From Thermoplasmatales archaeon SW_10_69_26 (GTDB taxonomy: Archaea; Thermoplasmatota; SW-10-69-26), in assembly GCA_003009755.1 (NCBI GenBank), contig PXUB01000003.1, forward strand, positions 25,667-89,666: DNA of 64,000 nt. Reading direction: 5' to 3'. The translations under genes were made by a program, and so were the position numbers. Each line of letters starts with the position of its first letter. Position 1 is the stretch's first letter. The notes beneath the pieces are model-generated. The model had not been told where the DNA came from. It saw only the letters and a program-made list of their open reading frames with translations, and ran no database searches. Below, in pieces: positions 1 through 64,000 of the stretch.

Positions 1-555
1 TGCCGGGAGATCGGGGAAAGCGGGGTCAACGGCGGCGCCCAGACGCACGGCGCCGGCGTCCTCGTCGACCACGGGGACGCGGACGACACCTACGAGGCGG
101 GCGTGCACGTGAACTGCGACCCGCGGTGCACCGCCGGACGCGACGGCGCCAACGGCGCCGGCACCGCCGGGACCGGGCTCCTCGTGGACGAGGGTGGCGA
201 CGACGCCTACCGGGCCGGCGTCGACGTGCACATGCCCTGCGAGGGGACCTCCTGCGACGTGAATGTCGGCGGGGACGGCGCCAACGGCGGCGCCGACAGC
301 GTGGGCCGGGCCGCGCTGGTGGACCTCGGCGGCGACGACGCCTACCTCGGCGGGGTCGACGTGACGTGCGAGGCCGAGCTGTGCGAGGTCGGTCAGGAGG
401 CCGTCAACGGCGGCGCTGACCTGGGGGCGGGCCTGCTCGTCGACGCCCAGGGGACCGACCGGTATGAGGACGACCAGGGCGGCACCGGCACCGACCGGAC
501 CGTCGCGCCCAAGGGCGAGCTCGGCGCCCAGATCGACACCGACGACGCGCCCTGA
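1..555 (+). CDS. 3' part of Gly/Asp-rich repeat protein (G-x-NGG...LLVDxGGDDxY repeats); 5' end outside window
   Basis: Open frame from window edge. The repeats and C-terminus EDDQGGTGTDRTVAPKGELGAQID closely match the protein at 5161-7122. Confidence 0.8.
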   Translation, partial: CREIGESGVNGGAQTHGAGVLVDHGDADDTYEAGVHVNCDPRCTAGRDGANGAGTAGTGLLVDEGGDDAYRAGVDVHMPCEGTSCDVNVGGDGANGGADSVGRAALVDLGGDDAYLGGVDVTCEAELCEVGQEAVNGGADLGAGLLVDAQGTDRYEDDQGGTGTDRTVAPKGELGAQIDTDDAP

Positions 556-895
556 GCCGAGACGAGCCCCTCTGGGGGCCCGTCGAGGGCGTCACCACGT
601 TCCACGCGTCGTCCCCCGGTCCGAACGAACGGGGCGAGGAGGCGTGAGACGCGAGCGTGGCGCCCGAGCCTGCTCGGTCCACTGGCCGCCCTCGTCGCCC
701 CGGTGGCCGGTTCCAGCCGGTCAGCTTCCCCCTCGAGCCGGGGCAGGCCTGCAGCACGCGGGTCTCCGGGTCGCGGGCCTCGACCGACAGGGAGAGCTCG
801 TCCCCGTTCTCCTCGTCGCTTCGTCTGCCGCCACACATGCTCGGCGCGGCGAAGCCTCACCAGCCCTCCGCGGGTTCGGCCCGCGAGGCCTCGCC

Positions 896-2185
896 GTGCC
901 CTCGATCCCCACCACGATCCTGCCTGACAGCACGCTCTCCTTGATGCGCAAGCCCTACGATTTCATCCGCGAGGAGTGCCAACGCCAGGGCGCCGACCTC
1001 TTCGCGACCCGGCTCATGCTCGAGCCGACGATCTGCGTGACCGGCCCCGAGGCCGCCGAGCTCTTCTACGACGAGGACCGGTTCCGACGCTACGGCGCCG
1101 CCCCGGTCCGCGTCCAGAAGACCCTCTTCGGCGACGAGGGCATCCAGAGCCTCGACGGCCAGGCCCACCGCCACCGCAAACGGATGCTGATGGACCTGAC
1201 CACGCCGGAACGGGCCCGGGACCTGGCAGTGCGCTTCCGGCAACTGTGGCGGTCGACGGTGCCCCGCTGGGCCAGCGCCGACCGCGTCGTGCTCTACGAC
1301 GAGGTGCGCGAGCTGATCACCCGCAGCGTGTTGCCCTGGGCCGGCATCCCCGTCGACGAGGACGAGATCCCGACGCGGACCCGCCAGCTCAGCAGCCTCT
1401 TCGAGACCGCCGGCGCCGTCGGACCCAAGCATTGGAAGGGCCGCATGGACCGATGGCAGGCCGACCGCTGGGCCGGTGACCTGATCCAAAGCGTCCGCGA
1501 TGGCGAGATCGATCCACCGGAGGGCTCCCCGCTGCACGAGGTCGCCTGGCACCACGACCTGGCCGAGCGGCTGCTCGACCCGCGCGAGGCCGGCGTCGAG
1601 CTGTTGAACCTCCTGCGGCCGACCGTCGCCGTCGGCGTCTACATCACTTTCGTCGCCCACGCCCTCCACCAACACCCCACCTGGGACGACGACATCGACG
1701 ACGAGCGAGCCTCGCGCTGGTTCGCCGAGGAGGTCCGCCGACACTACCCCTTCTTCCCCGTCGTCGCCGCCCGCACGCGGCGATCGTTCACCTGGAAGGG
1801 CTACCGGTTCCCCGCCGACCGCCGCGTCCTCTTGGACGTCGACGGCACCAACCACGACCTCCGCGTGTGGGAGGACCCCCACGAGTTCCGGCCCGAACGC
1901 TTCCGCGAGGCCGACCACGGCCCCTACGGCTTCATCCCGCAAGGCGGCGGCGACCCCGAGACCGGCCACCGATGTCCCGGCGAGGACATCACGCTGGCTC
2001 TCACGGAGACGGCGCTGGACTGCCTGCAGCAGACCAGCTACGGCGTGCCCGCCCAGGACCAGGCGATCGACCGCAGCCGCTTGCCCGCGTTGCCCTCCGA
2101 GGGCTTCGTGATCGACGACGTCGAGCCCCAGCCCGAGATCGAGGCCGCGATCGAACCGCCCGAACAGCGCCGGACGGCCCCCTGA
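896..2185 (+). CDS. Cytochrome P450, CYP152-like fatty-acid peroxygenase
   Basis: LLNLLRPTVAV (Arg-Pro of peroxygenases), EEVRR..PFFP, PQGGGD...GHRCPGE haem motif. GTG start inferred. Confidence 0.9.
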   Translation: MPSIPTTILPDSTLSLMRKPYDFIREECQRQGADLFATRLMLEPTICVTGPEAAELFYDEDRFRRYGAAPVRVQKTLFGDEGIQSLDGQAHRHRKRMLMDLTTPERARDLAVRFRQLWRSTVPRWASADRVVLYDEVRELITRSVLPWAGIPVDEDEIPTRTRQLSSLFETAGAVGPKHWKGRMDRWQADRWAGDLIQSVRDGEIDPPEGSPLHEVAWHHDLAERLLDPREAGVELLNLLRPTVAVGVYITFVAHALHQHPTWDDDIDDERASRWFAEEVRRHYPFFPVVAARTRRSFTWKGYRFPADRRVLLDVDGTNHDLRVWEDPHEFRPERFREADHGPYGFIPQGGGDPETGHRCPGEDITLALTETALDCLQQTSYGVPAQDQAIDRSRLPALPSEGFVIDDVEPQPEIEAAIEPPEQRRTAP

Positions 2186-2247
2186 TCCACCGTCCGCAGG
2201 GATCTCGAAGCGTTCAAGCCGATCCACCAGCGTCCTCCCCGACCACG

Positions 2248-2667
2248 ATGGTCGACACCCACCAGGACCGGGACATGAGCACGCACTTCACGGTCGTCGC
2301 CGCCCTCAACCTCGTCCTCGCCGTGCCCGCCATCCTGCTGGGCCTGTTCGTCTTCGTCGGCGGCCTGATCGGCGGCGGCGCCGTCGGCGCCTTCTCCGAC
2401 GTGCCCGCGGTCGGCGGCCTCGTCGCAGGGGCCGGCATCGTCGTCGGCCTCGGCATCATCGCGTTGGCCATCCCCGCCATCGTCGCTGGCGTCGGCCTGC
2501 TCAATCGCACGTCGTGGGCCAAACCCTGGACGATCGGGGCCGCCGTCCTGCACCTGATCAACGTCCCGATCGGCACCGCGTTCGGCATCTACGCGCTCTG
2601 GGCCATGCTCCAGCCCGAGACCGACCGCGCCCTGGGTCGGCCTACCTCGGCACCCCAACGCCCATAG
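2248..2667 (+). CDS. Small membrane protein
   Basis: Several hydrophobic segments; PIGTAFGIYALW motif; typical codon usage. Confidence 0.75.
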   Translation: MVDTHQDRDMSTHFTVVAALNLVLAVPAILLGLFVFVGGLIGGGAVGAFSDVPAVGGLVAGAGIVVGLGIIALAIPAIVAGVGLLNRTSWAKPWTIGAAVLHLINVPIGTAFGIYALWAMLQPETDRALGRPTSAPQRP

Positions 2668-2690
2668 GCCACGCTGGGCCTCTCGGACCC

Positions 2691-3767
2691 ATGACCGACC
2701 CATCGATCCGCGAACCGGACGTGCTCAACGAGCCCGGCGCCCGCGAACGCGCCGGCTGGGCCGCCGAAGCCGCCGAGCGCGAGAACGCCTTCGTGATCGC
2801 CTCCGGCAGCGTCCAACGCGAGACCCCGATCGTCGCGGACGTCGAGGAGGCCCTCGAGGACTTCCACGTCGGCACACACGTCGGGATCGGTCAACACGCC
2901 CCCAAGGACAACGTCGAGAAGGCCACCGAGGCCGCGCGCCGCGCCGACGCCGACCTCCTCGTCTCCGTCGGCGGCGGCAGCGTGCTCGACGCCGCCAAGT
3001 TCGTGCAACGCGAGCTCTCCGACGGGTTCGAGACCGAGATCCCCGCCCACGTCGCGATCCCGACCACGCTGTCCGGCTCCGAGTTCACGATCCTCGCCGG
3101 CTGGACCGCCGAGGGCTCCGACGGCCAGCCCGTCAAGACCGGCATGAGCGACCCCCGCATCGTGCCCGACGTCGCCCTGCTCGACGGCGAAGCCTGCACG
3201 TACACGCCGCGCTGGCTGTGGGCCGCCACCGGGATCCGCGCCGTCGACCACGCCGTCGAAGGCATCACCAGCTCGCAAGCCACCGAGGAAAGCGACGAGC
3301 GCTGCCTCGAAGCGATCGAGCTCTTCGCCGAGCACCTGCCCGAGGCCGTCGACGACGCCGACGACGTCGAGGCCCACACCCAGTGCCTGGAGGCGGGCCG
3401 CCAAGCCTCGGCCGGCATCAACTACGCCGCCAGCGGCGCCGGCCTCTCCCACAAGCTCGGCAAGGCGATCGGCTCCACCTGGGACGTCCCCCACGGCGTC
3501 ACGAGCGCGCTCACGCTGCCCAAGGTGCTCGAGTTCGAGGCCGAGCGCCAGCCCGAACGCGTCGCGCTCATCGAGGACGCGCTGGGCGTCGACGACGCCG
3601 CGGACGCCATCCGCCAGCTCGTCGCCGACGTCGGCATCGAGCGCAAGCCGCTCAAGGAGTACGGCATCGAGGGTACAGATGTGCCCTGGATCGTCGAGTA
3701 CGCGCTCGGCAAGCGCGACGACGACGTCGAGCAGCTGACGCTGGAGCTGCTGGAAGACGTGGAATAG
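2691..3767 (+). CDS. Iron-containing alcohol dehydrogenase family (maleylacetate reductase-like)
   Basis: VGGGSVLDAAK, IPTTLSGSE, DHAVE, HKLG, PHG motifs. Confidence 0.9.
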   Translation: MTDPSIREPDVLNEPGARERAGWAAEAAERENAFVIASGSVQRETPIVADVEEALEDFHVGTHVGIGQHAPKDNVEKATEAARRADADLLVSVGGGSVLDAAKFVQRELSDGFETEIPAHVAIPTTLSGSEFTILAGWTAEGSDGQPVKTGMSDPRIVPDVALLDGEACTYTPRWLWAATGIRAVDHAVEGITSSQATEESDERCLEAIELFAEHLPEAVDDADDVEAHTQCLEAGRQASAGINYAASGAGLSHKLGKAIGSTWDVPHGVTSALTLPKVLEFEAERQPERVALIEDALGVDDAADAIRQLVADVGIERKPLKEYGIEGTDVPWIVEYALGKRDDDVEQLTLELLEDVE

Positions 3768-3886
3768 GAAGGGCGGAGGCCTGCGGGCTTGGGTCCTCCG
3801 ACGATCTCAGCCTGACCAGATCGACCCGATCGGAGAACGTCCGCTGTAGCCACCGGAAGGACTAAGCCACTTGGCGGTCTTAGATA

Positions 3887-3898
3887 TGCCATATGGCA
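3887..3898. promoter_or_regulatory. Palindrome TGCCATATGGCA over the antitoxin start codon, candidate operator
   Basis: Perfect 12-bp palindrome in an AT-richer patch overlapping the ATG at 3893. Confidence 0.5.
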
Positions 3899-4363
3899 CT
3901 AGGCGCCGGGGCGGGGGATGCGCCCTCTGTCGAGGCGGCAGGCGACACCGAGCTCCCGACGGTCATCCGGAGCTTGAACTTGCAGGCGTCGAGCCCGCTC
4001 GCGGTCGCCGACGAGATCGAACAGGGGTTGGGCGTCGACGCGCTGGAAGCCCTGCAAGAGACCCTCCGGTTGTCCGGTGACCAGATGGCCGAGGCCATCG
4101 GTATCTCCCCCCGAACGCTCTCCCGGAGGAGGGACGCCGGCATGCTCACCCCCGAGGAGTCGGACCGGCTCGTTCAGCTCGGGATCCTGTTCGACGAAGC
4201 CGTCGCGCTCTTCGACGGCGAAGTCGAGCAAGCCCGCGATTGGTTCAAGCACCCGACGCGAGCTCTGGGGGACGCGTCCCCGCTGGCCACGGCCAGCACG
4301 TTCGTCGGCGCCCGCGAGGTGGAGAAGCTCATCGGCCGACTGGAGCACGGGGTCTTCGCTTGA
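3893..4363 (+). CDS. Xre/MbcA/ParS-type antitoxin
   Basis: HTH GISPRTLSRR, LTPEESDRL, C-terminal WF..P..ALG..SPL...LIGRLEHGVF; directly upstream of a RES gene. Confidence 0.9.
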   Translation: MALGAGAGDAPSVEAAGDTELPTVIRSLNLQASSPLAVADEIEQGLGVDALEALQETLRLSGDQMAEAIGISPRTLSRRRDAGMLTPEESDRLVQLGILFDEAVALFDGEVEQARDWFKHPTRALGDASPLATASTFVGAREVEKLIGRLEHGVFA

Positions 4364-4818
4364 CTCGGATCTGGCGGATGTGCAGATCTCGCCACCTCGA
4401 CGACGCCTTCGACGGCGAGGGAGCCCGACGCTACGGCGGCCGGTGGAACAGCCCCGGAACCCGGATGGTCTACACCGCGGACAGCGCCGCCCTCGCCACG
4501 CTCGAGATCCTCGTCAACCTCGAGCAGACAGCCTTGCTCGCGGCCTACAACTTCGTCCCGGCCGACCTCGACGAGGAGTTCATCGAGGATCTCGGCAACG
4601 ACGAGATGCCCGACGACTGGCGTCAGGCCCCGCCCTCCGAGAGCACGCAGCGCATCGGGGACGAGTGGATCGAAAGCGAGAGCTCCGTTGGACTGAGAGT
4701 CCCCAGTTCCGTGGTGCCTGGAGAGAACATCCTCCTGAACCCCGACCACTCCCACTTCCGGGAGATCGAGGTCCAAGAACCGATGGACTGGGACGCGGAT
4801 CCCCGGCTTCTGCCCTAG
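4360..4818 (+). CDS. RES-domain toxin (NAD+ phosphorylase family)
   Basis: GEGARRYGGRWNSPG, VYTA..ALATLEILV, LRVPSSVVPG..NILLNPDH. TTG start overlaps the antitoxin stop. Confidence 0.92.
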   Translation: MTRIWRMCRSRHLDDAFDGEGARRYGGRWNSPGTRMVYTADSAALATLEILVNLEQTALLAAYNFVPADLDEEFIEDLGNDEMPDDWRQAPPSESTQRIGDEWIESESSVGLRVPSSVVPGENILLNPDHSHFREIEVQEPMDWDADPRLLP

Positions 4819-4898
4819 TAGCTCACACGTCTCGTTCCCCTTCACAGTCCGTGGGAGGTCAGTAGGGGCGTCCGACCGAGCGGGGTGGGCAACGCGAA

Positions 4899-5062
4899 CT
4901 GGGATCCCCCGCGGCGTCACGAGCGCGCTCACCCTGCCCAAGGTGCTCGAGTTCGAGGCCGAGCGCCAGCCCGAACGCGTCGCCCTCGTCGAGCACGCGC
5001 TCGGCAAGCGCGACGACGACGTCGAGCAGCTGACGCTGGAGCTGCTGGAGAGCGTCGAGTAG
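4899..5062 (+). pseudogene. Displaced duplicate of the ADH gene 3' end with a 123-bp internal deletion
   Basis: Near-identical to 3479-3570 joined to 3694-3767. Deletion lies between repeats tcgaggacgcgctgggc and tcgagtacgcgctcggc. No start codon. Confidence 0.9.
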
Positions 5063-5160
5063 ACGGGTCGGCGTCCGTCTCCGTCGGGTCGAGGACGACC
5101 GTGGCCTAGCTGTCCGTCGCCTCGTTGCCCACCTCGGCCCTCAGAGGTCGGCCGGGCATC

Positions 5161-7122
5161 TTAGGGGGTGGTGTCGTCGCTGTCCACCTGGGCGCCCACG
5201 GTCCCCTTCGGGGCCACGGTGCGGTCCACGCCGGTCCCGCCGGCACCGTCCTCGTACTCGTCGCGACCGCCGCCGTCCAGCAGCGCACCGACGCCCCCGG
5301 ACCAGCCGCCTCCGTTCGTGCCCCTGTCCTCGGCGGTGTAGATGTCGTTCCCGGCTCGGTCGAGCAGGAACCCCTCACCGTCCCAGTAGCCGCCGCCGTT
5401 CGTCCCTGCACCTTCCGCGGCGTAGGTGTCGTCCCCGGACCGATCAAGGAGACGGCCTTCGCCTCCGGCAGCGCCACCGTTCGTCCCTTCGAAGCCACCC
5501 TGGTACGTGTCGTTGCCCGCTCGGTCGACCAGCAGACCGCTGGCGCCGTCGGCTCCCCCACCGTTCGTGCCCACGTCGGCGGCAGCGTACGAGTCGTTCC
5601 CGGCCTCGTCGATCAAGGTTCCCTCGCCGTCGAAGTTGGCCCCCTCGTGGGCTCCGCCGTTGGTACCCGACGTCCCGGCGGTGTAGGTGTCGTCGCCACC
5701 TTCGTCGAGCAGGAAGCCCGTGCCCGAGTCCCCTCCTCCGTTCGTGCCCCTGTCCTCGGCGGTGTAGGTGTCGCTTCCGCCTCCGTCGAGCAAGGCACCC
5801 ACGCCAGCGAACCATCCGCCGCCGTTCGTGCCGAGGTCTTCCGCGCCGTAGGCGTCGTTGCCAGCTCGGTCGAGCAGGAAGCCGACCCCGTCGGATGTGG
5901 CTCCGCCATTCGCACCCGAGAGACGGGCGGTGTAGGTGTCGTTGCCGGCTCGGTCAAGCAGGGAGCCGGTGCCGAGGTTGTCTCCGCCTCCGTTCGTGCC
6001 GTGCGAAGCGGCCGTGTAGGTGTCGTTCCCGGTTTCGTCGAGCAGGAACCCTGCGCCGAGCGATCCACCCCCGTTCGTGCCGACGCGATGCGCATGGTAG
6101 ACGTCGTCCCCGCCCTCGTCGAACAGGAAGCCCGCACCCTCGTAGCCACCGCCGTTGGCACCACAGCTGCGGGGGTCGGTTCGATCTCCGAAGGCATCCT
6201 CGCCGTGACCGAGGTCGATCAACGCCGCGGACGCATACTCTCTCGTCTGGAGGAGCTGGCAAGTCCCCTCGGCGAGGTTGCTGCCACCGGCGTTGTTGCG
6301 GTAGCGGTCGTCGCCTCCCCCGTCGACCAGCACAGCCACGTCTTCCTCGTAGAGGTTGTCGCAAGAGGTCAAGTCGATCGAGAACGCAGGTGCCACGGTG
6401 AGGGGGTCACAGGCGGTCTGGGCCCCCGACTGGGGGAAGGCATCCTGTAGCCGGGTGGCGGCCTGGAGGACGTGTGTTCGGGACGTGAGGATGGGTCCCA
6501 GGTCTACGCCCGCCTCGGCCAGCGGGGTCGCACCCCTCGCGGAAGCGCTCTGGTGGGACGGACGGTCGGGGTCGACATCGGTCCCGGATGCAGCCATCGC
6601 GGCTTGGGGGCGCACGGTTCCCGGGTCGTAGCCCTCGTAGGCTCGCTGCGTGGCGGCATCGAAGGCCAAGAAGGCGTCGACGAACCGCGTCAGGGCATCG
6701 TGTTGCTCCGCGGGGAGGGTGTCGAGAACCTGGAGGGCCCGCCGGTCCTCGGACGAGGGTGTGGTGTTGTGGCGATCCATGAGCGTGGTCAAGGCATCGC
6801 TGGGCGAGCCATGGTGGGGCACCTCCACGTCGGCGAGCTCGGCTCCGTGCTGGTTGGCCTGCCACTCCGCCGCCTGCCGGGTCAGGCTCACCCTGTCTGC
6901 CTCCAGCGTGACTGGGGCCTCGGTCCGGCTACCGATCGCGCTGGCGTCCACCGAGAGCCGCTGGGCTACCGGGTCCGGGAGGAGCGGCAGGTGCAGCCGA
7001 TCGCGGACGTTCGCGTCCGCTGACGGGGACGCTGCGGTGGCGGAGGTCGCCAACCCCAACAGGACCAAAGCCACCACGCCCACGCCGACGATCGCCCAAG
7101 ATAGGGATCGCGTAACCGTCAT
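5161..7122 (-). CDS. Secreted Gly/Asp-rich repeat protein (11 x ~27-aa G[TA]NGG..GxLLD.xG.DTY), putative Ca-binding beta-solenoid
   Basis: N-terminal hydrophobic signal MTVTRSLSWAIVGVGVVALVLLG; tandem repeats visible in the translation. Confidence 0.85.
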   Translation of the reverse strand: MTVTRSLSWAIVGVGVVALVLLGLATSATAASPSADANVRDRLHLPLLPDPVAQRLSVDASAIGSRTEAPVTLEADRVSLTRQAAEWQANQHGAELADVEVPHHGSPSDALTTLMDRHNTTPSSEDRRALQVLDTLPAEQHDALTRFVDAFLAFDAATQRAYEGYDPGTVRPQAAMAASGTDVDPDRPSHQSASARGATPLAEAGVDLGPILTSRTHVLQAATRLQDAFPQSGAQTACDPLTVAPAFSIDLTSCDNLYEEDVAVLVDGGGDDRYRNNAGGSNLAEGTCQLLQTREYASAALIDLGHGEDAFGDRTDPRSCGANGGGYEGAGFLFDEGGDDVYHAHRVGTNGGGSLGAGFLLDETGNDTYTAASHGTNGGGDNLGTGSLLDRAGNDTYTARLSGANGGATSDGVGFLLDRAGNDAYGAEDLGTNGGGWFAGVGALLDGGGSDTYTAEDRGTNGGGDSGTGFLLDEGGDDTYTAGTSGTNGGAHEGANFDGEGTLIDEAGNDSYAAADVGTNGGGADGASGLLVDRAGNDTYQGGFEGTNGGAAGGEGRLLDRSGDDTYAAEGAGTNGGGYWDGEGFLLDRAGNDIYTAEDRGTNGGGWSGGVGALLDGGGRDEYEDGAGGTGVDRTVAPKGTVGAQVDSDDTTP

Positions 7123-7176
7123 CCGTGCGAGCCGCCCAGCGGGGAGAACCCGCCGTGCGCGGAAAAACATGAGGTC

Positions 7177-7671
7177 TTGCCGCCCAGTTGGGGCACACCT
7201 CTGACTGCTCCGGCCGCCGCCGACCATGGCGCTGGACAGAAGTTCGTGGAGATGCAGGTTGGGCAAGCGCCGCTCCCGACGGCTGGCAACCACGTTCACC
7301 TCGACCCCGCCGACCCGGTCGGCACAGAGCGGACCGTGGCGACGTTCGAGGTCCCCGACCACGACGATCGGTTCTACCTGCACGTGACCGAGGTCCAGAC
7401 CAACGGCGCGGCGGTCGAGTTCAGCGACCGCATCACCGCCGTCAGCCCCGACGGTAACCGAAGCGAGGTCGGCGGCTACACGCCGAACGGCAACTTCGTC
7501 GCGGTCTGGGCCTGCTACGATCCCCCGGCTCCGTTCTGTTCGGATGAGCGCCATCCCGGCCTGGATCCACCCCACGTGACCGAGGCCGGAGACGGGGAGT
7601 ACGAACTCCGGTTCGTCGGCCTCACGTCCCTCAGCTACACCGTCTCCGTGTACGGGTTCGTCGACGGATAG
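7177..7671 (+). CDS. Paralog of 7712-8230 lacking an intact signal peptide (possible pseudogene)
   Basis: Shares AAD.GAG..FVEM..G.AP, TFEVPD..D.F.L..TE, E.HPG..P..V..A.DG.YELR. Upstream ATG at 7169 is out of frame. Confidence 0.6.
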   Translation: MPPSWGTPLTAPAAADHGAGQKFVEMQVGQAPLPTAGNHVHLDPADPVGTERTVATFEVPDHDDRFYLHVTEVQTNGAAVEFSDRITAVSPDGNRSEVGGYTPNGNFVAVWACYDPPAPFCSDERHPGLDPPHVTEAGDGEYELRFVGLTSLSYTVSVYGFVDG

Positions 7672-7711
7672 TCCCCGAAGTCCTTATCCACGCCGAGACG
7701 GTTCGACTGAC

Positions 7712-8230
7712 ATGCGATGGAGGTCCGGGCTCGCGGTCTGGGTCGGTCTAGCGATGGCGTTGCTGGGGATGGCTCCGGTCGCCGCCGACGACGGCGCCGG
7801 AGAAACGTTCGTCGAAATGGAAATCGGTGACGCACCGGCACCTACCGTCGGGTACACGACCGAGACGGACGGCGGTTTTCCCGCCGACCGGGGACGCACC
7901 GTGGACACCTTCGAGGTGCCCGACCGCTTCGACGAGTTCCACCTCTACATGACCGAGAAGCACACCGAGGCCACGACGCGCGCCGAGGTGTGGGAGAGCT
8001 TCACTGCTGAGGCGCCCAGCGGGGCCTCGGTCCAGGTCGGCGGCCACACCGGCGGCACCGGGTTCGGGTTCAGCACCTGCCTCCCGCCGGCGGTGTCCTG
8101 CACGTACGAGAAGCACCCCGGATCGAACCCGAACTACGTCAAGCCGGCCGAGGACGGAACCTACGAACTCCGGGTGGAGGGCGTCGTGACCGGCACCTAC
8201 ACGGTCACCGGCTATGGGCTCAGCGGGTGA
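7712..8230 (+). CDS. Secreted hypothetical protein
   Basis: Signal peptide MRWRSGLAVWVGLAMALLGMAPVAA; one Cys pair; paralog immediately upstream. Confidence 0.8.
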   Translation: MRWRSGLAVWVGLAMALLGMAPVAADDGAGETFVEMEIGDAPAPTVGYTTETDGGFPADRGRTVDTFEVPDRFDEFHLYMTEKHTEATTRAEVWESFTAEAPSGASVQVGGHTGGTGFGFSTCLPPAVSCTYEKHPGSNPNYVKPAEDGTYELRVEGVVTGTYTVTGYGLSG

Positions 8231-8251
8231 GAGCCTCGGCTTCCGGGCCGC

Positions 8252-8480
8252 TCATGCGCCCCGCGGGTCGACGAGCCGGAACCCGATGTCCGAGCCCATC
8301 TGCTGATCGAACGCCAGCTGCCTGTTCAGGTACGCCAGCGATTCCAGGTAGCGCGCATTCGCCAGCGGGCCGGCATCCGTCGTCTCGAACCCGATATCCT
8401 CGGCCAACGAGACCGCCTCCCGGCGAGCCTGCTCGTCGCCGGCCGCGACCACCGTCAACGGTTCCCCGCGCACGTCGCCG
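8252..8480 (-). pseudogene. Orphan 3' fragment of an F420-dependent NADP oxidoreductase-family gene
   Basis: Translation VAAGDEQARREAVSLAEDIGFETTDAGPLANARYLESL matches the family C-terminus as I recall it. No N-terminal Rossmann part or start. Confidence 0.7.
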
Positions 8481-8567
8481 GACGGAGAGGCTTCCGAGAA
8501 AGGAACTGTTCGAGGACGCCCCCTCCCGGGGCCGCCTCGTGACCGACCGAGCCGCTGAGGCTCCCCG

Positions 8568-8734
8568 CTATTCGAGCGTGCGGCGCTCGGCCTGCTGTTG
8601 CTCGATCGCCTTGAACAGGGCCTTGAAGTTGCCCTTGCCGAACCCTTGGGCGCCCCTACGCTGGATGATCTCTCGAAGAACATCGTCGGGCGATCCTGGA
8701 TCGGGTTCGTGAACAGCTGCAGCAGGTAGCCCTC
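8568..8734 (-). pseudogene. Displaced duplicate of the hppD 3' end
   Basis: Near-identical to 9811-9975, with a 2-bp insertion (gatctctcg vs gatctcg) and a few substitutions. Confidence 0.92.
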
Positions 8735-8798
8735 GTGACCCCTGGACGTGAGTCCACCTTTCGAAACCATCAAACCGTCGCCGCTGCGTTCGCGATGC

Positions 8799-9119
8799 GT
8801 GCCGAACCGACGGAGAGACGCCGCGAGGGAGTTCGCCCGCCGGCTCGAGCAGTTGCTGGGCGACAACGTGCGGTCGATCCTCCTCTTCGGATCCGTGGCC
8901 CGCGGCGAGGACGACGCTTCCAGCGATGTGGATCTCCTGGTGATCGTTGAGGACGAAGGCGAGGTGCCCGATCTCTCTGAGGCAATCGGGTCCTGGATGG
9001 TGGAGCACGACGAGGTTCTCCAGCTCCACGTCGTCTCGCGGGAGAAGTACGAGGAGCTCCGTTCCAGAGGCACCGCGTTCGCCAACACGATCGCAAGAGA
9101 GGGCGAAGCGCTTGCCTGA
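8799..9119 (+). CDS. Minimal nucleotidyltransferase (MNT) antitoxin
   Basis: LLFGSVARGE....SDVDLLV (GS..DxD); overlaps a downstream HEPN gene. Confidence 0.88.
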   Translation: MPNRRRDAAREFARRLEQLLGDNVRSILLFGSVARGEDDASSDVDLLVIVEDEGEVPDLSEAIGSWMVEHDEVLQLHVVSREKYEELRSRGTAFANTIAREGEALA

Positions 9120-9507
9120 CGGAGCGGACCGGGAAGCGCAGGCGACCTTCGAGGAGGCCGAGCGGTTCCTCGACGAGGCTCATCGCCTCCACCGAGCGGG
9201 TTTCTCCGGGCCCTCGCTTCGATCCTCCTACTATGCCTGTACCACGCGGCGCGAGCTCTGCTCCGTCTCGAGGGAAGCGACCCGAAGACACATCGCGGCG
9301 TGGTTTCCGAGTTCACGCGCCTCCTCGTGCGCGAGGGACCGTTCACGGAGGGAACGAGTGGCGACCTCAGCCGGGTCCTGTCAACGGTTGGAGAGCGACT
9401 ATGAACCCGGCTTGGAGGTCACCCAAGAGAAGGCCAACTGGGCCCTGGAACGCGCCCGACGATTCGTGAACGAGGTAGGTGACGAACTGGCGACACGCCT
9501 GTCGTGA
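9112..9507 (+). pseudogene. HEPN-domain toxin with two compensating frameshifts
   Basis: SYYA in one frame, YHAARALL..PKTHRGVVSEF in another (~9240-9380), then RLESDY back in the first frame. Confidence 0.8.
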
Positions 9508-9510
9508 GGT

Positions 9511-9807
9511 CCAGCCGTCGGACGAGGCAACCTCGAAAACGGAGCTGGCGAGAACGAGGGGATGAGAGGACGACCCCTCCCGGGGCCGTCTAACCGGCGG
9601 TGGACGCGACGATGCGAGCGAGGTCGGCGACGAACGAGCGGACCGAGGCAGGGCGTACGAAGAGATGAGTTCGGCGTGAGCGGTCGCTGACGAGGAGCGC
9701 GAAGCAGGGATACCCCTGTGGTATCCCGATGCAGCGCAACGACCGTCAGCGGGACCCGCTCACGCCGGCCTGCCGAGGGAGCTCGTGAGGCAGCCGACCG
9801 ACCGAGC
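9511..9807 (+). ncRNA. Structured non-coding element, homolog of 28331-28830 (opposite strand)
   Basis: Shared motifs gaggtcggcgac..cggaccgaggcagg, cgaagcagg and agccgaccgaccgagc; stems show compensatory changes. Confidence 0.65.
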
Positions 9808-9810
9808 CCC

Positions 9811-10971
9811 CTATTCGAGCGTGCCGCGTTCTTCCTGCTGCTGCTCGATCGCCTTGAACAGGGCCTTGAAGTTGCCCTTGCCGAACCCTTGGGCGCCCTT
9901 GCGCTGGATGATCTCGAAGAACATCGTCGGGCGATCCTGGATCGGGTTCGTGAACAGCTGCAGCAGGTAGCCCTCCTCGTCCTGGTCGACGAGGATGCCG
10001 AGCTCGGCCAGGTCCTCGAGCTTCTCGTCGATGTCTTCGACGGGGATGCGGTCGGGCAGGTCCTCGTAGTAGGTCTCCGGGGCGTCCAGGAAGTCGACGC
10101 CGCGGCCGCGCATCTGGTCGATCGTGGTCAGGATGTCGTCGGTCGTGATCGCCAGGTGCTGCACGCCCGGCCCGGGGTAGAAGTCCACGTACTCCTGGAT
10201 CTGGGACTTCTTGAGGCCCTCGGCGGGCTCGTTGAGCGGGATCTTGACCGACAGGTCGTCGTTGGCCATGACCACGGACCGCAGCGCGGTGTAGTCCGTC
10301 GAGATGTCGTCCTCGTCGAACCCGACGAAGCGCTCGAAGCCGAACACGTCCTCGTAGAAGCTGGCCCAGGGCTCGAGACCGCCCTCCGGCAGGTTGCCGA
10401 CGGTGTGGTCGATCGTGCCGAGGCCGACGTCGCCGGCGCCGTCCGCGTCGTCGTAGGGCTCGTAGCCGGGCAGGAACACGCCGTCGTAGTCGGAGCGGTC
10501 GACGAACGTGTGCACGGTGTCGCCGAACGTCGCGATCGTCGCGATCTCGACGGTGCCATGCTCGTCCTCGAGCGTCTCCGGCTTGCGCACCGCGACCCCG
10601 TCGTCGATCTCGCCCTGCGTGAGCTGATCCTCGTAATCGCGGGCGCGGTCGAGCGCGGTCTGGAACGTGTCCTCGACATCGTCAGCCGCCAAGGCGACGT
10701 CGCGGACGCCGTCGGTGTGCAGAGCCACGTGGTCGGCGATCGTGGTGTCCGGCGTCATCGGCGCCGTCAGGACGATCCGGATGTCCCCCTGCTCCATCAC
10801 GTAGCTGGCCCGATCCTCCACGTCCGTCTCTGGGCCGGCGTAGGCGACGGGTTCGAAGCCGTACGCGTGTTCGTAAACGTAGGCCGCCTGCTTGGCGTTC
10901 CCAACGTACAGTTCGACGTGGTCGAACCCCTCGATCGGGAGCTGTTCCACGTCCGTGTCGTTCGAGGTCAC
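9811..10971 (-). CDS. hppD: 4-hydroxyphenylpyruvate dioxygenase
   Basis: DHVELYVGNAKQAA, IDHTVGN, SQIQEY...GPGVQHLA, GYLLQLFT, FFEIIQR.G..GFGKGNFKALF. Confidence 0.96.
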   Translation of the reverse strand: MTSNDTDVEQLPIEGFDHVELYVGNAKQAAYVYEHAYGFEPVAYAGPETDVEDRASYVMEQGDIRIVLTAPMTPDTTIADHVALHTDGVRDVALAADDVEDTFQTALDRARDYEDQLTQGEIDDGVAVRKPETLEDEHGTVEIATIATFGDTVHTFVDRSDYDGVFLPGYEPYDDADGAGDVGLGTIDHTVGNLPEGGLEPWASFYEDVFGFERFVGFDEDDISTDYTALRSVVMANDDLSVKIPLNEPAEGLKKSQIQEYVDFYPGPGVQHLAITTDDILTTIDQMRGRGVDFLDAPETYYEDLPDRIPVEDIDEKLEDLAELGILVDQDEEGYLLQLFTNPIQDRPTMFFEIIQRKGAQGFGKGNFKALFKAIEQQQEERGTLE

Positions 10972-11096
10972 CCTGAGCCCTCCATGACCCTGAACGGACG
11001 GCGCCGCGATAAGGGTTGTGTGTCACCGCGTGCCATCGACCGCGCGCAAGGTGCCTTGTCGAAGAGTACAAGGGTCCGGGCGAGCTGGCCGGGGTG

Positions 11097-11870
11097 ATGG
11101 ACGACCTCGAGCTGCTCCGCTCGATGGCCGACGAGGTCGAGGCGGCGGTCGGTGACCTCTCCCTGAAGGAACGAAGCGAGGAGGCCGGCATCGGCGCCGA
11201 CGGCCTACCCGCCCACCGCATCGACCGCGTCGCCGAGCAGGCGGTCTTCGACGTTCTCGAGGGATCCCCCGCCGAGCTGAACGTCTGCTCCGAGGAGCAC
11301 GGGGTCGAGGAGGTCGGCGCGCCCCGCACCCTGATCGTGGACCCCGTCGACGGCACGCGCAACGCCCGCCGCGGCATCCCGTTCTACTGCGTGTCCCTGG
11401 CGATCACCTCCGGCGGCCTCGATCGGGTCGAAGCCGCCCTCGTGCGCAACATCCCCGCCAACCAAGACTACGTGGCCGTGCGCGGCGAGGGCGCCTACTG
11501 CGATGGCGAGCCGATCAGCGTCTCCGCCTTCGATCCCGAGGAGGCGATCCGCAGCCCGATCCTCGTCTCGCCGGTCGGCACGGTCGCCGCCGGTCCGCTC
11601 GAGCAGGCACCCAACGTCCGCGGCCTCGGCGCCGCCGCGCTCGAGATGTGCCTGGTCGCCCAGGGCTCGATGGACGCCTTCCTCCACCTGACCGAGGGCC
11701 TGCGCATCGTGGACGTCGCCGCGGGCCTGCTCATCGTCGAGGAGGCCGGCGGCAACGTCGTCGCCCCCGACGGCTCACGCCCCGAGCTCCCCGTCGACCC
11801 CAGCGCCCGCACGAGCCTGGTCGCCGTCGGCGACGAGACCGTCCTCTCCGATCCGGAGGTGGCAGCGTGA
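11097..11870 (+). CDS. Inositol monophosphatase/FBPase family (possible NADP phosphatase)
   Basis: SEE, DPVDGT.N, R.LGAAALE, DVAAG motifs. Confidence 0.9.
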   Translation: MDDLELLRSMADEVEAAVGDLSLKERSEEAGIGADGLPAHRIDRVAEQAVFDVLEGSPAELNVCSEEHGVEEVGAPRTLIVDPVDGTRNARRGIPFYCVSLAITSGGLDRVEAALVRNIPANQDYVAVRGEGAYCDGEPISVSAFDPEEAIRSPILVSPVGTVAAGPLEQAPNVRGLGAAALEMCLVAQGSMDAFLHLTEGLRIVDVAAGLLIVEEAGGNVVAPDGSRPELPVDPSARTSLVAVGDETVLSDPEVAA

Positions 11871-12682
11871 AGCTGGGCGTCAGCGGCCGCGCCGACATGG
11901 ACCGCCGCGTCGAACTGGCGCAGGAGGTCGTCGAGACCTGGGAGAAGGTCGCCGGCGACACCCCCTCGATCGAGCCCGCGCTCGCCGACGCCCTCGGTCG
12001 CGACGGCGGCACCCCGGTCGAGGAGATGGACGCCGAGATCATCGTGCCCGTCGGCGGCGACGGCACGATCCTGTGGACGCTGATGAAGAACCCCGAGGCC
12101 CAACTGCTCGGCGTCAACGACGGCGAGCTCGGCTATCTGACCGAGGTCGAACCCAACGAGATCCCCGACAGCCTCGAACGCCTGCACGCCGGCGACTACT
12201 TCGTCGAAAGCCGCAGCAAGCTCGACGTCACCCTCGACGGCGAACCGCTGGGCTCGTGCGCCAACGAGGTCGTCGTCAAGACCCCCCGCCCGAGCAAGCT
12301 GTTGTCCTTCGAGGTCTACGCCGAGGACCACCGCCTGGAGGACGTCCAAGCCGACGGCATCATCCTGGCCACGCCCACCGGCTCGACCTCGTACTCGATG
12401 TCGGCCGGCGGCCCGCTGGTCCACCCGGCGCTCGAGGCCGTGCTCTTCGTGCCCATGGCACCGTTCCGCGTCAGCCAACGCCCGATGGTGCTGCCCGCCT
12501 CCAGCGACGTCCGCCTTCGGCTGCAGGAGAAGGGCAAGGAGGGCGTGCTCGCGCTCGACGGCCAAAGCGAACACCGCATGGAGCCCGGCGACGAGCTCGT
12601 CGTCAGCCGCTCGGACGACGAGGCCCGCTTCGTCCGCTTCGAACCGCACTTCTACTCCCGCCTGCGGGAACTGTTCGGGTGA
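11867..12682 (+). CDS. nadK: NAD kinase
   Basis: GGDGT, NE, DG...[14 protein letters not shown]. Confidence 0.95.
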
Positions 12683-13122
12683 TCCTCGTGGGGTTCATCG
12701 ACTGGCTGCTCGGCCGAGAGGACGAGACCCCCAACCAGCGCCAACGCAGCGAGCACCCCGTCCAGAAGATCGAGAAGGAGGTGCTCGAGACGATCATCGA
12801 GTCCGCCAAGGCCGCCCACCCCAACGAGTTCGCCGGCGCGCTCCGCGCCGAGGGCGACACGATCACCGCCGTCCTGCTCGTGCCCGGCACCGTGCAAGGC
12901 GCCCGCCACGCCGTCATCCGCATGAACCGCTTGCCGGTCGACCGCAGCGTCGTCGGCGTCGTCCACAGCCACCCCTCGAAGAGCGCCCGCCCCTCCAAGG
13001 AGGACCTCCAGCTCTTCGGCAAGCACGGCCACACCCACATCATCATCCACCACCCCTACACCGAGACCACCTGGCGGACCTGGAACCACCGCGGCGAACC
13101 GGTCCACCTAGACGTCGTCTGA
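12679..13122 (+). CDS. JAMM/MPN+ (Mov34) metalloprotease
   Basis: HPNEF and HSHPS...PS..D motif. Start could be 12688. Confidence 0.9.
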
Positions 13123-13310
13123 CCCCCCTCCGCTCTGAAACGGGGGCGGCGAGTTCCCGATTCCGCTCACTATCTGGGACGACGCCGGTCCTTGTTATGG
13201 CTGCTCTGGCGGCCAACTTCGGCCGTTTCGAAATCGAAGGTCGCCCGAAATTTCCCAACGCTTACATAGGCCGTGTTGGGTTAGACGGCAACCCCGAGGG
13301 AGACCTTCCA

Positions 13311-13550
13311 ATGACGCACGTGATCGCCGAACCCTGCATCGGGACCAAGTCCGGAGACTGTGTCGACGTCTGCCCCGTCGACTGCATCTACGAGGAGGAG
13401 GAGATGTTCTACATCCACCCCGAGGAGTGCATCGACTGCGGGGCTTGCGTCGCCGTGTGCCCGGTGACGGCGATCTTCACCGAGGGCGACCTGCCCGACA
13501 AGTGGTCCGAGTACAAGGAGAAGAACCGCGAGCTCGCCGGCCTCGCGTAA
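13311..13550 (+). CDS. Dicluster (7Fe/8Fe) ferredoxin
   Basis: [17 protein letters not shown] and [12 protein letters not shown]. Confidence 0.93.
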
Positions 13551-13608
13551 GCGACGTATCGACCACCCGTCGCGAACCCTGAAGGCCCCCGGCGAGCATT
13601 CCAAGCCC

Positions 13609-14283
13609 GTGGCCCTCGACCGCGAACGCGTCCACGGCCAGCGGGTCCGCCCGGCCCGACGCCCTCGCTGGCGGTCCTACGCCCCTGCGATCGTCACCAC
13701 GCTCCTGGCAGCGTCGTTGATCCCTGCCGGGAGCGGTCTCGCCGACCTCGGCGCTCGGATCGCCCTGCCCGCCCACGCCTCGGTGACGATCGCCGCGGGA
13801 CTCGTCGTGTTGCTCACCAGCCTCACGGCTGCCCTTTGCGACCAGCCGCCGGCCCGCTGGTACATCGCCGGCGTCTTCGCCGTCAGCCTCGGCGGCAACG
13901 TCGCCCCGACGACGTGGGTCTCGATCCCGCTCGTCGCGACCGGCGTGATCGGCCTGCTCGTCCGCGAGGTCGAACGCGGCTTCGACGGCATCACGCTCGG
14001 CCCGGCCGGGTTGACGATCCACCGCCCGCTCAAGGACCCGCTCACCGTCGACTACGAGGACGTCCGCGCCGTCCACACGACACCCTCCGTCGACGACGAC
14101 GGCACGCTCATCCTCGAGACCGAGCACGGCACCGTCACCGCTGGCGACCTCCCCGCCGTGGGCGATCTCAAGGCCCGCATCGAGGCCCGCACCGGCGGCT
14201 TCGACGTCGACGATCCCCAACAGACCGCTCGCGAGGTCCGCGAACGCATCCAGGACATCGTGCGAGGCAAGACCCCGACGTGA
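13609..14283 (+). CDS. Membrane protein with C-terminal PH-like domain
   Basis: About four TM segments followed by a soluble acidic domain; in-operon position. Confidence 0.7.
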   Translation: MALDRERVHGQRVRPARRPRWRSYAPAIVTTLLAASLIPAGSGLADLGARIALPAHASVTIAAGLVVLLTSLTAALCDQPPARWYIAGVFAVSLGGNVAPTTWVSIPLVATGVIGLLVREVERGFDGITLGPAGLTIHRPLKDPLTVDYEDVRAVHTTPSVDDDGTLILETEHGTVTAGDLPAVGDLKARIEARTGGFDVDDPQQTAREVRERIQDIVRGKTPT

Positions 14284-14741
14284 GCTCCGCCGACCCCGAG
14301 ATCCGCAGCCTGACCCCCGGCGACCGCGAGGCCGTCCGCCAGCTGCACGAGGCCTCCTTCGCCGACGAGGTCGCCTTCGACGACATCGTGCTCGACCGCG
14401 TGTTCCGCCACTGGAACACGCTCAACCTCGTCGCCGAGACCGAGGACGGCATCGTCGGCTTCGCCGCCGCCTTGCACGGCAGCCGACCGAAGGCCCGCCT
14501 GCTCACGATCCAGACCCACCCCGAGGCCCGCGGGCGAGGCGTCGCCAGCGCCCTCCTCGCGGAGGTCCAACGCCGGCTGCGAGCCCGCAAGGCCGACGTG
14601 CTCGAGCTCGAGGTGCACGTCGACAACGAGCCCGCGATCGAGCTCTACGAGAAGCGGGGCTTCGCGATCGAGCGCGAGGACCCGGCCGCCTACCCGAGCC
14701 TCGACACCTCGGCCGGCTACGTCATGCACAAACAGCTCTAG
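14280..14741 (+). CDS. GNAT N-acetyltransferase (RimI-like)
   Basis: HPEARGRGVA, LEVHVDNEPAIELYEKRGF. Confidence 0.9.
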   Translation: MSSADPEIRSLTPGDREAVRQLHEASFADEVAFDDIVLDRVFRHWNTLNLVAETEDGIVGFAAALHGSRPKARLLTIQTHPEARGRGVASALLAEVQRRLRARKADVLELEVHVDNEPAIELYEKRGFAIEREDPAAYPSLDTSAGYVMHKQL

Positions 14742-14783
14742 CGAACCCAACGCCTTTTTGAGGGCGATACGGCTGGCCGGTCG

Positions 14784-15746
14784 ATGCGGTTGGTCTCGTT
14801 CCAGCGGTCGGACGCCGCGAGCGTCGAGGCAGGCGTGCTCGACGACGGCAGCGTGATCCCGGTCCGCCAGCTCGTCGACATCGCCCACGCCGTCGTCGAC
14901 CGCGACCCGCCCGAACGCCTGCGCTCGGCCGATCCCGTCACGATGGAGGTCCTGCTCGACGGTTTCGGCGAACACCAACCGCTGCTGGAGGCCGCGCTCG
15001 CCGAGATCGACGACTCCCAGGGCCTGTCCCGCGAGGACGTGTACCTGCATCCGCCGGTCCCGACGCCGCCCTCGCTTCGCGACTTCTACGCCTTCGAGGG
15101 CCACGTCAGCCGCTCGTGGAAGCGCCGCGGCGAGCCCGTGCCCGACGCCTGGTACGAGATCCCCGTCTTCTACTTCTCGAACCCGGCCGCCACGTACGGG
15201 CCCGGCCAACCCGTTCCTCGCCCCAACTCGACCCGAGCCCTCGACTTCGAGCTCGAGGCCGCCTGGATCGTCGGCAAGCGCGCCCGCGACCTCGACGAGA
15301 CCGAGGCCGAGAACGCCATCGTCGGCCTCACCATCATGGACGACTTCAGCGCCCGCGACGTCCAAAAACAAGAGATGAGCGTCGGCCTGGGCCCCTCGAA
15401 GGGCAAGGACTTCGCGACCGCGCTGGGCCCTGCGATCGTGACGCTCGACGAGCTGCCCCGAACCGACGAGGGCCACTTCGACCTCACCATGGAGGCCTAC
15501 GTCGACGGGGAACGGATCTCCCAAGGCAACCTCGACCAGCTCCAGTACACGATCGCCGAGATGACGGCCCACGCCAGCCGCGACACCTGGTTGCAACCCG
15601 GCGACGTCATGGGCACCGGCACCGTCGGCACCGGCTCGACCCTCGATCAGGGCACCGAGGAGTGGCTGGAACCCGGCCAGACCGTGCGCCTGGAGATCGA
15701 GGGCCTCGGCACGCTGGAGAACGAGATCGTCGACCCCGGCGCCTGA
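14784..15746 (+). CDS. Fumarylacetoacetate hydrolase family protein
   Basis: RDFYAFEGH, PVFYFSN, LDFELE, DFSARD.Q, KGKDF, PGDV.GTGT. Confidence 0.92.
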   Translation: MRLVSFQRSDAASVEAGVLDDGSVIPVRQLVDIAHAVVDRDPPERLRSADPVTMEVLLDGFGEHQPLLEAALAEIDDSQGLSREDVYLHPPVPTPPSLRDFYAFEGHVSRSWKRRGEPVPDAWYEIPVFYFSNPAATYGPGQPVPRPNSTRALDFELEAAWIVGKRARDLDETEAENAIVGLTIMDDFSARDVQKQEMSVGLGPSKGKDFATALGPAIVTLDELPRTDEGHFDLTMEAYVDGERISQGNLDQLQYTIAEMTAHASRDTWLQPGDVMGTGTVGTGSTLDQGTEEWLEPGQTVRLEIEGLGTLENEIVDPGA

Positions 15747-15789
15747 GACGTCACGGCCGGGCACGATCGCGCCGACCTCTCGCCGGCCG

Positions 15790-15927
15790 TCAGAAGAGCA
15801 GGACCCAGGCGATGTAGCCGTAGCCGAAGAACACGAACGCCATCGACACGATCCACAGCCACCGGAAAGCGTTGGCGCGGCGCTCGGGATCCTCGAGCAC
15901 GGCGAGGAGCCGATCCTCGATCGACAT
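15790..15927 (-). CDS. 45-aa single-TM small protein (not in ORF track)
   Basis: MSIEDRLLAVLEDPERRANAFRWLWIVSMAFVFFGYGYIAWVLLF*; codon usage matches the genome and it fills the gap. Confidence 0.75.
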   Translation of the reverse strand: MSIEDRLLAVLEDPERRANAFRWLWIVSMAFVFFGYGYIAWVLLF

Positions 15928-16011
15928 CCACCGAAGTTCACCTGTCCTTTGCCGTTCAACGTTTCCCCTTCACCCCCCGGCTTCAAGGACCCCCACCTCT
16001 TCGTCGGGCCG

Positions 16012-16785
16012 ATGCCATCCCAGTCGGCGCCCGGCGACCCGATCGTGCTCAAACGCGACGACAGCACGCACCTGTTCCTCGTGCCCGAGCCCGGCGACAC
16101 CGTCGACGTCGACGGGATCGGCGTCGTGAGCGGCGACCTGCTCGCCGACCTGGCCGTCGGCGACCGGATGGAGCTGGGCCGCACCGCCTTCCGGGTGCTG
16201 TCCCCCACCCCCCAGCTCGTCTTCGAAGCCCTCGAACGCGGCGCCCAAGTGATCCGCCCCGCCGACGCCGCCCGCATCGCCCACCTCGCCGCGATCGGTC
16301 CGGGCACCCGCGTCGTCGAAGGCGGCGCCGGCAGCGGCGCGTTGACCGCCTACCTGGCTCACCTCGTCGGCGACGACGGCCAGGTCGTCACCGTCGACCG
16401 GCGCCAGGACCACCTCGACGTGGCTCGCCGCAACGTCGAGCGCGCCGGCCTGGCCGACCGCGTCAGCTTTCGGGAAGCCGAGCTGGCCGGCGTGGAGGAG
16501 GCCTGCGATGCGTTCGTGGTGGACGTGCCCTCGCCGGCCGACGTCGCTCCCGCCGTCGAGGACGGCCTGCGCCCCGGCGGCCGGGTCGTGTTCTACAACC
16601 CGCTCGTCGACCAGGTGCAGGCCGTCCGCGAGGCGCTCGACGAGGCGCCCTTCGCCGAGGTGCGCACCCTCGAGGCCCTGCAGCGGGACTGGGTCGTGCA
16701 CGAGCGCGGCGCTCGCCCGGACTTCGACATGCTCGGCCACACCGGGTTCCTGACCGCGGCCACGCGCGTCACCGAGCGCTCGTGA
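16012..16785 (+). CDS. trmI: tRNA (adenine-N1)-methyltransferase
   Basis: RGAQVI.P.D, VVEGGAGSGALT, DVP, RP...MLGHTGFL. Confidence 0.9.
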   Translation: MPSQSAPGDPIVLKRDDSTHLFLVPEPGDTVDVDGIGVVSGDLLADLAVGDRMELGRTAFRVLSPTPQLVFEALERGAQVIRPADAARIAHLAAIGPGTRVVEGGAGSGALTAYLAHLVGDDGQVVTVDRRQDHLDVARRNVERAGLADRVSFREAELAGVEEACDAFVVDVPSPADVAPAVEDGLRPGGRVVFYNPLVDQVQAVREALDEAPFAEVRTLEALQRDWVVHERGARPDFDMLGHTGFLTAATRVTERS

Positions 16786-18085
16786 CCTGAACCTGGAACA
16801 CCAACAGCCGACCGCCCAGGTTGTTCTCGCCGTAGGCTTGGCGCCCGTAGGCGTCCTCGGGCGCGATGAACCCGACCACGGTCTCGCCCAACCGGGCACG
16901 CTGGATCAAATCGCCCGGCTGGGTCTTGTTCAGCGTCTCGGGCGAGGGCGACAGCGGGATGGCCTGAGGCTGGGCCGGCGGGTCCTTGAACCAGGTCAGG
17001 GACGCCTCGTCGACGTAGATGGTTTCGGTCGTGTCGAAGGCCCGGCCGTCCTCGAGCACCCCGATGTAGCGGAGGTGCACCTTGTCCTGATCGACGGCGG
17101 GCTGACCGAGTTCGCCCACGCGCGTCGTCAACTCGAGCGAGGTCGAGGACTCCTCGCCCCGGAACGTGACGTCGAACGTCTTCTCGGTCCCGGTCTCGGC
17201 GTCCTCGGGCACCGTCACGTTCAGCCCGTAGACCACGGTTTGGCCGGAGGAGACGACGACCTGCTCGGCGTTCGTGATCGTCGCCCCCCACCCCTCGACG
17301 TCGTCCAGCGAGGTCTCCATCGTCCCGTCGAGGATCGAGGGCCCCGTGTTGCGGACCGCGATCAGGTGCTCGGCGGTGTCGCCCGGCTCGGCCACCTCGG
17401 TGCAATCGTACCCGTAGGCGGACAGCTCGGGCGGGGGCGCAGCCGGCTCGGGCGGATCGATCCACGTCACGTTCTCCAGGTGAGCCCCGTACAGCGGTCG
17501 GTTGCGGTCGTCGGTCGGGGTGTAGGACAGCTCGCGCGCCGTGTCCAGGCCCTCGACGACCTTGCCGAACACCGGGTTGCGGTCGTCGAGGCTCGGCGAG
17601 GGCGACAACGTGATCACGAACTGGCTGCCGGCCCCGTTCGGCTGCGGGCTCAACAGCGAGACGATGCCGGGCTCGTCGTGGCGCAGGAACTGGTGGTGCT
17701 CGTCGACGGTGTTGAAGTGGTAGCCGCCCGAGCCCCACGCGTCCCGATCGTCGTTGCTCGAGCGCGGGTCGCCGCCGAACACGGCCTCGTCGGGGAACAC
17801 CTGGTGGAAGCGGGTGTCCTCCCAAGTGTCCTCCTGCTGGGCCAGCCGGTTGACGTGGCCCGCCGTGAAGGGGACCTGTTGCCCGTACACGACGATCGTC
17901 ATCGTGCCGTTCGTCGTCTCGAACCGCAACCGAGGGTTGTGCTCGGTCGTCGGCTCGAACGAGGTGTCCAGCTGGCCGCAGGGCTCGATCGGGTTCTCGG
18001 TCGACGGCCCAGCGCCGGTGCCCGCGCATCCGGCGAAGACGGGTACCAGAACGACGAGCGCGAGCGCGAAACCCCGGCCACGCAT
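16769..18085 (-). CDS. Lipoprotein: cyclophilin-like + Ig-like + FKBP-like domains
   Basis: FAGC lipobox; GGDP, GSQFVIT, LD.RNPVFGKVVEG; C-terminal VHLRYIGVLEDGRAFDT..PEDAYG..LVFQVQV. Confidence 0.85.
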   Translation of the reverse strand: MRGRGFALALVVLVPVFAGCAGTGAGPSTENPIEPCGQLDTSFEPTTEHNPRLRFETTNGTMTIVVYGQQVPFTAGHVNRLAQQEDTWEDTRFHQVFPDEAVFGGDPRSSNDDRDAWGSGGYHFNTVDEHHQFLRHDEPGIVSLLSPQPNGAGSQFVITLSPSPSLDDRNPVFGKVVEGLDTARELSYTPTDDRNRPLYGAHLENVTWIDPPEPAAPPPELSAYGYDCTEVAEPGDTAEHLIAVRNTGPSILDGTMETSLDDVEGWGATITNAEQVVVSSGQTVVYGLNVTVPEDAETGTEKTFDVTFRGEESSTSLELTTRVGELGQPAVDQDKVHLRYIGVLEDGRAFDTTETIYVDEASLTWFKDPPAQPQAIPLSPSPETLNKTQPGDLIQRARLGETVVGFIAPEDAYGRQAYGENNLGGRLLVFQVQVTSAR

Positions 18086-18304
18086 GCTCTGGCCAACCCG
18101 GGCCCCGGCAAAAACGTTCCCGATGTTGGCCCTGGTCGTGACAGCTGGCCCGTCCCCGCCGCTTGCCTCGGGGGAACACCGAGGTTGCGGATATCGAAAG
18201 GGCTTTCCCGAGCTCGCCGGCTCGGCCGATCGCAGGGTCGCCGTGGACAGAGCGCCATCGTCCCCCGATCCGCCGACCCGCGGGTCCGTCACCCTGGGGG
18301 CTGG

Positions 18305-19591
18305 ATGGAGGCGGCGACCGTGACGACCGCCTCTTTCCTGCTGGGCTTGGCGGCGGCGATCGGCGTGGGCGCGCTCGTCGGCATCGAGCGCGAACACCGG
18401 CGCGACCGCACGACCGTCGTCGCCGGCATCCGCACGTTCCCGCTGATCGCGATCGCCGGCTACCTGACCGCGCTGCTGGCCGTCGAGTTCGACAGCGAGC
18501 TCGTCATGGCCGCCGGTGTCGTGGCCGCCGCCGCGTTCACGATCGGGTTCTTCTACGTCCGCTACCTCTCGGGCAGCCTCGGCCTCACGACACCGATGGC
18601 GGTCTCGGTCACCTTCCTCGCCGGAGCCCTCATCGGCGTCGACCTCCTGCTCGAGGGCATCGTGGTCGCCGTCGCCGCCACCTTCCTTTTGTTGACGAAG
18701 GACCGGCTGCACCAGCTGGCCGAGACCCTGACCCAGGACGAGGTGATGGGCGCCTTGCAGTTCGTCGCCTTGGCGTTCGTCGCCTTCCCGATCGCGACCG
18801 AGTTCGAGGGCCCCTACCTGCGAGGCCTCGTCGGCGACGGGCGACCGATCGATCTCCAGTGGACCCTGCTCATCGTCGTCGCCGCCAGCGGCCTGGCCTT
18901 CCTCTCGTTCCTCGCCATGCGCCAACTGGGCGGTCGACGCGGGATGGCGGCCAGCGGCGCGCTGGGCGGCCTCGTCAACTCCGAGGCGGCCACCGCCAGC
19001 GTCGCCACGATCGCCCAGAACACCACCGGCCTGCAGCGGGCCGCCGCCACCGCCGTCGTCGCCGCCGCCGGCACCTCGCTGATCCGCAACCTCGTGCTCG
19101 CCGGGTTCGCCGACCCGTCGCTGGCGATGGTGGAACCGTTCGCGATCGTGCTCGCCGCGCCGGTCGTCGTGACGATCGTGGGCGTCGCCTGGCTGGCCAG
19201 CGGCGCCGAGGAAAGCCAACCCCCCGACGACATCGGGCTGCGCAGCCCGTTCGCGATCAAGCCGGCGCTCACGTTCGCGCTCGTGTTCACCGCCGTCAAC
19301 GCCGCCGCCTTCTTCCTCCAGCAAGGCGCCGGCGACCTCGGCGTGTACGCCACCAGCATCGGCGCCGTCGTCTCCTCCGGCGCGGTCGTCGCCTCCGCCG
19401 CCAACCTCGTCTACACCGGCACCGTGAGCCCCACCGTCGGCCTGATCACGGCCACCTTGGCCACCATCATCGGGTTCCTCGCCAAGATCGGCGTCGTCGC
19501 CTTCGCCAACCGCGGCCTCGTCCGGGACGTCACGCCCTCGCTCGTGCTCGGCGCGCTCGCCACCGTCGGCGGCCTGCTGTTCGTCATCTGA
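18305..19591 (+). CDS. MgtC/SapB + DUF4010 membrane protein
   Basis: GALVGIERE, AGIRTFPL, GLTT, GGLVNSEA; many TM segments. Confidence 0.88.
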   Translation: MEAATVTTASFLLGLAAAIGVGALVGIEREHRRDRTTVVAGIRTFPLIAIAGYLTALLAVEFDSELVMAAGVVAAAAFTIGFFYVRYLSGSLGLTTPMAVSVTFLAGALIGVDLLLEGIVVAVAATFLLLTKDRLHQLAETLTQDEVMGALQFVALAFVAFPIATEFEGPYLRGLVGDGRPIDLQWTLLIVVAASGLAFLSFLAMRQLGGRRGMAASGALGGLVNSEAATASVATIAQNTTGLQRAAATAVVAAAGTSLIRNLVLAGFADPSLAMVEPFAIVLAAPVVVTIVGVAWLASGAEESQPPDDIGLRSPFAIKPALTFALVFTAVNAAAFFLQQGAGDLGVYATSIGAVVSSGAVVASAANLVYTGTVSPTVGLITATLATIIGFLAKIGVVAFANRGLVRDVTPSLVLGALATVGGLLFVI

Positions 19592-19636
19592 TCCGCGAGC
19601 ACCAGGCTTTTCCTCGCCGCCACGGTGCCTTCTGCG

Positions 19637-20482
19637 ATGCCCGTCGCGATCGTCACCGGCGGCCCCGGCACGATCGGGGCCCGCATCTGCGAGCACCTCG
19701 CCCGCGAGGGATACGACGTCGCCATCGGTTACCGCCAAGACCACGAGGGCGCCCGCGCCGTCGCCGACGACGTCGAGGACCGAAGCCAACAGGCGACCAC
19801 GCTGGCCGGCGACGTCACCGACGCGATGGTCCGCCGCCGCATCGTGCAACGCACCGTGGACGAGCTGGGCGGTCTCGACCTGCTCGTCAACAACGCCGGG
19901 ATGCGCGAGACCGAGCCCTTCCTCGAGGTCCCCGCCGGCGAGCTCGAACGCACGCTGCGCCTCGACGTGGCGGCCGGCTTCCACCTCGCCCAGCAAGCCG
20001 CCGAGCCCATGCTCGATGGGGACGGCGGCGCGATCGTGAACGTCGCCGCGGCCGCGGGCCTCCGCGCCGACCCAGCCCGGGCCGTCTTCTCGATCGCCAA
20101 GGCCGGCGTGCTCGCGTTGACGCGCTCGGCCGCCGTCGAGCTGGCGCCCGAGGTGACCGTCAACGCCGTCGCGCCCGGGTTCGTCGCCAGCGCCGACGAC
20201 ACCGACCGGGCCCCGGGCGAGCAGACGACCGTCGAGGAGCAGACCCCGGCCGGGCGATGGACGAGCGCCGCCGAGGTCGCCGACGCCGTCACCTACCTCG
20301 CCCAAGCCCCGGCCACGCTCACCGGCGAGGTGCTCACACTCGATGGCGGCCTGGCCAGCCAGCTGTACCCGGCCGGGGACGAGACCGACCGGGCCGGGGA
20401 CGAGGAGCTGGGCCCCGGCATCGAGCAACGCATCGAGGGCCCGCCCGAGGAAGCCGTCGAACGCCACGAACGCGATCGTTGA
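19637..20482 (+). CDS. Short-chain dehydrogenase/reductase
   Basis: VTGG.G.IG, LVNNAG, VNAVAPG, DGG. Catalytic YxxxK appears as FSIAK. Confidence 0.88.
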   Translation: MPVAIVTGGPGTIGARICEHLAREGYDVAIGYRQDHEGARAVADDVEDRSQQATTLAGDVTDAMVRRRIVQRTVDELGGLDLLVNNAGMRETEPFLEVPAGELERTLRLDVAAGFHLAQQAAEPMLDGDGGAIVNVAAAAGLRADPARAVFSIAKAGVLALTRSAAVELAPEVTVNAVAPGFVASADDTDRAPGEQTTVEEQTPAGRWTSAAEVADAVTYLAQAPATLTGEVLTLDGGLASQLYPAGDETDRAGDEELGPGIEQRIEGPPEEAVERHERDR

Positions 20483-20549
20483 GCCGACCGCGGACGAGGG
20501 CCAGCGTGGACGAGGGCCATCGGCCCCACGCTGGTCGGGCCCCGGCCCG

Positions 20550-21018
20550 CCCACCTCGCCGACGATCGGGTCACCGGCGAGACCAGCAGCGAGCGGGACG
20601 TGCTCGTCGTCTTCGCCGCCGAGGAGGCCGACCGCCAGGACACGCCCGCCCCCGCGGCCGCCCTCGCCGCGATGGCCATCGTGGGCGCCGCGCTCCTAAA
20701 CTGCCGGACGTGTTTTGCTTAAGCTCTCGCGCCGGTCTGAGCGAGGTAAGGTCGCGGAGCCCGAGGAAGGAAACCCCTGTGGGTTTTCGACGGATGCTGG
20801 GGGCGACAACGGCCGAGCACCGGTCTGCCACGCAGACCGGTCTCGGCTGCGTACGGATCTTCGATCCGGGCGAATCCAGCGATCGGCCACCGGCCGATCG
20901 GTGGAGAATACGAATCTCCGATTCGTGTGAACCTTCGTCTCGGCTCCGCGCTTTCACCGCCTGAGGGCGGCGAGAGCTTAACCCAAGCATGGCCGGCAGT
21001 CTAGCTCGACGCCGCTGA
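20550..21018 (+). pseudogene. Remnant C-terminus of a surface protein (TPAP-TM-RRR), split by the 20700-21000 element
   Basis: ...DTPAPAAALAAMAIVGAALL|ARRR* is restored when the insertion is removed. No start codon. Confidence 0.65.
20700..21000. mobile_element. 301-bp MITE-like foldback element at a CTAG target
   Basis: Ends ACTGCCGG/CCGGCAGT, imperfect IR 29/35 including the flanking CTAA/CTAG; interior is all hairpins. Confidence 0.8.
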
Positions 21019-21069
21019 GACGAGCGTCCGGTCGGACGTTGAAGACCCAGCCCGTGCCTAGCCGGCTCG

Positions 21070-23007
21070 ATGCCGGGGACCGTCGCCGAACAGCTCGTCG
21101 AGGATCACCTGGTCGAGGGAACGATGGAGCCGGGCGAGGAGATCGCGCTCGCGATCGACCAGACCCTCACCCAAGACGCCACCGGCACGATGGTGATGCT
21201 CGAGCTCGAGGCGATGGGCATCGAGGAGATCGACACCAACCTCTCCGCCCAGTACGTCGATCACAACCTCATCCAGGAGGACAACAAGAACCCCGACGAC
21301 CACCTGTTCCTGCGAAGCGCCGCCGAGAAGTGGGGGCTTTGGTACTCGCCGGCCGGCAACGGCGTCTCCCACCCCGTCCACCAGCAGCACCTCGGCGTGC
21401 CCGGGCAGACGCTGCTCGGCTCGGACAGCCACACCCCCGCGGCGGGCTCGATCGGCATGCTGGCCATGGGCTCGGGCGGCCTCGACGTCGCGATGGCGAT
21501 GGCTGGGGAACCCTACTACGTCAACATGCCCGAGATCTGGGGGGTCGAGCTCCGCGGCGAGCTCCCCGACTGGTGCAGCGCCAAGGACGTCATCCTCGAG
21601 ATGCTGCGCCGCCACGACGTCGACGGCGCCCTCAACCGCATCATCGAGTACCACGGCCCCGGGCTCGCGGACCTCTCGGCCATGGACCGTCACGTCATCG
21701 CCAACATGGGCACCGAGCTGGGCGCCACCAGCACCGTGTTCCCCGCCGATCGGGAGGTCCAGCGGTTCCTGCGCCGCCAGGACCGCGCCGGGGACTTCCA
21801 GCCGGTCACCACCGACGACGACGTCACCTACCACGCCACGGAGACGATCCACCTCGACGAGATCGAACCGATGATCGCGTTGCCCTCCAGCCCCGGCAAC
21901 GTCGAACCCGTCGCCGACGTGCAAGGCGAGGAGATCTACCAGGCCTACATCGGGTCCAGCGCCAACCCCGGCCTGCGGGACTTCGGCGTGCCCGCGGAGA
22001 TCGTCGACGGCCACCAGATCCCCGCCGACGTCAGCTTCGACGTCAACCCCACCTCCCGCCAGATGCTCGAGAACCTCATCGACGGCGGCCACCTCGGCCA
22101 GCTGCTGCGATCGGGCGCCCGCATCCACCAGGCCGGCTGCAACGGCTGCATCGGCATGGGCCAAGCCCCCGCCTACGGCCGCAACAGCGTCCGCACCGTG
22201 CCCCGCAACTTCCCCGGCCGCTCGGGCACCCGCGAGGACAGCGTCTTCCTCGTCAGCCCCGAGACCGCCGCCGCCAGCGCCCTGACCGGCGAGATCACCG
22301 ATCCCCGCACGCTCGCGGACACCCACGGGATCGCGTACCCCGAGTGGAACGAGCCCGACGACATCATCGTCGACCGCGCCAACCTCCGCCCACCCAGCCC
22401 CGACGGCGCCGGCGAGCTGCACAAGGGACCCAACGTGCGCTCGCTGCCGGAGTTCGAACCGATCGAGCCACCGCTCGCGGGCGAGGTCATGATCCACGTC
22501 GGCCACGACATCTCGACCGACGAGATCATGCCCGCCGGCTCCAACGTGCTGCCGTTCCGCTCGAACGTGCCCAAGATCAGCGAGTGGGTGTTCGACCAGC
22601 TCGACCCGGCCTTCTACGATCGCGCGATCGACGCCGAGGGCCCCTGGGTCGTCGTCGCCGGCCGCAACTACGGGCAAGGCAGCTCCCGCGAGCACGCCGC
22701 CCTGGCGCCCTACCACTTGGGCATGCGGGCCGCGATCGCGATGAGCTATGCCCGCATCCACTGGCAGAACCTCGTCAACTTCGGCATCGTGCCGCTCGAG
22801 TTCCTCGACGAAGCCGACTACGAGGCGATCGACCAGCGCGACGAGCTGGCCTTCCCCGCCATCCGCGAGGAGATGGCCAGCGGCCACCGCGTCACGGTCG
22901 AGAACCGCACCCAGGGCACGACGTTCGAGGCCGAGCACGAGCTCAGCGACCGCCAAGTGGACGTCGTCCTGGAAGGCGGCCTCATCCGGGACTACAAGCA
23001 GCGCTGA
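21070..23007 (+). CDS. Aconitate hydratase
   Basis: QDATG, DHN, DSHT, IGSSAN, CNGCIG, PRNF.GR, STD.I.P, NYGQGSSREHAA. Confidence 0.95.
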   Translation: MPGTVAEQLVEDHLVEGTMEPGEEIALAIDQTLTQDATGTMVMLELEAMGIEEIDTNLSAQYVDHNLIQEDNKNPDDHLFLRSAAEKWGLWYSPAGNGVSHPVHQQHLGVPGQTLLGSDSHTPAAGSIGMLAMGSGGLDVAMAMAGEPYYVNMPEIWGVELRGELPDWCSAKDVILEMLRRHDVDGALNRIIEYHGPGLADLSAMDRHVIANMGTELGATSTVFPADREVQRFLRRQDRAGDFQPVTTDDDVTYHATETIHLDEIEPMIALPSSPGNVEPVADVQGEEIYQAYIGSSANPGLRDFGVPAEIVDGHQIPADVSFDVNPTSRQMLENLIDGGHLGQLLRSGARIHQAGCNGCIGMGQAPAYGRNSVRTVPRNFPGRSGTREDSVFLVSPETAAASALTGEITDPRTLADTHGIAYPEWNEPDDIIVDRANLRPPSPDGAGELHKGPNVRSLPEFEPIEPPLAGEVMIHVGHDISTDEIMPAGSNVLPFRSNVPKISEWVFDQLDPAFYDRAIDAEGPWVVVAGRNYGQGSSREHAALAPYHLGMRAAIAMSYARIHWQNLVNFGIVPLEFLDEADYEAIDQRDELAFPAIREEMASGHRVTVENRTQGTTFEAEHELSDRQVDVVLEGGLIRDYKQR

Positions 23008-23258
23008 CCGCTCGCCGACCCTGCCCAAGAGCCGAAGTGAGAGGAGGGGAACACGAAGCCGGGTGCAGGGAGAGGACATCGGCCCGCCGGGCGCCGCCCG
23101 AGCGGCCAGTCTCTCCGTCGCGCTGCCTCGGAACCCGCTGGCCGGGGGTCCCTCCTCGCGCTCCTCGATCTCGTCTCGGTCAGCCGCAGCGAGCGGCCAG
23201 CGGATCCCCCCTCTCCGTGGCCGGGAACTGAAACGACGGAGGCCCGTTCGCTGAGGTG

Positions 23259-23753
23259 ATGCAGCGCCACGAGGCTCTCGCCGACCTCTCCCGCGATCAC
23301 CACCGCGGGCTCGTGTGGGCCAAGCGCCTGAGCGACGCCGCCGAGGACGAGGCTGAGGCCACCGCCGAGGCCTTCGTGGCGTTCTGGGACGACGAGCTGG
23401 CCGCCCACGTCACCGAGGAAGAACACGTTCTGTTGCCGATCTACCAGCGCCACGTCGACCTCACCGAGGACGAGCTGGTCCTCACCATGCTGGCCGACCA
23501 CGCCTGGTTCCGCGACCGCGTCCCCGACCTCCGCACCCGGTCGAGGGAGGGCCAGCCGCTGGGTGAGGCCCTCGCGGAGCTGGGTCGACGGCTGCACGAC
23601 CACGCCCGCATGGAGGACCGCGAGCTGTTCGGTCGCATCGAGGAGACGCTGGCCGAGGACGAGCTGGCCGAGGTCCACGACCGCTCGCGCCGGTTCCGCC
23701 GAGCCCACCGTGGCGAGGGCGCCATCGGTCCCCGACCCACGCGCGAGGACTAA
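23259..23753 (+). CDS. Hemerythrin-like domain protein
   Basis: LSRDHH, HVTEEE, DH, HARMEDRELF. Confidence 0.85.
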   Translation: MQRHEALADLSRDHHRGLVWAKRLSDAAEDEAEATAEAFVAFWDDELAAHVTEEEHVLLPIYQRHVDLTEDELVLTMLADHAWFRDRVPDLRTRSREGQPLGEALAELGRRLHDHARMEDRELFGRIEETLAEDELAEVHDRSRRFRRAHRGEGAIGPRPTRED

Positions 23754-24205
23754 ACCGCCAGCGGGTCGACCAGCTCCTCACGCATCTCCTCGAGGTGGTG
23801 CCGGGTGTCCCATCGAAGGATCCTCTCGACGATCGGGCGCGTGGCGCCGGAGATCCAGGACAGCGGCCCTCGCGGGTCGACGTCGGCCACGAGCGAGACC
23901 TGGGTCCCCTCGGGATCGAACGTCGGCTCGAACGTGTAACGCGCCCGGAACGTGGCCCACGTGTTCTCCCCGAGCAGCTTGACCGTGTTGCCGCGCTGCT
24001 GGGCACGCACGCGCTCGGTGAACACCGGCAGGCCCAGCCACTCGACGCGGTCCTCGATCACGTGGGCGCGCTGTTCCTCCATCACGCGGCGCTCGATCCC
24101 GGGGACGAACGTGTGATCCCGCTGGCCCTCCCGGTAGTCGGTCCACCACGACAGGGCCCGTTCGGGATCGACGCCGGCGACGGTGTCCTCGAGCTCGACG
24201 CGCAC
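23750..24205 (-). CDS. SRPBCC/START-like hypothetical protein
   Basis: WWTD motif shared with 34668-35156; typical size and codon usage. Start inferred. Confidence 0.65.
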   Translation of the reverse strand: MRVELEDTVAGVDPERALSWWTDYREGQRDHTFVPGIERRVMEEQRAHVIEDRVEWLGLPVFTERVRAQQRGNTVKLLGENTWATFRARYTFEPTFDPEGTQVSLVADVDPRGPLSWISGATRPIVERILRWDTRHHLEEMREELVDPLAV

Positions 24206-24282
24206 GCTGACCCAACCTGGGGCTGATGCTTTAGTCCCACGAAGCGAAGGCCGTGGGCGCCCTCGGGTCGGCCCTCGAGGCG

Positions 24283-25326
24283 TCAGATGCTGTCCACGAT
24301 CAGGTCGTCGAACGCGGCCACGCGTTTGCGCCACTCCTTGGGGTGGACGAAGCGGCTCACGGCGGCCACGTTGGACAAGATCGCGTTGCCGTCCTGGGGC
24401 GTGAAGCAGAACCCGCTCACGGTCGAGCCGTCGGTGTGGATCGACTCGCGAGCGATGACGCCCTGGTTGAGGATGCGACCGAAGGGCCCGAACTGCCGCC
24501 CCATGTTGAACACGAGGTCGGCGTTCATCTTGTCGGTGAGAGCGATGTACTCGTCGTCCTCGAACCGGGCGATCGCCTCCTCGCGGGTGACGGGGTCGTC
24601 GAGATCCAGTTGGAACCAGATCGTGTGCATGAACTGCGTGGGGACCTTGATCGCGGAGGAGAACAGGTCCAGATCCTGGTCGCGGGTCCCGTAGAGGTCG
24701 ACGACGTCCTCGGCGTGGTGGGTGCCCTCGTCGGCGTCGTGGACGCTGAGCTTCGGCGCCAGCGGGCCCGCGCCCTGCTGGCCGACGTCGGTGGCCCGAC
24801 GGATGCAGACCACGCGCCCGCTGTCGAGGGCATGGCCCCCGTCGCCGAGCGCGCGCACGATCGCGGCGATGTTGTGCGTGTTGCAGGACACGATGTGCAC
24901 GAACCGGTCGTCCACGGCGTCGAGCACGTCGTTGTTCACGCCCAGCGCGAACGGCGTACCGAACCCGGCCTCGCTCCCCTGCGCGAGGAAGCCCTCGGGG
25001 CCGTCCATCGTCTCGTAGGTGGGCTTGCGGTCCAGCGCGATCCCGCTCGGCGTCGCCTCGACGACGACGGTCGCCTCCTCGACCGTGCCATCGAGCTCGC
25101 CGTCCACGTCGAACCCCGACTGCGCGAACTGCTTGCGGCGGTCCTCGTCGACGACGAACTCGGCACCCGCCTCGCGGACGCGATCGACGAGCGGTGCGTC
25201 GCTGCGTCGAGGGGTGTGCTTGGTGAACGTGACGCGGTCGAGGCCCAGCTCGGTGCCGCGGTCGGCCAGCAGGTAGGCCAACGGGGCCCCGATCGTGCCG
25301 GCACCCTGGATATGGACCCGGGTCAT
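24283..25326 (-). CDS. gap: Archaeal type II glyceraldehyde-3-phosphate dehydrogenase-like protein
   Basis: G.GTIG, QGSE, VSCNTH, RRATD, HHAEDV, VPT..MH. Confidence 0.8.
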   Translation of the reverse strand: MTRVHIQGAGTIGAPLAYLLADRGTELGLDRVTFTKHTPRRSDAPLVDRVREAGAEFVVDEDRRKQFAQSGFDVDGELDGTVEEATVVVEATPSGIALDRKPTYETMDGPEGFLAQGSEAGFGTPFALGVNNDVLDAVDDRFVHIVSCNTHNIAAIVRALGDGGHALDSGRVVCIRRATDVGQQGAGPLAPKLSVHDADEGTHHAEDVVDLYGTRDQDLDLFSSAIKVPTQFMHTIWFQLDLDDPVTREEAIARFEDDEYIALTDKMNADLVFNMGRQFGPFGRILNQGVIARESIHTDGSTVSGFCFTPQDGNAILSNVAAVSRFVHPKEWRKRVAAFDDLIVDSI

Positions 25327-25416
25327 GCTTGGGCCAACCACCACGACCATCCTTATAAAGGTTGCACGACGGTTGGTGCCCAAGCAGGTCGTCGCTATGG
25401 ATGGCGGGCCGACGGT

Positions 25417-25989
25417 TCACCGCTTGCAGATGTCGACGAAGTTCTCGAAGATCTCCTCACCGTGCTCGGTGTGGGAGACCTCCGGGTGGAACTGCAATCC
25501 GTACAGCGGGCGCTCGCGGTGGCGCATCGCCTGCACGCGGCAGGCCTCCGAGCTGGCCAGGGTCTCGAAGCCCTCGGGCACGGTCGTCACCTCGTCGTTG
25601 TGGCTCTCCCAGACCTGGCTGCGATCGGGGAGGCCGGCTAGGATGTCGTCCTGACCGACCCCGTCCTCGAGCACCAGCTCGGTCTTGCCGAACTCCGGCG
25701 TCTGGGCCGCCTCGGCGCGCCCGCCGAAGTGGCCGGCCATGAACTGGTGGCCCGCGCAGATGCCCAAGATCGGCACCTCGGCCTCGTCGAGGTAGGTCCC
25801 GCACTCGCCCAAGGTGTCCTCGAGCCCGATGCGCGGGGACCCGCCCGAGAGGACGAGACCGTCCACGTCGAGCTCGGCCAGCGGCGTGTCGTTGGGCACG
25901 ATCTCCGTGTCCACCCCGAGATCGCGCAGCGTGCGCCACTCCCGGTGCGTCCACTGCCCTCCATTGTCGATGACGACGATGCGGACCAC
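25417..25989 (-). CDS. guaAA: GMP synthase glutamine amidotransferase subunit A
   Basis: DNGGQWTHR, PILGICAGHQ, SHND, QFHPEV. Confidence 0.93.
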   Translation of the reverse strand: MVRIVVIDNGGQWTHREWRTLRDLGVDTEIVPNDTPLAELDVDGLVLSGGSPRIGLEDTLGECGTYLDEAEVPILGICAGHQFMAGHFGGRAEAAQTPEFGKTELVLEDGVGQDDILAGLPDRSQVWESHNDEVTTVPEGFETLASSEACRVQAMRHRERPLYGLQFHPEVSHTEHGEEIFENFVDICKR

Positions 25990-26060
25990 GGTCGGCTCCT
26001 ATCCCGACCAAGCCTCCCTCCGTTCTTAAGCGATTCGTCGTCGGCCCCCGCCGTGGACCC

Positions 26061-26228
26061 CGGGCTGTCTCGTTAAGCAGGGGCCGCGAAGGACACGAGG
26101 GATCGCCACGGCCACGAAGGGCCTGTGACTCGCCGCCGGGCGGCGTTGTCACGGCAGCTGCTCGCCTTTGTGCCCTGCGTCCCTTCGCGTACTTGGTGGT
26201 CCCCCCCGTTCCTTATCCTTACAGCGCG
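26061..26228. mobile_element. MITE copy 1 (168 bp), 9-bp TSD CGTGGACCC
   Basis: High identity to 47524-47691 and 56795-56963. Flanks 26052-26060 and 26229-26237 are identical. Confidence 0.9.
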
Positions 26229-26280
26229 CGTGGACCCCCTCGCGTGGTTTTTCAACGATGCCGACGTTGGTCGCGCCACC

Positions 26281-27009
26281 ATGGCAGCACCGATCGAAGA
26301 CCTCGAGCCGCCGGTCCTCGTCGTCAACTACAAGGTGTACCCCACGGCGCTGGGCGAACGCGCCCTCAGCCTTACACGCGAACTGGAGGAGGCCGCCGCC
26401 AGCTACCCGGACGCCACGCTCGCCATCGCCCCCAGCCACCCCGACGTCGGCGCCGTCGCCCAGGCCAGCGACCTACCCGTGCTCGCCCAGCACGCCGACG
26501 GCCACCGACCCGGGTCCGGTACCGGTCGCGTGCTGCCCGAGAGCCTCTCCGACCGAGGCGCGATCGGGAGCCTCATCAACCATGCCGAGCGCCAGGTCAC
26601 CGAGAAGGAGGCCAACCGGTCCGTGGACCGCCTGACGGAGAAGGGCATGGCCGTCATCGCGTGCGCCGAGGACGTCGAGGTCACGCGCACGATGGCCTCC
26701 CTGGAACCGACCTATGTCGCCATGGAGCCGCCCGAACTCATCGGCGGCGACGTCTCCGTCACCAGCGCCGATCCCGGCATCATCGAGGACAGCCTCGAGG
26801 CGGCCCAGGAGATCGATCCCGACGCCCGCATCCTGTGCGGAGCCGGCGTCAAGGACGCCGAGGACGTGGCCAAGGCTCGCGACCTCGGCGCCGAGGGCGT
26901 GCTCGTGGCCTCCGGGGTCACGAAGGCAGAGGACCCGACCCAGGCGGCCCGCGACCTGCTGCGAGGCGCCGTCGAGCCGGCAGCGACGCTCGAGGGAAGC
27001 GAGAAGTGA
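26281..27009 (+). CDS. tpiA: Triosephosphate isomerase (archaeal type)
   Basis: VNYK, AQH, NHAER, EPPELIGG, LCGAGV, GVLVASG. Confidence 0.95.
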   Translation: MAAPIEDLEPPVLVVNYKVYPTALGERALSLTRELEEAAASYPDATLAIAPSHPDVGAVAQASDLPVLAQHADGHRPGSGTGRVLPESLSDRGAIGSLINHAERQVTEKEANRSVDRLTEKGMAVIACAEDVEVTRTMASLEPTYVAMEPPELIGGDVSVTSADPGIIEDSLEAAQEIDPDARILCGAGVKDAEDVAKARDLGAEGVLVASGVTKAEDPTQAARDLLRGAVEPAATLEGSEK

Positions 27010-27057
27010 AGAGGAGAGAGAAGAGGGGAAGCGGCCGGAAACCGGCCGAAGTGGAGG

Positions 27058-27243
27058 TTACGACTTCCGCAAGTACGGAAGTCCGGTCGAGTCGTTGACG
27101 CCAACCTCGTAGCCGTCAGGCAACTTGGATTGGCTCCCGGACTTCGGTTCGTCCTTGGAGAAGAAGTAGATCGTCTGCTCCCCACCGTTCTTCAGATCCA
27201 CGTTGCGGGAATAGAGTGTGTACCCGTTGTGCTCGTACGGCAT
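27058..27243 (-). CDS. 61-aa hypothetical protein
   Basis: MPYEHNGYTLY...QTIYFFSK...LPDGYEV..N..TGLPYLRK; compact protein-like ORF with lower GC. Confidence 0.8.
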   Translation of the reverse strand: MPYEHNGYTLYSRNVDLKNGGEQTIYFFSKDEPKSGSQSKLPDGYEVGVNDSTGLPYLRKS

Positions 27244-27450
27244 CCCTTGCACCCGACGGTGGTATAGCGTGGCCAGGCATGAAGGTTCCGCTTTCCCTCC
27301 GGGGAAAGCGGTCCTCACAAGGGAAACAGCCGACGGCAGCGGGGTTGACGCCGAGCGTCACCGCGATCCGTCCCCACGCGGTGTGGATGGGGCCCATTGA
27401 AAGGGCCGAAGGGAATATGGCAGGGAAGGCATGGAGGCCTGTCCCCTTCG

Positions 27451-27960
27451 ATGGCATCCTCCGGAGGAGGAGTAGTGGTCGGTCCCGACGAGATCGTGGC
27501 CAACGCCCGCGACCGGGGGGTCCCCGTGGATCTGCTCTCGGATCTGGGCCCCATCCGAACGGTCGTCGAGGCCTCGGAAGCCGCCGGCCGCAGCCTCGGG
27601 GAGGTCGGGAACACGGTCCTCGTCACGATCCAGGGCCGACCCGTGCTCGTCGTCGTCCCCGGCGACCGCGCCCTCGACGGCGAAGCCGTCGGCGCCACGT
27701 ACGGCGCGGACGCGCTCGAGATCTCCCTCGCCACGCAAGCCGAGGCCCGCGAGCTGACCGGCTACGATCTCGGCCTGATCCCGCCCGTCGGCCACGAAGC
27801 CGACTGCGACCTCCTCGTCGACCGCCACCTCCTCGACCACGAGCGGGTCCTGTTCCCAGCCGGCACCGACGACACCCTCCTCGAGCTGGATCCCCGCCAG
27901 CTCGCCGCGCTGGACGACGCCGAGGTGGGCGAGTGGAGCCGCGCCAAGGACGAGGGTTGA
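27451..27960 (+). CDS. YbaK/ProX aminoacyl-tRNA deacylase family
   Basis: TGY.LG.IPP.GH motif. The usual KT appears as NT. Confidence 0.8.
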   Translation: MASSGGGVVVGPDEIVANARDRGVPVDLLSDLGPIRTVVEASEAAGRSLGEVGNTVLVTIQGRPVLVVVPGDRALDGEAVGATYGADALEISLATQAEARELTGYDLGLIPPVGHEADCDLLVDRHLLDHERVLFPAGTDDTLLELDPRQLAALDDAEVGEWSRAKDEG

Positions 27961-28013
27961 CCCCGTCCGGACTGCCGAGGTTTTATCACGAGTCACGGCT
28001 AAGAGGAGCCACG

Positions 28014-28331
28014 ATGGCCGAGGACGATGACCAGGGCAGCGGGTTCAACGGGCCTCTGCCCGACGAGCGGAAGCGGGAGATGTTCGCTCTCGCCAAGAAC
28101 CTGCTCGGCGGCTCCCGCCTCGAGGTCGTCTGCGAGGACGGCGAGACCCGCATGGGACGCATCAAGGGCAAGCACAAGCGCCGCATGTGGATCCGCGAGG
28201 GGGATCTGTTGATCGTCAAGCCCTGGGACTTCCAGGACGAGAAGTGCGACGTCGAGTACCGCTACGTCCAGAACCAGTCCGAGTACCTCTCTCGCCGGGG
28301 CATGATCCCCGACGAGCTGGACGTGTTCTAG
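28014..28331 (+). CDS. eif1a: Translation initiation factor aIF-1A
   Basis: LLGG.R..V.CEDG.TR..RI.GK.KRRMWIREGD...V.PW..QD.K.D...RY. Confidence 0.95.
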   Translation: MAEDDDQGSGFNGPLPDERKREMFALAKNLLGGSRLEVVCEDGETRMGRIKGKHKRRMWIREGDLLIVKPWDFQDEKCDVEYRYVQNQSEYLSRRGMIPDELDVF

Positions 28332-28830
28332 CTCGGTCGGTCGGCTCCCTTGGGGTCTCCCGTCGGCAGGCTGCCCCCAGCGGCTCCCGCCGACGGCGTC
28401 GCTCTGGATCGGAACGCCTCCGGCATTCCTGCTTCGAGCTCGTTGTCAGTGACCGCTGAGGCTATGCAGTGGATTCGGGCAGCCTGCCTCGGTCCGACCC
28501 TTCGGTCGCCGACCTCCCTCGCTGTGAAGCCGGGGTCATTGTCAGCGAACATGGGAGGGCGGCCATCCTGCCTTGGGTCCAATCGGCAGAGGCCGGCCCT
28601 CCGAGGAGGACGGATCCTGATCCGTCCGAACCGTGAGGGCTCCTGCCGTCAGGCGAACCCTCGCGGGAAGCCGAGCTTGCTCGGCTGACCCTTCGGTCGC
28701 CGACCTGCCTCGCTGCTGTGCAGCTGCCTGTTGCTGCTTGAAGCCTGGACGATGATAGAGGGGGAACTCCGCAGGTCGTTTCCTCGTCTGAGCGGGGGAG
28801 GTTCTACCGCCAAGAGGGGAACCGATCCCG
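28331..28830 (-). ncRNA. ~500-nt structured non-coding element, homolog of 9511-9807
   Basis: Ends pair, many hairpins, internal 29-nt direct repeat (28496-28524/28687-28715), covariation with the 9.5 kb copy. Confidence 0.65.
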
Positions 28831-28916
28831 ATCTGCCGTGGCACGACCCCACACATATATGGCGGCTGACCGATACGGGCCACGGGCGCTGGGAGGCGTC
28901 CAGGAAGCAACTCGAT

Positions 28917-29345
28917 ATGCGGAACACGATCATCCTGCTGGCAGCTGCGAGCCTGTTGACGATGGCGCCGGCGGCCGTCGCCGGTCACGGCGAAACGTTC
29001 GAAGAGGACGGCGAGATCCTCCTCGGTCAGCCCGGCACCAATGCCGGGGTCGGCGTCACCGAGCTCGGCGCCGCCTGCGATACCGAGAGCGAGCTGAACG
29101 GTGTCGACGGCCAATGGTACGCCATCGACGGCTTCGACGACCACGACTTCGAGCTGACGATGGACGACACGCTCGACGTCGACATGTACTTCTACACGAC
29201 CGAATGCGAGTTCATCGACGACGGCTTCGACGGAGCCGAGGCCTTCCTCGGCGGCACCGAGGACGGCACGGTCCCGTCCGAGGCCGCCTTCGCCGTCGTC
29301 GACGGCTTCGCCGGCACCGGCGACTTCACGCTCTCGATCAGCTGA
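28917..29345 (+). CDS. Secreted acidic hypothetical protein
   Basis: Signal peptide MRNTIILLAAASLL..APAAVA; domain resembles the C-terminal half of 55359-56219. Confidence 0.8.
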   Translation: MRNTIILLAAASLLTMAPAAVAGHGETFEEDGEILLGQPGTNAGVGVTELGAACDTESELNGVDGQWYAIDGFDDHDFELTMDDTLDVDMYFYTTECEFIDDGFDGAEAFLGGTEDGTVPSEAAFAVVDGFAGTGDFTLSIS

Positions 29346-29445
29346 CGATCGGGCCCACCGCGGGCGGCCGCTGGCCGCCCGCCGTCTTCTTCTGTACATC
29401 TGACCCTCGCCGGGGCTCCAAGAGGCACCGGTGGCTTCCCAGCCC

Positions 29446-29760
29446 ATGCGCGCGATGGTGTTCTTCTCCCTGCATCCGATCGGCCGGGACGACAGCATGT
29501 CCGACGAGATCGCCGAGGCCGTCAAGGTCCTCCGCGAACACGGCCTCGAGCACGAGGTCGGCCCGACCGGGACCACGATCTTCGGCGAGCTCGGCGACAT
29601 CATGCAAGCGATCGAGGAGTGCCACGACCGGATCAGCGAGGACGGCACCCGCGTGAACAGCGAGCTGATGATCGACGCCAAGCCCGGGCTCGACGTCGGC
29701 GAGATGCGGGGCCGCGTCGACCGGGTCATGGAGCGGTTGGAGGAGCCGGCTCCCGCCTGA
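29446..29760 (+). CDS. MTH1187/YkoF-like thiamine-binding protein
   Basis: S.HPIG...S....IAE, GL.HEVGP.GT.I.G, RV....ID. Confidence 0.85.
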   Translation: MRAMVFFSLHPIGRDDSMSDEIAEAVKVLREHGLEHEVGPTGTTIFGELGDIMQAIEECHDRISEDGTRVNSELMIDAKPGLDVGEMRGRVDRVMERLEEPAPA

Positions 29761-29798
29761 GCCCGCAGCCTCGAGACCCGCCGCCCGGTTCGCGGGTC

Positions 29799-30090
29799 GT
29801 GCGCGCGATAGCGGTCGTCTCGATCCATCCCATCGGCGAGGGGGCCAGCCTCGGCGACGAGATCCGAGACGATCGAAGTCCTCGAGGACGGCGGCCTCGA
29901 GCACGAGGTCGGCCCCAGCGGCACCACGATCCTCGGCGGCTGGGACGAGGGGATGGCCACGCTCGAGCGCTGCAACGAGGCCTTGGGCGCCCCCGAGACG
30001 CGGGTCAACACCGTGATCGAGGTCGACGCCAAGCCCGGCCTCGACCCCGGCGACATCGAGGCGAAGGTCGACCGCGGGACCGGTCCCTAA
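29799..30090 (+). pseudogene. Frameshifted tandem paralog of the thiamine-binding protein
   Basis: VRAIAVVSIHPIGEGASLGDEI, frameshift near 29864, then IEVLEDGGLEHEVGPSGTTI...DAKPGLD. Confidence 0.8.
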
Positions 30091-30800
30091 ACATGAATCG
30101 CTACGGGCCGGCCCGTCTGCGGGTCCTCGTCGGGAACCTCGGGCAACCGGCCGGCCTCGCCCTCGGCCACGCGGTGGGCCGACCAGGCGGCGATCGAGGC
30201 GTCGAGCACGTCGCGCGGGCTCATCCGGCCGACGCCACCGAGCGAGCGCGTGGGCCGCAGCCCGGCTTCCGCCAACAGCGTCAGCCGTTCGTAGGTGGCT
30301 CGCGCGCCGCGCCCGTAGGTCTCCAGCGGCCCGCCCTCGCCGCGTGCGTCGTTGAGCGCCAGGTAGGAGACCTCGGGGTGCATCTCGACGATCCGATGAT
30401 CGTCGCCGGCGGCCTCGTTCACCGCCAACAGCCGCTGGCGGCCGGCGAACATCGGCTCCGCGGGCTGCGGGCAGCCCTGCTCCTCGGCGATCCGGCAAGC
30501 CTGCTCGTAGCTGTCGACCTCGAACACGGCCAACGGCGGCGTCCAGAACACGCGCTCGCCGGCCTCGCCCAGCGCCTCGCGAGCGGCCACGTCGGCCCGG
30601 CGGCGGCCATCGCGCTGGTTGCCCTCGGGGTCGTCGTGCCCGATCGGGACGTCGACGGCGATCGTGTCCGCGCCCTCGGCGGCGTCGAGCAGCTCGTCGA
30701 GCTGGTCGAAGCGGCGGATCGCCGCCAGCGAGCCGTCCTGCAGCTCGACGGCGACCCAGGCGTCCGGCTGGCGGGCGTCGACGCCCAAGACCCTCGTCAC
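30087..30800 (-). CDS. DUF429 predicted RNase H-fold nuclease (copy 1)
   Basis: GVD, AVDVPIG, R.AD..AR, EMHPE.S, DVLDA. Confidence 0.85.
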   Translation of the reverse strand: MTRVLGVDARQPDAWVAVELQDGSLAAIRRFDQLDELLDAAEGADTIAVDVPIGHDDPEGNQRDGRRRADVAAREALGEAGERVFWTPPLAVFEVDSYEQACRIAEEQGCPQPAEPMFAGRQRLLAVNEAAGDDHRIVEMHPEVSYLALNDARGEGGPLETYGRGARATYERLTLLAEAGLRPTRSLGGVGRMSPRDVLDASIAAWSAHRVAEGEAGRLPEVPDEDPQTGRPVAIHV

Positions 30801-30840
30801 GCGCCCGGCAGAACGCCGGGCCCGTTTGTACGTGACGGCC

Positions 30841-31206
30841 TCAGCAGGTGGAGTGGATCAAGGCGCCGACGTCGGCGTCCTCGGCGAGCTCGTTGTACCG
30901 CTCGACCGCCGCGTTCGACTCGAGCACCTCGGTCTCGATGCCCTGTTCCTCGAGCCAGGCCAGCGTCTGGTCCTGCACCTGCAGGCGCTCGTTCTGGCCG
31001 CGGGAGAGGATGATGCGCTGGGCCCCCTCGTCGACGAGCTCCTCGACGTCCCCGATCTGGATGCCGGGGACGTGGCTGGTGCCGGTCTCGTTCCAGTTCC
31101 AGCCGCGAGCGCCGCCGGGCCACAGTTTCGCGTCGCGGAACGAGCCGTGGCCCTCGACGTCGACCTGGCCCCACGACAGGTCCTCGATCGTTGGTGGCTT
31201 CTCCAT
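30841..31206 (-). CDS. Mth938-like (DUF498/AAMDC) protein
   Basis: SWG....G...D.KLWPGG...W.W.ETGT.H.PG, YN.L...GALIHSTC. Confidence 0.9.
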   Translation of the reverse strand: MEKPPTIEDLSWGQVDVEGHGSFRDAKLWPGGARGWNWNETGTSHVPGIQIGDVEELVDEGAQRIILSRGQNERLQVQDQTLAWLEEQGIETEVLESNAAVERYNELAEDADVGALIHSTC

Positions 31207-31254
31207 CGTCGACCCTCGTGCTGGCAAGCGGGTCCCGGCTACATGGGTGCTGGG

Positions 31255-31950
31255 TCAGGCGTGCACGGCGACCAGGCGACCCGTGCGCGGGTCCGAGGGC
31301 GGGTCCCCGGGCAGACGGCGGGCCTGGCCGCGGCTCACGCGGTGGGCGGTCCAGGCGGCCGCGCAGGCGTCCAGCGCCGGGCGCGGGTCGTGGTCGGCCG
31401 GTTCCACCTCCTCCGGGTGCAGGCCCTCCCCGTGCAGCCGCTCCAGCCGCTCGTCGAGGGCGGCCCACGAGCTGCCGTAGTGCTCGGGCGGGCGCCGACC
31501 CGCGCCCATGTGGGCGAAGCTGACCTCCGGATGCACCTCGACCAGGCGCTGGTCGCGACCGGCGCGGTCGGCCAGCGCCGCCAGCCGGTCGGCGGCGAAC
31601 CACAGCGCGGCCTCGAGCTTGGGCCAGCCGCGCTCCCGGCACATCGCCAACGCCTCGTGGTACGTGTCGGTCGCGAACACGGCCGGCGGTGGCAACACGA
31701 AGAACCGCTCGCCGGCCTCGCCCAGCACCTCGCGCGCGGCCACGTCGCAGGCCCGCCACCCGTCGCTCTCGCCTCGGGGGTCCTCGTGGCCGAGGGGCAC
31801 GTCGACGGCGATCGTGGCCACCTCATCATCGGCCGCCAGGGCCGCGTCGAGATCCCCGGCCGCGTGCAGGTCGACGAGCTCGCCGTCCTCGATCTCGGCG
31901 ACCCAGAACGGGGCTCGTCCGCGAGCGTCGACGCCTTGGACCCGCACCAC
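31255..31950 (-). CDS. DUF429 predicted nuclease (copy 2)
   Basis: GVD, AVDVPLG, RACD, EVHPEVSF, LDA. Confidence 0.85.
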   Translation of the reverse strand: MVRVQGVDARGRAPFWVAEIEDGELVDLHAAGDLDAALAADDEVATIAVDVPLGHEDPRGESDGWRACDVAAREVLGEAGERFFVLPPPAVFATDTYHEALAMCRERGWPKLEAALWFAADRLAALADRAGRDQRLVEVHPEVSFAHMGAGRRPPEHYGSSWAALDERLERLHGEGLHPEEVEPADHDPRPALDACAAAWTAHRVSRGQARRLPGDPPSDPRTGRLVAVHA

Positions 31951-31984
31951 ACGCTCGCGAACCCGGGTCCGGGTTGAAGACTGT

Positions 31985-32701
31985 TCACACGTGGATCGCG
32001 ACCGCTCGCCCCGTGCGGGGATCCGTGGGCGGATCGGTGGGCACCGTCCGCGCCGCCTCGCGTCTCACCCGTCGGGCGACCCAAGCGCAGGCGGCCGCGT
32101 CGACGACGTCGTGGGCGCGGGCCCGCCCGGCCTCGCCGGCCTCGCGGGGCAGCTCGATGCCCGCCGCCGACAGAAGCGACAGCCGTGCCCACCGTCCCCG
32201 CCAGGACCGCTTGGATCCGATCGCGAGGTCGGGGTCGTGGGTTCCAGCCATCGCCTGGAAGGCCAGTTCGGGGTGAGCCTCCACGAGGCGCGGGTCGCCG
32301 GTGGCCACCTCGCGGACCTCGCGGATGCGGTCGGCCAGCGCCCAGGCTTGGCGGGAGGGGGCGATCGTGTCGCGCTGGCGGGCCCGATCGACGGCCGCCT
32401 CGTAGGTCTCGGCCGCCATCACGTCCGGGGGCGGGACGGGGAAGACCGAGGCGGCCCTGTCCCCCAACAGGTCGCGAGCGCGCTCGTCGGCCCGCCGGCG
32501 GCCGTCGGCGTCGCCGTGGGGGTCCTCGTGCCCGATCGGGACGTCGACGGCCACGGCCTCGGCGGCCGGGTTGGCGTCGAGGGCTTCGGTCAGCTCCTCG
32601 ACGAAGGACAACGCGGGTGAGGCGTCCTCCGCCAGGCGGCACACGAGCCAGCCTTGGACCGAACCCATGCGAGCACCGTCGACACCGAGCACGCACGACA
32701 T
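31985..32701 (-). CDS. DUF429 predicted nuclease (copy 3)
   Basis: GVDG, AVDVPIG, SVFP.P, EAHPELAF, DVVDA. Confidence 0.88.
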   Translation of the reverse strand: MSCVLGVDGARMGSVQGWLVCRLAEDASPALSFVEELTEALDANPAAEAVAVDVPIGHEDPHGDADGRRRADERARDLLGDRAASVFPVPPPDVMAAETYEAAVDRARQRDTIAPSRQAWALADRIREVREVATGDPRLVEAHPELAFQAMAGTHDPDLAIGSKRSWRGRWARLSLLSAAGIELPREAGEAGRARAHDVVDAAACAWVARRVRREAARTVPTDPPTDPRTGRAVAIHV

Positions 32702-32712
32702 CGGATCGGTCC

Positions 32713-33279
32713 TCAGGCGCGCCCGGTGCGGCGCTCCCACTCCTCGCGCAGCAGGCCGAAGAAGATCTTGTCCATCCAGTCGCCTTGGCGGCGGGTGTGC
32801 CAACGCAACCGGCCTTCCTCGTGGAACCCGTAGCGTTTGAACAGGTCGATGCTGGCCTTGTTACCCTCGAGCACGACGCCGTAAAGCTTGGTCAGGTCCA
32901 GGCGGTCGAAGGCGATCTCGAGCAACAGGTCGAAGGCCTCGAAGGCCACGCCCTCGCCCCACATCTCGCGGCCGAGCCAGATCCCGATCTCGGCGTTGTG
33001 GGATTCCAGGTCGACGTCGGAGAGGGCAGCCATGCCGACGAGGCGATCGGCCTCGATCGTGGCGATCGCCAGGTGGAAGGACTTGCCCACGCGGGCCTCC
33101 TCCTCGGCGAGCGCGATGAAGCGGGCCCCGTGCTCGCGCGAGTAGGGGTGTGGGAGGTCGGTCCAGCGGGCGATCGCTTCGTCGTCGGCGGCGTCGACCA
33201 GGTCCTCCAGGTCCCCGTCCTGGACGGGGCGTAGGCGGACCCGCTCGCCTTCGCGCCGCAGAGCCTTGGCCTGGACCAC
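32713..33279 (-). CDS. GNAT acetyltransferase (RimJ/RimL family)
   Basis: AEIGIWLG...WG.G, N.ASI.L....GF..EG.LR. Confidence 0.9.
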   Translation of the reverse strand: MVQAKALRREGERVRLRPVQDGDLEDLVDAADDEAIARWTDLPHPYSREHGARFIALAEEEARVGKSFHLAIATIEADRLVGMAALSDVDLESHNAEIGIWLGREMWGEGVAFEAFDLLLEIAFDRLDLTKLYGVVLEGNKASIDLFKRYGFHEEGRLRWHTRRQGDWMDKIFFGLLREEWERRTGRA

Positions 33280-33499
33280 ATCGATGCTGGAGGTCTCCTC
33301 CGCCTAAAGGCACGGGGCTTTTCCCACCGCGGGAGCCCCGTTCTCGGGTTCCGCCGGTCAACGGCGGGCCGCCCGATCTCGTCCGCGATGGTGAACTGTG
33401 AGCAGTCACCCAGCTGGGACAGGCAGCCGCGCTGGACGGGGACCGTCGGTGGTCAGCTGGCGGTAGAGGACGGTCGGTCGGCCGTGTCGGCGCCCGTGA

Positions 33500-33666
33500 G
33501 GCCGCCCGCATAGAGGTTCCCGCTTCACCGTGTCGGGCGCGTTGCCCGCGTTGTGGTGCCACCCGTCCGGATCCTCGTCGGTGCCGTCGACGGCGAACCC
33601 GAGGCGTCCCTCCTCGGCCGCGGTCACGGCGGTGAAGAGGACTGAGGTGAGATCCTCGGGCTCCAA
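33500..33666 (-). pseudogene. Fragment resembling the C-terminal blade of the BNR-repeat lipoproteins
   Basis: PEDLTSVLFTAVTAAEEGRLGFA..GT resembles PPGTSLTQFPTIAATGDGSVALSY.AT of 58213-59760. Weak, judged by eye. Confidence 0.4.
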
Positions 33667-33775
33667 GCCGATCGCGGAGAAGAGGAAGGAGAACCCCCTG
33701 GCGGGGGGCCAGGGGGAGAGGGGGCGGACCCCAGCACGTCAGCGGATAGACGCAGACCGCCGGCGGGTGGCCGGT

Positions 33776-34117
33776 CTAGACGGAGGCGCCGTCCTCGATC
33801 GGGAACAGGGGACAGTCGGGTCCGCACTGGAAGGGTCCGTTGTTCAGCTCGAACTCGCAGTCGCCCTCGTGCTCGAGCAGGGTGTTCGTGTCGGCCAGGT
33901 CCTGGCAGGCCTGCTCGTCGTGGACGATCACGGAGGGGCAGCCGTCCGAGCCGTCGACGGTGACGTAGCGGCCCTCCTCGTGGAAGAGGTAGACCTGCGT
34001 GCAGTTGTCGGGCTGCTTGCCGGGGATCTCGGTCTCCGCGCCGGCGAGGGGGGCGGTCAGCGCGGAAGCCAGCAGGCCAAGCGTCGCGATCGCGAGGATG
34101 GTGGTTCGTAGGTTCAC
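33776..34117 (-). CDS. Small secreted Cys-rich protein (6 Cys)
   Basis: Leader MNLRTTILAIATLGLLASALTAPLAGA (GTG start). Confidence 0.8.
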   Translation of the reverse strand: MNLRTTILAIATLGLLASALTAPLAGAETEIPGKQPDNCTQVYLFHEEGRYVTVDGSDGCPSVIVHDEQACQDLADTNTLLEHEGDCEFELNNGPFQCGPDCPLFPIEDGASV

Positions 34118-34300
34118 GGGAACACCGCCCACGCCAAATCCAGGCCAAGGCAAATCTCTTGCGGTGCCGACGCAGCGAGGATCGCTCTCCCGCGGAACGT
34201 TCCCACGATGGGTCGAAGCCTCGGACGCGGGATCGAGGCTAGCCGTCAGGGGTGAAGAGGGAGAGGGAGCGGACCGGTCGCGTCCGGCCCGCCGGGCCGA

Positions 34301-34603
34301 TCACTTCTCGATCGGGGTCGAGGAGGCCTCGGAGTCGATCACCGGGCAGGTACAAACGGGGTTGCAGGGGATGGTGGTGACGAGCTGGCAGGGGTCCGTC
34401 TCGATCGCGCAGGCGATGAACATCGGCGTCGCGTCTGTGCACGTCTCGTTGACCTCGTCCTCGATCGCCTCGCGGCAGTCGTCGGTGTCGTCGTGGACGT
34501 TCTGGGGCTCGCAGGTCGCCTCGCTGGCGCTCGCGGTGGCGGTGAACGCGGTCGCGAAGAGGCCGAGCGCGGCGACGGCCAGCAGCGTGGTTCGAAGCTT
34601 CAC
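34301..34603 (-). CDS. Small secreted Cys-rich protein (8 Cys)
   Basis: Leader MKLRTTLLAVAALGLFATAFTATASA (GTG start); C-terminal CNPVCTCP. Confidence 0.8.
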   Translation of the reverse strand: MKLRTTLLAVAALGLFATAFTATASASEATCEPQNVHDDTDDCREAIEDEVNETCTDATPMFIACAIETDPCQLVTTIPCNPVCTCPVIDSEASSTPIEK

Positions 34604-34667
34604 GTCGATCACTCGGCGGGCCAGGCCGGCTGGGCCCGATAGTCGTTGCGGATCCCGCTCGGTGCGC

Positions 34668-35156
34668 TCACGTCGATGCCCTCGTGGGCGAGGCCGCCTC
34701 GCCCGCGCGATGCTCCTCGAAGACGGCGACCGCGTCCGAGAAGACCTCGGTGAACATCTGCTTCCAGTTCGGGATCATGACGCGCTGGGCGAGCTTGCCT
34801 GGGAGGTGATCGTAGCTGATCGTCGAGCGGATCTCCAGGTGGGCGCCCGTCTCCGTGGCGGTCACCTCGTAGCGGTCGACGATCTCGAACCCGGGCCCGG
34901 GGACGACGAACCGCCACCGTCCGGGCCCCTCGTCGTGGAGGGTCTCCTCGAGCGTGAACGTGAGCCCCATCGGTCCCCGCCACTCGGTCTCGTAGACCGC
35001 GCCGTCCTCGGTCGTGGCGAGCCGCTCGATCCGATGCGGCTGCTCGCGGGGGTCCTCGGCCTCGTACACCTCCGGAAGGTCGGTCCACCACTGCTCCAGG
35101 CGCTCGGGCGAGGCGGCGACGTCGAAGCCGAGGACGAGCTCTTCGGGTTCCACCAT
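34668..35156 (-). CDS. SRPBCC/START-like hypothetical protein
   Basis: ASPE.L..WWTD; size and pattern like 23750-24205. Confidence 0.65.
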   Translation of the reverse strand: MVEPEELVLGFDVAASPERLEQWWTDLPEVYEAEDPREQPHRIERLATTEDGAVYETEWRGPMGLTFTLEETLHDEGPGRWRFVVPGPGFEIVDRYEVTATETGAHLEIRSTISYDHLPGKLAQRVMIPNWKQMFTEVFSDAVAVFEEHRAGEAASPTRAST

Positions 35157-35287
35157 CGCCACACCGACGGGACGGTGCGGGGGATGATAGAGCTTGGCCC
35201 GGACGTTGACGGCCAGCTCCGCTCGCTTGGCGGAGGGTGAACGGAAAACAGAGCGCGGGGGCGGCCCCCGCTCGGTGGGACGACGGC

Positions 35288-35557
35288 TTACAGGAACCGG
35301 GGGTGCGGGTCGCAGGTGCAGGTGCAGAACAGGCGAAACTCCTCGCAGGGGTGGAACTCCGGCGAGCAGTCCACGCTGTATTTGAGGACGGTCTCCTCGC
35401 AGACGAGGGCCCGAACGTCGTCCTCGTCGGGCAGGTCTTCCTCGTCGGGCAGGTTGTCCTCGTCGGGGAGGTCGTGGTTGGCGCTGGCGGAGGGGGCAAA
35501 CGCGGTCGCAAACAGGCCTACGGCGGCGAAGGCGAGAACGATCGTTCGGGGGTTCAT
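35288..35557 (-). CDS. Small secreted Cys-rich protein (6 Cys) with three LPDE[DE] repeats
   Basis: Leader MNPRTIVLAFAAVGLFATAFAPSASA; C-terminal CTCTC. Confidence 0.8.
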   Translation of the reverse strand: MNPRTIVLAFAAVGLFATAFAPSASANHDLPDEDNLPDEEDLPDEDDVRALVCEETVLKYSVDCSPEFHPCEEFRLFCTCTCDPHPRFL

Positions 35558-35644
35558 CCAAACACCGACGGATCAACGCCGGTCGAGGCGAAAAGGCTTG
35601 CGAAGCCCGCCGCGGCCTCGGCCCGCTGGGGTGACGTGCCGGTC

Positions 35645-35908
35645 TCACTGCTCGAGGACCTGCTCGAGCAGCTCGCGCTGGGTCTCGATCTGCTCCTGCA
35701 TCTGCTCCATCTGCTGGAGCGCCTGCGTGAGCCGCTGTTGGCTCTCGACCGCCTCCTCGAGCTCGGGTCCCGTGTCCTTCAGGAACTCGCGGATCGCCCG
35801 ACGCACGACGGCGGTCCGGCTGGGGTACTCGCCGGCCTCGACCAGCGCGTCCATGAACTCCACGTCCCGGACCGGGATCCGGGTCGTGATCCGCTGGGTG
35901 TCGGGCAT
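35645..35908 (-). CDS. Ribbon-helix-helix (CopG-type) regulator with coiled-coil tail
   Basis: RITTRIP...V...DALVEAGEYPSR..VVR.AIREF, then a Q/E-rich heptad tail. Confidence 0.85.
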   Translation of the reverse strand: MPDTQRITTRIPVRDVEFMDALVEAGEYPSRTAVVRRAIREFLKDTGPELEEAVESQQRLTQALQQMEQMQEQIETQRELLEQVLEQ

Positions 35909-36293
35909 GGGAGCCGGACCCATGCTTTGGTCGGCTGGCCCCAAATACGTTCGGGTGCTAGGCGAGGTCCCCGCCGCGCCGGGCCCCGAGCGTCCATCGA
36001 CGGTAGGCATCGCCGGAGGCCACGATCGGGTGTAGACCTTCGACGGGATCGGGCGTCCCCGGCGCCTGCCGGTCGACGAACGCCACCCCTGCCACCAGCC
36101 CCAGACCGACGGCCAGGCCAGCGACCGGCTCCCACCCCGCGAGCTCGGGTCGCTCCCGTCACCGGAAAGCGTCGTTGTAGAAGGCCCACTGGGCCGCGAG
36201 ACCGCCCCTCGGTCCCGAGCTTGGGGGTGGTTGATCAGGGAGGAAAGAGGGAAGGAGGGGCCAGCTGGCCCCGGGTCGGTCGACGGTGGGGGC

Positions 36294-36662
36294 TCAGTCC
36301 TGGCCGGGCTTGGGCGGGCAGTGGCTTTGCGGGCAGGGCTCGAAGGGACCGTGGTCCTCGCAGAACGTGAGCGCGACCCCGAACTCCCCGGTGTCGCAGG
36401 CGTTCTGCGGATCGTCGAGGACGCCGTTCACGTACTCGCAGTACGTGGATGGGACGTGGATCCCGTCGGGGTCGAGCTCGCAGGGCACGTCGGCCGGGGG
36501 ATCCTGGGTCTGGTCGTCGACGTTGCACTGGATGCCGTTGGGTTCACCGTGCGGGTACACGGCGCAATCGACCGGGCCCGGCTGGGCGGCCACGGCGGGA
36601 GCGAGCCCAGTGGCGAACAGACCGGTAGCCGCGATCGCGAGAAGCGTGGTCTCGAGATCCAT
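36294..36662 (-). CDS. Small secreted Cys-rich protein (8 Cys)
   Basis: Leader MDLETTLLAIAATGLFATGLAPAVAA. Confidence 0.8.
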   Translation of the reverse strand: MDLETTLLAIAATGLFATGLAPAVAAQPGPVDCAVYPHGEPNGIQCNVDDQTQDPPADVPCELDPDGIHVPSTYCEYVNGVLDDPQNACDTGEFGVALTFCEDHGPFEPCPQSHCPPKPGQD

Positions 36663-36896
36663 GAGATACCATCGCGAGCAGTCCCGCTGACCGGCAAAAG
36701 CGTTACGCATCACCGGCACCACGGTGCCGAGCGGGGCGTCTCGTGGACCGTCCACGGCCCCTTCGATGCCGTTGGGTTCACCGTCGGCAGCCATCCCAGT
36801 CGACAGGGCCATGCTGGTCGGCCTCGGCGGGAGCGAGCCCGGTGACGCGGCATCGAGCCCGAGGATTGACAACATATCGCCGTCTCATGTTAAGAC

Positions 36897-37283
36897 GTGC
36901 GCGTCATCAGCGTCTCCCTGCCCGAGGACACCGTGGACGAGCTCGACCGGCGAGCCGACCAAGACGGATACAGCGGCCGCAGCGAGCTCGTGCGCGCGGC
37001 ACTGGGGCCCTTCCTCGATCAGGCTCGAGGCGAGGAGGCACGCGAGGGACCGGCCACGGCCACGCTGGTCCTCGCCTACGACGAGGAGATCAGCGATCTC
37101 GTGAATCGGCGCCGCCACGATCACGCCGAACCGATCACGACCATGGTCCACGGGCACACCGATGATCATCGGTGCCTGGAGGTCCTCGTCCTCGAGGGGG
37201 GAAGCGACGAGATCCGGTCGTTGGCGAACGACCTGCGGGGCCGCCCGGGGATGAACCAGGTCGAGCTGACGTGGCTCGACTGA
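36897..37283 (+). CDS. nikR: NikR-like metal-responsive RHH regulator
   Basis: ISVSLP...GYSGRSE.VR; HDH...I....H.H.....CLEV. Confidence 0.85.
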   Translation: MRVISVSLPEDTVDELDRRADQDGYSGRSELVRAALGPFLDQARGEEAREGPATATLVLAYDEEISDLVNRRRHDHAEPITTMVHGHTDDHRCLEVLVLEGGSDEIRSLANDLRGRPGMNQVELTWLD

Positions 37284-37354
37284 CTGTTGATAGTAAAACA
37301 GGCCTTCACAGTTAACAGGAGGAAACTAATAACGGGAGGGGGGTGGCAGGCGTG

Positions 37355-38371
37355 ATGACGCGCCGATTGCTCCCCCTGCTCGCCGCGACGCTGCTCGCCA
37401 CCGCCGGTTGCGTCGGCCCCCTGACCGACACCGGCGATAGCCCCGATGTCCTCGTCACCCACTACCCCATCGAGTTCCTCGCCTCCGAGATCGCCGGCGA
37501 CGATGTCGACGTCGACGCCTTCGTCGAGGGGGGCCAGCCCCACGACTTCAACCCAGGCTTCGAGGACAGGTCCGCCCTCGAGGACGCGAGCCTGGTCGTG
37601 TACCAGGGCGCCGGCTTCTCGCCCGGCGTCGAGGGGATGCTGGCCAGCGCCGGCGAGGACGGGCCGCCCTCGCTTGCCCTCGTCGACACCGTCGACACGA
37701 TCGTTCACGAGGACGAGCACCGTCACGAGGCTGAGGAAAACCATTCCAACCACGAGGACCGCGACGGTGGCGACCAGGACGAGCACCACGAGAGCGAGCA
37801 CGAGCGCGAGCACGACGAGCACGCGGAGGGTCGCGAGGACCCGCACACCTGGCTGGACCCCGTGCGCATGACCCAGCACGCCGAGGCGATCCGCGACGCG
37901 ATGCAGGAGGCCTTCCCCGAGCACGAGGAGGCCTTCGCGAACCGGACCGCCGACCTCGTCGACGACCTCGAGGCCCTCCACGGGGACTTCGAGGCCGGCC
38001 TCGCGACCTGCGAGGTCCGGACCGCCGTCGTCAACCACAACGCTTTCGCTTACCTCGGAGACCGCTATAACATCACCTTCGAGGCCGCCCACGGGCTCTC
38101 GCCCGACACGGAGCCCTCGGCCGAGACGATCGACCGCCTCGCGGAGATCGTCGACCACCACAACCTCACGACCGTGTTCTTCGAGGAGTTCGTCAGCCCG
38201 GAGGTCGTCGAGACGATCGCCGACGAGACCGGCGCCGACACCGAGGTCCTCTCGCCCCTCGCGGCGCTCACCGACGAGCAGCGCGCCGACGGCGAGACCT
38301 ACCTCACCCGCATGCGAGCCAATCTCCACGCGCTCGAGGACGCGATGCGCTGCACCTCCTCGGGGGCGTGA
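37355..38371 (+). CDS. znuA: Zn/Mn ABC transporter substrate-binding lipoprotein with His-rich loop
   Basis: AGC lipobox, PHDF.P, His/Glu loop, DPHTWLDP, H.AF.Y. Confidence 0.92.
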   Translation: MTRRLLPLLAATLLATAGCVGPLTDTGDSPDVLVTHYPIEFLASEIAGDDVDVDAFVEGGQPHDFNPGFEDRSALEDASLVVYQGAGFSPGVEGMLASAGEDGPPSLALVDTVDTIVHEDEHRHEAEENHSNHEDRDGGDQDEHHESEHEREHDEHAEGREDPHTWLDPVRMTQHAEAIRDAMQEAFPEHEEAFANRTADLVDDLEALHGDFEAGLATCEVRTAVVNHNAFAYLGDRYNITFEAAHGLSPDTEPSAETIDRLAEIVDHHNLTTVFFEEFVSPEVVETIADETGADTEVLSPLAALTDEQRADGETYLTRMRANLHALEDAMRCTSSGA

Positions 38372-38375
38372 TCCC

Positions 38376-39143
38376 GTGAACGCCAAGGCGTGCGTGCTCG
38401 GCGCCGAGGACGTTACCGTCCGCTACGGGGCCACCACCGCGCTCGACGGTGTCTCGCTGCGAGTCGAGGACGGCGAGTTCGTGGGTCTCGTGGGCCCCAA
38501 CGGCTCCGGCAAGTCGACGCTGGTCCGCACGCTGCTCGGACTCGTCGAGCCCGACGAGGGCCAGACGTGCTGCTGCGGGCGCCCGATCCACCGTTTCGAG
38601 GACTGGTCTCGGGTCGGCTACGTCCCCCAGGACGCGGTGCACGTGGACCCGAACTTCCCGGCCAGCGTGCTCGAGGTCGCCCTGCTGGGCCGCGTGGCCG
38701 AGCGGGGGCTGGTCAACCGGTGGACCGACGAGGACCGCGAGGCCGCCCACGCGGCGCTTGAACGGGTGGGCATCGGGCACCTGGCGGATCGCTCGATCGG
38801 CACGCTCAGCGGCGGCGAACGCCAGCGCGCGTTCCTCGCCAAGGCGCTGGCAAGCGACCCGGACCTGCTGTTGCTGGACGAACCGATGGCCGGCGTGGAC
38901 GCCGCCGCGCGCGAGGACTTCTACAACCTCGTCGACGACCTCAACCACGCTGAGGGGCTCACGATCCTGCTCGTCTCCCACGATCTGCCGGCCGTGCGGA
39001 TGTGCTGTCACCGGCTCGTGGCGCTCAACCAGCGCGTGGTGTTCGACGGCTCCCCCAGGGACTTCGAGGACGAGGGCGGCCTCAGCGAGGCCTACGACAT
39101 GCACGTCCCCCACCACCCGGACCGGGCAGGGGGCCGCCCGTGA
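38376..39143 (+). CDS. znuC: Metal ABC transporter ATPase
   Basis: GPNGSGKST, GYVPQ, LSGGERQR, LLLLDEP, SHD. Confidence 0.93.
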   Translation: MNAKACVLGAEDVTVRYGATTALDGVSLRVEDGEFVGLVGPNGSGKSTLVRTLLGLVEPDEGQTCCCGRPIHRFEDWSRVGYVPQDAVHVDPNFPASVLEVALLGRVAERGLVNRWTDEDREAAHAALERVGIGHLADRSIGTLSGGERQRAFLAKALASDPDLLLLDEPMAGVDAAAREDFYNLVDDLNHAEGLTILLVSHDLPAVRMCCHRLVALNQRVVFDGSPRDFEDEGGLSEAYDMHVPHHPDRAGGRP

Positions 39144-39964
39144 CCGGGCTCGAGCTCTTCCTCGAGTACGAGTTCCTGCAGCTGGCCCTGGCCGCCAGCG
39201 GGGTGATGGCGCTGCTCGCCGGGGCCCTGGGGGTGCCGCTGGTCCTGCGCGAGATGGCCATGTTCGGGCACGGGTTCGCCCACGTGAGCTACGCCGGGGT
39301 CGCCCTCGGCCTCCTGGCGGGGCTGTACCCGCTCGGCGTGGCGCTGGTTGTGACCGTCGTCGGTGCCCTCGTGATGGAGCGGCTGCGGGCGCGGGGAGCC
39401 TTCTCCGGGGACACCCGCCTGGCCGTCGTCGTCAGCGTGGGGTTCGCGATCGGCGTCACCACGGTCAGCCTGGCTGGTGGGTTCACCACCCACGTGCACG
39501 CCTACCTCTTCGGGTCCCTGTTCTCGGTGACCTCCACCGAGCTGTGGGCGATGCTGCCGCTCGCCGCCACGCTGCTGGTCGCCTTCACGCTCCTCTACAA
39601 GGAGATCTTCTACATCACGCTCGACGAGGAGGCGGCCCACCTGTCGGGGGTCCCGGTGGGCTGGATCAACGCGGCCCTGCTGGCCCTGACCGCGGCGACC
39701 ATCGTTCTCGCCTCCCGTGTGGTCGGCCTGCTCCTCGTCGCCGCGCTGCTGGTCATCCCGGCGGCGACGGCGCTCCAGATGGCAACGAGCTTCAAGGGCG
39801 CGATCCTCGGCTCGATGGCGGTCGGCCTGGTCAGCGTCGTGCTCGGGTTGGCGGCGGCGGTCAGCGTGGACGTGGCCGCGGGCGGGGCGATCGTGCTCGT
39901 CGGCGGCGCCGTCTTCGCGCTGGTGACCGGCGCGCGCCGGGCGGGCCTCGTGCGGCGCGGCTGA
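39140..39964 (+). CDS. znuB: Metal ABC transporter permease
   Basis: H....GVA, YLFGS, VG.LLV.ALL.IP. Confidence 0.92.
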   Translation: MTGLELFLEYEFLQLALAASGVMALLAGALGVPLVLREMAMFGHGFAHVSYAGVALGLLAGLYPLGVALVVTVVGALVMERLRARGAFSGDTRLAVVVSVGFAIGVTTVSLAGGFTTHVHAYLFGSLFSVTSTELWAMLPLAATLLVAFTLLYKEIFYITLDEEAAHLSGVPVGWINAALLALTAATIVLASRVVGLLLVAALLVIPAATALQMATSFKGAILGSMAVGLVSVVLGLAAAVSVDVAAGGAIVLVGGAVFALVTGARRAGLVRRG

Positions 39965-39975
39965 GGGCAGGCCTG

Positions 39976-41262
39976 CTACTTCGGTTGTTGCCCGGTCACG
40001 TCCTCCACGATGGCCCAGAACTCGTCCTTGCTGACGCCCTGCTGTTCGTCGGTGTGCTCGCGGAACTCGTCGACGAACGCGCGAGCCTCGTCCTTGCCGC
40101 GCTTCTCGATCGTGGTCTTGATCCGCTCGGCGATCTCCGAAAGCTGGCCCTCCTCGGCGTCGACGCCGGCCCGGTCGAGCCGGTCCTCGATCGCGGCCGT
40201 GCCGGTGTGCTTGCCGAACACGAATCGGCGCTCGTGGCCGACGTCCTCCGGGTGCATCGGCTCGTAGGTGATCGTGTTCGACAGGACGCCGTGCGTGTGG
40301 ATGCCGGACTCGTGCGTGAACGCGTTGTGGCCGACGACCGGCTTCATCTGGTCGACCGGGACGCCGGTGGTCTCCTCGACGCGCTCGGACAGGTCCTTGA
40401 GCAGCTCGGTGTTGATGCCGGTGTCGTAGTCGTACAGCTGCTCGAGCGTCATCACGACCTCCTCGAAGGCCGTGTTGCCGGCGCGCTCGCCGATCCCGTT
40501 CACGGCCGTGTTGAGGTTGGGGACGCCGGCCTCGAAGGCGGCGATCGCGTTCGCGGTGCCGAGCCCGAAGTCGTTGTGGTTGTGGAACCCCCACTCGGGT
40601 GCGCCCTGCTGGCCACCGATCGGGCCCTCCGGCAGGTCGAGCTCGCGCATCGTCTCGAAGAACCAGCTCGTGGCCGTGGGCGTCATGACGCCGACGGTGT
40701 CGGAGAACAGCACGCGCTCGGCGCCGGCCTCGATCGCGGCGTTGTACAGCTCGGCGACGAACTCGGGGTCGGCCCGCACCGTGTCCTCGGTGACGAACGT
40801 CGTCTTCAGGCCGTGGTCGACGGCGTGCTCGACGGCGTCGACGGCCATCTCGATGCACTCCTGTTTGGAGCGCTGCAGCTTGTACTTGAGGTGGACGTCC
40901 GAGCACGCGATGAAGGGCACGCACTCGTCGCAGCCCGCCTTCAACACGGCGTCGATGTCGGACCGGATCGTGCGCGCAGCCCCCATGATCGAGGCCTGGC
41001 TGAGGCCCTCGTCGCTGATCGCCTTGATCGACGTCAGCTCGCCCTCGCTGACGGCCGGGATCCCGCAGTTGAGGATGTCGCACCCGATCTCGTCGAGCAG
41101 CTTCGCCAGCTCGACCTTCTCCTCCGTGGTGTAGTAGACGCCGGGCGTCTGCTCGCCGTCGCGCAGCGTCTCGTCCCAGATCACCAGCTCGTCGGGCAGA
41201 TCGTAGCCGTGGTCCGGCTCCACGGTCCAATTGTGCGTGACGACGTCCTCGTCCTCGGGCAT
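39976..41262 (-). CDS. DRE-TIM metallolyase, homocitrate synthase/LeuA family without regulatory domain
   Basis: DETLRDGEQTPG, HNHNDFG, GIGERAGN, HESGIH, GKHTG. Confidence 0.9.
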   Translation of the reverse strand: MPEDEDVVTHNWTVEPDHGYDLPDELVIWDETLRDGEQTPGVYYTTEEKVELAKLLDEIGCDILNCGIPAVSEGELTSIKAISDEGLSQASIMGAARTIRSDIDAVLKAGCDECVPFIACSDVHLKYKLQRSKQECIEMAVDAVEHAVDHGLKTTFVTEDTVRADPEFVAELYNAAIEAGAERVLFSDTVGVMTPTATSWFFETMRELDLPEGPIGGQQGAPEWGFHNHNDFGLGTANAIAAFEAGVPNLNTAVNGIGERAGNTAFEEVVMTLEQLYDYDTGINTELLKDLSERVEETTGVPVDQMKPVVGHNAFTHESGIHTHGVLSNTITYEPMHPEDVGHERRFVFGKHTGTAAIEDRLDRAGVDAEEGQLSEIAERIKTTIEKRGKDEARAFVDEFREHTDEQQGVSKDEFWAIVEDVTGQQPK

Positions 41263-41430
41263 GCCGGTCACCGTGACAGGGAAGGACAGAACACGGTAAA
41301 AACCTCGCTCGCCGGGCGGCCGACGACCGCGTCCACGGGACCCCCGAGGGTTGTCCTCGGGGTCGACTTGGCCCGCGTCGTCGACCCTTGACAACTGTGT
41401 CAAGAGGTGACGACCTACACCGACGTTGCT

Positions 41431-41697
41431 ATGGTCACTGTATGGGGCGTCGTCGCGTTCCTGGTGATCGGAGCGCTGGCCGGATGGTTGGCCGGCGAGG
41501 TCGTCCGAGGCTACGGCTTCGGGATCCTCGGCAACATCGTCGTCGGGGTGGTAGGCGCCTTACTGGGTGGCCTGCTCTTCGACGCCGCTGGCATCGGTGG
41601 CGAAGGCGGCTTCCTGTGGACGCTGTTCGTGGCGTTCGTGGGAGCCGTCGTGTTGCTGTTCGTCGCCGGGCTCGTCGGCCGAGCCACGACCACGTAA
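41431..41697 (+). CDS. GlsB/YeaQ/YmgE-family small membrane protein
   Basis: IGALAGWLA...G.GILGNIVVGVVGALLGG...GAVVLL. Confidence 0.88.
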   Translation: MVTVWGVVAFLVIGALAGWLAGEVVRGYGFGILGNIVVGVVGALLGGLLFDAAGIGGEGGFLWTLFVAFVGAVVLLFVAGLVGRATTT

Positions 41698-41754
41698 GCT
41701 CCGCCACCGCCCGCCGTGGGCGGTCTCGCGGTCTCTTCTCCTTTCTTCTCCCTC

Positions 41755-43092
41755 TCAGCTCCTCGTCTCGGCCACGATCGGGACCGGCTCGCCGGGACGA
41801 AGCGTCAAGCTCGGATCCAGCGGCGGGCGCTCGTCGCGGCCCGGCCGGATCTCCATCGTCTGCAGGATCCGGGCCAGGCACAGACGCAGCTCGAGCATCG
41901 CGAACGTGTCCCCGATGCACGTCCGCGGTCCGCCACCGAAGGGGAAGTGCGCGAACCGCGGCTTGTCTCCGGCTCGCCCATCCAGCCAGCGCTGGGGGTC
42001 GAAGGTCCCCGGCGCCTCCCACAGCTGGGGATCGCGATGGACGACCCACTGGCTCGTCATCACCTGGGTCCCGGCGGGGAGCCGACGCCCGGCGATCTCG
42101 ACGTCCTCGACGGCTTGCCGCCCGATGGCCCACACCGGCGGTAAAAGCCGCATCGCCTCGTCGATCACGGCGTCGAGCAGGCCCACGTCGGCGAGGGCCG
42201 CTGGCGTGGCGTCCCCGCCGGCGTGGCTGGCCAGCTCCTCGGACAGCTCGGCCTGGATCTCGGGGTGGCTGGCGAGCAGCCACAACGTCCACGTCAACGC
42301 GAGCGCGGTCGTTTCGTGCCCGGCCAACAGGAAGGTGACGAGCTCGTCCCGCAACCGGGAGCGGTCCATCGCTTCCCCGTGCTCCCGGTAGTTCTGGATC
42401 AACCGGCTCATCAGGTCCACGCGGTCCTGGCCGGGCTCGTGCTCGTCGATGAGGTCGTCCACGACGCCGTGCAGCGTCTCGACGCCGCGCTGGTAGCGCC
42501 GGTTGGCCGGCAGCGGCCAGGACTTGGGCACCATCGCCAGCAGGCGCCGGTCGGCCCGGAACCGCTGCATCACGTCGTCCAGCGCGGCGCCGATCTCGTC
42601 GGCCCGGTCGTCCACGTCGACGCCGAACAGCGTCTCGGCCGCGATGCGGAGCGTGAGCTGGCTGGCATCCTCGTGCAGGTCGCGGTGGCCGTGGCGTCGC
42701 CAGCCGTCGAGCAGGTCCTCGGTGTGCCCGACCATCGGTCCAGCGTAATCGCGCACGCGCTCGGGCCGGAAGTCCGGCTGGGCGAGCTGGCGCTGGGTGC
42801 GCCAGGTTCCCCCCTCGGCAGCCAGCAGGCCGCCCCCGATCACGTCCCCGAGCGTGTCGCGCAGGTACTCGTGCTTCTCGAAGCTGTCGTCCTCGGTCAC
42901 GAGCACCTGCTCGATCCCCGCCGGGTCGGCGAGCAACACGTAGTCGAGGCCGCCCATCCGGAACCGAGCCAGGGAGCCGTGCTCGCTTCGCAGCTCGGTC
43001 AGGAACGCCAGCGGCTCGCGGCTGAAGCTCGGGATCGAACCCACGATCGGCCAACCGTCCTCGCCGGGGAGCTGCTCGTAGGCAGACGCCAC
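41755..43092 (-). CDS. Cytochrome P450
   Basis: AGHETT, EAMR, PFGGGPRTCIG. Confidence 0.93.
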   Translation of the reverse strand: MASAYEQLPGEDGWPIVGSIPSFSREPLAFLTELRSEHGSLARFRMGGLDYVLLADPAGIEQVLVTEDDSFEKHEYLRDTLGDVIGGGLLAAEGGTWRTQRQLAQPDFRPERVRDYAGPMVGHTEDLLDGWRRHGHRDLHEDASQLTLRIAAETLFGVDVDDRADEIGAALDDVMQRFRADRRLLAMVPKSWPLPANRRYQRGVETLHGVVDDLIDEHEPGQDRVDLMSRLIQNYREHGEAMDRSRLRDELVTFLLAGHETTALALTWTLWLLASHPEIQAELSEELASHAGGDATPAALADVGLLDAVIDEAMRLLPPVWAIGRQAVEDVEIAGRRLPAGTQVMTSQWVVHRDPQLWEAPGTFDPQRWLDGRAGDKPRFAHFPFGGGPRTCIGDTFAMLELRLCLARILQTMEIRPGRDERPPLDPSLTLRPGEPVPIVAETRS

Positions 43093-43171
43093 ACCGGCCC
43101 AGCCGGTTCGCCTTGGACAAGGTTGCCGGTGACGCCAACGCCTATGCCGTGCGTCGCGTTTGCCGGCCGCG

Positions 43172-44149
43172 ATGGTGGACCCGGAGGAGACCGATCCCCG
43201 CCGCGTGCTCGAGGTCGCCGACGAGGCCAGCGGCCTCGAGGCCTGGATCGCGGTGGACGAGCGCGTCGACGAGCTCGCCGCCGGCGGCATCGCCCAGGTC
43301 GCCGTCCCCAGCGCGGACGCGGGCCTGGCCGAGGCCAAGCGGCGGGCCCGCACGTGGACGCTGGCGGCCCGCGCCGCCGAGATCGAGGCCGGGGGCGCCC
43401 AGGTCCTCGTCCGCGACACCGAGCTCGGGGCCGAGGCCGCGTTCGAGGCCCTCGGGGGACCGCTCGACCAGCTCGAGCCCACGCTCGCCGTCGGGTTCGA
43501 CGAGGACCTGGAGGAGGCCCAGGCGGCCAGCGAACACGTCAACCCCGAGGGCACCGTGCCGGCACGGGCCCAAGCCGTCGGTACCCTCTCCGGCATCCAG
43601 GCGGTCCTGTGGGCGCTCGAGGGCGATCCCCGCGCCGAGGGCTCGGCGATCGTGCTCGAAGACTGGACCCCCGTGACGCGTCTCGTGGCCCAGGGCCTCA
43701 GCGAGGAGGGCGCCCTCGTGCGCGTGGCTGCCGCCGAGGGCGACCACGGGGACGTCGCCGACGCCGGCCACGAGGCGATCGAGGCCGAGGCCTGGCGGGA
43801 CGCCGATGCCGACGTGCTCGTCCCCTCCTCGCCGGGGCTCGTGACGAGCGAGGCCGCCGACCGGCTCGCTGCCCGGGGGGTCTGCCCCGCGCAGGTTGGC
43901 ACCCTGGCCTCGGCCAAGGCGCGGGAAGGGCTCGCCGAGCGCCAGGTCCAAACCGCCCCGGAGGCGCTCGTGGCCGCCGGCGCCGTGATCGAGGCCGTGC
44001 TCGTCTGGCGGGAGGGCCAGGCGCCCCGCGTGCAGGATGCCATCGACCGCCGCCTGTCCGAGGTGTACGAGCGCACCCGGCGCGTGCTCGCCGAGGCGGC
44101 CGACGAGGGGACGACACCGGCCCAGGTCGTCCGCGATCGGTGGGGCTGA
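43172..44149 (+). CDS. Degenerate Glu/Leu/Phe/Val dehydrogenase homolog
   Basis: Colinear with the downstream paralog but lacks both Lys residues and the GxGxxG motif. Confidence 0.75.
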   Translation: MVDPEETDPRRVLEVADEASGLEAWIAVDERVDELAAGGIAQVAVPSADAGLAEAKRRARTWTLAARAAEIEAGGAQVLVRDTELGAEAAFEALGGPLDQLEPTLAVGFDEDLEEAQAASEHVNPEGTVPARAQAVGTLSGIQAVLWALEGDPRAEGSAIVLEDWTPVTRLVAQGLSEEGALVRVAAAEGDHGDVADAGHEAIEAEAWRDADADVLVPSSPGLVTSEAADRLAARGVCPAQVGTLASAKAREGLAERQVQTAPEALVAAGAVIEAVLVWREGQAPRVQDAIDRRLSEVYERTRRVLAEAADEGTTPAQVVRDRWG

Positions 44150-44203
44150 GGCCAACATCCTCGCCCGAAGGTCTTTCGTCCCCGGGACACGCTAGTCCGT
44201 TCC

Positions 44204-45214
44204 GTGTGGGATCCAACGGCGCCCCGTGACCGCGAACCCGACCGCCTCGTCCGCGTCGAGGACGCCGAGGCCGGCCTCACGGCCTGGATCGTGATCGACC
44301 GGGTCCGAGAGGGGCTCTCGGCCGGCGGCATCCGACGCCGTCGCTACGCCTCCGCCGACGACGCGATCGAGGAAGCCAAGGCCCTGGCCGCGGCGATGTC
44401 GCTCAAGCTGGGCGCCGCCGGACTCCCCGCCGGCGGAGCCAAGACCGTGATCCTCGACCACGACGACCTGCTCGTGCCGGAGGCCTACCGGGCGCTGGGC
44501 CGACGCATCGACGAGCTGGATCCCGCCCACCTGTGCGGGCCCGACGTCGGGACCGGCGAGGAACAGCTGACACACGTCCGGGAGGAGACCGAGCGCGTGA
44601 ACCCGGGCGCCAACGAGCCCGCCGAGCGGACCGCCCAGGGGGTGCTTGCGGGCATCCGCTCCGGGCTGTCGGCGATGGAGGACCCGGTCGGGCTGTCCGG
44701 CTCGCGCGTCATCGTGCAAGGCTACGGCGCGGTCGGATCCGCCTTGGCTCGCCGCCTGCGGCGCGAGGGCGCGATGGTGCGCGTCGCCGACACCGACCCG
44801 GTGGCGCGCTCCCGTGCCCGCAGCGAGCAGTTCGAGCTCCTGGAGCCCGAGAACGTGTTCGACGAGGCGTGCACCGTGTTCGCTCCGTGCGCCATGGGGG
44901 ACGTGGTCACCGAGGACGTGGCCGCCCGCATCCCGGCGCGGTTGGTCTGCGGCTCCGCCAACGGGCCCCTGGCGTCGGCGGAGGCCGGCCGCATCCTGCA
45001 CGACCGCGGCGTCGCCTACGCGCCCGACGTCCTCGTGAACGTCGGCGCCGTCGCCGAGGGCGTGCTCACGTGGCGCGAGGGCCGCACGAAGGCCGTGCTC
45101 GACCGGGTCGACGAGGTCATCGAGGACGTCGAGACCCGCGTGCACGATGTGCTCACCACGTCCCGCGAGGAGGACGTCCCCCCGGGCGAGATCGTCGCCC
45201 ATCGGTGGGGCTAG
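44204..45214 (+). CDS. Glu/Leu/Phe/Val dehydrogenase
   Basis: GGIR, MSLK, GGAKT, GPDVGT, QGYGAVG, PCA, GSAN, PD..VN.G. Confidence 0.9.
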   Translation: MWDPTAPRDREPDRLVRVEDAEAGLTAWIVIDRVREGLSAGGIRRRRYASADDAIEEAKALAAAMSLKLGAAGLPAGGAKTVILDHDDLLVPEAYRALGRRIDELDPAHLCGPDVGTGEEQLTHVREETERVNPGANEPAERTAQGVLAGIRSGLSAMEDPVGLSGSRVIVQGYGAVGSALARRLRREGAMVRVADTDPVARSRARSEQFELLEPENVFDEACTVFAPCAMGDVVTEDVAARIPARLVCGSANGPLASAEAGRILHDRGVAYAPDVLVNVGAVAEGVLTWREGRTKAVLDRVDEVIEDVETRVHDVLTTSREEDVPPGEIVAHRWG

Positions 45215-45306
45215 ACTGCCGGACCGATCTGGGGCGACCTCTCGCTTGGCCCGGGCAGCCGTCGGCAGGCCTAGGTTCATGTGGGAGGGGCACCGAAGCG
45301 TACTCG

Positions 45307-45684
45307 ATGTCTCGCTCGACCCCGTTCCGCGAAGCCGCCACGGTGCGCGTCAACGCGCCCGAGGACCGCGTCCGGGAGCTGTTGTCCGACCGGGACGTGC
45401 TCGAGGCCTTCGACGAACGGTTGGCGGGCGAGGACGTCGAGGTCCACCACGAGGACGAGCGAGTCGAGGTGACCGCCCCCGGCCAGCGCTTGCGGCTGGC
45501 GTTCCGGCTGCGCGGCGAGGGCGAGTCGACGAGCGTGGCGGCCCTGGAGGACGTCGAACCGAAGGGATTCGTCGAGCGGACGAAGTGGATGCTGTTCCCC
45601 GGCCAAGCCCACGAGGACCTCGAGACCGAGCTCGACCGGTTCCGCCACATCGTCGAGGCCTTCGACACCCAGCACAGCGCCTAG
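45307..45684 (+). CDS. SRPBCC-like hypothetical protein
   Basis: V.VNAP...V and C-terminal L.RFRH.VE helix; typical codon usage. Confidence 0.65.
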   Translation: MSRSTPFREAATVRVNAPEDRVRELLSDRDVLEAFDERLAGEDVEVHHEDERVEVTAPGQRLRLAFRLRGEGESTSVAALEDVEPKGFVERTKWMLFPGQAHEDLETELDRFRHIVEAFDTQHSA

Positions 45685-45729
45685 GCCTACCGGGCACAGC
45701 TTTGTAGAGGGAACCGGCCTGCGTCATGC

Positions 45730-46668
45730 GTGCCGCTGCTGCCTGCGGACCCGTTCTCGCTGATCGGGCTGGCCCTCGTCGCCGTCACCGTGGCGATGCT
45801 GGTCGCCTCCGACTGGCCGAAGGCCTACCTCCTCGGCGCATCCACGATCGTCCTGTTCGCGCTGCAGTTCTTCGACCAGGCGATCTTGGGCAACCCGCTG
45901 GGCCTGCGCGAGCTGGCGCTTACGCCCTCCGGGTTCCTGGCCGGCGAGTGGTGGACGCCGATCTCGTACGCGTTCCTGCACGGCGGCCTCATGCACATCA
46001 TCGGCAACCTGTTCATCCTGCTCACCGCCGGCCCCGCGCTCGAGGACAGCGTCGGCCCGACGTGGTTCCTCGGCATCTACGCGGCCGGGGCGCTCGTCGC
46101 CGCCGGCGCCGGCGTCGGGCTGGCCTACGTCGACGTCGGGCAAACGGCCGTCACGTTGCCCTCCACCCTGACCCCGATGGTCGGGTCCTCGGGAGCGATC
46201 TTCGCCGTGTTAACCGCGTTCGCCGTCCGCCATCCCCGCGAGAAGCTGCCGCTGCCGTTCTACATCATCCTGTGGCTGCCCGCGATGGTCGTCCTCCTGG
46301 CGTTCCTGGCGATGAACATCGGGTACATGTTCCTCGACACCAGCGTCGCCTGGTACGGCCACTTCGGGGGCTTTTTGGCGGGCCTGGCGATCGCCTCGCT
46401 CCCGATCGACTTCGAGACGGAGGCGACCGACAGCGTCGACCTCGAGGGCCTGGCCCCGCTGGCCGAGGACCCGAAGGCCCAGCAGGCGCTCGAGCGGCTG
46501 CGCGAGGTCGACGAGGATCAAGCCGACGTGGCCGAGGTCTGGCTCGACGAGTTCGCCGAGAACACGCAGTGCCCGGTGTGCTCGAAGCCGCTGCAGCGCG
46601 ACGGGCTCGACGTGCGCTGCCCCAGCAGCCACGACGTTCGCCGACCCTCCGGTGCCGACGGCTCGTGA
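45730..46668 (+). CDS. Rhomboid intramembrane protease with C-terminal Cys cluster
   Basis: FLHGG..H..GN, GSSGA, HFGG; tail CPVC...C..H. Confidence 0.9.
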   Translation: MPLLPADPFSLIGLALVAVTVAMLVASDWPKAYLLGASTIVLFALQFFDQAILGNPLGLRELALTPSGFLAGEWWTPISYAFLHGGLMHIIGNLFILLTAGPALEDSVGPTWFLGIYAAGALVAAGAGVGLAYVDVGQTAVTLPSTLTPMVGSSGAIFAVLTAFAVRHPREKLPLPFYIILWLPAMVVLLAFLAMNIGYMFLDTSVAWYGHFGGFLAGLAIASLPIDFETEATDSVDLEGLAPLAEDPKAQQALERLREVDEDQADVAEVWLDEFAENTQCPVCSKPLQRDGLDVRCPSSHDVRRPSGADGS

Positions 46669-46669
46669 G

Positions 46670-47476
46670 TCAGCTCTCGGAGGCGGCGCCGCGCTCGGCG
46701 ATCGGCGCCGTCGCGCGCTTGTGCTCGCTGGCCGCCACCATCCCTTCGACCCGGGCCACCTCGTCCCCACCGACGTCGGCCGCCTCGGCGATCGTCTCGC
46801 GAGCCTGGCCGCGCTCGAGACCCGCCAGCACCACGTCCAGCTCGGTGTAAGCAAGGCCCAGCTCGTCCTCGTCGGTCTGGCCCTCCCACAAGCCGGCCGT
46901 CGGCGGGCGCTCGAGGATCGCCTCGGGCACGCCCAGCTCGGCCGCGAGCACCCGCTCCTGGGTCTTGTAGACGTCGCCCAGGGGGAGCAGGTCGACGCCG
47001 CCGTCGCCGTACTTCGTGAAGTACCCGGTCAACAGCTCGCTTTTGTTCCCGGTGCCGATCACGAGCCCGTCGTGGGCGTTGGCGCGGGCGTACATCGCCG
47101 CCATCCGCAGGCGGGCCTGCAGGTTGCCGCGCACCGTGCGGTCGACCGCGATGCCGAGCTCGTCCTCCAACGTCTCCGCGCTGGGGCCGATCTGGATCGT
47201 GTCCAGCTCGACGCCGGCGGCCTCGGCGGCCTGTCGAGCCAGGCGCTCGTCCCGCTTCGTGGAGGTCGGGCCCGGTAGCGTGAGGGCCTCGACGTTCGCG
47301 GGCCCCAGCGCCTCGACAGCCAAGGTCAGCGTCGTGGCCGAATCCAGGCCACCGCTGAGGCCCACGACGGCCACCTCGGCCTCCGCGCGGTCGACGCGGT
47401 CAGCCAGGAACCCGGTCGTCAGGTTCAGCGTACGGTCGACGTCGAAGGACAGCCAGTCGTGGGGGACCGCGGGCAC
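46670..47476 (-). CDS. nadE: NH3-dependent NAD+ synthetase
   Basis: GLSGGLDS, GN.QAR.RM, GTGNKSE..GYFTKYGDG, PTAGLW.GQTDE. Confidence 0.95.
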   Translation of the reverse strand: MPAVPHDWLSFDVDRTLNLTTGFLADRVDRAEAEVAVVGLSGGLDSATTLTLAVEALGPANVEALTLPGPTSTKRDERLARQAAEAAGVELDTIQIGPSAETLEDELGIAVDRTVRGNLQARLRMAAMYARANAHDGLVIGTGNKSELLTGYFTKYGDGGVDLLPLGDVYKTQERVLAAELGVPEAILERPPTAGLWEGQTDEDELGLAYTELDVVLAGLERGQARETIAEAADVGGDEVARVEGMVAASEHKRATAPIAERGAASES

Positions 47477-47523
47477 GCGCGAGGAAAGGAGGACGCCGGG
47501 TAAAGGCGTTGGCCTCCCCGGCC

Positions 47524-47691
47524 CCGGCGGTCTCGTTAAGTAGGGGCCGCGAAGGACACGAAGGATCGCCGAGGCCACGAAGGGCCTGTGACTCGCCGCC
47601 GGGCGGCGTTGTCACGGCAGCTGCTCCGCTTGGTGCCCTGGCGTCCCTTCGCGTACTTGGTGGTCCCCCCGTTTCTTATCCTTACAGCCCG
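47524..47691. mobile_element. MITE copy 2 (168 bp), 9-bp TSD TCCCCGGCC/TCTCCGGCC
   Basis: Matches copies 1 and 3. Flanks 47515-47523 and 47692-47700 match 8/9. Confidence 0.9.
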
Positions 47692-47710
47692 TCTCCGGCC
47701 GCCCGCTCCC

Positions 47711-50074
47711 TCACTCGCCGGTCGGCGGGGCGCTGGACGTCTCGCGGTTGCGGTCGGGGTCGTTGTCGAACGGGTCCACGTCGACCCACGTCTGTTGGCC
47801 CTGACCGAAGTCGAAGGCGTCCGTGTTCTCCGTGCTGAACACCGGCGGCTGACCCAGCTCGGAGCCGCCACCGAGCGTCCCGTCGGTCCGCGCGACGTCG
47901 AAGGTGTACACGGTCGCGATCGTGTCGCCAGAGCAGTCGAGGCTGCAGTCGTGGACGAACGACAGGGCGGACGTGAAGCCGCCCGTCGGCTCCCGGCACT
48001 GCGTCTCGAAGTCGCTGTCCAGGCCCAGGTCCTCGCCGGGCATCACGACGTTCGGGGCCGGGTCGTCACCGTTCGCTGCATCGGCGTAGGCCTGCAGGTC
48101 TGCGACGTTCGAGGCGATCTCGCTGGCGAGCGCCGAGTCCGCCCTCGGATCGCCGGGGCTCCACAGCTCGTGCACCGCGTTCGATCCGAGCACGAAGATC
48201 GTGTTGCCCTCGGGGTAGGGGGACGTCTGGCCGGTCTCCGTGTCGACGAACGTGGTGGGCTCGTTCAGGTAGACGAGCTGGGCCAGGCCGGTGTCGGCGC
48301 CGTACCCGGCGTCGACCATCATCTCGGTGTGCGTGGCTCCGCCGACGGCCGTGCAGCCCTGCCCAGGCGCGGGCTCGCCGCCCTCGACCCACATGTCCCA
48401 AAGCAGCGGGTAGGCGCCGGTCCCCTCGATCCCATCGACCTGGTACTTGGCGCCGAGGAACGCCTGGTCGTAGTCGCCGTCGTCGTTCTTATCGGTGAAC
48501 ATGCCGACCTTGCCCTCGGTCCACATCGTGCCGGGCCCGGGTCGGTTGGCGCTGTCCTGGTGGTCGGCCGAGGTCAGGTACAACCCGTCGTTGCCGGTGC
48601 CGAACCCGGCCAGGTCGGCGCCGGCGAAGTTCTCCAGCCCGCTGCCGGAGCGCTCGCCGGTCACGCCGAGGGCGACGTCACCGTCCACGATGTCCACCCA
48701 GTCGTCCACCGTGTCGACCTCCTCCGAGCTCGTCAGCGCCTGACACTCGGTGATGCTGCGCTCGAGGGCATCGTCCGTCAGCGACTGGCTGGTGTCCCCG
48801 AGAGTGCCGGCCGCTTCGGCGTTGGGTTCGACGCGGTCGGCCTTGGTGACCAGCGTCTGCGCCTCGTCGACCGACGACAGGTCTGGACCGCCGGGGAGGT
48901 CGGGAGCGTTGGACAGGACGTCGCCGGCCCGCTCTTCGACATCCTGCTGGACGGTGTCCGCGCCGTCGTTGGCCCACGTCCACGTCGTCGGGAACGAGGC
49001 CTGCTCGACGGCGGAGGCGGTCGGCGAGTACACGTCGAGGTCGTGCGCCATGTAGGGCAGCGAGGATCCGGCCTTGGGATCGAGAGCGAAGCCGGGTGCT
49101 CGCCCGTTGCAGTCCTGCTCGAGCACCGGGCCCGCCACCCAGTGCAGGATCTCGTAGTTGAACTCCGAGTTCCCGGTGCACGTCGCCGGGCACTGGATGC
49201 GGCCGTGCCAGGCTCCGCCCGAGGCCGGGCTGCAGACGTAGGCCGGGCTCTTGCACTCCTCGTCGTAGCTGCGGAACTCCGTATCGGAGTCCCGGGGCCC
49301 GAAGTAGGTGAGCTCGATCCCGCACGAGCCGATGTTGTTGATCGCGGCGAAGTCCCCGAACGGCTCGAACCCGCAGACCGCCGGGACGGCGCTGTCGGGG
49401 ATGTCCGCGGCGCCGATCATCGATTTCAGCCGTTCGCCGCTGATCGGGTTGCCCTCGTCGTCGTACAGGAACCCGACGAACGCCTGGTAGGGCTCCTGGG
49501 ACATCGGGCCGTTCATCTCCCAGGCGCCCGTCTGGGACTGGACGACGTGCGTGGCGAACGGGTAGTGCACGGCGACGTGGTAGGCCTGGGTGCGGTCGCC
49601 GTCCTCGTCGTCGGCGTCGTCGGCGCTGTCGGTGAGACCCAGCTCCTGACCGACGTCGTGGACGCCCTGCCAGACGGGGTCGACGAACGGCTGGTTGAAC
49701 CGCTCGATCGCCGTCCCCATGTAGTTGGCCACGTGGACGTCGAACCCGCCGATCCCCTCCGCCAACAGCTCTTGGTCGGAGGGTCCGGCTTGCTGGAGAC
49801 CCGTCCCCTCGTGGTAGACCAGCTCCCCGCAGAAGGCGTCCCCGGCGGTGGCCTCTCGGGCGGCCTCGGCGGAGATCTCGCCCTCGGACTCGTAGCAGTC
49901 CTCGGTCGCGACCCCGCGCTCGTAGGCCTCTTGGGGGACGGTTGGGTCGTCGGGATTCTCCTCGGCGCCCAGCCCGACCGTGTCTTCGTAGCCTGCGCTC
50001 AAGTGGCGTGCGCCCACGCTGGGCAGCACGCTGCCGATCAACAGCAGTGCAACGATGATCGCCTTCGTTCTCAC
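47711..50074 (-). CDS. Large secreted acidic Cys-containing hypothetical protein
   Basis: Signal VRTKAIIVALLLIGSVLPSVGA; ~790 aa with strong coding bias; no family recognised. Confidence 0.85.
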   Translation of the reverse strand: MRTKAIIVALLLIGSVLPSVGARHLSAGYEDTVGLGAEENPDDPTVPQEAYERGVATEDCYESEGEISAEAAREATAGDAFCGELVYHEGTGLQQAGPSDQELLAEGIGGFDVHVANYMGTAIERFNQPFVDPVWQGVHDVGQELGLTDSADDADDEDGDRTQAYHVAVHYPFATHVVQSQTGAWEMNGPMSQEPYQAFVGFLYDDEGNPISGERLKSMIGAADIPDSAVPAVCGFEPFGDFAAINNIGSCGIELTYFGPRDSDTEFRSYDEECKSPAYVCSPASGGAWHGRIQCPATCTGNSEFNYEILHWVAGPVLEQDCNGRAPGFALDPKAGSSLPYMAHDLDVYSPTASAVEQASFPTTWTWANDGADTVQQDVEERAGDVLSNAPDLPGGPDLSSVDEAQTLVTKADRVEPNAEAAGTLGDTSQSLTDDALERSITECQALTSSEEVDTVDDWVDIVDGDVALGVTGERSGSGLENFAGADLAGFGTGNDGLYLTSADHQDSANRPGPGTMWTEGKVGMFTDKNDDGDYDQAFLGAKYQVDGIEGTGAYPLLWDMWVEGGEPAPGQGCTAVGGATHTEMMVDAGYGADTGLAQLVYLNEPTTFVDTETGQTSPYPEGNTIFVLGSNAVHELWSPGDPRADSALASEIASNVADLQAYADAANGDDPAPNVVMPGEDLGLDSDFETQCREPTGGFTSALSFVHDCSLDCSGDTIATVYTFDVARTDGTLGGGSELGQPPVFSTENTDAFDFGQGQQTWVDVDPFDNDPDRNRETSSAPPTGE

Positions 50075-50218
50075 CGTGGCGGACCTCCCAGGTCGGCCTC
50101 GCGCCCCTCCAGACGCATGGGAATCCATCACAAGGTCACGGTATGAGGGTTTCGGCCGACCCCTTGAACGCGGTGCCCAGCGGAAGCCTCAAACCCTCCC
50201 ACCCCCTCATCGGGACGT

Positions 50219-51064
50219 ATGCGAGTGGTGCTATGCCAGCGCGCCTCGACCGTCGGCGAGGTCAAGCCCAACCTCGCCCAGGCGCTCGAGGACGTCGCCG
50301 AGCACGGACCCGACGCCGACCTCGTCCTGTTCCCGGAGCTGTTCCTCACCGGGTACACGGCTGGCCAACGCCACCGCGAGCTGGCGCTCGATCTCGACGG
50401 CTCGGTGCTCGACGAGCTCGCCCGAGCCGCCCGCGAGCAGGGGACAGCGATCTTGATCGGCGGCCCCCGTCAGGGCGAGGACGGCACGCACAACAGCGCC
50501 TTCCTCCTCGCCCCCGACGGCCAGCGCCACGCCTACGACAAGGTGCACCTGCCGACGTTCGACGTGTTCGAGGAAGGACTGGTCTTCGAACCCGGCAACC
50601 GCGGCCTGATCGTCGACCTCGGCGACGTCACGCTCGGCATCGCCATCTGCTACGACCTGTTCTTCCCCGAGATCACCAAGGACCTGGCGATGCGCGGCGC
50701 CGACGTGCTCGCCACGATCTCGGCTGGACCCACGACGAGCAGCGACTACTTCGAGGCCGTGCTCCCCGCTCGCGCCCTCGAGACGACGAGCTTCGTGCTC
50801 TACGGCAACCTCGTGGGCACGCAGGGCGAAATCACGTTCGGCGGCGGCTCGCAGGCGATCAGCCCGCTGGGCGAGACCCTGATCGAGCCCGCCGGCCGAG
50901 ACGAGACCGTGCTCACCGCGGAGCTGGACCTCGACCACGTCGACCTGGCCCGCCGCAAACGCCCCGCGCTACGCGACACCCGCATGGCGCGCGGCCAGCC
51001 CGCCAAGGGCCAAGCCCCCTGGCCGACGACGCGCGAGGAGCTGGAGGACGCCGACGCGGACTAG
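50219..51064 (+). CDS. Carbon-nitrogen hydrolase (nitrilase superfamily)
   Basis: FPEL..TGY, YDK.HL, ICYD..FPE triad. Confidence 0.93.
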   Translation: MRVVLCQRASTVGEVKPNLAQALEDVAEHGPDADLVLFPELFLTGYTAGQRHRELALDLDGSVLDELARAAREQGTAILIGGPRQGEDGTHNSAFLLAPDGQRHAYDKVHLPTFDVFEEGLVFEPGNRGLIVDLGDVTLGIAICYDLFFPEITKDLAMRGADVLATISAGPTTSSDYFEAVLPARALETTSFVLYGNLVGTQGEITFGGGSQAISPLGETLIEPAGRDETVLTAELDLDHVDLARRKRPALRDTRMARGQPAKGQAPWPTTREELEDADAD

Positions 51065-51252
51065 GGCCGAGCGCGGAACTCGCCGTGCTGCATCCCCAGC
51101 CACATCATCAAGAGGCCGAAGACGACCATCGAGGGCAGCACCATCATGAAGATCGTGCTGGTCGTCATCGGCACGAAGGCGACCATCGCGATCGTCGCCA
51201 GGGCGATGACCGCCACGAACGTCCCCCACGTCACGGATCGGTTGAACTCCAT
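51061..51252 (-). CDS. Small two-TM membrane protein
   Basis: MEFN...MMVLPSMVVFG....LG..HGEFRA; resembles a haloarchaeal small-protein family from memory. Confidence 0.75.
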   Translation of the reverse strand: MEFNRSVTWGTFVAVIALATIAMVAFVPMTTSTIFMMVLPSMVVFGLLMMWLGMQHGEFRARP

Positions 51253-51337
51253 CACCAACGCCTAACGCCGGCCCCCGCGATAAACGTGCGCCCGTCCGCC
51301 GGCGGAACCTTCAACCTACGCTCCCCGTTGGAGGCTC

Positions 51338-52030
51338 GTGCGGTACGCCACGCTCGTCAGCGGCGGCAAGGACAGCTGCCTGGCCCACCACCTGGCCCGC
51401 GAGGACGGCTTCGAGCCGGTGGCCGGCATCGTGATCCGGCCCACCGATCCCGACAGCCACATGTTCCACGTCCCCAACCTCGACGTCGCCGTCGCCCAGG
51501 TCCAGGCCCTCGGCCTGGAGCCGATCGAGCTCGAGGCCCCGCCCGGCAAGGAGACCGAGACCGAGATCCTCGTCGACGCCTTCCAAGCCGCCCACGACCG
51601 AGGCGCGGAGACGATCGTGGCCGGCGCCGTCGCGTCCGAGTATCAGCGCGTGCGCGTCGAACGCGCCGCCGAGGAGGTCGGGCTCAAGGTCCACACCCCG
51701 CTGTGGCGCAAGGACCCCTGGCAGATCCTCGACCTGCTCGTCACCGGCGGCTACGACGTCCGCTTCTCGACGGTGGCCGCCTACGGGTTCGCGGAGCACT
51801 GGCTGGGCCGCCGCCTGGACGAGGACGCCCTCGAGGACCTGGCCGACCTCGAAGCCGCGTACGGCGTCCACCCGATCGGCGAAGGCGGCGAGTACGAGTC
51901 GCTCGTGCTGGACGCGCCCGGCTTCCAACGCCGCATCGATGTCCTGGACACCGCGTCCACGTTCCAGCGCGACCGCGGGGAGTGGTCCGTCACCGAGCAC
52001 CAGCTCGTCGACCCCGACCCGCCCGCCTGA
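51338..52030 (+). CDS. dph6: Diphthine-ammonia ligase
   Basis: SGGKDS, S.MFH.PN, S.YQ..R, PLW, GEGGEYES.V.D.P.F. Confidence 0.9.
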   Translation: MRYATLVSGGKDSCLAHHLAREDGFEPVAGIVIRPTDPDSHMFHVPNLDVAVAQVQALGLEPIELEAPPGKETETEILVDAFQAAHDRGAETIVAGAVASEYQRVRVERAAEEVGLKVHTPLWRKDPWQILDLLVTGGYDVRFSTVAAYGFAEHWLGRRLDEDALEDLADLEAAYGVHPIGEGGEYESLVLDAPGFQRRIDVLDTASTFQRDRGEWSVTEHQLVDPDPPA

Positions 52031-52070
52031 GGCCAGAACGTTTTTCGCAGCCCCACGCTTGCGAGACTGG

Positions 52071-52997
52071 ATGGCCGAGGACGCCGCCGACGTGCTGGTC
52101 GCCGGGACCGTCGCCTACGACACCGTCGAGACCCCCTTCGAGGACGTGCAGAAAGCCCTGGGCGGCTCGGCGACGTACTTCGCGAGCGCCGCCAGCCTGT
52201 TCACCACGACGCACGTCGTCAGCGTCGTCGGCGGCGACTTCGAGATGGGCGAGCTCACGTTCCTCCGCGACCGCGGGGTCGACCTCTCCGGGATCGAGGT
52301 CATCGAAGACGGCGAGACCTTCCACTGGTCCGGCGAGTACCACTACGACATGAACACCCGGACCACGCACGCTACCGACCTCAACGTGCTCGAGGGTTTC
52401 GACCCGCACATCCCCGAGGACGCCCGCGACGTGGACCAGGTGTTCCTCGCCAACGTCGACCCCGAGCTGCAGCTCGAGATCCTCGACCAGCTCGAGGGCG
52501 ACCCCTTCGTCGCCGCCGACACGATGAACTTCTGGATCGAGGGCAAGCCCGAGGCCCTCAAGGACGTGCTCGCTCGCGTCGACGCGCTGCTGATCAACGA
52601 CGAGGAGGCGCGCGAGATGGCCGACACCCCCCACCTAACGGAGGCCATGCGCCGCATCCAGGGCCTGGGCCCCGACGTGGTCGTGGTGAAGAAGGGCGAA
52701 CACGGCTGCGTGCTCGCCAACGGCCAGGACTGGTTCTCCGCGCCCGCCTTCCTCCACGCCGACGTCAACGATCCCACCGGCGCCGGCGACGCCTTCGCTG
52801 GCGGGTTCCTCGGCACGCTGGCCGCCGCCGACGAGATGGACGACGACGCGCTGCGCAAAGCTGCCGTCTACGGCACCGCCAGCGCCTCGATCGTGATCGA
52901 GGACTTCGGCCCCGCCCAGCTCGAGAACGCCGACCGATCGCTCATCGAGAAGCGCGCCAAGCGGCTCGCGAGCTTCGCCCAGTTCCCCGAGATCTGA
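52071..52997 (+). CDS. PfkB family carbohydrate/nucleoside kinase
   Basis: GGSA, DTMNFWI, N..E, KKGEHG, DPTGAGD.FAGG. Confidence 0.93.
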   Translation: MAEDAADVLVAGTVAYDTVETPFEDVQKALGGSATYFASAASLFTTTHVVSVVGGDFEMGELTFLRDRGVDLSGIEVIEDGETFHWSGEYHYDMNTRTTHATDLNVLEGFDPHIPEDARDVDQVFLANVDPELQLEILDQLEGDPFVAADTMNFWIEGKPEALKDVLARVDALLINDEEAREMADTPHLTEAMRRIQGLGPDVVVVKKGEHGCVLANGQDWFSAPAFLHADVNDPTGAGDAFAGGFLGTLAAADEMDDDALRKAAVYGTASASIVIEDFGPAQLENADRSLIEKRAKRLASFAQFPEI

Positions 52998-53112
52998 GCG
53001 GACGCAGCTGGGCGAACACGCAGAGGAGAGCCAAGCACAGGCAAGCAGAGGGAGCAAGGGCCCGGGCTGAGGGCAGCCGAAGCGCTGACCTGGCGGCGAC
53101 GAGCCGCTGGCC

Positions 53113-54414
53113 TCACCCCTCGGCCTCGGTGACGAGATCTGTGGCCGCCTGCTCGGCGTCGGCCACGACCGTCCCGACGTCGAGGCGCTCGTGCTCGCCC
53201 TCGTGGTAGACGACCTCCCCGTCGGCGATCGTCGTCCGCACGTCCCCGCCGCGCGCGGCGTACACCGCCTGCGAGACGGGGTCGTGCATCGGTCGAAGGT
53301 GCGGCCGGTCGGTGTCGAGCAACGCGAGGTCCGCCCAGGCTCCCTGCTGGACGCGGCCGGCGTCGGTGAACCCCAGCGCGTGGGCACCGGCGCGGGTCGC
53401 CATCGCCAAGGCCTGCCCGGCGGGCAGCTGCTCGGCGTCCCAGCGGTGGTGCTTGTGCGTCAACGCCGCGCGCTTGGCCTCCTGCAACACGTCGATGCGG
53501 TTGTTGCTCGCCGGCCCGTCGGTTCCCACCGCGACCGTGGCGCCGGCGGCGAGAAGCTCGGGCACGGGCGTGGTGCCGCCGGTCGCCAGCTTCTGGTTCG
53601 CCGTCGGGCAATGGGCCACGCTGGCGCCGGCGTCGGCGACGCGTTCGGCCTCGGCCCGCGTCATCCAGCCGCAGTGGGCGAGGATCGATCGCTCGGTCAG
53701 GCAGCCGTGCTCGTCCAGGTGAGCCAGCGGTCGCAGACCGTGCTCGGCCTCGGCCTCGTAGACCTCCTGCATCGTCTCCGCGACGTGGATCTGGATGCTG
53801 GCCCCGTGCTCGTCGGCCAGCTCGGCCACCGTCTCCAACGTCTCGGCGCTCGTCGAGTACACGGCGTGGGGCGCCAGGCTCGCCCGCACGCGGCCCTCGC
53901 CGGGCGGACGCTCTCGCAGGAGGGTCTTCGTGTTGGCCAGCACCTCCTCGGGGCGGCCTTCCGCTGTGGGTTGGTCGACGATCGAGGCGCCGGCCAGGCA
54001 GGCCAGCCCGGCCTCCTCGGCGGCTCGGGCCACGTCCTCGGCGAACAGGTACATGTCCGCGAACGCCGTGATGCCCGCCTCGATCATCTCGGCGGCCGCC
54101 AACCGAGCCCCGGCGTGCACGTGATCGCCCGTGAGGTGGGCCTCGACGGGCCAGATCGCCCGCTCGAGCCACGGCTGCAGGGGCAGATCGTCGGCGTAGC
54201 CACGCAGCACCGTCATCGCGGCGTGCCCGTGCGCGTTCACCAGACCCGGCACGAGCAGGTCGCCCCCGCCCTCGATGACGCGATCGGCCTCGGGCCGGGC
54301 CTGCCCGATCTCGCGGACGCGGCCCTCGTCGACGACGACGGACACGTCCTCGCGGATTCTGGGGCCCTGAGGAGCGGGGTCGAGCACGGTGACCTGGTCG
54401 ATGCGCAGGGACAC
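53113..54414 (-). CDS. mtaD: Amidohydrolase, MTA/SAH deaminase-like
   Basis: PGLVNAHGH, RG.ADD..L..WL...IWP.E, APH, HVAE, GTDG.ASNN. Confidence 0.85.
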   Translation of the reverse strand: MSLRIDQVTVLDPAPQGPRIREDVSVVVDEGRVREIGQARPEADRVIEGGGDLLVPGLVNAHGHAAMTVLRGYADDLPLQPWLERAIWPVEAHLTGDHVHAGARLAAAEMIEAGITAFADMYLFAEDVARAAEEAGLACLAGASIVDQPTAEGRPEEVLANTKTLLRERPPGEGRVRASLAPHAVYSTSAETLETVAELADEHGASIQIHVAETMQEVYEAEAEHGLRPLAHLDEHGCLTERSILAHCGWMTRAEAERVADAGASVAHCPTANQKLATGGTTPVPELLAAGATVAVGTDGPASNNRIDVLQEAKRAALTHKHHRWDAEQLPAGQALAMATRAGAHALGFTDAGRVQQGAWADLALLDTDRPHLRPMHDPVSQAVYAARGGDVRTTIADGEVVYHEGEHERLDVGTVVADAEQAATDLVTEAEG

Positions 54415-54530
54415 GTGGACCCCAAGCGGGGTCTCAAGAAGAAGGTGTTCGCAACCTCACCCGAGGGGTGAGCAACCGGGGACCGACGCGTGCTCGCAGC
54501 CGGCGTCGGTCCCCGCGAACGCAAGCGGCC

Positions 54531-55247
54531 TCAGACGGTGGCGGCCTGGCGCGGCTTCTCCTCGACCTCTTCGGCCTTCAGCACGCGGCGGCCGCCCTCC
54601 TCGACGACGTTGCCGTCGAAGCGGTAGGTCGTGCCCTCCTCGATCGGGAGCTTGGCGGGCACGGACACGCGGCCCTGGCCCGACGTGCCGTCGGGGGTCT
54701 CGATGTCGAGCAGAGCCTTCTCGCCGCTGGAGAGGACCTCGGTGACGCGGCCGGTGACCTCGACGTGGGCGCCCTCGTTGCGGGCGATCTCGTCGGGCTC
54801 GACCTGCTTCTTGTAGGGCTGGCCCTGAACCCAGAGGCTCTGGAAGGAGCGATCCAGGCGGCTGACGAGGGACGGGTGCACCGTCTCGAGGGCCAGCGTG
54901 CCGGCCTTCACCGGGCCGGTGCAGAAGATCGCGCGACCGGACCCGACGACGAAGTTGCCCTTCGCCTCCTCGTGGATCCGGATCTCGCAATCCTGCTCCA
55001 TCGAGCTCGGGAGCTTGGCGCCGGGGGCGACGAGCACGCGGCTGCCGTGCGGCACGTTCACGTCCTCGAGCGAGGTCGTGACGATGCCCGGAGGCTCGTC
55101 GCTCGCGAACTCAACGAGGTCCCAGTCCTTCGTGAGCGAGGCTCGCTCGTCGTTGCGGACGCGACGGATCGCCACCTCGAAGGCGAACGCGGTCGCGGCC
55201 ACGCCAACGACGAAACCGATCGTCGTCCAGAGAACGTCTACGGGCAT
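54531..55247 (-). CDS. Membrane-anchored hypothetical protein
   Basis: N-terminal TM segment; typical codon usage; possible OB-like C-terminus. Confidence 0.7.
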   Translation of the reverse strand: MPVDVLWTTIGFVVGVAATAFAFEVAIRRVRNDERASLTKDWDLVEFASDEPPGIVTTSLEDVNVPHGSRVLVAPGAKLPSSMEQDCEIRIHEEAKGNFVVGSGRAIFCTGPVKAGTLALETVHPSLVSRLDRSFQSLWVQGQPYKKQVEPDEIARNEGAHVEVTGRVTEVLSSGEKALLDIETPDGTSGQGRVSVPAKLPIEEGTTYRFDGNVVEEGGRRVLKAEEVEEKPRQAATV

Positions 55248-55358
55248 CCCATCCCTCGTTCTCCCTTGACGGCCGGCCGCATCAAAAGGGTTGCCTTTTC
55301 GATGCAGGTCTCAGGGGAGAGGTTGCGGAGGCTCAACCGAAGCTGGAGGTACCGATCC

Positions 55359-56219
55359 CTAGTACAGGTATCGAAGCGTGTAGTCGATGCCGACGTTCTG
55401 GTCCGAGGTCACGTACACCCACGCCGCGCCGTCCGGCGGGAAACACACCCGCGGGAAGTCCCGTGCCTGCTCGCAGTGGGTGCCCTCGATCCGGTCCAAC
55501 TCCTCCGTGTAGAAATCCGCATGCAGCGGTGATTCGAGTCCCACCGGAGGACGGAACCCGCCCACACGCAGATCCTCGTTCGTCAACCGAAGCCGCTGTT
55601 CCCCTGTCGCCGGGGAGTCCAGCTTGACCCAGTCACCGTCGACACCGCTTGCGGAACCCGGACCGGCAACCCGACTAAGGCCCACCGGCGCCGGCCCCGT
55701 CTCCAGGTCCTGACCGACCAGGAAGGACCCGCGTTCCACCTGCTCGTACCGCGTCACCGACAGATTGTAGCTCTCCGCCTCGATCCGGAGCGTCCAGCTC
55801 CCCGTCTGGTTCACGGGCTGGTAAATGAACTTGCGGGTGAAGTTGCTCCGCCAAGGCGTGTCGGTCTGGCAGGTCATGTACCCCGCCTCGGCCTGGAAAT
55901 CATACCCGGGGGCATACAGGCAGAAGTCGGGGCCGCCCGGAGCCCCTTCCGGGTTCTGGGAAACGAACATGAGGGTTTGGTCACCGGTTGCATTGACCCG
56001 ATACCAGTCCTCGTCGTCCCCGTTGGCGCCGTCGATGCCTCCCTGGCATCGGAGGACGGGAGGCTCGAGGTAGGCACCAGGGAACTCGGCGTCGCTGCCG
56101 GTGCCACAATCATCCTGTGCCGCTGCTGTCGCAGCGTTCGCGGCAGATCCTACGAGTCCGCCTCCCAGCAAGAGGGAGGTGAGGCAGACGATACCGGCCA
56201 GCGATCGGGCGAGCTCCAC
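55359..56219 (-). CDS. Secreted protein with PPC-like N-terminal domain
   Basis: Signal peptide; QDDCGTG.DA, D.EDWYRV, G.W.LRI; lower GC than neighbours. Confidence 0.75.
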   Translation of the reverse strand: MELARSLAGIVCLTSLLLGGGLVGSAANAATAAAQDDCGTGSDAEFPGAYLEPPVLRCQGGIDGANGDDEDWYRVNATGDQTLMFVSQNPEGAPGGPDFCLYAPGYDFQAEAGYMTCQTDTPWRSNFTRKFIYQPVNQTGSWTLRIEAESYNLSVTRYEQVERGSFLVGQDLETGPAPVGLSRVAGPGSASGVDGDWVKLDSPATGEQRLRLTNEDLRVGGFRPPVGLESPLHADFYTEELDRIEGTHCEQARDFPRVCFPPDGAAWVYVTSDQNVGIDYTLRYLY

Positions 56220-56357
56220 TCGATAGCCTCCCGCGGCTCTGTTGAAGGCTTTGGATAGGTTTAGCCTCTGTTGTCTCGGAGGGTTGCCACGGATGGTAGC
56301 CCTCGCGGATCGACAACGGGCCGGAGCCGAGCCGAGGAAGGCCGTGGGGTATCGGCC

Positions 56358-56669
56358 TTACTGCCTCAGCATGATCTCGATGTTGACGTTGTCGGGGACC
56401 TGGATGCGCATCAGCTGGCGCAGGGCGCGCTCGTCGGCGTCGATGTCGATCAGCCGCTTGTGGACGCGCATCTCCCAGTGATCCCACGTCTCCGAGCCCT
56501 CGCCGTCGGGGGCCTTGCGCGTGGGGACGGTCAGGCGCTTCGTCGGGAGCGGGACGGGTCCGCGCATCGCCACACCGGTCCGTTCGGCGATGGATTGGAT
56601 CTGTCCGCAGACCTCCTCGAGCTTGTCGTGGTCGATGCCGGCCAGCGAGATGCGTGCACTTTGTGCCAT
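56358..56669 (-). CDS. rps10: 30S ribosomal protein uS10
   Basis: [41 protein letters not shown]. Confidence 0.97.
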
Positions 56670-56794
56670 GGTGCTTCCCTCGTGGGGGTGTTTCAGCCCC
56701 GAATTCCCTCGCGAGCCTGGCAGGGCCCGGGAGCAACCTCGAGGCTGACGAGACCAGGCGAGGCCCACGCATAAGCATTGGGGCCCGGGCAGCT

Positions 56795-56963
56795 CGGGCT
56801 GTCTCGTTAAGCAGGGGCCGCGAAGGACACGAAGGATCGCCAAGGCCACGAAGGCCCTGTGACTCGCCGCCGGGCGGCCTTGTCACGGCAGCTGCTCCCC
56901 GTTGTGCCCTGGCGTCCCTTCGCGTCCTTGGTGGTCCCCCCCGTCTCTTATCCTTACATCGCG
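56795..56963. mobile_element. MITE copy 3 (169 bp), 9-bp TSD CGGGCAGCT/CGGGCAGGT
   Basis: Matches copies 1 and 2. Flanks 56786-56794 and 56964-56972 match 8/9. Confidence 0.9.
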
Positions 56964-57030
56964 CGGGCAGGTCGCCCTGTCGGACCGACGCGCGGGCAAG
57001 GCCCTTCACGGGCGAGCAGCTTGCGCTGGC

Positions 57031-58068
57031 GTGTCCCTCGCCATCGTCACGCATCCGGCCTGCGAGGCTCACGCCCCGCCGGACGATCGACGCAGCGGGC
57101 ATCCCGAGCGACCACAGCGGCTCCCCGCCGCGCTGGCCGGCACCGAGGCGATCCCCGACGTCGACCGGGTCGAGGCTCGGGAGGCCGACACCGACGAGCT
57201 GGCGACGGTGCACACGAGCCAGCACGTCCAGGACGTCGAGCGGGCGGCCCGAGCGGGCGAGTGGATCGATTCGGACACCTACGCCCTGCCGGACAGCTGG
57301 GAGGCGGCCCGCCGCAGCGCCGGCGCCGCCGTGCAGGTCGCCCGCCGGACGATGGACGGCCAGCCGGCGTTCGCCGTCGCGCGCCCGCCCGGCCACCACG
57401 CCGAGCCCGCCGAGGCGATGGGCTTTTGCTTGTTCAACAGCGTCGCGCTCGCGGCCGAGACGCTCACCCGCGAGGGCCACCGGGTCGCCATCGTCGACGT
57501 CGACGTCCACCACGGCAACGGCACGCAGGCGATCTTCGCCGACCGCCCAGACGTCCTGTACGCCAGCATCCACCAATCCCCCTTCTACCCGGGGACAGGC
57601 CTGGCCCACGAGACAGGCACCGGACCCGGCGAGGGCTACACCGTGAACCTGCCCGTCCCCGCCGGCACCGGGCACGCCGGCTGGCTCGAGCTGATCGAAC
57701 GCGTCATCGTGCCCGTGCTGGAGAGCTTCGACCCGGACGCGGTGCTCGTCAGCGCCGGGTTCGACGCCCACCGCAAGGACCCCGTCGGTGGTCTCGACCT
57801 CGTCTCGGACACTTTCCACGAGGCGATCGAGCGCCTGCGGCACCCCCGCTGGCCGGTGGGCGCCGTGCTGGAAGGTGGCTACTCGCTGGAGGCGCTGGAG
57901 ACGTGCGTGGCCGCGACCGGATGCGCGCTCGCCGGCCAGGCGAACCCCGAGCGGGAGACGATCGAGCAGGGCGTGCGGCCCTGGGGGATGGTGGAAAGCG
58001 ACGTCACCCATCACCACGGCGAGCACTGGCCGATCCATACCGGGTCCCGCGACGTCCGGCTCGAGTAG
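57031..58068 (+). CDS. Histone deacetylase-family (class II-like) amidohydrolase
   Basis: HPE.P.R, RPPGHHA, GFC.FN, DVHHGNGTQ, SAGFDAH..DP, LEGGY. Confidence 0.95.
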   Translation: MSLAIVTHPACEAHAPPDDRRSGHPERPQRLPAALAGTEAIPDVDRVEAREADTDELATVHTSQHVQDVERAARAGEWIDSDTYALPDSWEAARRSAGAAVQVARRTMDGQPAFAVARPPGHHAEPAEAMGFCLFNSVALAAETLTREGHRVAIVDVDVHHGNGTQAIFADRPDVLYASIHQSPFYPGTGLAHETGTGPGEGYTVNLPVPAGTGHAGWLELIERVIVPVLESFDPDAVLVSAGFDAHRKDPVGGLDLVSDTFHEAIERLRHPRWPVGAVLEGGYSLEALETCVAATGCALAGQANPERETIEQGVRPWGMVESDVTHHHGEHWPIHTGSRDVRLE

Positions 58069-58212
58069 GCGCCAGCGGGTGGGGGTGATGGTCGAGGGGC
58101 CCAGCGGCTGCAGGCCGAGGCGGAGGGCCGGGTCCAGGCGGGTCGGACTGGGTGAGGGATGCGCCGGAACACTCTTAAGCCGTCTGCGTTCGTGTGATAC
58201 CGAGAGGTTCTC

Positions 58213-59760
58213 ATGAACAGCCGCCTCGTTCTCGTCGTCGCGTTCACGATGCTGACCGTCCCGCTGGTCGGATGCATCGGCCAGCAGACGGATGAGATCG
58301 GATCGCAATCGGCCGAAGATCCGACCCAGGAGGTGGACACGCCCGGCAACCCCGCTCAAGCCTACGTCGCGGACGGGGATAGCGCCACCGAGATCGACGC
58401 CGAGGACGTCCTCGCCGAGGGCGTCCCGGCCCCCAGCGGGATCGACCGCCACATGGACCTGGACGAGGAGAACGTCTTCGAGCCGACGATCGGCGTCACG
58501 AGCGAGGGCAACATCTTCGTGTCCAACCTCGGCGGCTCCGCCGGCACCGACTACTCCTCGCTGCTCCGCAGCACCGACGACGGCGAGACGTGGGAGGACG
58601 TGACCGGCTCGGTCGGTCCCGTCTCCAGCCCGCCGCAGAGCAACGACCCCTACGTGTACGTCGACGAGGAGACCGACCGCATCTACAACCTCGACATGCA
58701 GGGCCTGCAAGGCAACTACATCCGCTGGAGCGACGACGAGGGCGAAACGTGGACGCCGCGCCCGCAGGCCGGCGAGACCCCCGTGCTCGACCACCCGACC
58801 CTGTTCGCCGGCGACCCGACGACGCTCGAGACGACGGCCTACGAGAACGTCGTCTACCTGTGCGTGAACCGCGTCGCCGACAGCGCCTGTACGACGAGCC
58901 TCGACGGCGGCGTGACCTGGCGACCCTTCACGACCGTGTACCCCGGCGCCGACCAAGGCGTCGCCAGCGAGGCCGAGGGCTTCTGCGGCGGCCTGCACGC
59001 CCACGGCACCACCGGTCCCAACGGCACCGCCTACCTGCCCAAGGGCCACTGCGGCCTGCCCACCGTCGCCGTCAGCACCGACGACGGCGCCACGTGGCAG
59101 CTGCACGAGATCTCCACCGAGGTCGAGGCCGGCGACCATGAGGTCGCCATCGCCACCGACGACGAGGGCACCGTCTACGCCTTCTGGTACAACGACGACA
59201 ACGAGGGCTACCTGGCCCACAGCACCGACAAGGGGCAGACCTGGAGCGACCCCGTCAACGTCGACCCGCCCGGCACCAGCCTGACCCAGTTCCCGACGAT
59301 CGCCGCCACCGGTGACGGCTCCGTCGCGCTGTCCTACGTCGCCACGACCGACGACATCGACAGCTTCGAGGACGCCGACGAGGAGACGACCTGGAACGCC
59401 TACATCACGACGGTCACGAACGCCACCAGCGAGGAGCCGGCGTTCCTCACGACGACCGCCAACGACCCCGAGGACCCGATCGCTCGCGGCAACTGCAACT
59501 CCGGCAACCGCTGCTTCGGCGACGAAGGCGGCTCGCTCGGCGACTTCATCGACGTCGTCATCGACGACGACGGTCGCCCGTGGGCCGCCCTCGTGGACAC
59601 CTGCACCGAGGACTGCGTCGACGATCCCTCCGCCGGCCGCGACGTCGGCGTCGGCTTCGTCGGCACCGTCAACCAAGGCCCCTCGCTCGAGGACCCCACC
59701 CAGGCCCTCGACCCGCTGGTCACCCCCGACGACGTCCCGAACGCGACCGGGGACGACTGA
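58213..59760 (+). CDS. BNR/Asp-box (sialidase-like beta-propeller) lipoprotein
   Basis: LVGC lipobox; repeated S.D.G.TW. Confidence 0.88.
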   Translation: MNSRLVLVVAFTMLTVPLVGCIGQQTDEIGSQSAEDPTQEVDTPGNPAQAYVADGDSATEIDAEDVLAEGVPAPSGIDRHMDLDEENVFEPTIGVTSEGNIFVSNLGGSAGTDYSSLLRSTDDGETWEDVTGSVGPVSSPPQSNDPYVYVDEETDRIYNLDMQGLQGNYIRWSDDEGETWTPRPQAGETPVLDHPTLFAGDPTTLETTAYENVVYLCVNRVADSACTTSLDGGVTWRPFTTVYPGADQGVASEAEGFCGGLHAHGTTGPNGTAYLPKGHCGLPTVAVSTDDGATWQLHEISTEVEAGDHEVAIATDDEGTVYAFWYNDDNEGYLAHSTDKGQTWSDPVNVDPPGTSLTQFPTIAATGDGSVALSYVATTDDIDSFEDADEETTWNAYITTVTNATSEEPAFLTTTANDPEDPIARGNCNSGNRCFGDEGGSLGDFIDVVIDDDGRPWAALVDTCTEDCVDDPSAGRDVGVGFVGTVNQGPSLEDPTQALDPLVTPDDVPNATGDD

Positions 59761-59766
59761 TCCGAG

Positions 59767-61302
59767 GTGGACGAGGTGTCGGCTCGCCTCCCCCTCGCCC
59801 TGGCAGTCCTCGTGCTGGCGGCCCCGCTGGCCGGCTGCATCGGGACCACCCGGGACGACACGGTGCAGGCGCAGAACGCAACCGACAACGTGACCGAGCC
59901 CGAGCCGACCGTCGGCAACCCGGCCGAGGTCTACGTCGCCGGCACCAACGCCAGCTCGGCGCTCGGCAACGCCACCGGCGAGCTGCCGGTCGGCATCGGT
60001 CTGCCCGTCCCGGGTCCGCTGTTCGAGCCGACGATCGGCGTCACCAGCGAGGGCACGCTGTTCGTGTCCAACACCGGCAGGGGCGAGCTCACCGAGGAGG
60101 ACCCACCGCCCGACACCGAGTACTCCTCGATCCTGCGCAGCACCGACGACGGCGAGACGTGGGAGGACGTGACCGGCTCGGTCGGTCCCGTGTCGGTCCC
60201 GCCGGAGACCGGCGACCCCTACGTGTACGTCGACGAGGAGACCGACCGCGTCTACAACCTCGACATGATCGGGCTCAACTGCAACTGGGTCCGCTTCAGC
60301 GACGACGCCGGCGATTCCTGGGTCAACAACCCGGCCGGTTGCGGCCAACCGCCGGTCCTCGACCACCCGACGATCTTCGCCGGCGACCCGACGACGCTCG
60401 AGACGACGGCCTACGAGAACGTCGTCTACCTGTGCGTCAACCGGGTCGCCGACAGCGCGTGCGCGACCAGCCTCGACGGCGGCGTGACTTGGAGCCCGTT
60501 CCGCACCGTCTACCCCGGCGCCGAAGCCGACGGCAGCTTCTGCGGCGGCCTGCACGCCCACGGCACGACCGGTCCCGAGGGCACCGCCTACCTCCCCAAG
60601 GGCCAATGCGGCACGCCCACCCTAGCCATCAGCCAGGACAACGGTCTCACCTGGGAGACCGTCGAGATCACGACCGAGGTCCCCTCGGTCGGCCACGAGG
60701 TCGCCATCGCCACCGACGACCAAGCCAACGTGTTCGCCCACTGGATCGGCGAGGACCTGCACGCCTACCTGGCCTACAGCGAGGACCAGGGCCGGACGTG
60801 GAGCGAGCCCGTCGACGTCACACCGCCCGACGTCGAGCTGACCAGCCACCCCACGATCGCGGCCGGCGCGAACGGCTCCGTCGCGCTCGCCTACGTCGGC
60901 ACCGAGACCGCCGCCAGCGGCTACGGCGAGGTGTCGGCCAACGCGACCTGGAACGGCTACATCACGACCGTGCTCGACGCCCGCACCGCCGAGCCGACCG
61001 TCACGACCGTCACCGCCAACGATCCCGACAACCCGCTGGCCCGGGGCGAGTGCGGCGGCACGCGGTGCCGGGCGGCCAACGACGCCGGCATCGGCGACTT
61101 CATCGACGTCACGATCGACGACGACGGTCGCCCGTGGGCCGCCTTCGTCGACGTCTGCCTCGAGACGTGCGAGCAGACCGGTGAGTCGGTGCGCGAGGAG
61201 GGCATCGGGTTCGTCGGCACGCTCACCGAGGGCTCCGCGCTCGTCGGCGACGGCGCGCTCGAACCGCTGGACGCCGAGCCCCCGAACGCGACCGAGAGCT
61301 GA
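59767..61302 (+). CDS. BNR/Asp-box lipoprotein, tandem paralog
   Basis: LAGC lipobox; repeated S.D.G.TW; colinear with the upstream gene. Confidence 0.88.
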   Translation: MDEVSARLPLALAVLVLAAPLAGCIGTTRDDTVQAQNATDNVTEPEPTVGNPAEVYVAGTNASSALGNATGELPVGIGLPVPGPLFEPTIGVTSEGTLFVSNTGRGELTEEDPPPDTEYSSILRSTDDGETWEDVTGSVGPVSVPPETGDPYVYVDEETDRVYNLDMIGLNCNWVRFSDDAGDSWVNNPAGCGQPPVLDHPTIFAGDPTTLETTAYENVVYLCVNRVADSACATSLDGGVTWSPFRTVYPGAEADGSFCGGLHAHGTTGPEGTAYLPKGQCGTPTLAISQDNGLTWETVEITTEVPSVGHEVAIATDDQANVFAHWIGEDLHAYLAYSEDQGRTWSEPVDVTPPDVELTSHPTIAAGANGSVALAYVGTETAASGYGEVSANATWNGYITTVLDARTAEPTVTTVTANDPDNPLARGECGGTRCRAANDAGIGDFIDVTIDDDGRPWAAFVDVCLETCEQTGESVREEGIGFVGTLTEGSALVGDGALEPLDAEPPNATES

Positions 61303-61350
61303 CCGAGGCTCGCGGGACCGTTAACAAGGCGGGGCTCGTTCGGGGCCACG

Positions 61351-62316
61351 ATGCCCGACGTCCGGTTCCTGTTCGCCGCCAGCCTGGCCTCGCCCGATCC
61401 CGGGCTCGAGGACCTCGACGACCAGATGCCCCGCGGTGCCGCCGAGGGCGAGATCCCCGCCCTCGACGACCCCGAGTTCGGCGAGGGTCGCTGGCTGCGC
61501 AGCGAGGACCCCGTCATCGTCGTCGAGGTCGACGACCAAGCCCGATGCTACCCGCTGCGGGTGCTCGACTACCACGAGATCGTCGACGACGAGATCGCCG
61601 GCCACCCCGTCGCCGTCACCTTCTGCCCGCTGTCCGGCGCCGGCATCGCGTGGGATCGACGCGTCGGTGACCGCGAGCTATCATTCCTCGTCAGCGGCCG
61701 CCTGTACCGCAACGATCTCGTCATGAAGGACCGCGAGACCGGCAGCCTGTGGCCCCAGATCCTCGGCCGGGCCCTCCACGGCGAGCTCCAATGCACCCAG
61801 CTGGCCTACGTGCCCACCTGGCGGACCACCTACGGCTGGTTCCGCCAACGCTACCCCGACGGCCTCGTGCTCTCGCGCCCGGGCCGCCACCGCGCCATCC
61901 AGTACGAGTCCCGCGCCAACCCCGGCTACCCCGACAGCGACCAGACGCTGTTCGAGCCCGAGCACGAGGACGAGCGCATACCTCGCAAGCGCCGCGTGGT
62001 CGGCCTCGCCCACGGGGACGACGCGCTGGCGATCCGGCGCTGGGACCTCGAGGAGGTCGGCCTGACGATCGAGACCGTCGGCGGCGAGGACGTCATCCTC
62101 GGCGTCGTCCGCGGCCGCACCGTCGCCTGGTGGACCGGCGACAGGACCTTCACTGTCGACGAAGACGGCTACCTCGTCGGACCCCGCGGCGAGCGCTGGG
62201 ACAGCTACCACGGCCGCGAGGGCAACCGACACCTCGAGCCCGCCCCCGTCGTCGACTGCTTCTGGTTCGCCTGGGCCGACATCCACCCCGACACGCGCCT
62301 TTGGCACGAGACCTGA
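61351..62316 (+). CDS. DUF3179 domain protein
   Basis: IPA.D.P.F, YP...L..HEIV.D, VTFCPL, SG.LY...LV..DRET.SLW.Q, FWFAW...HP.T. Confidence 0.88.
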   Translation: MPDVRFLFAASLASPDPGLEDLDDQMPRGAAEGEIPALDDPEFGEGRWLRSEDPVIVVEVDDQARCYPLRVLDYHEIVDDEIAGHPVAVTFCPLSGAGIAWDRRVGDRELSFLVSGRLYRNDLVMKDRETGSLWPQILGRALHGELQCTQLAYVPTWRTTYGWFRQRYPDGLVLSRPGRHRAIQYESRANPGYPDSDQTLFEPEHEDERIPRKRRVVGLAHGDDALAIRRWDLEEVGLTIETVGGEDVILGVVRGRTVAWWTGDRTFTVDEDGYLVGPRGERWDSYHGREGNRHLEPAPVVDCFWFAWADIHPDTRLWHET

Positions 62317-62575
62317 GGTGGTGGCGCGCGCGGTTGGCGGTGAGCACACAGAGCCACACAGGCACGGAGGCACAGAGAAGGGGGAGGGGGGACAGCTCAG
62401 GGATCGAGATGCGAAGAAGAGGTGGGAGTAGCGGAGGACAGGCGGGAAAGGTCGAACCGTGACCATGCCGTTGCCCGAGCGAGCTCCTTCGGAGGGTGTT
62501 GCTTTCGGGTCGCCCCTCCCTAGCCGTCGGTGTCGAGGTCGGCTGGCGATCGCAGCCTTCCCCTCCACCGGGGCT

Positions 62576-63992
62576 GACCGGTGGTGCTGGCTGAGATCAA
62601 CCTCCTTCAGGCGCGGCCCCGATTCGCACGGGGCCGCGCACCGCGGCCTGCCTGGAGGAGACAGGATGCGCTACGCCGGCATCGACATCAGCAACAACCG
62701 CTTGGACCTGTGCGTGGTGGACGAGACGGGCGACGTCGTTCACCGAGACGAGCTTGCGAACAACGAGGCGGGCTACGAGGAGTTGACCGAACTCCTCACC
62801 CCCGAGGATCCGATCGGGCTCGAGGTTGGCACGTTGGCCTACCCGGTGCACGATTTCATGGTCGAGCGAGGCTACACCGTCCGGTTGGGCGATTCGCAGC
62901 GGATGAAGACGATCTGGCAGTGCGATCAGAAGTTCGACGGCAAGGACGCCTTCGAGATCGCGGATCTTCTTCGGATCGACAAGTTCCCCGAGGTCCACAT
63001 CCCCGACCCGGACGTGCTCGAGGCGCGCGAGTTGATTCGGGCGCGCAAAGACGTGGTCGAGCAGTGTACGCAGGCCAAGCAGCGGTTGGGCTCGTATCTG
63101 CGTCGGGAGGGGATCGATCCGCCGTTCGGCTCGGATGCATTGTACGGGGAGAAGGGACGAGCGTGGCTGCGTGAGCAGGATCTTGACGCAAAGAAGCGGT
63201 CGTTGATGGAGGCGCACTTGGCGCAGATCGAGGCTCTCGAGCCGCGGGTCGAGGAGTTGGATGAGATGGTGGCCGGGTTGATCGTGGATGATGCGATCGT
63301 GGATCGGCTCGTCTCGATCCCCGGCGTAGGGCTGCATAATGCGGCGGTGTTGCGTTTCGAGGTCGGGTCGATGGAGCGCTTCGACACGATCGGGCACTTT
63401 CGAGCCTACGCGGGTGGAGCTCCCCGGAATCGGCAGAGTGGTGGGCCGGCGCGGCAGGAGGGGCCGGTGCGTCGGTGCAACAAGCGGGTGAAGGCGGCGG
63501 TGGGGATCGCGGCGGAGTCGGCGGCAGTGAAGACGAAGGGCGAGAATCCGGTGAAGGCGATCTATCGCAAGCAGCGGGGCAAGGGCAAGCCTCGCAGCAA
63601 TGCTCTTGGACATGCTCGGGGGAAGATGTGCAACACGATCTATGCGGTCTGGACGAAGGGCGAGGAGTGTCGGTGGGGGAGTGAGGCGACGGCGGAGAAC
63701 AAGCGGTTGAAGATTAAGCGTCTGGCTCGCCGGGGGTCGGCTTCATGACCGCTTCCCCCCCGATGACGGTGTAGGAGACGTCTTTGGGGGCTTGCGGCAC
63801 TGGCGTTCCCGGGTGGGCTTCGTGTTCGATTGCGGCCGTGGTGGACCGCTTAGACCGGGTTGCCTGGATTCCTGGGTTCGCCCGAGCCGTCGCCCCCGGC
63901 GGGCCGGACATCACAGTCATGTGCGTGGAGGTTGGTTAGTGCTTCGTGTAGGCTGCGGGGGTGGTTGGTTGCCCGCCAGCACCACAGACCGG
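62576..63992 (+). mobile_element. IS110-family element, IS1111-like (sub-terminal IRs, long 3' non-coding region)
   Basis: Perfect 11-bp IR GTGGTGCTGGC (62581) / GCCAGCACCAC (63975-63985); GACCGG at both ends. Exact ends inferred. Confidence 0.7.
62666..63748 (+). CDS. IS110-family transposase/recombinase
   Basis: DEDD: GID, LE, K.D..DA; SIPGVG; YAG.AP...QSG serine loop; atypical G-rich codon usage. Confidence 0.93.
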   Translation: MRYAGIDISNNRLDLCVVDETGDVVHRDELANNEAGYEELTELLTPEDPIGLEVGTLAYPVHDFMVERGYTVRLGDSQRMKTIWQCDQKFDGKDAFEIADLLRIDKFPEVHIPDPDVLEARELIRARKDVVEQCTQAKQRLGSYLRREGIDPPFGSDALYGEKGRAWLREQDLDAKKRSLMEAHLAQIEALEPRVEELDEMVAGLIVDDAIVDRLVSIPGVGLHNAAVLRFEVGSMERFDTIGHFRAYAGGAPRNRQSGGPARQEGPVRRCNKRVKAAVGIAAESAAVKTKGENPVKAIYRKQRGKGKPRSNALGHARGKMCNTIYAVWTKGEECRWGSEATAENKRLKIKRLARRGSAS

Positions 63993-64000
63993 AGGGGGGG

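What the first reader, a model, noticed from the sequence alone, without database searches (positions are those of the whole stretch)
9511..9807. Unrecognised large structured non-coding family with compensatory base changes (copies at 9.5 kb + and 28.3-28.8 kb -)
Seen: 9511-9807 aligns with the reverse complement of 28331-28800. Connecting motifs are conserved (gaggtcggcgac, cggaccgaggcagg, cgaagcagg, gcctgccga, and an identical 3' 16-mer agccgaccgaccgagc), while stems change but keep pairing: ggcgtgagcgg/ccgctcacgcc vs gcctcagcgg/ccgctgggggc; gcgc/gcgc vs gctc/gagc; ggatacc/ggtatcc vs ggaatgcc/ggcgttcc. G-U pairs in this shared module favour + at 9.5 kb and - at 28 kb. Both 3' ends lie at or within 3 bp of the TAG stop of a convergent gene (hppD, aIF1A). 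A collapsed remnant sits at ~8512-8552. It lacks RNase P and SRP signatures. Inference: a multi-copy structured RNA, or an ssDNA-folding non-autonomous element, under structural selection.
Basis: partly seen in the sequence, partly recalled or inferred. Interest (0 to 1): 0.85.

Follow-up and report, generated by a model that had tools for sequence, protein, structure and literature searches.

The report
Structured RNA core carried by MITEs
The two look-alike stretches are old copies of a small non-autonomous transposon whose interior folds into a conserved rod-shaped RNA, and the same fold occurs in miniature transposons of many bacteria and this group of archaea but is in no RNA family catalogue.

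Summary
Window 9614-9807 (+) and 28331-28522 (-) are two of about 46-80 copies in this 2.8 Mb archaeal genome from a halite metagenome. Each is a ~190-nt module that folds into one long rod (z -7.5 and -6.9). In 15 copies, 28 of 38 pairs show compensatory changes, and 0 of 500 shuffles reach the observed covariation. Rfam 15 has no match.

It is not a free-standing RNA gene family. It is the interior of MITE-like elements. A second subfamily (~300-365 nt, one copy at window 20699-21001) has terminal inverted repeats, TA flanks, and the same ends as the genome's single IS630-family transposase element.

A motif scan found at least 119 copies of the core elsewhere, mostly in bacteria (Planctomycetota, Anaerolineales, a deltaproteobacterium, Bacteroidota). 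There they sit in 160-190-nt MITEs with at least five different end sequences and TA or TWA duplications.

Insertion into the TA of stop codons, with an element that starts with G, regenerates TAG. This explains why copies abut hppD, aIF1A, TFS and tRNA ends.

Four lines point to selection on a sense-strand RNA:
- G-U pairs outnumber A-C mismatches.
- One G-U pair is conserved.
- Copies tend to point the same way as the upstream gene.
- Syntenic copies in other genera differ by compensated pairs.

What the RNA does is unknown. No RNA data were available.

The parts
9614..9807 (+). Module copy A (type 1): closed rod of nested helices P1-P6 with conserved internal loops
   Evidence: CM R1 168.9 bits, E 3e-30; MFE -110.8 kcal/mol, z -7.48
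9508..9613 (+). 5' extension of copy A. It lies between the stop of the HEPN-like ORF and the module. Whether it belongs to the element is unsettled.
   Evidence: Upstream flanks of copies A, C25 and C45 resemble each other. No TA or inverted-repeat boundary was found.
28331..28522 (-). Module copy B (type 1)
   Evidence: CM R1 160.1 bits, E 1.5e-28; MFE -111.3 kcal/mol, z -6.93
28523..28810 (-). Upstream stretch of copy B. It holds a partial second copy of the module's 5' end and other decayed module pieces.
   Evidence: B 86-121 matches B 277-313 at 92%; weak CM hit at 28629-28713, E 0.025; alignment
8512..8552 (+). Collapsed remnant of a type 1 copy with an internal deletion of about 195 nt
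   Evidence: the repeat finder family D6 plus direct reading
8564..8734 (-). Duplicated 3' fragment of the hppD-like gene (93-100% identical to 9807-9975, with a 2-nt shift), next to the remnant
   Evidence: the repeat finder families D1 and D2, spacing 1241-1243
8748..9507 (+). Nucleotidyltransferase gene plus HEPN-like gene, lying between the two repeat copies
   Evidence: Pfam NTP_transf_2 E 3e-10; HEPN E 6e-4, below the curated cut-off
9811..10971 (-). hppD-like dioxygenase gene, convergent with copy A
   Evidence: Pfam Glyoxalase, two stretches, E 2.5e-20
28014..28331 (+). aIF1A gene, convergent with copy B. The last base of its TAG stop is the last base of the module.
   Evidence: Pfam eIF-1a E 1.8e-19; sequence
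20699..21001 (+). Type 2 MITE: IS630-type terminal inverted repeats, TA on both sides, module core at 20751-20813
   Evidence: Sequence; CM core hit 30.1 bits, E 2.5e-4; same ends as the copies
23112..23168 (-). Core-only relic (model positions 76-131)
   Evidence: CM 28.8 bits, E 4e-4

Best explanation
[quoted passage not shown] The interior of these elements is a conserved ~130-190-nt rod-shaped RNA fold.

Shown:
- The family is multi-copy and its helices covary.
- In this genome a second subfamily has terminal inverted repeats and TA flanks identical to those of the one IS630-family (DDE_3) insertion sequence, which itself lacks the fold.
- The same core sits inside MITEs with different ends, and TA or TWA duplications, in several bacterial phyla.
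- Elements lie exactly at stop codons and tRNA 3' ends.

Inferred:
- A transposase supplied in trans cuts and pastes the element into TA. Because the element begins with G, insertion into the TA of a stop codon rebuilds TAG and is harmless. In a ~70% G+C genome such sites are the main tolerated targets.
- After insertion the element is transcribed as the tail of the upstream gene, or from the promoter region in its left end, and the sense strand folds.
- The fold is kept by selection. My best guess is that it acts in cis on that transcript (3'-end protection, processing or insulation). This last step is the weakest.
For: Copy number: 16 to 80 nhmmer hits over 5 rounds; 46 CM hits at E<=0.01.

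Covariation:
- 28 of 38 pairs have compensatory changes.
- On the MAFFT alignment A1, 88.9% of cells are paired against 71.1% in shuffles, with 0 of 500 shuffles as high, and 31.6-40.5% when partners are slid.
- On 73 distinct copies from other genomes, 92.2% against 67.0%, with 0 of 500 on four measures and 2 of 500 on the fifth.

MITE anatomy:
- Type 2 left ends were found in 11 of 12 copies examined and right ends in 8 of 12, all beside TA.
- The IS at C32:~89541-90681 has a 38-nt inverted-repeat pair with the same first ~11 nt, TA flanks and a DDE_3 ORF.
- Discrete elements with inverted ends and TA/TWA repeats were seen in a deltaproteobacterial MAG (8 copies), a planctomycete (8 copies; 67 end-motif matches against 9 for the control), and three further groups (6, 5 and 8 copies).
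- By the crude gene caller, eight copies, all with type 2 left ends (seven of them among the 12), start exactly at the stop of a co-directional gene, and the 3' ends of five copies lie within 6 nt of a convergent gene's stop.

RNA and strand:
- G-U:A-C is 21:12, 17:3 and 100:33.
- One pair is G-U in 40 of 73 copies.
- Copies are co-oriented with the upstream gene in 34 of 45 own copies and 37 of 52 bacterial copies.

Constraint in place:
- 4 of 10 copies in related genera lie at loci where this genome also has a copy (and tRNA-Gln).
- The syntenic pair next to the TFS gene differs by 10 doubly compensated pairs, 0 single changes and 3 broken pairs out of 38.
Against: - For type 1, the finding's own copies, I found only the 3' TA. 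The 5' side has no TA, no clear inverted-repeat boundary, and no matching autonomous element in this genome. Their MITE nature therefore rests on homology of the interior to type 2 and to the bacterial elements.
- No RNA data exist for this organism, so transcription, strand and ends are all inferred.
- The bacterial set was collected with a motif that contains the conserved loops, so loop conservation there is partly circular.
- The CM-fitted alignments A2 and A3 lean towards G-U. The unfitted A1 gives only 21:12.
- Orientation counts rest on a crude gene caller based on third-position G+C.
- A long quasi-palindrome can keep its pairing through template-switch or repair events without any RNA function (my knowledge, not tested).
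Confidence: 0.6

Rival explanations
1. Only a DNA palindrome. The rod is the usual long inverted repeat of a MITE. Pairing is kept because the transposase or folded single-stranded DNA needs it, or by template switching and repair between the arms. There is no RNA function.
For: The whole unit is one hairpin whose outer helix is the terminal inverted repeat. Type 2 and the bacterial copies are clearly mobile DNA. The unfitted alignment gives a weak strand signal, 21 G-U against 12 A-C.
Against: The internal loops are asymmetric and stay unpaired while the stems around them change. Arm-to-arm correction would erase them. One G-U is kept in 40 of 73 copies; on the other strand it would be an A-C mismatch. 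The orientation bias relative to upstream genes (34:11 and 37:15) is not expected for a strand-symmetric DNA feature. The autonomous IS630 element has the same ends but not the core.
Confidence: 0.2
2. A trans-acting RNA gene (protein sponge, ribozyme or regulator) that is the real selected cargo. It repeatedly acquires the ends of whatever TA/TWA-targeting transposase is at hand.
For: The same core occurs with at least five unrelated end sequences and two duplication types. The loops are conserved while the stems covary. Syntenic retention across genera. Copy B has no co-directional upstream gene.
Against: No partner protein gene recurs within 3 kb in 78 copies. Dozens of diverged copies per genome are unusual for a trans-acting RNA gene. 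There is no expression evidence.
Confidence: 0.12
3. A guide-RNA scaffold (omega RNA) of an IS200/IS605-type element that has lost its nuclease gene.
For: Structured, multi-copy, with a sharply defined 3' end next to unique DNA.
Against: No TnpB domains in this 95%-complete genome: PF07282 and PF01385 gave 0 hits, while the controls hit in 8 of 14 genomes. The elements have inverted ends and target duplications, which that family lacks (my knowledge). No nuclease gene recurs beside 78 copies elsewhere. No Rfam hit.
Confidence: 0.02
4. A recombination site of a cassette system (attC-like). This is suggested by the nucleotidyltransferase/HEPN pair flanked by repeats of module plus gene 3' end.
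For: A 1.24-kb direct duplication brackets the two genes. One contig from another sample joins 8540 to 9796 without them. A similar module plus tRNA-end duplication lies at tRNA-Gln.
Against: This is one locus among dozens. The copies are scattered and not in an array. The duplications include long stretches of flanking gene, as homologous recombination would give. I did not search for an integron integrase.
Confidence: 0.03

Closest known systems
bcr1 repeats of the Bacillus cereus group
   Same: A small (~155 bp) interspersed repeat with short direct repeats at its ends. It is transcribed, and compensatory changes keep an RNA fold (passages of PMC3184786 read).
   Different: bcr1 is confined to one bacterial group. 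Here the core is shared by archaea and several bacterial phyla, sits in shells with different ends, and has a matching IS630-family partner in this genome.
ERIC/IRU, Correia (NEMIS) and RUP elements: bacterial MITEs that fold as RNA hairpins in transcripts (recalled, no call)
   Same: TA-flanked miniature elements in intergenic regions. They are co-transcribed with neighbouring genes, and some have orientation-dependent effects on mRNA.
   Different: Those are each limited to a genus or family and have no reported conserved multi-loop core across phyla. No sequence similarity was tested.
Stowaway-like MITEs of the IS630/Tc1/mariner superfamily
   Same: Terminal inverted repeats, TA duplication, no ORF, dependence on a transposase in trans. 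A partner IS with the same ends is present.
   Different: The interior is not a deleted transposase gene but a conserved structured module. Bacterial relatives show 3-bp TWA duplications, which point to a different transposase family.
Omega RNA / PATE elements of IS200/IS605
   Same: Non-autonomous elements that carry only a structured RNA.
   Different: No TnpB or IscB, inverted ends and duplications present, no Rfam match.

Membership tests
MITE of the IS630/Tc1/mariner type | Terminal inverted repeats | tested here: met
   Type 2: the same ~11-nt termini in inverted orientation. For type 1 (the finding's copies) only an imperfect 11-of-15 match between the module's two ends: inconclusive for those.
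MITE of the IS630/Tc1/mariner type | TA target-site duplication | tested here: met
   Type 2: TA on both sides, including copies whose 4-bp flanks differ, which rules out a 4-bp duplication (window 20697-98 and 21002-03). Type 1: TA within 4 nt of the 3' end in 9 of 15 copies, none at the 5' end.
MITE of the IS630/Tc1/mariner type | Autonomous partner with the same ends that encodes a DDE transposase | tested here: met
   C32:~89541-90681: 38-nt inverted repeats, TA flanks, DDE_3 at 79-81 bits. None found for type 1. The only other DDE element has unrelated ends.
MITE of the IS630/Tc1/mariner type | Small, non-coding, many copies | tested here: met
   190-365 nt; 46 CM hits and 80 nhmmer hits.
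Any Rfam 15 family | Covariance-model match | tested here: not met
   0 hits at gathering score on the window and on 18 bacterial loci, apart from an unrelated RNase P. Nothing relevant at E<=10 on copies A, B and one bacterial copy.
TnpB omega RNA / PATE | TnpB or IscB gene in the genome or next to copies | tested here: not met
   PF07282 and PF01385: 0 hits in own genome. No recurrent neighbour among 1738 ORFs beside 78 copies.
Integron attC site | Array of cassettes next to an integron integrase, with core sites at the hairpin base | not tested
   No integrase search was run. The copies are dispersed over at least 30 contigs.
Structured RNA under selection | Significant covariation on an alignment not fitted to the structure | tested here: met
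   A1 (MAFFT): covariation score 0.459 against 0.155 in shuffles, 0 of 500 as high. R-scape itself was not available.
Structured RNA under selection | A transcript of the predicted strand | not testable with these tools
   No RNA run is listed for this DNA.

The most novel reading that the evidence does not exclude
The core is a selfish structured RNA gene, possibly a protein-binding RNA or a ribozyme. It moves between bacteria and archaea by repeatedly borrowing the ends of unrelated TA/TWA-targeting transposases. Individual copies have been kept for their RNA at the 3' ends of housekeeping genes since before these archaeal genera split.
Probability: 0.3. Interest if true: 0.8.

Novelty: new variant of a known kind. 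Interest (0 to 1): 0.6.

Why it matters
Structured bacterial MITEs are known, but each is confined to a narrow group and is usually read as a simple hairpin. Here one multi-helix core with conserved loops is shared by archaea and several bacterial phyla. It rides in shells with different ends, shows a strand and orientation bias, and is retained with compensated changes at syntenic sites. If the RNA has an activity, it would be a widespread new RNA class that spreads as transposon cargo. If it does not, it is still a clean case for studying how a transposon interior stays folded. It also gives a plain reason why repeats in G+C-rich genomes pile up exactly at stop codons. Cultured carriers are among the hits (a complete planctomycete genome and a Bremerella isolate), so the question can be tested at the bench.

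Tried and rejected
- RNase P, SRP and every other Rfam family: no match.
- Omega RNA: rejected.
- Harbinger-type transposase (PF13359) in own genome: 0 hits.
- The other DDE element (PF01609, C32) has unrelated ends.
- Recurrent neighbouring protein: all-against-all BLASTP of 1738 ORFs within 3 kb of 78 copies gave only clusters that are translations of the element itself, or small unrelated clusters.
- Plasmid collection: no match for one archaeal and two bacterial copies.
- Expression: no RNA holder is listed for window 8700-10100, so nothing can be said about transcription.
- 5' boundary of type 1: a search for the reverse complement of the 3' end found only the two 3' ends themselves and one 3-mismatch hit, which is no more than chance (3 matches; 6 of 100 shuffles reach that). 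A 6-nt direct repeat around copy B, 480 nt apart, was seen by eye but has no counterpart at copy A. I give it no weight.
- Literature: six word searches listed no paper that describes this core. I saw only listings and abstract starts, plus three passages of PMC3184786. Supplements were not opened. Subscription journals and ISfinder are outside the library, so a prior description cannot be excluded.
- Planctomycetota survey: 4 of 151 genomes matched, including the one I started from. Only 17 candidates per genome were scored, so the rate is a lower bound.
- The chance expectation for the motif scan (about 0.6 matches in the collection) is my own arithmetic, not a tool result.

Full report
**What is at the coordinates.** BLASTN aligns copy A (9511-9807) and copy B (reverse complement of 28331-28800) only over their last ~195 nt: 74.1% over 197 nt, E 1e-23. 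The unit is therefore window 9614-9807 (+) and 28331-28522 (-). Each folds by itself into one closed rod of nested helices: -110.8 and -111.3 kcal/mol, z -7.48 and -6.93, with 0 of 200 shuffles as good. Rfam 15 has nothing. There were 0 hits at gathering score on the window, 0 at E<=10 on copy A, and four chance-level hits on copy B.

**It is a large family with real covariation.**
- The window is contig C3 of a 2.8 Mb, 49-contig, 95%-complete genome.
- Iterated nhmmer rose from 16 to 80 hits.
- A covariance model built from 15 near-full copies (A1, R1) finds 46 matches at E<=0.01.
- On A1, which is a plain MAFFT alignment, RNAalifold predicts 38 pairs, and 28 of them have compensatory changes.
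- 88.9% of cells pair, against 71.1% after shuffling (0 of 500 as high) and 31.6-40.5% when partners are slid.

**The family is the inside of MITEs.** Anchoring the flanks of 27 copies shows two subfamilies.

Type 2 is 300-365 nt long, with up to 97% identity between copies.
- It has sharp ends. The same ~11-nt terminus is found in inverted orientation at both ends, with TA outside it.
- Left ends were found in 11 of the 12 copies examined and right ends in 8 of 12.
- Some copies have 4-bp flanks that differ between the two sides but share TA. This fits a 2-bp TA duplication.
- The window holds one such element at 20699-21001, with TA at 20697-98 and 21002-03 and the core at 20751-20813.
- The genome has exactly one DDE_3 (IS630-family) hit, at C32:90105-90557. 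That element is ~1.13 kb long, has a 38-nt inverted-repeat pair with the same terminus as type 2, and has TA flanks.
- No model hit falls inside it. The transposase element and the MITE share ends, but only the MITE carries the fold.

Type 1, the finding's copies, is older.
- The best pair is 84% identical.
- Type 1 ends at its 3' side on TA or TAG in 9 of 15 copies.
- I could not find a 5' TA, a clean 5' inverted repeat or a partner element.
- Upstream of several copies lie partial modules.

**Why the copies touch stop codons.** By a crude gene caller based on third-position G+C, eight copies, all with type 2 left ends (seven of them among the 12), begin exactly at the stop codon of a co-directional gene. 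Five further copies, none with type 2 ends, end within 6 nt of a convergent gene's stop. Other copies abut the 3' ends of tRNA-Met, tRNA-Gln and tRNA-Gly. The element starts with G at either end. Insertion into the TA of TAA or TAG therefore leaves TA+G, a stop, in place (inference). In a ~70% G+C genome, harmless TA sites are few. The link to hppD and aIF1A (identities) is thus a target-site effect.

**The same core is widespread in bacteria.**
80 of them were returned as loci. I estimate about 0.6 matches by chance (my own arithmetic).
- By their titles the hits are mostly Planctomycetota (Brocadiaceae, Phycisphaerae, Pirellulales and others), Anaerolineales, one deltaproteobacterial MAG, Bacteroidota/Rhodothermales and Omnitrophota.
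- One hit is a MAG titled an uncultured Thermoplasmatales archaeon. That contig is the one that the genome search places in the window's own family, which gives the likely lineage.
- The source run is labelled a halite metagenome.
- R1 matches 75 of the 80 loci (78 matches). The matches often extend beyond the motif, to model positions 31-162 or 1-191.
- The stored structure is 92.2% paired on 73 distinct rows, against 67.0% in shuffles.
- Aligning copies within single genomes shows discrete 160-190-nt elements with inverted ends: TA flanks in one planctomycete, and 3-bp TWA repeats in the deltaproteobacterium, Anaerolineales, Brocadiaceae and another planctomycete.
- The end sequences differ between these groups.
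- No protein gene recurs beside the copies, and none of these loci hits Rfam.
- The distribution is patchy: 7 of the 21 genomes of the window's class, including its own, 0 of 20 in other classes of the phylum, and 4 of 151 Planctomycetota.
- Caveat: the bacterial set was chosen with the loop motif, so loop conservation there is partly built in.

**RNA or DNA, and which strand.**
- G-U pairs outnumber A-C mismatches 21:12 (A1), 17:3 (A2) and 100:33 (A3). The last two alignments are fitted to the model and lean that way.
- One pair in P6 is G-U in 40 of 73 bacterial rows.
- The loops are purine-rich and asymmetric, and they stay unpaired while the stems change.
- Copies point the same way as the nearest upstream gene in 34 of 45 cases in this genome. 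Among bacterial copies with a called gene within 500 nt, the figure is 37 of 52, after dropping the archaeal locus and loci under 55% G+C.
- A strand-symmetric DNA feature would not show this bias.

**Constraint after insertion.**
- Of 10 copies in related genera, three have flanks that map by tblastx next to a copy in this genome (110-248 nt away). A fourth sits at tRNA-Gln in both genomes.
- The copy beside the TFS gene is syntenic on both sides with one in another genus, and the two are each other's best match.
- Across 38 pairs, these two copies differ by 10 doubly compensated pairs, 0 single changes and 3 broken pairs.
- Independent insertion into the same hot spot cannot be excluded.

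**Signs of recent movement and rearrangement.**
- In the likely source run, a 71-nt contig joins window 9550-9592, which is unique in the assembly, to the left end of a type 2 element, exactly after the TA at 9591-92. The contig has depth 3.6 and one mismatch.
- In another sample, a 214-nt contig (depth 2.3) joins 8540 to 9796. It skips 1255 bp: the gene fragment, the nucleotidyltransferase/HEPN pair and most of copy A. This matches the 1.24-kb direct duplication seen.
- Both are single short contigs and are only hints.

**Verdict.** The thing is a MITE-borne structured module, most likely acting as RNA, and not a free-standing large RNA gene family. Its kind is known: bcr1, whose passages I read, and ERIC and Correia, which I recall without a call. 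Three things are new here: the shared multi-loop core across domains, the swapping of ends, and retention in place. The function remains open.

Noticed in passing
window 8512-9975: A 1.24-kb direct duplication (module remnant plus hppD 3' fragment against full module plus hppD) brackets a nucleotidyltransferase/HEPN-like gene pair. One contig from another halite sample joins 8540 to 9796 without the 1255 bp in between (depth 2.3).
   Followed up: partly
window 9591-9592: A 71-nt contig of the likely source run continues from this TA into the left end of a type 2 element. This suggests a polymorphic, recent insertion inside copy A's 5' extension.
   Followed up: partly
window 20699-21001: A complete type 2 MITE with TA on both sides. 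It starts at a TAA that may be the stop of the upstream ORF.
   Followed up: yes
window 8252-8500 (-): An 82-codon open frame that looks like the C-terminal fragment of a gene, with no N-terminal part and no Pfam match. It sits just left of the module remnant.
   Followed up: partly
L145 936-2077 (G000:C32:~89541-90681): The IS630-family element has a run of seven A followed by an in-frame stop between its N-terminal part and the DDE_3 frame. Transposases made by programmed frameshifting look like this. Its G+C looks lower than that of the genome.
   Followed up: no
G000:C42:19563-20215: tRNA-Gln is followed by a module, then an ~18-nt copy of the tRNA 3' end, then a second diverged module. 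This is an old ~340-bp tandem duplication of tRNA end plus module. A related genus also has a module at its tRNA-Gln.
   Followed up: partly
contig ends of G000: 14 of 80 nhmmer hits lie within 400 nt of a contig end, so the element probably breaks the assembly and the true copy number is higher.
   Followed up: no
window 23112-23168 (-): A core-only relic of the module (28.8 bits) with no recognisable ends.
   Followed up: no
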